From a virus (lineage: Duplodnaviria; Heunggongvirae; Uroviricota; Caudoviricetes): 24,655 bases of DNA. The notes under the pieces are model-generated. The model saw only the letters and a list, made by a program, of their open reading frames with translations. It did no database searches and was not told the DNA's origin. Location of the stretch: positions 64,001 to 88,655 of the IMG/VR virus record IMGVR_UViG_3300021387_001267, one strand, 5' to 3'. Shown one piece after another: positions 1-24,655 of this stretch. Within the stretch, counting starts at the first letter, position 1. Each line of letters opens with the position of its first letter. The translations under genes and the position numbers were made by a program.

Positions 1-370
1 TTTTACCAAGTACTGATGTAATCTTTGGATCGCCATTAATGTCAACAATATAATGATTAAGTCCAATTTTATCGGTTGGAGCGTACGTAAGATTTTCAAT
101 ACTGATGATATCTCCATTTGGTCTTCGCCCAGTAAGGACTACATGATCAGTATCATTTTTCATATCCGGGCGTCTGTTTGATTCGCTATTGTCGATAATA
201 TATATGACGTTTTCCAATCGTAAAATATAATCTATTTTATTTTCATATAATGTAATTCGCTGAGGATACGTAATACCGGTGACAGATGGCGCAATTTCAG
301 CAGCCGTAGTGTCGAATGTTAGATCACGATAAAACACTCTCACCGTTAAAGGATATAACAGACTAGCCAT
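1..370 (-). CDS. Tail-tip/upper-baseplate or receptor-binding protein, N-terminal part (runs off the window)
   Basis: Not in the ORF track. My translation: ATG at 370 after AAGGGG, open for 123 codons to base 1 (MASLLYPLTVRVFYRDLTFDTTAAEIAPSV...KITSVLGK). Function is inferred only from its position after Tal. Confidence 0.6.
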   Translation of the reverse strand, partial: MASLLYPLTVRVFYRDLTFDTTAAEIAPSVTGITYPQRITLYENKIDYILRLENVIYIIDNSESNRRPDMKNDTDHVVLTGRRPNGDIISIENLTYAPTDKIGLNHYIVDINGDPKITSVLGK

Positions 371-386
371 TTTATCGCCCCTTATT

Positions 387-1643
387 TTACGACGTTATTC
401 TATATTTACCAGTATATTCATTTCCAAACAATCCAGAATTATTATAGTTACGACTAGCTTTTGATTTTCCAATTTCAATTTTAGTGTTTCTTTCATTTAA
501 TACGTCATACTCTGTCGTTACAACTCTGGCATTTATATCGATTCCAAGTTTATTAAAATGAACCCTAACTAGATCGTATAGGGAAATAGAATTAATTGTG
601 TTAACATGATCGACTGTAATATTAATATCCGGTACTCCAAGCTCTATTGTTTTAGCGTACTGCCTAGCTATACCGTTGATATCCGGTTTATAAATATACT
701 TTCCATTCCATTGTTCGTAAATAAGATTTGACCACTTATTGTCCATTGGATCATTTTTATTCACGTTAAAATAGCTGCTTAAATCAACAGGAACAATTCT
801 TTGGCGTTCAAATGAACCTTCAGCATATACAATGTCTCCAAACACTATACTTTCTGTTCCACTATAACTATCATCATCGAAATAAACAAAATCTTTACCA
901 ATACAATAAGGCAATATTCCAGTAATCATTTCAGAAATATTATTCTCTTGGGATAAATCTATTAGATCATCTCCATAATCGATATGGGCAGAAATAGTAT
1001 TGCTTGGGTTACGAATGAATCTAATATTAAAATTATCAAAGGCACATACTCCGCCGAAGTTAGCGATAAGGCTATTATTGGAATCAAATAGTAAACTACG
1101 TATTGATCTTGGTTCATATGCTGTAACATATTCATCTCGCCAGGTTTCTGGACCATACCCGGAAGAAGTTATTGTAAATTCATTGGTTCCAAGACAAATA
1201 TAACTACTGTTATTAATCCATTGTATAATTTCGTCTGGACTGCTGGCAGAAAGATGTATAATTGGTGTTCCATAATATCCAGTCGGCCAATCGCTAAGCG
1301 GCGCTAAATATACCTGCATTAAATCATAACTTATATGTTGCGCTTTGACAGTAACATATCCAGATAATTCTTTTTCTATTGCATAAATTCGAAAGGCCTG
1401 TTTTTTGGCGGATGTTCCTGAATAAGTAAATTCTACTTCATATTTACTGTTATTAACTTGGGCATATATAATGCGATTAGCTATAAGCTCGGAGGCCAAG
1501 TAACCATCGATTGGATATTTCATTTCCAATTCAAATTCGCTTGTGTCTGTTTGCTTTACAATACATGAAATTGCATCAATAAGATCGCCAAGCCCATGGC
1601 CAGTAAATGTCTTGGCATCATGCTCGAATAATATAGGGATCAT
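387..1643 (-). CDS. tal: Baseplate hub / Tal-type minor tail protein (prophage tail endopeptidase-like N-terminus)
   Basis: MIPILFE...GLGDLIDAISCIV...EFELEMKYP, QAFRIY, VKAQHISYDL, YGDDLIDLSQE and ITGILPY are typical of Gram-positive siphophage Tal proteins. The start at 1643 overlaps the dit stop (ATGA). Confidence 0.85.
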   Translation of the reverse strand: MIPILFEHDAKTFTGHGLGDLIDAISCIVKQTDTSEFELEMKYPIDGYLASELIANRIIYAQVNNSKYEVEFTYSGTSAKKQAFRIYAIEKELSGYVTVKAQHISYDLMQVYLAPLSDWPTGYYGTPIIHLSASSPDEIIQWINNSSYICLGTNEFTITSSGYGPETWRDEYVTAYEPRSIRSLLFDSNNSLIANFGGVCAFDNFNIRFIRNPSNTISAHIDYGDDLIDLSQENNISEMITGILPYCIGKDFVYFDDDSYSGTESIVFGDIVYAEGSFERQRIVPVDLSSYFNVNKNDPMDNKWSNLIYEQWNGKYIYKPDINGIARQYAKTIELGVPDINITVDHVNTINSISLYDLVRVHFNKLGIDINARVVTTEYDVLNERNTKIEIGKSKASRNYNNSGLFGNEYTGKYRITS

Positions 1644-2425
1644 ACCGTCCACCACCGAGGTTTTACATAAACTTTAGCATTATTGTCCCATGTAAGTTGC
1701 GTGATTTTTCCGAAATAAAACGGATCATATTCTCCAACGTAACTGGCAGATTGATCAGTATACGTGTAATAAGTCTTGCCTGATTGTGTATTTTTTATAT
1801 ATGTATATACTCGATGTTCTTTTGGATCTAAATATGCAATACTGCCATAACTAGTTTGCATATTTTGAGTATAAACTATATCATCTGTATCTGGTATTCG
1901 ACCCGCAACTTTTTCCCCAATATGCTTAATTGTAAGATTTATAGTACTTCCAAAATGAAACAATGGCCACGCTTTAAATCCAGAAGGATTATAAAATGTC
2001 TGTCCATTCTGTACTTCAACTTCAATATCTCCGGATTTATACCAACGTTCTGGAGCGCAATTGAAAGTTAAAGTGCCTCGACCATATTCGTTAAAATAGC
2101 TTAAAAATTCATGGGCATTTGGAACATATGCCATTCTATAAAAATCTGGAAAATACGAATCTTCTAGTCTGCAATACCCAGTCCCAGAAAGAAGCCAAGA
2201 GGCGATTTTTGGAAGAACCGCCTCAAGGCCGCCTCGATCTTTTGAATCAAGAAAAATCTCGTATGGCTGATCATAATTCTCATAAACTTCCTGATCTATA
2301 ATACGATCGCCATTTCTACCTGGAACGTTATAAACTTCCACTTTTCTTTTTGGAAATATAATCTTTGGATAGTGCTCGACAATCACGCCGACTTCGTCGC
2401 TGCTTACGCCATTAAATATGATCAT
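1640..2425 (-). CDS. dit: Distal tail protein
   Basis: MIIFNGVSS...VPGRNGD, GYCRLEDSYFPDFYRMA, LTFNCAPERW and C-terminal PRWWTV. It lies directly after the tape measure gene. Confidence 0.85.
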   Translation of the reverse strand: MIIFNGVSSDEVGVIVEHYPKIIFPKRKVEVYNVPGRNGDRIIDQEVYENYDQPYEIFLDSKDRGGLEAVLPKIASWLLSGTGYCRLEDSYFPDFYRMAYVPNAHEFLSYFNEYGRGTLTFNCAPERWYKSGDIEVEVQNGQTFYNPSGFKAWPLFHFGSTINLTIKHIGEKVAGRIPDTDDIVYTQNMQTSYGSIAYLDPKEHRVYTYIKNTQSGKTYYTYTDQSASYVGEYDPFYFGKITQLTWDNNAKVYVKPRWWTV

Positions 2426-5400
2426 CCTTTAGCCACCCTAATCCTTTGCGATATTTCATTGATTCTGTTAACCACTCGATCCGCCAGCGCTCTCTCATCC
2501 ATTCCGGCGGACGGATATACATTGACCGTAATTCCACCGAGAGCCTGGTCAGCGGGATTTATGCCGTTGGCCGGCGTATTTGAATTATCACGCTGCGCTC
2601 TTGGATTGGCTACACGAATTCTTCCAGCTGTTTCAGAAGTCATATCGTAGTATCCGCTAAGCTCCGAATTCATATCGGTAACCGCAGAATCGACGTTCGA
2701 CATGTCAACTACTGGCGTAATGGTCGGCTGCAGACTCATATCGGCATTAATCATTGACATCATCTGCGCCATCGCATTTTGAAATGAATTTAGCAGCGAA
2801 CCGGTCACAACATCGGCCGTTCCATAAACTTCCTGGCTTCCGTCGGTAATACCGTTCATAAGACCTTCCATCAGGTAAACGCCATTTTGTGCCATTGCTT
2901 TGGAAGGTGACGCAATTCCGGCAGCTTTGCGCATTCCGTTTTCGACCTGGTGATAAATATGTGCGCCGATCGCTTTAAGACGCTCGCTGAGGGTTGGATC
3001 ACTGTACATTGACTGCTCAAGACCGGCAACCATATATCCAGCCATAAGAGGCGCATTGACATCTGTCTGCTGATTCCAGCCATCCATAACGGCATTGTTG
3101 TCAAACTGCGCAGCACCGAACAATGAGTCGTAGGATGTTTGACTCTGCATTTCAGTAGCCGTAGCACTGACTGTCGTCGTGGCAAGATTGAATCCGCCGG
3201 TATCGAACATCATCGTGGTTTCTTCTCCGCCGATAGTGCTTCCGAAAAATCCACGGATACCGTTCATCATGTTTTCGATGTTCAGGCCGTCTGTAAGTCC
3301 GCTTGTCAGCTTTCCGATGAATCCCCCAATAACATTGGTTCCGCTTTCACCGGCCGCAGTCATCGCTTCGTCTCCGCCGAGATTACCGGTAAGAAAACTT
3401 GCGACATTTCCACCAAGACCGCTTAATCCTCCGCCTTCACCAAAACTGCCGGCCATAAATCCCGTAGGATCCATTCCAAAACCGCTTTCGCCAGTAGCTC
3501 CAAGCATGCCGGTTAAGTCTCCGCCGCCAAGAGCACTCATCATACCGGTATAGTATGCTTCTTGTGCCGTCTTGGCATCAGTGGCTCCTTTTTCAGTAGC
3601 GGCGGTTTCAACGTCCTCAGTTTGCGGATAGCCCATCGCAGATAGCCATTGGTCCATTTCCTCTTCGCTAAGACCGGCTGCTTCGTCAAGGCTAAATTCT
3701 TCAATTCCATTTCCGCCATTATCAGAAAAGGCGGAAGCATATGCGTTATCAAATGTCGATCGATCTTCCGCTGCAACTGCATTGGCTTTTTCTTCCAGTC
3801 CGGCAGTGTCGCTGACAATATCAATATTGTCAGCATCAAGAGCGTATGCTTTATGAATGCCGGGACCTAATTTGCCTTTTGTTGGGTCTCCGATATCTGC
3901 TCCAAAGAATTCAAGTATCTTGCTTCCGAGTTTACCAAGCTGCATGATTCCCTGAGTAATAGCTTCCCAGAGAAGTTCAACAAGCGCGGAAACCAAGTTA
4001 TAAAATGCACTAACAATACCTTCCTTATTGCTTCGAATCGATTCTGCAAGACTATTAATAAATGTTACGAGGATTTGTATTACCTTATCTACCATCTCCG
4101 GAGTAATTGCTCTCAGAAAAGTAAGGGCCGCAATAAGAATTGTTCCAAGGGTAACGAGCAGTTTCTTCAAAAATGTAGAATTCTGTAAAACTGTAAGAAT
4201 TCCGTCAGCGTATGATGCGATTACCTTGATAAACTCTGCTTTTCTCAGAAGCATAACCAAAAGGATCGCAGAGAGAACAAGACCGATAAATCCGACAATT
4301 TTCCATCCATTTTCCTGAAGCTGATCCATAACATAAATAATGCCGTCAATCAACATCGGAAGCGCTGCGGCCACAATATAAATTCCAGCCGCAATTGCCA
4401 GAAACGAAAGCCCGAAGATTCCGCCTGCTGCTGCAGCTCCAAAAAGCCCAACGCCGAGCGCGAGTGCTGCAAGTCCAAGACCAAGAAACAGCGGAAGCTC
4501 CGGGGCTAGAACGTCATGCATTGCCTGGAAATCGGCTTTCATCTGTACCCACGGAAGCTGCGAAAGACCGACCATGCTGCCGATAAATGACGTAATCCCA
4601 AAGGACATCATCGTAAGCACAAGCGCCAGAGACAGAAGGATCGCAATAACGGCGATAACTTTTCCTGCGCTGATCCCCTGCAACTGTCCCGCCATTACGA
4701 CAAGGCCAGCACCAAGTATAACAAGTGCTGCCGCAATCGCCATAATAGCAATTCCTGCTCCGATCAGACCTTCTTTTGGCAATGCAGCCAATGCAAGAAC
4801 CCCGGGCATAAGTAATCCAATAGCAACGGCCAAAATAAGCATCGACGCCGCAACCTGCATCATTGGCTTTGCAGAAAATCCATCGCTGGCAAGTGCTGAC
4901 ATAATGGTAAGAAGTACAACAATCCCAAGGATAACGCCAGCAACAATTGCAAGTCCTTTACCAACATCCTGAATTTTGGAAGCAATGCCGATAGTTTTAA
5001 CAATGGAACGAATAACAATTCCAAGCGCCAGTATCGAAGCGGCAATGCCAGCTATCATACCACCGCTGAACCTTGGCATATTTGACAGCATGTACATAAC
5101 AACGGCTATTGCGGCAATAGCAACTATGATCACGCCAAGTGCCCCGGCAAGTCCTTTTTTTTGCGAAGCGTCAAAGCCACTTAGGGTATTTGTTAAGCCA
5201 ATAAGTTCCTTAATAATAATATGCACAAATAATGCAACAGATAAGATCACAATGGCAAGCTTTCCGCCGTACTTCATTTTACTGGAGGCCGCAGCCATCA
5301 AACCTACGAATATAGTAAGCGTGGCCATAATTCCGCCAAGGATGATGAGAGCCGGCTGCACTTGCTCAAGACTCTGAATATCTCGAATCTGATTAAACGC

Positions 5401-8400
5401 ATGAATAATTGCAACAACCGCAATTGCAAACGCAATCAGGATCTGGGCAACATTGGAAAATACGTTGACGTTTAATCGGGCATTGGTGAAGTCTGCCGAA
5501 AATGCGCTCTTTAAATTTTCAAATGCCTTAATGGTATTTGTGATAGGATTATTCTTCGAAACTGATTTCGTATTATTGGAAAACAGCGCGGAACCTTCCA
5601 GATTTTTTGCGATCTTTGACATCATGAACAGCAGCACGCCAATTGATACAACAGCATTGAAGAACGCCTGTGTATCACCGACCTGTGTCAACAGATAAAT
5701 TGAACCTGCAAGAATTCCGATGGCCACCGCGATTCCGATAAACCGCTGGACAGCTGCTGCTTTTGAAATAGCCTTGCTCAACGCCGTAAATGGTGCAGTA
5801 ATGTTCGTTACAAGAAGCCGCAGAGAACCTAATGGACCATTCGTATTAAGCGCCTTTACTGCTTTGTTCAACCCGAAAAACAAGTCGTTAAACTTGTAAA
5901 TAAGATAACCGATCAGGCCCATTTTGCCGGCGCTTAGAACAGTATCCCAGTTGATTTTCTTGTACTCTTCCGCTACAACATTCTTAAAAACATCCCAGAA
6001 GTTTCTGAGTTTGTCCTTTAACGTTGCCGTATCGCTGTTAAAAAGATCACTGAGACCTCCGATACTGGTCTGCAAATTATCAATCGACCGCGTCGCGTCG
6101 TCGCTTCCGCCCTTAAGATTGTTAAAAAACTCCTTTACTTTCTCGCTGATGCTTCCATTTCCGCCGAATAGTTCGATAAAAGGAGCTGCCAGCGTACGAA
6201 GCATCTTTGCAATTGGCGAATCGCCCTGGAGAAAATCCGTGACCGGTTTAAAGAATTCTCTAAAAGAAAACTTCTTGATTTTGTCGACAATTCCATCAAT
6301 TCCGTCGCCGCTCGTTTTAAACAACTTCCCGACGGTATTAATAATTCCCGTAAGAATAATTCCGAGTCTTTCAATGATGCTGCCGAGAGTTCCGAATTTT
6401 GAATTTATATTCTTGTTGCCGGTGAATATGCTTAGTACTTTATCGACGAGGGCAAAAACAACGGTCCGTATGGACTTTGACAGCTTAAACATATTCTTGA
6501 GCGGAGATGCCATCGCTTTCAGAACATTAAAAATCGATTCGGCTGCTGCGCGTACGCTATCAATAAGGCCGCTGCTGGTCTGCAGACCATCTTCCGTCGT
6601 TTCCGTAAGCTTCAGTGTAAGTCGATAGATTCTCTCAAGGAGACCACGAAATCCTTTGCCTCGAGCTTCGGCAGTTCCAAATACTTTATCAAACGCTTCT
6701 CCGACGGCATCAAATGCATCGGCAAGAGCCGTGACAATATTCAGAACGCTTCCCTGCCAGAGTTCACGACCGCTCATATTGGCGATCTTTCGCTCAAGTT
6801 CAAGTTCTACTTCATCAACGACATCGCCAAGGGCAATAAGTTCGCCGGTTGCGCTGTTAATAACAGGATTACCGGCACCAACTACGTCAATAAAATGCTG
6901 ATAGGCATTTGGGGCCGTAGAACTAAACCAGTCAAGTGTAATGGCATCGAAGCCTTTTCCATTTTCAAGGTTACCGGCAAGCCACTGAACAGTATCATAG
7001 TCCAGGCCCATGGCTTCAATGGCGTCACGCCGTTCCTGGCCTCCGCCATAGTCTCCGCGAAGAACTGCTATTGCAGCTTCTTTATACTGTTCAAGCGCAG
7101 CAGTTGCATCAACTGCACCTTCAACCATAGAAGTTGTAGCTTCAGTTGTGACGCCTGCAATATTATTTAAAATCCCGTTCAGCTGTTCACCGCTGATTGC
7201 TCCGGCACGCATGGCAGCTTCCAGAGATCCATAGTCGTCAACAAGTGCCATAAGAGAAGCATCTTTCGTATCGAGGACATATTTTGCATACGCTTCCTCG
7301 AAATCTTTCATGCTCTTACCGGCGCTTTCAAGCTTGGTTTTCAGCTTGTCCCAGTTGGCGATAGTCTTTTTGATAGTACTGCCGCTTCCGCCGCCGAATG
7401 CGGCTTCGAGAAACTTATTTCGCTTGTTGCCGGGATTAACGAATATCGTGTACAGAGGCTCAATCAGATCACTGAAGAACCCGGAAGCCTGTTTATAGTT
7501 ACCAATGATCAGTTCGAAGCTCTTCATCCAACCGGAACTCATGGCGGATTTCAAAGCTTCCATAGCATCTGACCAGGTCTTTGTCTCCTGACCGGCTCTG
7601 AATGCAGCCAGTCCATATTCGTCGATGTACTGAAGGTACGGTGAATCTTCGTCTATGATTTCAAAAATCTCAGCTCCGGTCTTTTCATGAATCTCCATAA
7701 TCTGATTGAAGGCCTTGGAATATTTTCCCATGGCCATTTCAATCGCTTCACCGGATAACCATTTATTCGCAAAACTCTGTTCAAAGTTTTCAACAGAGAC
7801 TGCTATTTGCTGAGCGCCTTTGCTTGTTTCTTTAATGGCATAGTAAACACCATCTGCACCCTTCTGAAGGTCTCCGGTTGCCACGGCTGCTTCAAGCAGT
7901 TGCGTTTTCAGTTCAGCACTGTTCATACCGGCCGTACGGATCCAGTCCCACTGGGCGGATCCCATATAGCCGCTGGCAATTGCTTTCTGGAAACCCATAA
8001 ACGCGTGCGTCGCGTCTTTTGCGTTTACGCCAGCCTGACCGGCAGCAACAGCCATACCAACGATGGTGTCAGCTGCTGTTTCCATGTCAACGCCGGAAGA
8101 TGTAAAGGCAGACATGGTATTAAGCATGGCGTTATACTCATAACTTGTTTCGTCCGTAAAGGTCAGAATTTTATCTGAGATCTTCTGGACTTCTTCCATG
8201 CTCTTGCCGGTCGCGATCATCAGCTTCTGAATAGCCGCTACCTGATCTTCATATTTCTGGAAACCAGGAGAAATAGAATCTGCGCCGGTAATTGCCTGCT
8301 TCGCCAGATTGGCAAAGCTGTCTGTCAGGTTCTCGACCATACGGCGACCTGCAACCTGAAGAGCGCTGAACTTTCCCTCTATTTTATCAATGGATTTTTC

Positions 8401-8568
8401 CAGGATCGATGTATTCAGGCCACTGATTTCGGTATCAGACTTATCGAACTTCAGCGATTTCTTGAGCTTTTCGATGGTGCCCATGGTACGTTCGGCACCT
8501 TTTTCGAACTGGTCGGCGTCCATTCGCATTCGCGCAACATATTCGTCGGTGTACTGTGCATTCGGCAT
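2422..8568 (-). CDS. Tape measure protein (2048 aa)
   Basis: Very long helical ORF between the tail completion gene and dit. It has an N-terminal tape-measure domain (FTDETSYEYNAMLNTMSAF...QKAIASG), a long hydrophobic central region and a C-terminal GIASPSK motif. About 300 nm of tail if ~0.15 nm per residue holds (inference). Confidence 0.95.
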   Translation of the reverse strand: MPNAQYTDEYVARMRMDADQFEKGAERTMGTIEKLKKSLKFDKSDTEISGLNTSILEKSIDKIEGKFSALQVAGRRMVENLTDSFANLAKQAITGADSISPGFQKYEDQVAAIQKLMIATGKSMEEVQKISDKILTFTDETSYEYNAMLNTMSAFTSSGVDMETAADTIVGMAVAAGQAGVNAKDATHAFMGFQKAIASGYMGSAQWDWIRTAGMNSAELKTQLLEAAVATGDLQKGADGVYYAIKETSKGAQQIAVSVENFEQSFANKWLSGEAIEMAMGKYSKAFNQIMEIHEKTGAEIFEIIDEDSPYLQYIDEYGLAAFRAGQETKTWSDAMEALKSAMSSGWMKSFELIIGNYKQASGFFSDLIEPLYTIFVNPGNKRNKFLEAAFGGGSGSTIKKTIANWDKLKTKLESAGKSMKDFEEAYAKYVLDTKDASLMALVDDYGSLEAAMRAGAISGEQLNGILNNIAGVTTEATTSMVEGAVDATAALEQYKEAAIAVLRGDYGGGQERRDAIEAMGLDYDTVQWLAGNLENGKGFDAITLDWFSSTAPNAYQHFIDVVGAGNPVINSATGELIALGDVVDEVELELERKIANMSGRELWQGSVLNIVTALADAFDAVGEAFDKVFGTAEARGKGFRGLLERIYRLTLKLTETTEDGLQTSSGLIDSVRAAAESIFNVLKAMASPLKNMFKLSKSIRTVVFALVDKVLSIFTGNKNINSKFGTLGSIIERLGIILTGIINTVGKLFKTSGDGIDGIVDKIKKFSFREFFKPVTDFLQGDSPIAKMLRTLAAPFIELFGGNGSISEKVKEFFNNLKGGSDDATRSIDNLQTSIGGLSDLFNSDTATLKDKLRNFWDVFKNVVAEEYKKINWDTVLSAGKMGLIGYLIYKFNDLFFGLNKAVKALNTNGPLGSLRLLVTNITAPFTALSKAISKAAAVQRFIGIAVAIGILAGSIYLLTQVGDTQAFFNAVVSIGVLLFMMSKIAKNLEGSALFSNNTKSVSKNNPITNTIKAFENLKSAFSADFTNARLNVNVFSNVAQILIAFAIAVVAIIHAFNQIRDIQSLEQVQPALIILGGIMATLTIFVGLMAAASSKMKYGGKLAIVILSVALFVHIIIKELIGLTNTLSGFDASQKKGLAGALGVIIVAIAAIAVVMYMLSNMPRFSGGMIAGIAASILALGIVIRSIVKTIGIASKIQDVGKGLAIVAGVILGIVVLLTIMSALASDGFSAKPMMQVAASMLILAVAIGLLMPGVLALAALPKEGLIGAGIAIMAIAAALVILGAGLVVMAGQLQGISAGKVIAVIAILLSLALVLTMMSFGITSFIGSMVGLSQLPWVQMKADFQAMHDVLAPELPLFLGLGLAALALGVGLFGAAAAGGIFGLSFLAIAAGIYIVAAALPMLIDGIIYVMDQLQENGWKIVGFIGLVLSAILLVMLLRKAEFIKVIASYADGILTVLQNSTFLKKLLVTLGTILIAALTFLRAITPEMVDKVIQILVTFINSLAESIRSNKEGIVSAFYNLVSALVELLWEAITQGIMQLGKLGSKILEFFGADIGDPTKGKLGPGIHKAYALDADNIDIVSDTAGLEEKANAVAAEDRSTFDNAYASAFSDNGGNGIEEFSLDEAAGLSEEEMDQWLSAMGYPQTEDVETAATEKGATDAKTAQEAYYTGMMSALGGGDLTGMLGATGESGFGMDPTGFMAGSFGEGGGLSGLGGNVASFLTGNLGGDEAMTAAGESGTNVIGGFIGKLTSGLTDGLNIENMMNGIRGFFGSTIGGEETTMMFDTGGFNLATTTVSATATEMQSQTSYDSLFGAAQFDNNAVMDGWNQQTDVNAPLMAGYMVAGLEQSMYSDPTLSERLKAIGAHIYHQVENGMRKAAGIASPSKAMAQNGVYLMEGLMNGITDGSQEVYGTADVVTGSLLNSFQNAMAQMMSMINADMSLQPTITPVVDMSNVDSAVTDMNSELSGYYDMTSETAGRIRVANPRAQRDNSNTPANGINPADQALGGITVNVYPSAGMDERALADRVVNRINEISQRIRVAKG
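6967..7083 (-). other. CW_7 (Cpl-7)-like cell-wall-binding motif inside the tape measure protein
   Basis: Residues ~496-534, KEAAIAVLRGDYGGGQERRDAIEAMGLDYDTVQWLAGNL, resemble the CW_7 pattern AxEVIxGxWGNGxERxxxLxxAGYDYxxVQxxVN. Confidence 0.55.
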
Positions 8569-8960
8569 TATTGTCTGACCTCCTTAAAAGCATCTCTTGC
8601 AATCTGTTCAAAGATCGGCTGTAATGCCGGTTTGATGTATTCTCGGCCGCGAACATAGGCGCCGTTTCTGGTCGCGTGACCGGTTTCCAAAATTACGGCA
8701 ATATTTGCTCTGCCATGTGGTGTAATATTAACGTTTGAATTGCACCATGTAATCACAAAAGATCCTGTGTCCTCATATTTCTTCACAATATAATACCAGG
8801 ACTCCGCTGTTTTTCCGGTGCGTTTTGGAGTGGCGCTTTTCAAAGCCTCCACACCCATCTTTCCGTATTTATCAAGACGTTCTAAGAACTCGTGTTCTTT
8901 CTGCCTTTTGAGGAAGCCTTCCATGTGCCGAAAGTCTCCATGAACTGTCACGTGTATCAT
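8568..8960 (-). CDS. HK97 gp10-like tail completion protein
   Basis: ALKSATPKRTGKTAESW and LETGHATRNGAYVRGREYIKPA motifs. SD AAGGAGG. The stop overlaps the tape measure ATG. Confidence 0.8.
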   Translation of the reverse strand: MIHVTVHGDFRHMEGFLKRQKEHEFLERLDKYGKMGVEALKSATPKRTGKTAESWYYIVKKYEDTGSFVITWCNSNVNITPHGRANIAVILETGHATRNGAYVRGREYIKPALQPIFEQIARDAFKEVRQ

Positions 8961-8977
8961 AGTCGGCTTCCTCCTTT

Positions 8978-9523
8978 TTATCCCTTTGAATTATATCTGG
9001 CCCTTCTGGCAGCGTTCAGACTTGCTCGTCTTGCAGCCGATTCGGATTTCGTCATCTTCTTTTTCGGCTGCTGCTCAATATTACAGACCTCGATCAACGT
9101 CATTAGATGCCCGAAGTGCCACTTTTCACAGGGGTCAAATGGTATATTTAACGCGGTCATCCAGTAATAAATCACTTCATTGGTTATAACTTTCTGGTTA
9201 CCGCGCTTTTGTTGCTGTTTAATGGTTGTTGCGGTATTCGGATCTTGCATATAATCTAAAATAATTTTTAGTGTTTTATTATCGATCCCATAATAAACCG
9301 AAGGATTAACATTCTGCGTAAGCGTCATGCAGCGAATGTAATCGATCAGCTCGTCCCGCGTTTTCTCTTCCCGGGAAATGAATGGCTTATGCCATTTTGA
9401 TTCCCATCGCGCAATGCTGAGCAATGAATGCTCAAGCGTAATGGTATGGTCTTTTGTTATAATAAAGCGATTGGCCGCCGAATCATACAGTTCTTTTCCC
9501 GGGATTGTAACGGTCAGTGGCAT
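8978..9523 (-). CDS. Tail assembly chaperone-type protein 2
   Basis: TITLEHSLLSIARWESKWHKPF, DYIRCMT and EVIYYWMTALNIPF. It lies between the first chaperone gene and the tape measure region. Confidence 0.7.
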   Translation of the reverse strand: MPLTVTIPGKELYDSAANRFIITKDHTITLEHSLLSIARWESKWHKPFISREEKTRDELIDYIRCMTLTQNVNPSVYYGIDNKTLKIILDYMQDPNTATTIKQQQKRGNQKVITNEVIYYWMTALNIPFDPCEKWHFGHLMTLIEVCNIEQQPKKKMTKSESAARRASLNAARRARYNSKG

Positions 9524-9529
9524 TGCAGT

Positions 9530-10000
9530 TTAAGCCGTGGGCATAACGTCGCCGCCAAATCCCTCTTTACGAAGCTGCTCTTTGGCCGCTTCAAGGTCGG
9601 CTTCCGGCACATACGGCATAATGCCCGATGCGAAATCATCAAGAGATTCCTTACCGCTGAGAAGATCATAGACAAATGTGGAATAGGCCTGCGTTTGTCT
9701 AAACTTTTTGTACAGAGGCTTTCCGTTGTCATCTTCTTTCAAAAACAGTGTCGGATCATCTTTCGGACGGACACCGTAAGACCGATCGATAAGGAATTTA
9801 ATAAAATCAACGGCCTCTTTCTTGGAGATTTCGTCTTCTTTCTTATTGGCAAACAGCTTTTTCAAATGCGAAACAAGACCACCCTCTGCTTCATACTCGA
9901 GATCGATGTCCATGCATTCGATCTTGCTGAGGTTGAAATAAGCTTCCATTTCCTGCTCATTTCCGTCGTAGTCAGTATAGTGGATAATTTTCTTAAGCAT
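9530..10000 (-). CDS. Tail assembly chaperone protein 1
   Basis: MLKKIIHYTDYDGNE...YFNLSKIE, LIDRSYG and FRQTQAY. It follows the major tail gene. SD GAAAGGAG. Confidence 0.75.
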   Translation of the reverse strand: MLKKIIHYTDYDGNEQEMEAYFNLSKIECMDIDLEYEAEGGLVSHLKKLFANKKEDEISKKEAVDFIKFLIDRSYGVRPKDDPTLFLKEDDNGKPLYKKFRQTQAYSTFVYDLLSGKESLDDFASGIMPYVPEADLEAAKEQLRKEGFGGDVMPTA

Positions 10001-10022
10001 TTTGGGATTCTCCTTTCAATTT

Positions 10023-10068
10023 AAAAAAAGAGGGACTGCCAGCCCCCTTATTGCGTGCAGCCCCTCTT
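10023..10068 (-). terminator. Intrinsic terminator after the major tail gene
   Basis: Minus-strand AAGAGGGGCUGC / GCAGUCCCUCUU stem (12 bp, one G-U, 17-nt loop) running into a U tract. Confidence 0.7.
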
Positions 10069-10098
10069 GCATAATCGTTAGCTTACGATGCTAAATTA

Positions 10099-10908
10099 TC
10101 AGCTGAGAATATAATATGTTTTCTGAGGATCGTAAGTCGAGTCGGAGGTCGGTGCATAGATATAGTTACCCGCTGTTCCAGTGCGCTCATAATATGTCGT
10201 TCCGGCCGTAAATTCCGTGCCTTCAAATTCTACATATCCTCCGGACGCGCTCTGCATAATACTTACCACTTCGCCGGGCAGGGGCAGACGCGGATCGGCA
10301 TTCTCGGTTCCGTAAAGAACATTCTTGATTGCCGTCATCTGGGCCTCGGTCGCCTTTGTGGAATCGATCTCCATATGGGCGGTTGCTTTGTACTTTGCAC
10401 CGGAAATATCGATGGCAACAGGAATCGTATCGATTTCCCAGCTGAATTCAACAGCTTCAGGGCTGTCGTTAATCGTCTGATGGTCCTCTTCGGACGGAGA
10501 TGCGGTTGCGCCGTATACCAGATGAATGATATAGCCGTAGTTCTCGTACTGGCTGTCGTTGCCGACAGTAGTTACGCAGCTGAAGCCAAACGGTACACGT
10601 GGCTGCTGGCCGACAGTTACGCCGGGAAGCAGGCTGGCCTCGCCGTTGCATTCAGCAAACTCATCCGGATACATATAAGCACTGATTGTAGCTTTAAAGT
10701 TTTCAGTGCTGCGAATGGACAGATATTTAATATCGTCTGCATAGATATCATTGGCTTCCGCGCCATCGGGAGATTCTGTAAATCCCGTAAGGCCGTTCCA
10801 CGCAACTCCCTTCGGATATGCGCCATTGGTCTGTTTATACAGTACGCCATTCTTGACGCCGGTATGATAAATCCGTTCGCCAACCTGGTCCCATTTAAGA
10901 ATAGCCAT
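10099..10908 (-). CDS. Major tail (tube) protein with short C-terminal extension
   Basis: MAILKWDQVGERIYHTGVKNGVLY...GVAWNGLT...YADDIKY, IHLVYGATASPSE and FSWE. SD AGGAGG. Confidence 0.9.
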   Translation of the reverse strand: MAILKWDQVGERIYHTGVKNGVLYKQTNGAYPKGVAWNGLTGFTESPDGAEANDIYADDIKYLSIRSTENFKATISAYMYPDEFAECNGEASLLPGVTVGQQPRVPFGFSCVTTVGNDSQYENYGYIIHLVYGATASPSEEDHQTINDSPEAVEFSWEIDTIPVAIDISGAKYKATAHMEIDSTKATEAQMTAIKNVLYGTENADPRLPLPGEVVSIMQSASGGYVEFEGTEFTAGTTYYERTGTAGNYIYAPTSDSTYDPQKTYYILS

Positions 10909-10925
10909 AATGGTTTCCTCCTGGA

Positions 10926-11273
10926 TTAATAGTAAATCATGAAAACATCATGATGCAGATTGTCGGAAACGTAATGCCTCTGATACTGACAATACGGAAA
11001 TTTCCGCATGACCAGTTCGAGCATTTCCGGATCCGGTTCATCCTGATTGATGTATATGATCTGATACGCCGGGCGGAACTGATAGATCTTATCATTCGCC
11101 CTTGGCGTATAGATGTTTGTACGTTTGATGACAAAGCACGGAAAGGACATTCCAGTAAAAATATAAGCTTCGCCATCGTCTGTTCCGGCATCTGAGTCGG
11201 GCTGAAAGTACACCTTATCTGTGCCGAGCAGATCGCTAAGCTCCTGAATCAGAAGATCCGACCGTCGCTCCAT
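10926..11273 (-). CDS. Tail terminator / tail completion protein
   Basis: LLGTDKVYFQP, FPCFV and RHYVSDNLHHDVFMIYY. It lies just upstream of the major tail gene. Confidence 0.75.
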   Translation of the reverse strand: MERRSDLLIQELSDLLGTDKVYFQPDSDAGTDDGEAYIFTGMSFPCFVIKRTNIYTPRANDKIYQFRPAYQIIYINQDEPDPEMLELVMRKFPYCQYQRHYVSDNLHHDVFMIYY

Positions 11274-11577
11274 TGTAAACGCCCCCCAGTGTCAGAATAA
11301 GACGAGGATACTGCAGGGAAACGTCCGTAACTTTCCATGCAGTTCCCATCCATTTCACATATCGCAGTGATCCGGCATGACTGCGTGCATACGGATCTGC
11401 CAGAATGGAGATCTGCTGCTGCGCCGAAATGCTGTCGTTAACACTTTCGCCATTCTGGTATTTGATGGAGCGCTTAAGAACGTCTCCCGAATACAAATGC
11501 TCAATCGGCTGATGGGTTTTAACTCCTGGGCGCTTTGCCACAGACTCAACAAATCCGACAGGTCCGTAGAATTTCAC
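11236..11577 (-). CDS. Head closure (stopper) protein
   Basis: MKFYGPVGF...YSGDVLK...QISILADPYA...RYVKWMGTAWKVTDV...PRLILTLGGVYNG. GTG start; it directly follows the capsid gene. Confidence 0.75.
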   Translation of the reverse strand: MKFYGPVGFVESVAKRPGVKTHQPIEHLYSGDVLKRSIKYQNGESVNDSISAQQQISILADPYARSHAGSLRYVKWMGTAWKVTDVSLQYPRLILTLGGVYNGATVGSSDSGA

Positions 11578-11603
11578 GCAATCACTTCCGTTTTGAATTT
11601 AGA

Positions 11604-13559
11604 TTATGCAACTTCCTCTTCGAGAACGATGAAGCTGTAGATACGGGTATTCGCGCCAGAGACACGGGTCTCGATCAGGGACTTCAGCTGGTTGAAATCA
11701 ATGTCAAAGTCGGTGAAGTGGGTGATCTCGCCGCCCTTGGTTGCGCCGATGTTGTAGTCGTTCAGGTTGCCGATAATGGCAAGCAGACGATAGGTCTTAG
11801 CGGAAGCTCCCGAGCCCTCGGTGCGGGTCAGGTTCTCGAATTCGGGAACATTGTAAACAGCGTTCACGCCGAGTGTGGAGATGACTTCGCCCTTGTCCTT
11901 ATACAGACGGCGGCCATTCAGATCCTTCGCGAGCTGGATCTTATTGAAGAAGCGCTGAGCGCAGAACATATCCAGGTTGCCGCTTCCGCGGTAGTCGATC
12001 ATGGCGTCAAGAATGGTCTCCTCAACAGCCTGGGCATACACATAGTTGGCGCCGAAGCCGGGGTCGTTTTCCGCAGCAGTAGCAGAGACAACCTTGCGGA
12101 TAGTGAAGATCTGGTTATCGGTCCAGATAGGACGAATACGCTCTTCATTGATCTTGTCATCGGACGCGGCATCGCGGCCGTCACCGATCAGAATCGCGCG
12201 GGCCAGTTCCTTCTCGAGCTGCATGCGGTCGATCTTGTACTGGTAATCGACATAGTCGAAATCAGTGATATCAACGACATCATCACGGTTCAGAGCACTC
12301 TTTGCATAAATGGTCTGAGGCTCAGTGGTACGCTTGGCAACGGTGTAGTTGTCAGCAAGGGTCTTCTCCTTACCCTTCTGGTAGCCCTTGGCGCGGATAC
12401 CTTCGATCTCGCGCAGGTCGACCTGAGAGGTGCGAATGCGGCTGAACGGGCTGCGATGAACCTTATTCAGGACAGCCTTTACCCATGCCTGGTCATTGGT
12501 AACGAGCTCGGGGGCGCCGGGGCGAACGTCATGCCACTCGGGGAACAGGGCGTCAACACCGGCGGGAGTCTGACCGGAGGGATAAGAGGTAAAGCCGCTG
12601 ACCGGAGCCAGACCGTCATGGGACAGACTGTTCTCTTCAGCATAGGCGTCGATGGCACCCTTCAGGGTACCGAGTTTCTTGGCATTGGCAATAATCTGCT
12701 CTTCATCCGCATGGGACAGATAGGCGGCATTGTTCATTTCAGGGGCTTCAAAAGCATTGTACTGCATGGTATTTCCTCCTTCGGAATGCTCTACGGCATC
12801 CTCTTTCTCTTCTTTTTCATCCGAATCGGCATTCTTGCCGTTCTTCTCTTCTTGCTTCACATAGCCGATAACGGTCGCAACCGCCATCTTCTGTTCATCA
12901 TTCAGACCATCGAGAATCTCTCCGATGGTCTTACTGGACTCGGTCTTTTTCTCGTCCATTTCGGTTTTCTCCTTTTTCTCAGAAGCATTTTGATCATCGG
13001 ATTTCTCTTCCGGCGTCTTATCTTCCGTTCCTTTCAGCTCGTCACGGATATCGTCAAGACTCATTTCATCATCATCCTTGTCGGAATGCGCCAGCGTAAA
13101 CTCATCGCCCATCCAGATGTATGCTTCGGTCATGTCCTCTTCGGTATCATCACCATGTGCAAGAACCGGATACTCGATGCAGGCTTTTCGATTGGCACCC
13201 GCCAGAACAAGGCTGACTTCCTTGATGGAGCCGTGAAGAACGTCCCCGCCTTTCTGAATGAGCTGATTGGCCCAGATGCTCAGCGAAGTAATGTCACCGT
13301 GCTTAATGGCTTCTTTGCTGTACTTGGCCATCGGCGTATCATTCAGATAACCGTAAAAATAAACGCCCTCGGGACGGGATTCGAGAAATCCGTGTCCGAG
13401 GACGGCTTCGGGGCTGTCATGCTGATGTCCCCAAATTAGGGGAACCTTTTTTCCGTCATCTTCTCTGAATGCATCCTGACGGATCGTGCGGCCATCGCTG
13501 CAGAGAACATCGTTTCTCGTAGCCCAGCCGCGAAAATCGCAATCGTCATACTTGCTCAT
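11604..13559 (-). CDS. Prohead serine protease + acidic scaffold-like linker + HK97-fold major capsid protein (fusion ORF)
   Basis: N-terminal protease (DFRGWAT, VPLIWGHQH, VLGH, SLSI, EVSLVLAGAN), then an Asp/Glu/Lys-rich linker, then the capsid region (ELARAILIGDGR, YNIGATKGG, IETRVSGA). It follows the portal gene. Confidence 0.92.
   Translation of the reverse strand: MSKYDDCDFRGWATRNDVLCSDGRTIRQDAFREDDGKKVPLIWGHQHDSPEAVLGHGFLESRPEGVYFYGYLNDTPMAKYSKEAIKHGDITSLSIWANQLIQKGGDVLHGSIKEVSLVLAGANRKACIEYPVLAHGDDTEEDMTEAYIWMGDEFTLAHSDKDDDEMSLDDIRDELKGTEDKTPEEKSDDQNASEKKEKTEMDEKKTESSKTIGEILDGLNDEQKMAVATVIGYVKQEEKNGKNADSDEKEEKEDAVEHSEGGNTMQYNAFEAPEMNNAAYLSHADEEQIIANAKKLGTLKGAIDAYAEENSLSHDGLAPVSGFTSYPSGQTPAGVDALFPEWHDVRPGAPELVTNDQAWVKAVLNKVHRSPFSRIRTSQVDLREIEGIRAKGYQKGKEKTLADNYTVAKRTTEPQTIYAKSALNRDDVVDITDFDYVDYQYKIDRMQLEKELARAILIGDGRDAASDDKINEERIRPIWTDNQIFTIRKVVSATAAENDPGFGANYVYAQAVEETILDAMIDYRGSGNLDMFCAQRFFNKIQLAKDLNGRRLYKDKGEVISTLGVNAVYNVPEFENLTRTEGSGASAKTYRLLAIIGNLNDYNIGATKGGEITHFTDFDIDFNQLKSLIETRVSGANTRIYSFIVLEEEVA
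12765..12782 (-). promoter_or_regulatory. Internal in-frame RBS and ATG for a stand-alone capsid protein (12767 to 11604, 387 aa)
   Basis: GAAGGAGG-AAATACC-ATG at codon 265 (MQYNAFE): a perfect SD with a 7-nt spacer. Confidence 0.65.
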
Positions 13560-13592
13560 TGCTGTATGGCCTCCTATATTGTCTGAATAAGA

Positions 13593-14906
13593 TCATCCCT
13601 GCTCAAGCTGCTGCAGGGTCTCTGCTTCTTCCGGACTGAGTCCGAGAGCTTTTGCCTCTTCAGGCGTTGTCACGCCTTCTGTTGGAATCCCGGCGGCATC
13701 TGTCATTCCTGCCGCCTGTACGTTGGACTGGTTCAGGTTCTTGTTCCTGAGTTCGTCCGCACCCGGCTGGTCGGAAGGCTTCAGACCGCACTTGACACGG
13801 AATTCATTGGAGGACATGATCTCATTTCTGGTAAATTTATCTGCCATATCGGCAATCTTGCTGACCGGCATCAGACGGAACGGATCCTTGAAGAACATGA
13901 TCGACTGGCCGCGAGCTCTCTCTTGCTTGGAGATCCACTTGCGCTTCAGTTCATCGACCAATGCTGTTACAAGTGGTTCAATCACATCGTTCAGATAGTT
14001 ATTCTTTGCGACGTCGTCAGCGCTGCCGTTCAGAATTTCCGGACTGATTCCGATCTGGTCCAGCAGCTGTTTGGTCAGCGACTCGATCTGCGGAACCAGA
14101 TTGTTATCCAGAGATCGGTTCAGCTGAATAACGTGCTCGGTAGAATCGATATAGGCAATTCCGTATTTGGAGCCAGCAAGCTGAAACTCAATATCTTTCC
14201 TGCGCTCATCGGCCTGCTCTTTGCGGACCGTAGAACGGGTAGAGTATGGCAGCTGAATAATCAGATCCAGTTTCCCGGCAGTCGTTTGGGCATCCAGCTC
14301 ATCCAGCATGGCCAGTTTTTGTCTCAGACGCATCAGGACAGAGTTCGGAGCATTCATGATCTCATAAAATGGATTTTGAACGATTGAGCACATGCTTTTA
14401 GGCTGGCGGATGGTCTTTCGCTGCCCACTTCGGTCGTCATAGACTTCAACTTCAACGTGCCTAGGGTACCATTGAAGAATCTTGCCGACTCTGACACTCT
14501 GGAATGAATTAACGGTCCAGTTTGTCGGATCAACGTCAGCATCGATCGGGCAGATGGCGATATAACCTTCATCAAGCAGCGACATGTAGACATCCTGCCG
14601 GAATGCCCTTGCTGACTGATCGATATTGGCTTCGACGGTCAGAATCTCATTCAGGCTGTCTGCAATGTCCTCTTTATAGCGCCCTTCTTCATCGAGCCGG
14701 ACGTGTTTTAGTTCAATGCTCGAGGCATCGACAGAAATTCGATTCAGTAGAGGGGCAATAATGCTTCGTTCGCTTCCTCTGCGGAGTCTCCGCCGATCTG
14801 GAGGGGAATAGGATCCATATCCAGTTGAAAATTCAGGCCGCGTCGTCGGATCTTTGTTCCGGAAAGCATTCCAGGCTTTCACAATCCGTTCACCAAAACT
14901 GGGCAC
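13593..14906 (-). CDS. Portal protein
   Basis: AWNAFRNKDP, NRISVDAS, EANIDQSARAF, GKLDLIIQLPY, GSKYGIAY and KFTRNEIMSSNEFR. The likely start is GTG 14906, 10 nt after AAGGAG (track gives 14915). Confidence 0.93.
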   Translation of the reverse strand: MPSFGERIVKAWNAFRNKDPTTRPEFSTGYGSYSPPDRRRLRRGSERSIIAPLLNRISVDASSIELKHVRLDEEGRYKEDIADSLNEILTVEANIDQSARAFRQDVYMSLLDEGYIAICPIDADVDPTNWTVNSFQSVRVGKILQWYPRHVEVEVYDDRSGQRKTIRQPKSMCSIVQNPFYEIMNAPNSVLMRLRQKLAMLDELDAQTTAGKLDLIIQLPYSTRSTVRKEQADERRKDIEFQLAGSKYGIAYIDSTEHVIQLNRSLDNNLVPQIESLTKQLLDQIGISPEILNGSADDVAKNNYLNDVIEPLVTALVDELKRKWISKQERARGQSIMFFKDPFRLMPVSKIADMADKFTRNEIMSSNEFRVKCGLKPSDQPGADELRNKNLNQSNVQAAGMTDAAGIPTEGVTTPEEAKALGLSPEEAETLQQLEQG

Positions 14907-14921
14907 TGGAATCACTCTCCT

Positions 14922-16031
14922 TTACATGTAAGTCTTCTGATAATATTCAATAATGGCATTAAGCTCTTCAATGCCATTTTCATAGTATTTTTTCGTACTA
15001 GCAAGAGATGCTTCGGAACGTGCTATTTCTTTTTCAAGGCTTTTTCGATCCTCATTCAGTTTTGCAATTTCCGAGCGCAGAGTCTTGGGCGCGGTTCGTG
15101 AATCCTTGCTATCCTGATACTCTTGAACCTTTTTATTAGTCTCTTCAAGAGCTTCTTTATCTCTTGCAATCTGAAATTCAAGGTCTTTTGCATTGGCGCG
15201 TATCTTGTCAAGATCGGCCGCGTAAGTCTGCATCGCACTTTTTATGTATTTCTGTGCGTAATCATTTCCCATGGCAGTTTTGCCACCTAACGCAGTAGCA
15301 ATAGCATTAAGGTCAATCTCCTTCTGCCCTGGTATAACCTCGCGTATTTTACTCCAGCCTTCTTTTACTGACCCGGCTACATTTTTCCGATGACTCGTAA
15401 GTCCATGAGCACTGAGATCTTCTTTTGCTCCTGTGCCTTCGACATCTTTTTTCGATTCCGCTGTACCTTGAGATTTATCAGCAAGAAGAACAAGGTCATC
15501 TTTTTTAACTTTATCAAGTTGAGCTTGATTCTTCTTGGGGTTTGAGCTAAGCGTAAGTGGTGCATGAGGAGCCGTACGGGTTTCAGAATTCTTTGTTCTT
15601 GTAGAATTTTTAATCTGCCCTTGTGCTTCTTTAGCAGCTCTTTTAACCTCAGATGCCGCTCTCCCTGCTGTCTGCTTAACGGTCTTTGCAGCAGCCTGGA
15701 CACCTGTCTGCGCTTCTTTTGCAATTCGCAGTGAACTGGACTGTGCTCTTTGAGAGGCTTCTCGTACTTTAGTTTTTACCGTATTTGCAGTCTCAGAATT
15801 GAGCTGCATCTTCTTTGCAACTTCCTGCCCGGCAGTCTTAATGTTCTGTCCGGTCTGCTGCGCAGTTTTCGCAACATTCTGCAGATAGCGTTTCAGCTCA
15901 TCCGGAGTGTAAAAATATAAAGCACCGATGCCCTTGCCGATTTTCTTGATGTATTTATGGTTTTTCCATTCAACTCCATGGCAGAGGTAGTAATTGCCAT
16001 GTGCATCTTTTTCGATGGTGTAATCCTGCAA
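14922..16031 (-). CDS. Hypothetical Lys/Ala/Gln-rich coiled-coil protein between terL and portal (candidate virion-internal protein)
   Basis: Likely TTG start at 16031 after AAGGGGG. Contains YLCHG, a KYIKKI...YFY...ELKRY motif shared with two upstream proteins, amphipathic repeats and a C-terminal coiled coil. Confidence 0.75.
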   Translation of the reverse strand: MQDYTIEKDAHGNYYLCHGVEWKNHKYIKKIGKGIGALYFYTPDELKRYLQNVAKTAQQTGQNIKTAGQEVAKKMQLNSETANTVKTKVREASQRAQSSSLRIAKEAQTGVQAAAKTVKQTAGRAASEVKRAAKEAQGQIKNSTRTKNSETRTAPHAPLTLSSNPKKNQAQLDKVKKDDLVLLADKSQGTAESKKDVEGTGAKEDLSAHGLTSHRKNVAGSVKEGWSKIREVIPGQKEIDLNAIATALGGKTAMGNDYAQKYIKSAMQTYAADLDKIRANAKDLEFQIARDKEALEETNKKVQEYQDSKDSRTAPKTLRSEIAKLNEDRKSLEKEIARSEASLASTKKYYENGIEELNAIIEYYQKTYM

Positions 16032-16074
16032 TTCGCATTCCCCCTTCCAGAAATGGTGGAATATGCATTTTGAT

Positions 16075-17820
16075 TCAGTCGAACTCCTCTTTGTTGGCCT
16101 TGTAGGCAACATAGGCGTCCATCATGGCAGAGACGTTGTCGATCTTCTGTTCTCTGCGCCGTTTCAGAAGTTTCTTGTTTCCGTTGCTGTCAAACTCAAC
16201 AACGCAGTTTCCCATACAGAACTTCATGATTTCTTCGTCAAATAAAAGCATCCGTTCCTCTGCAAGAATACGAAGTTCTCCAAGAGGGACGGATTCCGTT
16301 TTGGCGCCCTGTATGACTTTTTCAATTCCGGTCGGTCCAAAGTCGACTTCCCACTGCTCACGGAAGACCTGCGCATTATACGGGTCATAACCGAAGCAGC
16401 GGACGTCGTAATTCATCTTGGTAATAAACTGGAACAGATCCTCGTAAACCTGCCCGATGTCCAGAATCTTGCTGTCCATGATGATAAGACTTCCCTCACG
16501 AAGAAACTCTTCGTACTTATCTCTCATGGCCTTCGACAGCCGGTGAAAAGTATAGGAAGTGATGTAGCTTCTCGCCTTAACGCCGAAGCTTCCATCAGTA
16601 AGCGGAAATAGAAATGTAAATGCGCAGAAGTCGTCTCCCTGTGAAAGGTCGGCGCCCATGGCGCAGGGAAGTCCATTGAAGTACTGCGGTCGATGCAGCA
16701 GAGTCTGCTGGTACGTAAAGAATACGGTGTAGCCTTCGCACGGAATTCCGAATCGCTTTGCCAGGATGTCATTCTTCGCAGCAGGGGCATTTTCCGCACG
16801 CTCAACATCCAGTTGATATGTCTCATAGGATACGGTCTTTCCGAGATTCGGATTGGCTTTCATCCATTTGGACGGATCTCCGACTTCTTTCTCGTCGTCC
16901 AGCCGGTACCACCAGATCGAGACGTGCGGCTGCTGGTACTTCCCTTTCAGGATGTCCATCAGTTCCATTTTGATCGTATCGCCGGGTCCATTTCGGATAG
17001 TTCCTTCGGAACTGGTTGCAACAATCAGCCAGTCATCAACCTTTGAAGCACCCTGCTCGATAGCACCGACAACGTCTTCGCGTACAACGCCCGAAAGCCA
17101 TTCGTCAACCGTCGCGTACTTGCATCTGGCACCCTGAAGCTTATCGATTCGCATCGGTCTGCTTTCGATAATGGAGTTCGTCAGGAAGTTTTCAATCCCC
17201 TTCTTGGTCGAGGTGAGCTTCATACGGTCGGCCTTGCTGCCTGTTGTATTCTGCAGAGAACCCTCTGTCAGAAACTGAAACAACGGGCCTCTCGCTCTGC
17301 TGATGGCGGTCTTCAACGGCAGTGTTGTTTCCTCCGACTGTCGTACCGTCGGAGCTGTTACAATCTGATCAGTGGTTGTTACATCGCAGACCAATCCGTA
17401 GGCCTGAATACAGGTGTCATAAAGGCTCTTTGCTGCGCCTCGTCCGACGATCAGATACTGCTTGTTGATCAGCCGTTTCTTGATCCTCTTAGTAACATAG
17501 CGCCCGCCATGTCCATCCGGATATGGTTCCCAGACACTGCGTTCAATAAAGTAATACCATCCGAAAATCTGTTCGCCCCAGAGTTTGAAACTGTCCAGAA
17601 GTGTCAGATCTCCGCCGTCTGTCAGGGTTAATTCATTCTCGCAGAAACGAATCCATCGTTCTGTCGCTTCATCGTCGTACCAGATGTCCGGATCACGGAT
17701 CAGTTTGTCGATACGGTTCATTTCCATCGAGATCTCCTGACAGACCGGGATCTCATTACGCAGAACGGCGTCTCGAAATGCGCCGTAATACTTTGGTACG
17801 GCGGTATTCGATAACGCCAT
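16075..17820 (-). CDS. terL: Terminase large subunit
   Basis: Walker A region QYLIVGRGAAKS, Walker B ATVDEW, nuclease motifs GADLSQGDDF and KIDNVSAMMDA. N-terminus MALSNTAVPKYYG. Confidence 0.96.
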   Translation of the reverse strand: MALSNTAVPKYYGAFRDAVLRNEIPVCQEISMEMNRIDKLIRDPDIWYDDEATERWIRFCENELTLTDGGDLTLLDSFKLWGEQIFGWYYFIERSVWEPYPDGHGGRYVTKRIKKRLINKQYLIVGRGAAKSLYDTCIQAYGLVCDVTTTDQIVTAPTVRQSEETTLPLKTAISRARGPLFQFLTEGSLQNTTGSKADRMKLTSTKKGIENFLTNSIIESRPMRIDKLQGARCKYATVDEWLSGVVREDVVGAIEQGASKVDDWLIVATSSEGTIRNGPGDTIKMELMDILKGKYQQPHVSIWWYRLDDEKEVGDPSKWMKANPNLGKTVSYETYQLDVERAENAPAAKNDILAKRFGIPCEGYTVFFTYQQTLLHRPQYFNGLPCAMGADLSQGDDFCAFTFLFPLTDGSFGVKARSYITSYTFHRLSKAMRDKYEEFLREGSLIIMDSKILDIGQVYEDLFQFITKMNYDVRCFGYDPYNAQVFREQWEVDFGPTGIEKVIQGAKTESVPLGELRILAEERMLLFDEEIMKFCMGNCVVEFDSNGNKKLLKRRREQKIDNVSAMMDAYVAYKANKEEFD

Positions 17821-17833
17821 TTTGATTTACTCC

Positions 17834-18640
17834 TTAGAGTTCTTTAAGCTTGTCGCGCCCGTTTTCCCAATAGTCCATTGGGTCCGAAAGATACTTTGCA
17901 TACTCAGTAAGCAATGACTTCTTATCATTCTTGTCCAGAATTACAGAGTTCTGAACGGCTTCTAGGAAGTTAATATCCCAGCGATCATTATCACGGGCGT
18001 TAGTCCAATAGTGCTCTTTAAGATCTTTCTCTTCATCAGTCTTGGAACTGCTGCGCATCTTCTTATATGCATCGTCAAGATCCTTGTCGGTAGCTCCAGA
18101 CTTTCCATCTTTGTAAGCTTTCAGCTCAGACTTGTCGTAGAAATATCTGGTGTCTCCAGATGAAGTTTTAACTTTTTCAAGATACTCCGGATCTTTAAGG
18201 CCTTTCTGCACTGGTTCATCGGCGTCATTAGGGATTTCGGTTGTCGCGCTGGCATCTGCCGCTTCTGAAACACCCTTATCGATTTTAGCTTTTAAAACCT
18301 CGTCGCCTAGCGACTCTTTAAATTTTTCAAACTCAGCCTTCGCACGCTCCGATTTTGCGTGAAGAGAATTAATCTTCCGCATTTTTTTATCATAGGCATA
18401 GATTCCTATGTCGTTCCAGCGCATTGCTCGACTTGGGGTATTAACAACTGCTTTCTTATATTTGTCTTCTGCATCTTTGGCGCGCTGCTCTAATTTGCGG
18501 TATCGCGCTTTACCGGCTTCGGTAAGCGTTCCGTCATAATTCTGGAATCGCCTTTTTCCCCACTCCTGACCAAGGATGCCGTAATGTGCAAGGTACTCAT
18601 CGTTCGGAACGAGTTCGGTTCCGGTATACACATAGCTCAT
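17834..18640 (-). CDS. Hypothetical protein with YLAHYGILGQEWG...YDGTLT motif
   Basis: 268-aa ORF with SD GGAGG and ATG overlapping the upstream stop. Paralogous motifs are shared with 18637-20109. Confidence 0.8.
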   Translation of the reverse strand: MSYVYTGTELVPNDEYLAHYGILGQEWGKRRFQNYDGTLTEAGKARYRKLEQRAKDAEDKYKKAVVNTPSRAMRWNDIGIYAYDKKMRKINSLHAKSERAKAEFEKFKESLGDEVLKAKIDKGVSEAADASATTEIPNDADEPVQKGLKDPEYLEKVKTSSGDTRYFYDKSELKAYKDGKSGATDKDLDDAYKKMRSSSKTDEEKDLKEHYWTNARDNDRWDINFLEAVQNSVILDKNDKKSLLTEYAKYLSDPMDYWENGRDKLKEL

Positions 18641-20109
18641 TTGTTCACCCCTCCGATCGTCTGCAGAAATTCATCAAGCGAAATCAAACCGTCATTTGTA
18701 TCGTCAATGTCAGAATGTTCGAGAGCGTCACTATTTCCATAGATCGCGTCAATGATTGCCATGTACTTTCCGCGATCGGCTGAGCTCCAGTTTTTGGACT
18801 CAACGCGTTTCTCGATGAGGTCATCCATATCTCGATGGAACTTAAGACGCGCATGATCGTCAGCTTTGTTGTAAGCGGCTTTGGCCTTTGAAGCAAGATC
18901 GCTGCTGTCTTTATATGCCTTCAGCTCATCCTTGTCATAGAAATATCGATCGCCGATCTTCTCGATGTATTTTGCGTTCTCTTTCTTCTCCGTATCCTGC
19001 TTAAGTTTTTCATAGCCTTTCTTGGCTTTTTCACTCTGTGCATTGCTACTGGAAGACCGCTCTATGTCTGCCATCTCTTTTTTCAGACTCGAGGCATCGG
19101 TATCTTTCGAAATGTTTTGCTTGGCCTTTTTATCTGACTTATTGCCGCTCTGCTTGTCAGTTGAACTGGTGCTGGTATCCTTTTTAACCTCTTCGCCCTC
19201 GGCTTTGCTGTCATTGCCATTTTGATCATTCTTCTTGGCAGTACTGACATCGGTCGGGGTCTTCGGCTTGTAGGTATCCTTTCCGATAATCCGCATCGGC
19301 TTCTTATCATCGTTAGGATCTTTTGCTGCGATAAGGGAGTTATAAGTTTCCGCTCCGACGTTATAAAGCTTCTTCAGACTGTCTGCACCTTTATAGACTG
19401 TGTCGATGGTATCGGCGACATCTTTTGCGGTCTTGACATACCGCATAATCTCATCGCGCCGAAAGTCTTTAAGCTGCCGATCCATTACGATCTTATCCTG
19501 AACTTCTTTCATTTCATCAGGGGTCAGAATATCTCGTGCCGAATAGATCTGCAGCGGGTGTTCGCGATAGTAATTCTTAAGCGCCTCTCTGGCAGCTTTT
19601 TCCTTGTCGGCTTCAAGCGCTTCCTGTTTTTTTCGCTCAGCCTCGGCAATAGCTTCTTTTGCAAGACGCTCGGATTCTTTCTTTGCTTCTTCTTCCTGAC
19701 GTTTCCGCTCTTTTGCAGCGGCCTTTTCGGCAGCTGCTTTTGCGCGGTTTTCGGAATGTTCCTGGATCTTCTGCTTAATATTCGCTCGGATTCCGCTGAG
19801 CTGTTTTCCGTTAATCGTTACATTAACTCCGGATTTTTTTATGCTTCCAACTTCAGTTACGTCTTTTCCGATACGAATATCGGTTTTTCCGTCTTTTTTC
19901 TCGGATTCGCTTCCTCTTTCAGGGCCAACTCCATAATGTTCTCGCCCAAGAGGTGTCAGACTTCCATCGTAGTTCTGATAACGACGTATACCCCATCTGC
20001 CGCCTTTTATCTGATGATGCGAAAGATAAGGCCCATCTGATCCAAACATCAGAACACGTTTTGCTTCATTGCCCTCGTGATGGGCCAGAAAATAGTTATT
20101 AGCGTACAT
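18637..20109 (-). CDS. Hypothetical Lys/Glu-rich protein with YLSHHQIKGGRWG...YDGSLT motif
   Basis: 490-aa ORF with charged coiled-coil segments and the RYFYDKDELKAY motif. Confidence 0.8.
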   Translation of the reverse strand: MYANNYFLAHHEGNEAKRVLMFGSDGPYLSHHQIKGGRWGIRRYQNYDGSLTPLGREHYGVGPERGSESEKKDGKTDIRIGKDVTEVGSIKKSGVNVTINGKQLSGIRANIKQKIQEHSENRAKAAAEKAAAKERKRQEEEAKKESERLAKEAIAEAERKKQEALEADKEKAAREALKNYYREHPLQIYSARDILTPDEMKEVQDKIVMDRQLKDFRRDEIMRYVKTAKDVADTIDTVYKGADSLKKLYNVGAETYNSLIAAKDPNDDKKPMRIIGKDTYKPKTPTDVSTAKKNDQNGNDSKAEGEEVKKDTSTSSTDKQSGNKSDKKAKQNISKDTDASSLKKEMADIERSSSSNAQSEKAKKGYEKLKQDTEKKENAKYIEKIGDRYFYDKDELKAYKDSSDLASKAKAAYNKADDHARLKFHRDMDDLIEKRVESKNWSSADRGKYMAIIDAIYGNSDALEHSDIDDTNDGLISLDEFLQTIGGVNK

Positions 20110-20130
20110 TTAGTAGCCCTCACTTCCTGT

Positions 20131-20173
20131 AAATAAAAAGGAGAGCCTCAAAGAATTTCTCAAAGGCTCTCCT
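20131..20173 (-). terminator. Intrinsic terminator closing the six-gene cassette
   Basis: Perfect 10-bp stem AGGAGAGCCU / AGGCUCUCCU followed by UUUUAUUU on the minus strand. Confidence 0.8.
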
Positions 20174-20182
20174 CAATGTATT

Positions 20183-20773
20183 TTAGTCGTTCATACCGGC
20201 AGCGCGAATCATCGAAATGTACTTCTTCAGTTCCTGCTTCTCGTAATCGGAAGCGGACTTATCAAAGAGGTTTTCGAGACTGGCAACCGCGCGGTCGCTG
20301 ATGCTGTGGCGACTGTAACCGCGATCGGAATACTCCGGTCCGTAATACGGATCTCCGCAATAGCTGCGATTCATAAATTCAGACGGGTATCCGGGATAGC
20401 CGGAATAGCCATCAGAATTGCTCTGATACCAGCCATGAACTCCGTAGTTCGGATTTCCGTAGCCGACATGATGCATTCCATAACTGCGATCGGAATAAAC
20501 GGCGCGCTCAGGCATACCGTAAGAAGTAATATGATACTGGCGGTAGGGTTCACCGTGCATGGAATATCCGCGCTCAGCATAGGCGCCGGGATCTTTCTTC
20601 TCTTCCTCGGCCTCGCACTCTTCGATACGGCAGCAGAGCTCATCATACAGATGGAATCCGTCAATAGCGGATTTGGTTTCGGCAGGAGTGAGGTCGTTTT
20701 TCTGCATGAGCTCGTCAAGACATTTCTCAACGGTTTTCTTCATGTTTTTCATGGATTCAGTTTTGAGTTCCAT
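20183..20773 (-). CDS. Cassette gene 6: helical ends with a central Gly/Tyr/Ser low-complexity region
   Basis: Likely start MELKTES at 20773 after GAGGAGG. Contains repeated GYS/SYG/GYG tripeptides. Confidence 0.8.
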   Translation of the reverse strand: MELKTESMKNMKKTVEKCLDELMQKNDLTPAETKSAIDGFHLYDELCCRIEECEAEEEKKDPGAYAERGYSMHGEPYRQYHITSYGMPERAVYSDRSYGMHHVGYGNPNYGVHGWYQSNSDGYSGYPGYPSEFMNRSYCGDPYYGPEYSDRGYSRHSISDRAVASLENLFDKSASDYEKQELKKYISMIRAAGMND

Positions 20774-20787
20774 TTTGAATTTCCTCC

Positions 20788-21240
20788 TCACTTCTTCGCG
20801 AACACGATATTCGCAGCCTGGACTAGAATCGGTGTGGTCCCGGTGTTACGAATACTGAGTGTCTGGCAGCAGCACTTCCAGATTGACACGTTTGCTGCTC
20901 TGGAGACATTGAAGTACTGCTCCACGGCAGCTGGCGTGACTTCCATTTCAGTCCCAGCCAGTGTATTTCCGTCAAGAGCAAACGCGACCGAAATCGGGCC
21001 GACGGTTTCTCCTTCAGGAATTGCAATGTTTGCACCGAAGTCTACCATGTAATTCACGGTAGCCGGTTTGCAGCAGCATCTCCTAATGCAGGAACCGGTA
21101 TCGATCCCTTTCATCAGAAATGCGCCACTGTCATCACGGTGCAGAATATAACCCATTGGGCATGACTGTGCCGTATCGGTGAAGACGATGGCCTCACCGG
21201 GGTTGACCGTCTGAACGGCAACACTAGTCCATTCAGCCAT
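20788..21240 (-). CDS. Cassette gene 5: beta-rich, Cys-containing protein, BclA C-terminal/C1q-TNF-like (tentative)
   Basis: QTVNPGEAIVFT...YMVDFGANIAIP...ISVAFALDG...NVSIWKCCCQTLSIRNTG: alternating beta-strand pattern. SD AAGGAGGT. Confidence 0.7.
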   Translation of the reverse strand: MAEWTSVAVQTVNPGEAIVFTDTAQSCPMGYILHRDDSGAFLMKGIDTGSCIRRCCCKPATVNYMVDFGANIAIPEGETVGPISVAFALDGNTLAGTEMEVTPAAVEQYFNVSRAANVSIWKCCCQTLSIRNTGTTPILVQAANIVFAKK

Positions 21241-21252
21241 CTCGGCACCTCC

Positions 21253-22095
21253 TTAACCCATGCAGCCGCAGCCTGTATTCTGTGCGCAGCAGTTAGGATT
21301 CTGTGTGCAGCAGTTAGGATTCTGGACCATATACGCGGGGCGCGGAGTCGGCAGGACATACTGCTCAACTTCGTTTGCAAGAGCCCGCTGACCGGCCAGA
21401 ATCTGAGCAATCTCGTCCTTGGATTCCGCACGGCGATTGGCATCATTAAGCGCAGCTGTGAGATTTGCGATCTGCTGATCCTTGCCCGCAAGCTCAAGCT
21501 GGCAGATCTTATCCATAACAGTCTGGATACCGGCATTCGTGGCGTTCACAATGGCCTGGGTATTGGCATTGTTCGCCATGAGCATGTTAGTAAAGCCTTC
21601 ATTCATAGCCGTGCGGTCAGCGCAGTTCTCGGTAGCAACTGTATACTTGATGTCGGCAAGACCGGCGCGATTCTCACAACAGCAGTTCTGAAGGCCTGCG
21701 GCCAGCGTGTTCATGCCCTGCATGGTAGCAGACTGATTGTTGTTCAGAGTCTGAAGTACATTTGCCTGCCCGTTGCAACGGGAAATTTCGGCATTCGCGA
21801 ATCCGGTGTTCAGAGCTCCAGTGATTCCGTTCAGGGCACCCATAATGGCCGACTGATCGAATCCGCGCTGAACATCCGTATTCTGCTGATTGCCCATCAT
21901 GAACGGAAGCATGCCACCCATTCCGCCGCCAAAGCCAAAGCCATTGCCCCAGCCGTTATTGGCAAACAGAAGCAGAATGATCAGCCACCAGGCACCATCG
22001 CCGAAGAAACCGCCGTTTCCCCAGCCGCCATTACCGCCATAAGGCTGAACGGGCATCGTGAAGTTTGTTCCGTTACCATTTTCAGAATAAGACAT
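21253..22095 (-). CDS. Cassette gene 4: Gly-rich N-terminus with a hydrophobic segment, Asn/Gln-rich coiled coil and Cys clusters
   Basis: GGWGNGGFFGDGAWWLIILLLFANNGWG, QNCCCEN and C-terminal QNPNCC repeats ending GCGCMG. SD AGGAGG. Confidence 0.85.
   Translation of the reverse strand: MSYSENGNGTNFTMPVQPYGGNGGWGNGGFFGDGAWWLIILLLFANNGWGNGFGFGGGMGGMLPFMMGNQQNTDVQRGFDQSAIMGALNGITGALNTGFANAEISRCNGQANVLQTLNNNQSATMQGMNTLAAGLQNCCCENRAGLADIKYTVATENCADRTAMNEGFTNMLMANNANTQAIVNATNAGIQTVMDKICQLELAGKDQQIANLTAALNDANRRAESKDEIAQILAGQRALANEVEQYVLPTPRPAYMVQNPNCCTQNPNCCAQNTGCGCMG
21277..21324. repeat. 21-nt tandem repeat, ~2.3 copies, encoding QNPNCC(T/A)
   Basis: attctgtgcgcagcagttagg / attctgtgtgcagcagttagg / attctg, with one mismatch. 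Confidence 0.9.
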
Positions 22096-22117
22096 TGTCT
22101 CATTCCTCCTAAAAATG

Positions 22118-22176
22118 TATTTATTCAGATCCTCGCCGTACTGCAGATAGGTTTGGAGGTGAACATCGAATAAATA
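22118..22176 (-). promoter_or_regulatory. Long imperfect hairpin immediately upstream of the gene-4 RBS
   Basis: UAUUUAUUC/GAAUAAAUA (9 bp), GAU/AUC and CCUC/GAGG helices; it ends 7 nt before AGGAGG. Confidence 0.55.
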
Positions 22177-22185
22177 AAAACTGAC

Positions 22186-22407
22186 CTAGCGTTTTCTGCC
22201 GGTCAGTCGATCTGCGATACTCGCAAACTGATTGAATTGCTCTTGTGTCATTTCGCCATTTTGAATTTTCTGTCGAACGATTTGTTCAGGACTCATTCCA
22301 GTAGGAGCAATCTGTCTTGCAAGATTCTGCAGTGCAGTATTCAAGTCGAAGTTCGATCCGAAACCCTGCTGCTGGTTCTGCTTATGAGAATTGAAGAATG
22401 GATTCAT
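22186..22407 (-). CDS. Cassette gene 3: small Gln/Asn-rich helical protein
   Basis: Likely start MNPFF at 22407 after AAGGAGG. Contains SPEQIVRQKIQNGEMTQEQFNQ. Confidence 0.75.
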   Translation of the reverse strand: MNPFFNSHKQNQQQGFGSNFDLNTALQNLARQIAPTGMSPEQIVRQKIQNGEMTQEQFNQFASIADRLTGRKR

Positions 22408-22420
22408 TAAAGCATCCTCC

Positions 22421-22879
22421 TTAGCCATTCAGAAGCTGCTCGAGCTTTCCGTTCATTCCGTCAACCGTATGAGTAAGTTTCTCAACCAATTCATATAGCT
22501 GCTTATGCTCGTCCTTTGTAACGAACTGAGCTTCAGGGCCGAATGGAACTTCTTCAACGGTATAGTGAAGAGCGTGAATTGGATTCTTAATATTCCCGTT
22601 TGCGTCGGTCTCGCGGCGGTAGATAATCGGCTCGTTCTTATCGTGAAAATACATCTCTTCACTCGGAGATGTCGGATGCGCGAGAACTTCGTCCATGCCG
22701 TTTACCCACACAATATTGCATTTGGGTCCTGCCGCCGCATTCAGAACCGGATTTGTACCAGGATTCTGAACGGTACTTCTTAAACCGGAAGATGGCACTG
22801 GCGTAGGAAGAACCGGCTGTTGAAATGCTCCTGTGCTTGTTCCGATTGCTGGTGTTGGATTAACTCCGAAATTGCTCAT
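22421..22879 (-). CDS. Cassette gene 2: Pro/Gln-rich N-terminus, IVWVNG domain, C-terminal coiled coil
   Basis: 152 aa with SD AAAGGAG. The ATG abuts the upstream stop. Confidence 0.8.
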   Translation of the reverse strand: MSNFGVNPTPAIGTSTGAFQQPVLPTPVPSSGLRSTVQNPGTNPVLNAAAGPKCNIVWVNGMDEVLAHPTSPSEEMYFHDKNEPIIYRRETDANGNIKNPIHALHYTVEEVPFGPEAQFVTKDEHKQLYELVEKLTHTVDGMNGKLEQLLNG

Positions 22880-23263
22880 TTATTGATCTCCTTTCGTCCA
22901 ATAATACGATGGCATTTCGTTTCCGGAATCCCACGTATCATAGTAATCACCGCCCTCCACGGTAACGACATGCTGGTCCAATACTAATAAATAACAGCCA
23001 TCCGGATGATCATGACAAAAGTCCTTCACCGTATATCGTCCGAGATAGCTGTCTGGTATGAATTTTCTTATGTAGCCAAGTCTGGCCAAATACGCTCCCC
23101 AGGTCGCATTTCCGGAAGGCATGTCTTTTGCCAGAAATCCCTGAAATGACGTGGCGGCATACACATGATCCCAATCCTGATTTGTAAGTTTACAGATTGC
23201 ACGTATGGTACAATCACCGACAAATCGTCCTTTCGGATTTGGGTTATAAAATTGAAAAGCCAT
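22880..23263 (-). CDS. Cassette gene 1: small papain-like (Cys-His-Asp) peptidase-like protein
   Basis: GDCTIRAI (Cys at a helix N-terminus), HVVTV (His on a strand) and DTWDSG (acidic residue): spacing typical of C39-like/papain-fold enzymes. Confidence 0.65.
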   Translation of the reverse strand: MAFQFYNPNPKGRFVGDCTIRAICKLTNQDWDHVYAATSFQGFLAKDMPSGNATWGAYLARLGYIRKFIPDSYLGRYTVKDFCHDHPDGCYLLVLDQHVVTVEGGDYYDTWDSGNEMPSYYWTKGDQ

Positions 23264-23302
23264 TTTGAATTCTCATCAGCCTTTCATTTTTGCGGACGAG
23301 TA

Positions 23303-23647
23303 TCAGTACCCGTGTTTCGCGGTTTCCATGAGAAGCCACTCAAGCTTCTGTATCTGTTCCTTATACGCAGTAAGAACAGTTGCACTTGCAGGTGGATCGA
23401 ATATTACCTTTACAAACAAATAGACAAACTGCTTTACATCCTCTTGATACCCGTCATCAATGAAGTCGGACCAGACTTCGTCCTCGCCAGTTACATGAAA
23501 TGGCATTTCCGGGCCGACGCCAAGCTGACAGAGTCTTGAAAATGCAGAATTAATGTGTATGATCAAATCCGTGTCAAAGTACTCATAGTCTTCACTCGGC
23601 CCGATCATTCTTCTAATCGTTCTGAGAATAGATGTTTCTACAGCCAT
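23303..23647 (-). CDS. Head-tail adaptor (connector) protein, displaced from the head genes
   Basis: SILRTIRRMIG...FDTDLIIHINSAFSRLCQLGVG...VKVIFDPPAS...LEWLL. Likely start 23647 after GGAGG. Confidence 0.65.
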   Translation of the reverse strand: MAVETSILRTIRRMIGPSEDYEYFDTDLIIHINSAFSRLCQLGVGPEMPFHVTGEDEVWSDFIDDGYQEDVKQFVYLFVKVIFDPPASATVLTAYKEQIQKLEWLLMETAKHGY

Positions 23648-23649
23648 TT

Positions 23650-24075
23650 CTATAGCCTCCATGGACAAGTATCATACAGCGTTCTTTCGATCGGTTCTTC
23701 AAGACCGAGGAGCGATATGTCGCCAAAGTGTATCGCCTGGTGTGTTGTGAACGAAGTGCATACGACTAATTCAGGATCCATTAGAACATCGGAGAGATTA
23801 GCAACGTCTTCGAGTTCTATTGGATTCATATGATGTATGTATATCTTTTCTCCAGGCTCAAATGGGCGTTCGCTACATGCCAGATCGAATCCTCCATCTC
23901 GAATAATGATCTCGCGTCTGAAGTTTCGCCATTCTGTTGATGTATAAAACTTCTGATTTAGCCAGCGCTCTTTTCCGAACGTTTCATGGCCAACTGTTCC
24001 GCCGATTCGCAAATATTCGTAACGCTCCTTAAATGTAGGAAGTTTAATGAGTTCAGTATAGGTACGGATCTTCAT
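23650..24075 (-). CDS. HNH endonuclease (packaging-associated, HK97 gp74-like)
   Basis: FYTSTEWRNFRREIIIRDG, IHHMNPI and HQAIH. Likely start MKIRTY at 24075 after GGAGGA. Confidence 0.85.
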   Translation of the reverse strand: MKIRTYTELIKLPTFKERYEYLRIGGTVGHETFGKERWLNQKFYTSTEWRNFRREIIIRDGGFDLACSERPFEPGEKIYIHHMNPIELEDVANLSDVLMDPELVVCTSFTTHQAIHFGDISLLGLEEPIERTLYDTCPWRL

Positions 24076-24409
24076 ACTCTTCCTCCGTAGGAATCGTGTA
24101 AGAACGCATTGCGGCGATCGCCTTACGATACAGGTCTTCTCTCGTCTTTTCCGAGTCAATAGCTTCTGTTTTCGCTCGAAGTAGTTCGTTTTCCTTCTGA
24201 AGCTTCTCCATTTCCTCGCGTTGTTTTATCGATCCAGCCTTTAAGAAATGGACGTATTCTGCAGATGACGCTGTGCCATTTCGTATTCGCTCTTCTACAG
24301 CATCATATACGAGTGCAATTAGTTGATTCTCGCGTTCTTCCGGCGATCCTGCTGGCGGAAATCGAATATCTGAAAAATTGTCTACAACTTCTTTTTTCTT
24401 AGATGCCAC
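24053..24409 (-). CDS. Putative terminase small subunit (first gene of the operon)
   Basis: EERENQLIAL...GTASSAEYVHFLKAGS followed by a coiled coil. First gene, next to the HNH gene. Likely GTG start at 24409 after GGAGGTG. Confidence 0.55.
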   Translation of the reverse strand: MASKKKEVVDNFSDIRFPPAGSPEERENQLIALVYDAVEERIRNGTASSAEYVHFLKAGSIKQREEMEKLQKENELLRAKTEAIDSEKTREDLYRKAIAAMRSYTIPTEEEYEDPYLY

Positions 24410-24454
24410 GCAGCAGTTCACCTCCATTCTTTGCTACGTATGTGCCTTGATGCC

Positions 24455-24608
24455 TTTTAGGTGTGTATGGATGGTGAAGGAAATGTGGAGGGATGACAGG
24501 AGATCAGAGAACCACAAGTCAGAGAGCTTGAAAGGAGAATCCCGGCATTTGGCCAGATCGTTCTATAAAGGAGGATAGAACACACGAAGAATCCATACAC
24601 ACGTAAAA
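24455..24608 (-). ncRNA. Candidate structured leader/sRNA with multiple anti-Shine-Dalgarno motifs
   Basis: 12-bp perfect inverted repeat (24461-24472 / 24591-24602) extended by 5 bp. It encloses a 7-bp hairpin with loop CCUCCUUU and four more CUCC/UUCC motifs. Confidence 0.6.
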
Positions 24609-24655
24609 AACATCAAAACCAAATATCAAATTGTCCCTCCGGGGCAAATTTTAGG

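Follow-up and report, generated by a model that had tools for sequence, protein, structure and literature searches.

In the immI operon of phages P1 and P7, the c4 antisense RNA is encoded in the leader on the same strand as its target, is processed out of the transcript, and blocks the ribosome-binding region of a downstream gene; its targets lie ~100-200 nt downstream, and the gene controlled is an antirepressor. In Firmicutes, the S. aureus RNAIII and the RsaE/RoxS RNAs expose unpaired C-rich or UCCC seeds and loops that mask Shine-Dalgarno (SD) sequences, with several targets per seed. These RNAs are chromosomal, possess their own promoters and terminators, and use seeds of ~6-10 nt. In the gene 1.1/1.2 system of phage T7, a 3' end processed by RNase III pairs with an upstream ribosome-binding site (RBS). 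At the DNA level, the cosB site of lambda-like phages functions in double-stranded form, bound by IHF and the small subunit of terminase, and we know of no relation between cosB and a distant RBS. Siphoviruses need the major tail protein in far larger amounts than the tail assembly chaperone (TAC) or the tape measure protein; the means so far known for this are terminators, weak initiation and programmed frameshifting.

The window (the whole stretch of DNA analysed, 24,655 nt) is the final 24.6 kb of an 88,655-bp viral contig, with every gene on the minus strand. The phage DNA is carried by ruminant gut metagenomes, and the phage group links Lactococcus 1706-like phages, Faecalibacterium phages and several actinobacteriophage clusters (bioRxiv 10.1101/842583). 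A leader element located between the cos end and the first gene contains a motif complementary to the RBS of the TAC gene, and the features concerned are the following.

9530-10000, minus strand: TAC gene, 156 aa (PF23803 Phage_TAC_17; phrog_4282).
10004-10019, minus strand: TAC translation initiation region, UUGAAAGGAGAAUCCC, ending 3 nt before the AUG.
10022-10049, minus strand: terminator-like GC hairpin and U run, placed after the major tail protein gene and before the TAC RBS, read from the sequence.
10099-10908, minus strand: major tail protein gene, upstream of the terminator (phrog_2645, E 5.5e-94).
24053-24409, minus strand: gene 1 (phrog_4259), the first gene after cos; an HNH endonuclease gene is next.
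24591-24616 and 24447-24472, minus strand: arms of the closing stem, a 26-nt inverted repeat around a 118-nt pyrimidine-rich interior.
24528-24543, minus strand: seed, the anti-RBS motif GGGAUUCUCCUUUCAA, from direct reading and a repeat search.
24560-24581, minus strand: internal hairpin 1 of the predicted fold, whose loop displays CCUCCUUU.
24633-24655, minus strand: physical left genome end (cos side), starting CCTAAAATTT followed by a small GC hairpin, from contig ends and homology with phage 1706.

The best explanation of the 16-nt match, judging from the sequence comparisons, is that it represents one instance of a conserved antisense relationship with the TAC RBS. At a probability of about 0.55, an antisense seed embedded in the leader or derived from it would mask the TAC SD and tune chaperone synthesis, with further lineage-specific targets outside the late region.

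The identity of the target gene is supported by both family and position. The TAC protein matches PF23803 (E 2.8e-21; 76.8 bits against a cut-off of 27), and its gene is flanked by those for the major tail protein and the tape measure protein. Relatives keep the same layout upstream of it, with a hairpin, a T run and then the RBS. The conservation of the TAC RBS in itself is not exceptional. The end of the TAC reading frame precedes by 6 nt the ATG of the ORF that follows (8978-9523; phrog_4338, without a Pfam match).

Direct reading and the repeat search bear out the complementarity reported in the initial annotation. Positions 24528-24543 and 10004-10019 form a perfect 16-nt inverted repeat, 100% complementary and 14,508 nt apart; no other perfect inverted repeat in the window is as long, the runners-up measuring 14 and 13 nt. 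The leader reads GGGATTCTCCTTTCAA on the minus strand (24543-24528), and minus strand 10019-10004 reads TTGAAAGGAGAATCCC, then AAA, then ATG; the duplex covers the TAC SD and ends 3 nt before the AUG, the arrangement expected of an SD-covering antisense regulator. The same annotation had placed the chance of such a match at ~4e-6 per comparison, which is much too optimistic. RBSs of the GAAAGGAGAAT type are common in this genome, so the earlier estimate was far too small, and realistic nulls give p ~0.01. Permutation of RBS columns with position-specific composition kept puts the average best match at 12.3 nt, with P(>=16) = 0.009-0.013, and leaders from other phages reach 13-15 nt, once 18 nt, against unrelated RBS sets; the 16-mer by itself is therefore only modestly significant. 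The single-genome p and these cross-genome matches speak for a chance match between an SD-complementary motif and one of ~120 strong RBSs. Chance is contradicted by the family-wide co-variation, specificity and rank statistics presented below and by a Fisher-combined per-genome p of 4e-6 (under a somewhat lenient null), and we consider it extremely improbable.

Across this genome, the 156 CTCC-containing sites have a mean complement of 7.5 nt and a maximum of 13 nt. Comparing the best match in the genome with all CTCC sites largely reflects the rarity of the 8-mer core and is not the main evidence, and runs allowing G.U pairs are a poor statistic, with a cross-genome background of 19-21. The weaker pairings between other leader motifs and further RBSs, also listed initially, are present as matches of 7-10 nt but equal the CTCC-site background and are therefore uninformative. 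Likewise, the best RBS complement of hairpin 1 in this genome is 10 nt, equal to background.

Structurally, the leader is a long-stem element of ~170 nt (minus strand, 24447-24616). It folds with z = -4.84 as the minus and z = -2.15 as the plus strand, and the consensus stem of seven relatives comprises 28 pairs with compensatory changes in 11. Closing stems of 27-35 bp are retained across 19 elements despite unrelated arm sequences, and the element lies 40-210 nt from the physical left (cos) end. The seed, which has the core CUCCUUUC and here reads GGGAUUCUCCUUUCAA, is the reverse complement of the TAC SD region; a 12-nt seed core, GAUUCUCCUUUC, shows no variation in the close clade, and GATTCTCCTTTC is the sole invariant interior block in the alignment of seven relatives. 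In the predicted fold the seed is mostly unpaired, with a predicted accessibility of 0.63 versus 0.53 for the remaining interior (p = 0.018). A covariance model matches the element in further contigs of relatives, one human gut phage among them. Hairpin 1 has equivalents in L005-L007 as well as in phages 1706 and P092 of Lactococcus. A shared layout, consisting of a GC hairpin, the long stem, a hairpin with a CCUCC loop and a CUCCUUU motif, is seen in Lactococcus phages 1706 and P092 and in two human gut phage contigs, and is present twice in Arthrobacter phage GantcherGoblin. In the latter (ON970564.1, 1-437; locus L101), two successive long-stem elements occupy the left end, and the second encloses AACTCCTTTCAAGAG, near-identical to the rumen-phage motif, yet the complement to the chaperone RBS is 7 nt. 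In Rfam 15, no family, C4 antisense RNA included, reached its gathering score in the window. At permissive thresholds the sole match in 24380-24655 was MIR2646, a plant microRNA model (12 bits, E 2.3), and a search of the leader DNA against a phage genome collection gave no match.

The relationship between leader and RBS was then followed across lineages. In a first pass over ten whole contigs of relatives, the TAC RBS was the best RBS partner of the leader in G000, G001 and G004 and tied for best in G002. Genome-wide, RBSs outside the late region outmatched the TAC RBS in G003, G005 and G010. Leaders fitted the RBS set of their own genome better than foreign sets (p = 0.01 for perfect runs; p = 0.0004 for local score). 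Because the best partner differed among the ten whole genomes, the motif was at that stage read as a generic anti-RBS motif, a reading that TerL-anchored loci, a late-gene control and a ranking within the late region led us to revise. The second pass used TerL as an anchor with 10-kb flanks and added 80 further loci out of >570 linked to TerL; gene 1 and the chaperone gene were both present in 34 of these 80. Together with the whole-genome set, the TerL loci provided 18 non-redundant lineages with a long-stem leader. In the resulting matrix of leaders against TAC RBSs, matched pairs averaged 10.9 nt versus 8.6 nt for mismatched pairs (p<5e-6), a value reached in 0 of 200,000 permutations. When the matrix was cut down to 12 lineages, with each variant represented once and negatives included, the averages were 10.7 versus 7.9 nt (p ~5e-6) and the duplex energies -19.9 versus -15.7 kcal/mol (p ~5e-6), and the strict best match was the lineage's own TAC RBS in nine of the 12 rows. 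Flank changes are lineage-specific and matched between leader and TAC RBS, as listed here (leader first, RBS second).

Window: GGGATTCTCCTTTCAA with TTGAAAGGAGAATCCC.
L113: TCTCCTTTCAAGA with TCTTGAAAGGAGA.
L136: CTTTCTCCTTTCAA with TTGAAAGGAGAAAG.
L139: CTTTTCTCCTTTTC with GAAAAGGAGAAAAG.
L145: TTTTTTCTCCTTTC with GAAAGGAGAAAAAA.
L179: CTCCCTTTAA with TTAAAGGGAG.
L126: GCTCCTTTC with GAAAGGAGC.
Lactococcus phage 1706: TTCTCCTTTA with TAAAGGAGAA; paired variant (RBS first) TAAAGGAG with CTCCTTTA.
Explicit paired variants (RBS first, leader second): ...GGAGAATCCC with GGGATTCTCC...; GGAGAAAG with CTTTCTCC; GGAGAAAAAA with TTTTTTCTCC; AAAGGGAG with CTCCCTTT; GGAGC with GCTCC.

The complement offered by the leader reaches 12-16 nt, and 20 nt in phage 1706; in phage P092 the pairing extends over 17 bp with one bulged base. 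Across lineages, the TAC RBS lies on the same strand as the leader and 9-18 kb downstream of it. This relationship is specific to the TAC gene. As controls, nine further late genes were put through the analysis (HNH, TerL, portal and capsid; three head-tail genes; the major tail protein; and the post-chaperone gene). Their matrix diagonals measure 5.7-6.8 nt with p values of 0.13-0.99 and show no excess; among the 10 late genes, TAC alone is significant (11.0 nt, p<5e-5). When the late-region RBSs from the leader to +22 kb were ranked (13-36 per lineage), the TAC RBS was the unique best partner in 13 of 19 lineages, against an expectation of 0.84; the better partners in G003, G005 and G010 are located outside this ranked region. 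The pattern is that of compensatory conservation in an antisense regulator, with matched pairs exceeding mismatched ones, several distinct matched variants and specificity for TAC. Co-variation in relatives, named beforehand as a check on the initial annotation, is thus positive across lineages and TAC-specific among 10 late genes. The accompanying proposal that each loop is addressed to one late gene is not supported, since the other motifs reach 7-10 nt and the nine other late-gene RBSs show no matched excess.

The correspondence has exceptions. The closest relative, G001, carries a C-to-G change in the RBS without compensation in the leader, and the TAC complement is absent from L117, L124, G006, G007 and the actinophages SheRa and GantcherGoblin. 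L005 and L047 possibly represent one phage with a matched C-to-T change; their contigs are non-overlapping, and the pair is left out of the count.

Part of these data could also be expected of an anti-SD element that has no dedicated target. Its 8-nt core CUCCUUUC, equal to the 3' tail of Firmicutes 16S rRNA, would mimic that tail in order to act in cis on gene 1, to soak up SD sequences in general or to bind a protein, and TAC would rank best in the late region as the most canonical strong RBS. The core is conserved in Lactococcus, gut and Arthrobacter phages, RBSs of the GAAAGGAGAAT type are common here, unrelated leaders find long matches in foreign RBS sets, other RBSs exceed TAC genome-wide in three genomes, and further seed matches fall on the RBSs of three genes of this genome, located at coordinates 4467, 30199 and 2605. 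However, such an element leaves unexplained why the flanks of each leader follow those of its own TAC RBS and why the nine other late genes lack any excess. It also does not account for co-occurring core variants, namely CUCCCUUU with GGGAG, CUCCUUUU with AAAAGGAG, GCUCC with GGAGC, and CUCCUUUA with UAAAGGAG. We therefore judge an untargeted element unlikely.

Beyond the late region, the seed has a candidate partner near the other end of the genome. G000:2462-2605(-), outside the window, encodes a 47-aa hydrophobic membrane peptide with a charged C-terminus, reminiscent of holins or type I toxins. Between this gene's RBS and start (G000:2604-2630) and the leader seed region, 25 of 27 positions are complementary, and the extended predicted duplex with the leader amounts to about -64 kcal/mol. 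The gene corresponds to locus L002:1359-1502, where a palindrome overlaps the AUG. A search for relatives of the 199-aa gene adjoining the 47-aa ORF found none, and a degenerate pattern for the RBS of the 47-aa gene recovered leader copies only. A second full element near G000:2600 was considered and rejected; only the interior is similar, and only in part, with a covariance-model E of 0.14 and without a significant fold.

The hairpin-1 region of phage 1706 (EU081845.1, 65-150) is perfectly complementary over 20 nt to the RBS of orf27 and over 17 nt to that of orf52, genes with no function assigned (complement positions 25629 and 36723; loci L097, L194 and L195), and it also has complements of 12-14 nt to two more genes. 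Many phage 1706 RBSs share the cassette GTCTT(T)AAGGAGGAC, itself a small hairpin with the SD in its loop, which suggests possible loop-loop contacts. G000:995-3531, beyond the window, and sense coordinate 2717 of G003 encode a set of paralogues that share a membrane segment at the N-terminus and a conserved motif at the C-terminus. This paralogous membrane-protein family sits near the right genome end, and several of its genes, together with nearby small membrane-peptide genes, use an RBS of the GAAAGGAGAATC type.

Several observations bear on whether the relationship acts in RNA and on which strand. Among mismatches flanking the runs between leader and TAC RBS, 28 are of G.U type and 15 of C.A type, and the lengths of A and T runs as well as the boundary bases match exactly. 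In the closing stem, the window clade has ~20 G.U versus 4 C.A on the coding strand, and all lineages together have 33 G.U versus 23 C.A, with the order reversed in the L020-L037 clade; the count is ambiguous overall. The 16-bp hybrid is calculated at -26 kcal/mol, with opening costs of 4.7 and 4.0 kcal/mol, and the 16S rRNA tail on the same TAC RBS is weaker at -12.7 kcal/mol. One bovine rumen RNA-seq run, X18, yielded a 175-nt contig equal to 24457-24631 with one mismatch and carrying no strand or end information. X18 is the only RNA run with the element and was found by a query containing it; on 15.6 kb of phage, this contig is the sole near-identical piece, which gives a weak hint of a stable RNA. 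Metatranscriptomes X31-X33, taken from what may be the source sample of this DNA, contain next to none of the phage's words and are informative in neither direction.

The strand counts also touch on a reading in which the opposite strand is functional. A short antisense transcript toward the genome end would carry RBS-like cassettes; these would either lure away ribosomes or a translational repressor that binds RBSs, or serve to initiate a micro-ORF. The plus strand does read as several strong SD-like cassettes and is identical at 25 of 27 positions to a real RBS and start (G000:2604-2630); the covariance model scores L020 higher on the antisense strand, and C.A exceeds G.U in the L020-L037 closing stem. 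Against this, all phage genes lie on the minus strand, the plus-strand fold is weaker (z = -2.15), and in the window clade the G.U count points to the coding strand. The cassettes are not followed by any conserved start codon or ORF; five elements have none at all, and the remaining ones mostly have short unrelated frames of <=~35 codons. The antisense micro-ORF behind the plus-strand SD-like cassettes was dropped as unconserved, and a functional opposite strand appears very unlikely.

The position of the element raises a further question, that of a role as DNA. Most of the 44 gene-1 relatives fetched have the gene 200-350 nt from a contig end, many independent contigs start at the homologous base, CCT(A/C)AAA, and a goat-gut DNA contig terminates exactly at 24655. 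The left end of Lactococcus phage 1706 is homologous to the window end, and its right end finishes CATCGCCCTGTCT. From the shared contig ends and the homology with phage 1706, the window end is therefore the physical left (cos) end. The published 3' cohesive end of phage 1706 is GCCCTGTCT (PMC4110766), and by homology the 3' overhang in the present phage would be about GCGCCGGTT. Junction-spanning contigs (L004, L006-L008 and L010) read a GC hairpin, ~20 nt, CATCGCGCCGGTT and then CCTAAAA. In many cos phages, the gene-1 homologue adjoins an HNH gene close to the left end, as the first gene or one of the first few. Gene 1 (phrog_4259) has no Pfam match, and no small terminase subunit was identified. 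The distance from gene 1 to TerL is 6.8 kb here versus ~2 kb in most relatives with a TerL 71-74% identical, and the wider gap therefore indicates a block of accessory genes inserted in the packaging region (17834-23263), mostly without family matches.

The leader thus takes the place of cosB, flanked by the cohesive end and by the first gene on the packaging side. The element could be a packaging recognition region, and the leader and TAC sites could be inverted copies of the site of one dsDNA-binding protein (a terminase-associated protein, the gene-1 protein or a late regulator) whose specificity both would track. The location exactly between cohesive end and first gene, as in lambda cosB, fits this, as do the pyrimidine tracts on both sides of cos in several relatives, the lack of an upstream promoter in our scan and the ambiguous strand test of the closing stem; two sites bound by one evolving protein would also be expected to co-vary. 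However, the matched register shifts by lineage (5' extension in L113; 3' extension in L139 and L145) with the SD always covered, which suits base pairing better than a fixed protein site. Run lengths and boundary bases match exactly, G.U-type mismatches exceed C.A-type beside the runs, and a compensatory stem of 27-36 bp far exceeds the length of a protein half-site. A regulator site over the SD, downstream of any promoter position, would moreover have no obvious role. Binding by a common protein is in our view improbable.

For the antisense seed, the following course of events is proposed. A scan for sigma-70-like promoters upstream of gene 1 found none, and the element begins ~40 nt from the DNA end, with a GC hairpin preceding cos in the spanning contigs; a transcript would therefore need to start across the joined cos or read through it. 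Most likely, the element is transcribed with the late operon, and it may be released as a stable RNA, since the 27-36 bp stem looks like an RNase III substrate. Either the late transcript or a leader processed at the long stem would expose the seed. Pairing over 9-18 kb within one transcript is kinetically implausible, so a trans-acting or processed form is assumed. The seed would pair with the TAC initiation region, directly past the terminator that follows the major tail protein gene. Most late transcripts would end at or before that terminator, and leader copies would therefore outnumber the read-through transcripts with the TAC RBS. Pairing would mask the SD, probably repressing rather than activating translation, and the synthesis of the chaperone and of coupled tail genes would be kept low or delayed; in this way, pairing would control tail assembly. 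The 47-aa membrane-peptide gene may be an extra, lineage-specific partner of the seed in this genome.

A broader scheme is more tentative, with the odds rather against it. It would have a multi-seed regulatory RNA of 1706-related phages from rumen, gut and dairy Firmicutes programme TAC together with lineage-specific genes (the 47-aa peptide; orf27 and orf52 of phage 1706) by extended anti-RBS pairing, and this RNA may be made only after cohesive-end joining. If the RNA does need joined ends, circularisation or concatemer formation would be coupled to tail-assembly stoichiometry.

Within the library searched, no paper describing such a phage antisense or late-leader RNA was found. If true, virion assembly would be subject to a new level of control, exerted by a conserved leader RNA that masks the TAC RBS over a distance of 9-18 kb, and this RNA would rank among the rare antisense regulators that are encoded by phages and have a structural gene as their conserved target. 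The element has no annotation so far and is widespread in ruminant and human gut phages. It is also found in the cultured Lactococcus phages 1706 and P092, which makes the prediction accessible to ordinary genetics.

Compared with the described systems, the present element resembles each in one respect and departs from it in others. It shares with c4 the logic of a leader-encoded, same-strand RNA masking an RBS. Unlike c4, its target is the TAC gene, 9-18 kb away, its closing stem measures ~30 bp, it sits at the cos end, and it has no Rfam-level similarity to C4. With the SD-masking small RNAs of Firmicutes it has in common a pyrimidine-rich unpaired seed complementary to SD regions. In contrast to RNAIII and RsaE/RoxS, it is phage-encoded, lies in a leader next to cos, offers a complement of 12-16 nt and has a virion-assembly gene as its conserved target. 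Target, distance and cos location are new relative to both c4 and these small RNAs. The likeness to T7 1.1/1.2 is that a processed segment of a polycistronic phage mRNA would pair with the RBS of another gene, with RNase III cleavage of the present stem suggested by its length only, whereas the T7 pairing is local, spans a short distance and involves no conserved leader element. Finally, the element has the position of a lambda-like cosB, between the cohesive-end cleavage site and the first gene, together with repeated motifs and inverted symmetry, but differs from cosB in its compensatory stem of 27-36 bp and in its co-variation with the TAC RBS.

Follow-up and report, generated by a model that had tools for sequence, protein, structure and literature searches.

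The stretch of DNA analysed here (the window, 24,655 nucleotides) forms the last 24.7 kb of an 88,655-bp IMG/VR phage contig, the source of which is an uncultured rumen phage. All sizeable open reading frames of the whole 88.6-kb contig lie on the minus strand. Consequently, the element described here sits at the very start of the genome and is read in the orientation of the genes. It is followed by gene 1, the gene of an HNH endonuclease, the gene of a connector-like protein, a block of unknown genes and TerL, and then by the genes of the portal, a protease-capsid fusion, the major tail protein, the tape measure and Dit (features near the genome end are listed in Table 1). The phage is a siphovirus of the cos type, and its TerL is a classical one.

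Judged from the comparison of contig ends, the right end of the window is the genuine left end of the phage genome, a cohesive (cos) end. Gene 1, used as a query, recovered 44 related viral contigs, in which this gene lies mostly 80-360 nt from the contig end. Sixteen of the 44 begin with the end motif of the window, C(C/T)TAAAA..CCCCGGAGG, and in two contigs (L003 and L005) the first base is identical to the window's end. In two other contigs that read through the junction (L004 and L007), similarity to the phage genome stops exactly at the cos end, and the junction itself is conserved, with a G-run/C-run hairpin followed by ..CATCGCGCCGGT and then by the end motif. The same start motif is present in cultured phages with determined ends, the Streptomyces phage ClubPenguin and the Arthrobacter phage GantcherGoblin, both of which carry the gene 1 homologue as gene 1 and the HNH endonuclease as gene 2. 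Since the window ends at the left cos end, the element sits between the cos cut and the first gene, with a distance of about 35 nt from the cos end to the start of the element.

The first-pass annotation of this DNA had placed a small terminase (TerS) behind the element. Gene 1 turned out not to be a recognised TerS; it encodes an unnamed two-helix protein, predicted to fold as a helix followed by one long helix, and the HNH endonuclease comes after it. The protein returned no Pfam match, no PDB match by sequence or by fold and no recognisable DNA-binding fold, and it is a small-terminase candidate by position only. An atlas hint that pointed to the T5 small terminase scored 0.75, which is the chance level, and was discarded. 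A homologue of gene 1 is gene 1 or 2, with HNH next, in many cultured actinophages. Translation of gene 1 probably starts at the GUG at 24409-24407, the alternative being the AUG at 24427; its relatives keep the Shine-Dalgarno (SD) sequence and the downstream start and lack the AUG. The ribosome-binding site (RBS) of gene 1 lies 22-30 nt downstream of P1, the closing helix of the element, and its SD is GAAAGGAG-like in most clades.

Table 1. Features of the element and its surroundings, in window coordinates
Feature	Position	Strand	Evidence
Left cos end; end motif CCTAAAATTTGCCCCGGAGGG (gene strand, from contig end)	24635..24655	-	shared contig starts
TTTGATATTT box, extended -10-like, directly upstream of P1	24621..24630	-	co-occurrence with element
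Whole element, P1 around the interior	24444-24619	-	covariance-model match
P1 5' arm, closing helix	24591..24616	-	MFE fold, inverted-repeat alignment, RNAalifold, covariance-model match
Hairpin GUUCUAU/AUAGAAC with 8-nt loop CCUCCUUU	24560..24581	-	MFE fold
Small hairpin CUGGC-CAAAU-GCCGG, precedes conserved motif	24542..24556	-	MFE fold
Anti-SD-like motif AUUCUCCUUUC	24540-24530	-	sequence
CUCCUUUC, family-wide conserved motif, unpaired	24530..24537	-	alignment, MFE folds
Lineage-specific pyrimidine motifs: UCUCCUG mini-loop, AUCCCUCCAC, UUCCUUCACC	24473..24506	-	closest relatives only
UGA-UCUCCUG-UCA mini-hairpin	24506-24494	-	sequence, MFE fold
AUCCCUCCAC	24494-24485	-	sequence
AUUUCCUUCACC	24484-24473	-	sequence
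P1 3' arm, contains conserved CACCUAAAAGGCAU stretch, opposite one conserved mismatch	24447..24472	-	MFE fold, inverted-repeat alignment, RNAalifold, covariance-model match
Gene 1 translation start region, SD GGAGGUGA at 24425-24418	24407..24427	-	relatives
Gene 1, 124 aa, phrog_4259	24053..24427	-	first gene after cos
HNH endonuclease, phrog_4321, cos-cutting type	23650..24159	-	annotation

The element consists of P1 and the interior that it closes. On the minus strand, the core of P1 pairs GUGUGUAUGGAU (24602-24591) with AUCCAUACACAC (24472-24461), leaving exactly 118 nt between the core arms (24590-24473). A direct check of the sequence found every feature of the first-pass annotation where it had been listed, including the 12 exact base pairs of this core. 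The further 5 bp claimed beyond one mismatch fell short of the actual helix, which continues for about 16 more pairs past a C.C mismatch, four of them G.U. Counted strictly as an inverted repeat, P1 has 26 bp; the MFE fold extends it to about 28-29 bp. Folding energies are -58.9 kcal/mol for the sense strand (z = -6.4), a stability that none of 200 shuffles reached, and -51.1 kcal/mol for the antisense strand (z = -3.3). The description of the interior as pyrimidine-rich proved apt: its pyrimidine content of 69.5% is the highest of all 118-nt segments of the genome, the maximum elsewhere being 67.8%. It contains four CTCC and no GGAG, and segments of this length with at least four CTCC make up 0.08% of those in the genome. 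The five anti-SD-like motifs of the original description are all present; four of them contain CUCC and the fifth reads UUCC instead.

About 50 related contigs carry the same element in the same place, as a single copy per genome. Alignment searches with gene 1 yielded 96 unique cos-to-gene-1 regions from viral and metagenome contigs, plus one Oscillospiraceae metagenome-assembled genome (MAG), and these regions fall into two spacer classes, one of about 130-360 nt with the element and one of mostly 32-110 nt without it. A covariance model was based on a 25-sequence alignment of the largest clade from which the window was left out. RNAalifold gave this alignment a consensus P1 of 25 bp, with compensatory double changes in 13 of the 25 pairs and almost none broken. 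The model recovers the window element on the minus strand (76.4 bits, E 6e-16) and makes 53 sense-strand matches among 90 sources of related loci, with exactly one copy in each of the complete genomes G000, G001 and G007; in 926 kb of unrelated phage contigs, each with the 14-mer AGGATTCTCCTTTC, it made no additional match. In 43 unique relatives, the pairs of P1 comprise 954 Watson-Crick, 63 G.U, 18 A.C and 6 other combinations, and about 98% complementarity is kept over 26-30 bp, with three to five pair types at most positions. The stems are thus maintained through compensatory changes, which is the covariation that the first-pass annotation had proposed to look for in relatives. Part of P1 is also conserved in sequence, which could mean recognition by a protein.

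The architecture of the interior differs between clades. In the main clade, the P2 hairpin keeps its GCUCAU loop without variation while its stem takes at least 14 distinct complementary forms, and its arms pair better with their own partners (-7.2 kcal/mol) than with swapped ones (-4.4 kcal/mol). This hairpin is followed by a variable hairpin, by an unpaired (GGAU)UCUCCUUUC and by a hairpin with a CCUCCUA loop on covarying stems (e.g., GUUU/AAAC, GUAAA/UUUAC and GUGUUG/CAACAC in the larger clade), and a AUAAAACC stretch closes the interior. The window belongs to a subclade with L005, L006 and L007, in which a CCUCC-loop hairpin stands in place of the GCUCAU hairpin and further CU-rich motifs have been added. 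The other three members keep a counterpart of the GUUCUAU/AUAGAAC hairpin with changed stem letters, and L005 has UGGC-UUAU-GCCA at the position of the small hairpin. The element is 109-193 nt long in relatives, and the spacing of its arms varies by tens of bases. Given this variable length of the interior, a hairpin fits better than a phased protein bridge.

Across all clades, the only letters that are kept are those of CUCCUUUC, which are unpaired in most MFE folds; in one clade, the motif lies inside a hairpin loop. The 25-sequence alignment shows no variation in TCCT and at least 90% conservation of the letters on either side. The array of five motifs around which the element was first described is consequently a property of the window lineage, the conserved part being CUCCUUUC and one CCUCC loop. 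The compositional bias of the interior extends to the whole family: 53 unique interiors hold 142 CTCC and 2 GGAG (25.8 versus 0.4 per kb), against genome-wide sense-strand rates of 1.8 per kb for CTCC and 5.2 per kb for GGAG. Relatives average 2.9 CUCC per element, and 71% of these are unpaired in the MFE folds. The central claim of the first-pass annotation, that the coding strand carries a conserved and structured element in which anti-SD-like motifs stay unpaired, is therefore supported in relatives.

Searches beyond this group delimit its distribution. The whole window gave no match in Rfam 15 at the gathering thresholds (including ar14, CcsR1, RsaE, c4, Phage_pRNA and 6C), and at E <= 10 the region 24300-24655 returned only a plant miRNA noise match of 12 bits against a cut-off of 245; the earlier remark that the element fits no named RNA family agrees with these results. 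A blastn search of the element against 50,697 phage records (cultured phages) found no match. A scan of viral contigs for the 14-mer AGGATTCTCCTTTC mostly recovered reverse complements of ordinary RBSs, and the element itself only in contigs that were already known, while a search for prophage copies in bacterial genomes was limited in its yield to one Oscillospiraceae MAG contig. Five cultured phages of Arthrobacter globiformis, namely GantcherGoblin, Argan, Zeina, Uzumaki and Lewando, probably carry a counterpart, which has a 32-bp closing helix (z = -9.0), CUCCUUUCAAG inside and the letters of CUCCUUUC. Overall, we have considerable confidence that a conserved, structured RNA element genuinely exists here. 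It is most likely an RNA, and it would found a new RNA family, the kind of which is already represented in bacteria.

The TTTGATATTT box upstream of P1 is a candidate promoter of the element. Among the loci compared, a T(T/G)ATATTT box and the element are both present in 43 and both absent in 21, with 13 exceptions that are mostly script misclassifications. The TTTGATATTT box was not called in a sigma-70 scan. A promoter box that is repeated in the genome, TCACAAAA..YTRCA..TATAGTGG, was considered as a link and rejected; it does not occur in the leader, and TGATATT is not part of it. RNA from the locus was found in a bovine rumen metatranscriptome (X4), in which one 175-nt contig covers positions 24457-24631 at 3.6x depth and is the sole contig on the last 3 kb of the window. 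The first-pass annotation had made its proposal depend on a transcript from one strand or the other; this contig supplies RNA over the element, and it carries no strand information from which the strand could be read. No second RNA run with the element was found. In three other runs (X2, X5 and X6), genes next to the leader are covered by contigs of a 90-97% relative but the leader is not, a gap that proves nothing.

As the leading explanation we tentatively propose, from sequence comparison, a structured 5' leader RNA whose anti-SD seeds would pair with RBSs. A conserved RNA of roughly 175 nt would form the 5' leader of the packaging and morphogenesis operon, with transcription probably starting from the -10-like box between the cos end and P1. 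P1, with its 26-30 bp, would close a branched and G-poor interior that displays two seeds, CUCCUUUC at a junction and CCUCC on the loop of a hairpin, and to these the window phage would add three CU-rich motifs. The seeds would base-pair with GAAAGGAG- and UAGGAGG-type RBSs and so hold down or time translation, acting in cis on gene 1, in trans on further messages of phage or host, or in both ways. P1 itself may protect the 5' end or may be an RNase III stalk that releases the folded core. In this scheme, it is the promoter, the processing and every target that we infer. The mechanism of pairing with SD sequences has precedent (PMC2790875, PMC2837412, PMC4615179).

The two conserved seeds correspond to the ribosome-binding sites that the phage uses. 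CUCCUUUC is the exact complement of its commonest SD, GAAAGGAG, and CCUCCUA is the complement of UAGGAGG, the second common RBS type; the reverse complement of the conserved motif is the commonest RBS of the phage, and GAAAGGAGAAT occurs about ten times. CUCCUUUC also matches, in 8 of 8 letters, the Gram-positive 16S 3' tail as the first-pass annotation quotes it, ...CACCUCCUUUCU. The particular targets suggested by the first-pass annotation, the RBSs of late genes, were not borne out. A perfect 16-nt match between the leader and the RBS of the tail-chaperone gene (window 10004-10019) is explained by the fact that this site is the commonest RBS of the phage, TTGAAAGGAGAAT. Longer antisense matches occur in two genomes. 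One of 25/27 nt in the genome of the window phage (G000:2604-2630) runs through the start codon of a 47-aa hydrophobic ORF, and another of about 27/29 nt in the relative G001 (G001:4439-4468) likewise runs through a start codon, with leader and target forming complementary hairpins. When own and other genomes were compared, such matches were in excess in these two of the six genomes tested, and G003, G004, G005 and G007 had no antisense match beyond 12-18 nt. The leader matches the RBS of its own gene 1 over 8.98 nt and those across phages over 9.05 nt, so that no lineage-specific advantage is apparent; a second test agrees. Since the gene 1 SD is GAAAGGAG-like in most clades, generic pairing in cis could occur and would be indistinguishable from pairing in trans. 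Complementarity between P1 and the gene 1 RBS that would suit a switch occurs in the window's subclade and in no other. A two-part target, in which the GCUCAU loop and CUCCUUUC would face an RBS-AUGAGCAA start, was also tried and rejected; it fits one gene of G001, without a proper control.

A structured leader RNA that works without pairing to ribosome sites is a weaker contender, somewhat unlikely in our estimate and still to be weighed seriously. It would be a 5' stabiliser, an RNase III stalk or an element acting on transcription (a put- or nut-like antiterminator, a Rho-loading site, or an attenuator for the long late operon), and its CU-rich motifs would be binding sites for a protein or the polymerase. 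All of the evidence from structure and conservation fits such a leader equally well, and co-variation with targets was looked for and none was found. RNase III is generally held to need about 20 bp of double-stranded RNA, and P1 exceeds this length, having 26-30 bp in nearly all members; should the box be the promoter, P1 would also lie close to the 5' end or directly at it. Rho-loading sites are rich in C and poor in G, as is the interior, and a hairpin followed by UUCUCCUUU scored as terminator-like (a simple scan flagged the small hairpin with the U-rich run after it and found no terminator downstream of P1). Furthermore, a processivity device is sensible in a genome that is read from one strand. 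What a leader of this kind leaves unexplained, however, is why the letters that never vary should be precisely those of CUCCUUUC and CCUCC, which complement the two main SD types, and why GGAG is nearly banned from the interior. The terminator-like geometry is moreover missing in the clade that has the motif inside a hairpin loop, and the leader motifs bear only a weak likeness to boxA, which counts against the antiterminator.

The position of the element next to the cos cut raises the possibility of a packaging site at the level of DNA. In phage lambda, terminase binds the DNA at cosB, which lies between cosN and Nu1 and is required for packaging, and the lambda R sites include inverted copies. 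A counterpart in the present phage would use the inverted repeat and the CT-rich boxes to position the cos cut, and it would be bound by the small terminase (possibly gene 1), by the HNH endonuclease or by a host bending protein. Like cosB, the element separates the cohesive-end cut from the first packaging gene. Sequence conservation covers parts of both P1 arms, with a conserved mismatch among them, and half-sites that change in concert with a co-evolving protein can mimic covariation. The wobble counts show no clear strand bias. Whole-element folding is more stable for the sense strand in 30 loci and for the antisense strand in 34, and G.U counts obtained with duplexfold are 160 and 156 for the two strands, neither comparison being informative. 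The core stem has 70 G.U against 50 A.C mismatches; two conserved positions, one U.G and the other A.C (or C.C), mirror each other between strands and account for most of them.

This packaging element has to contend with the many relatives in which the element is absent. Of 77 unique loci with the cos motif, 27 were scored as lacking it, or about 21 once misclassified rows are corrected, and these relatives share the cos motif, gene 1, HNH and TerL with the window phage. A cultured example is the Streptomyces phage ClubPenguin, in which gene 1 is preceded by no more than 105 nt. The element is therefore not a core packaging signal, whereas a cosB counterpart would be expected wherever the same terminase and cos system is found. 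Complementarity of 98% over 26-30 bp goes far beyond what protein half-sites need, the arm spacing differs by tens of bases, and the small inner hairpins covary, for which double-stranded DNA offers no reason. The window has four to five CU-rich boxes, and in the main clade the conserved boxes differ from each other and form no repeated array. In addition, the composition of the element is strand-biased, and an RNA contig covers it. Complementarity, variable spacing, covarying hairpins, distinct boxes and absence in relatives would together favour a single-stranded fold over a site in double-stranded DNA. The terminase-binding site that the first-pass annotation had named as a result that would overturn its reading is thus weakened, and we regard it as unlikely.

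Which strand is active bears on a further alternative, that of single-stranded DNA (lagging-strand or sso-like priming) or of a plus-strand RNA that decoys ribosomes with multiple SD motifs, the latter having been the second option of the first-pass annotation. The stems fold on either strand (antisense z = -3.3), and the wobble counts given above are not decisive. However, the 88.6-kb genome has no plus-strand genes, the SD-like motifs of the plus strand are not followed by consistent start codons in relatives, and there are no replication genes or origin features nearby. Sporadic one-sided changes in P1 also favour G.U on the sense strand: G.U outnumbers A.C by 12 to 1 in the 25-sequence alignment, which was fitted to the sense strand, and by 36 to 18 in the 43 rows of a likewise sense-fitted alignment when the conserved U.G column is left out. 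Both forms of this alternative appear very improbable to us, and the plus-strand decoy finds no support. Two small plus-strand ORFs (one of 66 aa at 24378-24578, another of roughly 31 aa) were rejected, having no conserved starts in relatives. From the orientation of all genes, the CUCC/GGAG bias, the G.U changes, the -10-like box and the X4 contig, we infer that the active form is the sense-strand RNA.

Equally remote is a protein decoy of the 16S 3' tail, in which a hairpin and GGAU-U-CUCCUUUC would mimic helix 45 and GGAUCACCUCCUUUC and would titrate a protein that binds or cuts the anti-SD (Era, a maturation RNase or an anti-SD-cleaving toxin): in the window clade, the likeness to the 16S sequence reaches beyond CCUCC to GGAU(N)CUCCUUUC after the hairpin, but GGAU is found in one clade only and the flank is variable elsewhere, the loop CCUCCUA fits the phage RBS UAGGAGG better than the 16S CCUCCUU, and we know of no candidate partner protein. 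In favour of such a decoy, toxins that cut the anti-SD region do exist (PMC12620021).

If the leader pairs with ribosome-binding sites, it may act like RsaE, RNAIII, the cuckoo RNAs and the c4 RNA of phage P1. By our comparison it belongs to none of these families, since motif, architecture, context and Rfam scores differ. In RNAs of the RsaE/RNAIII type, conserved unpaired C-rich motifs, often several of them, pair with the SD and block the initiation complex, while a 5' hairpin stabilises the RNA and RNase III can be recruited; their hosts are Gram-positive bacteria with strong SD sequences (PMC2790875, PMC2837412). The element resembles them in having a conserved unpaired C-rich motif in its most conserved parts. 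However, their motif is UCCC(C) and that of the element is CUCCUUUC or CCUCC, and they are free-standing chromosomal sRNA genes with a terminator, whereas the element is the leader of a phage operon with a closing helix of 26-30 bp. Cuckoo RNAs (alpha-r14, RF02344, and CcsR1-4, RF02791) carry anti-SD copies in loops on stems that are free to vary; they consist of 2-4 adjacent hairpins, each with CCUCCUCCC, and come from Alphaproteobacteria, often from a 3' UTR (PMC4615179, PMC8034643). Hairpin loops with anti-SD sequence on varying stems are a shared feature. In contrast, the seeds of the element differ from each other, CUCCUUUC occupying a junction or large loop and CCUCCU(A/U) the loop of one hairpin within a multi-branch interior, and the element has a long enclosing helix and no Rfam match.

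The c4 RNA is encoded in the leader of the operon it controls, is cut from that transcript and is processed by RNase P. It measures 77 nt, carries gene-specific complements and lies in an immunity region, whereas the element has generic anti-SD seeds, lies at the packaging end and has no match to the Rfam model. As far as it is treated in PMC12197685, the c4 antisense RNA of phages P1 and P7 (RF01695) has loops that pair with the ribosome-binding region of its target. Stalks cut by RNase III, such as the sites in the early mRNA of T7 and the leader-trailer helix of rRNA (PMC10250234), share with P1 a long helix of flanking sequences and a conserved mismatch, and a predicted cut in P1 could release or trim the RNA; unlike the element, these stalks enclose no leader with anti-SD seeds. 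A pRNA of the phi29 type was considered as well, given a helix of the 5' and 3' ends and a junction, and was rejected; the loops GCUCAU and CCUCCUA are not complementary, and there is no Rfam match.

Taken further, the RBS-pairing leader could be a phage-made stand-in for the mRNA-docking tail of the ribosome, made when the packaging and late operon switches on, and thus an RNA-only switch from early to late translation, which we put forward as speculation and think doubtful. The RNA would mask the strong GAAAGGAG and UAGGAGG sites on phage messages made earlier, and perhaps on those of the host, and the same module would serve phages of both Firmicutes and Actinobacteria. In a variant, the RNA would protect ribosomes by decoying the enzymes that attack the anti-SD tail.

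Independently of how the RNA is read, the true left genome end and the cos motif are now fixed for this uncultured phage family, which is useful for annotating metagenomic phage contigs and for judging their completeness. The element is distinctive in its place beside cos, its long enclosing helix, its CUCCUUUC seed and its probable presence in cultivable Arthrobacter phages. Regulators of this type are familiar from bacteria (RsaE, RNAIII, cuckoo RNAs); a text search of one review on phage-derived sRNAs (PMC12197685) turned up none with a fixed position in a phage packaging operon. A covariance model with about 50 members is ready for use. Because cultivable phages that are open to engineering probably carry a counterpart, the question can be put to a direct test. 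If the pairing of the leader with ribosome-binding sites is true, a widespread group of cos phages, comprising rumen Firmicute phages and probably cultured Arthrobacter phages, would control translation through a dedicated folded RNA that is built on the complement of the ribosome-binding site.

The contig end at which the window stops coincides with the left cos end of the phage, as comparison with related loci shows (see table). The full cos junction is visible in those relatives in which the sequence reads through it, where a G-run/C-run hairpin, UUUU, ..CATCGCGCCGGT and CYTAAAA..CCCCGGAGG follow one another in that order, and the genomes of cultured Streptomyces and Arthrobacter phages begin with the motif that ends the window. 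The opposite end of the contig lies away from cos and breaks off within a gene, and the contig therefore lacks the right-hand genome tip.

Positions of the left cos end and of gene 1
Feature	Position in the window	Remarks
Left cos end of the phage	24635-24655, contig end	Comparison with the related loci L004:2660-2800, L047:1-30 and L048:1-30
Gene 1	24053-24427	First gene after cos

Gene 1 is conserved from phages of rumen Firmicutes through phages of Arthrobacter, Gordonia and Streptomyces, and in the phages that carry it the HNH endonuclease gene always comes next. Its product, predicted to fold as a helix and one long helix, matched no known family and no known fold. Since none of the scanned ORFs was a recognisable small terminase gene, the missing TerS may be the product of gene 1.

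The leader element was also found, together with a copy of gene 1 at 60% identity, on a 54.7-kb contig (CAZMXF010000001.1) of an uncultured Oscillospiraceae MAG, the sole match in 185,579 species genomes. This locus gives a hint of the host group, or it is a phage contig that was binned into the Oscillospiraceae MAG. In five cultured A. globiformis phages the 437-nt left end is unannotated (positions 1-437 in GantcherGoblin) and contains a 155-nt fold (L048:172-326 in the same phage; z = -9.0) with a closing helix of 32 bp and CUCCUUUCAAG inside. Because model R1, the covariance model built from the main-clade alignment, did not reach this GantcherGoblin fold, its homology with the rumen element is only probable.

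Elements of the main clade (e.g., L181:477-514) carry a hairpin, kept in about 25 relatives, whose invariant loop, UUGCUCAU(G), is complementary to AUGAGCAA, a start codon and two further codons. This hairpin was absent in the window's own element.

The leader of the window is itself complementary to ribosome-binding sites elsewhere in the genome. Its segment 24522-24548 matches, at 25 of 27 positions, the complement of the RBS and start of a hydrophobic 47-aa ORF, on the sense strand outside the window (G000:C1:2604-2630), the start codon of which lies within a small hairpin. This start may be a target of the leader, or the match may be a product of chance or recombination. The perfect 16-nt complement of the leader motif at window 10004-10019, the RBS of a gene of 156 aa that lies before the tape-measure gene, was rejected as a specific target because the same RBS, TTGAAAGGAGAAT, precedes at least three other genes and the match is thus to a consensus RBS.

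On the sense strand at about 45-88 kb of the whole genome, outside the window, a promoter-like box, TCACAAAA(A)YTRCA..TATAGTGG, is repeated before many small genes and does not occur in the leader. Terminators of the form AAAGGAGC..GCUCCUUU likewise occur in this region, their descending arm being complementary to the next RBS.

The start region of gene 1 is structured as well. In the main clade (L181:610-660 and other loci), gene 1 has its SD and its UUG start codon in the loop of a small conserved hairpin, GGCAG...CUGCC; the counterpart of this hairpin in the window, UAGCA...UGCUG (about 24436-24411), is weaker. The SD of gene 1 displayed in this loop could engage in a kissing interaction with the anti-SD loops of the leader.
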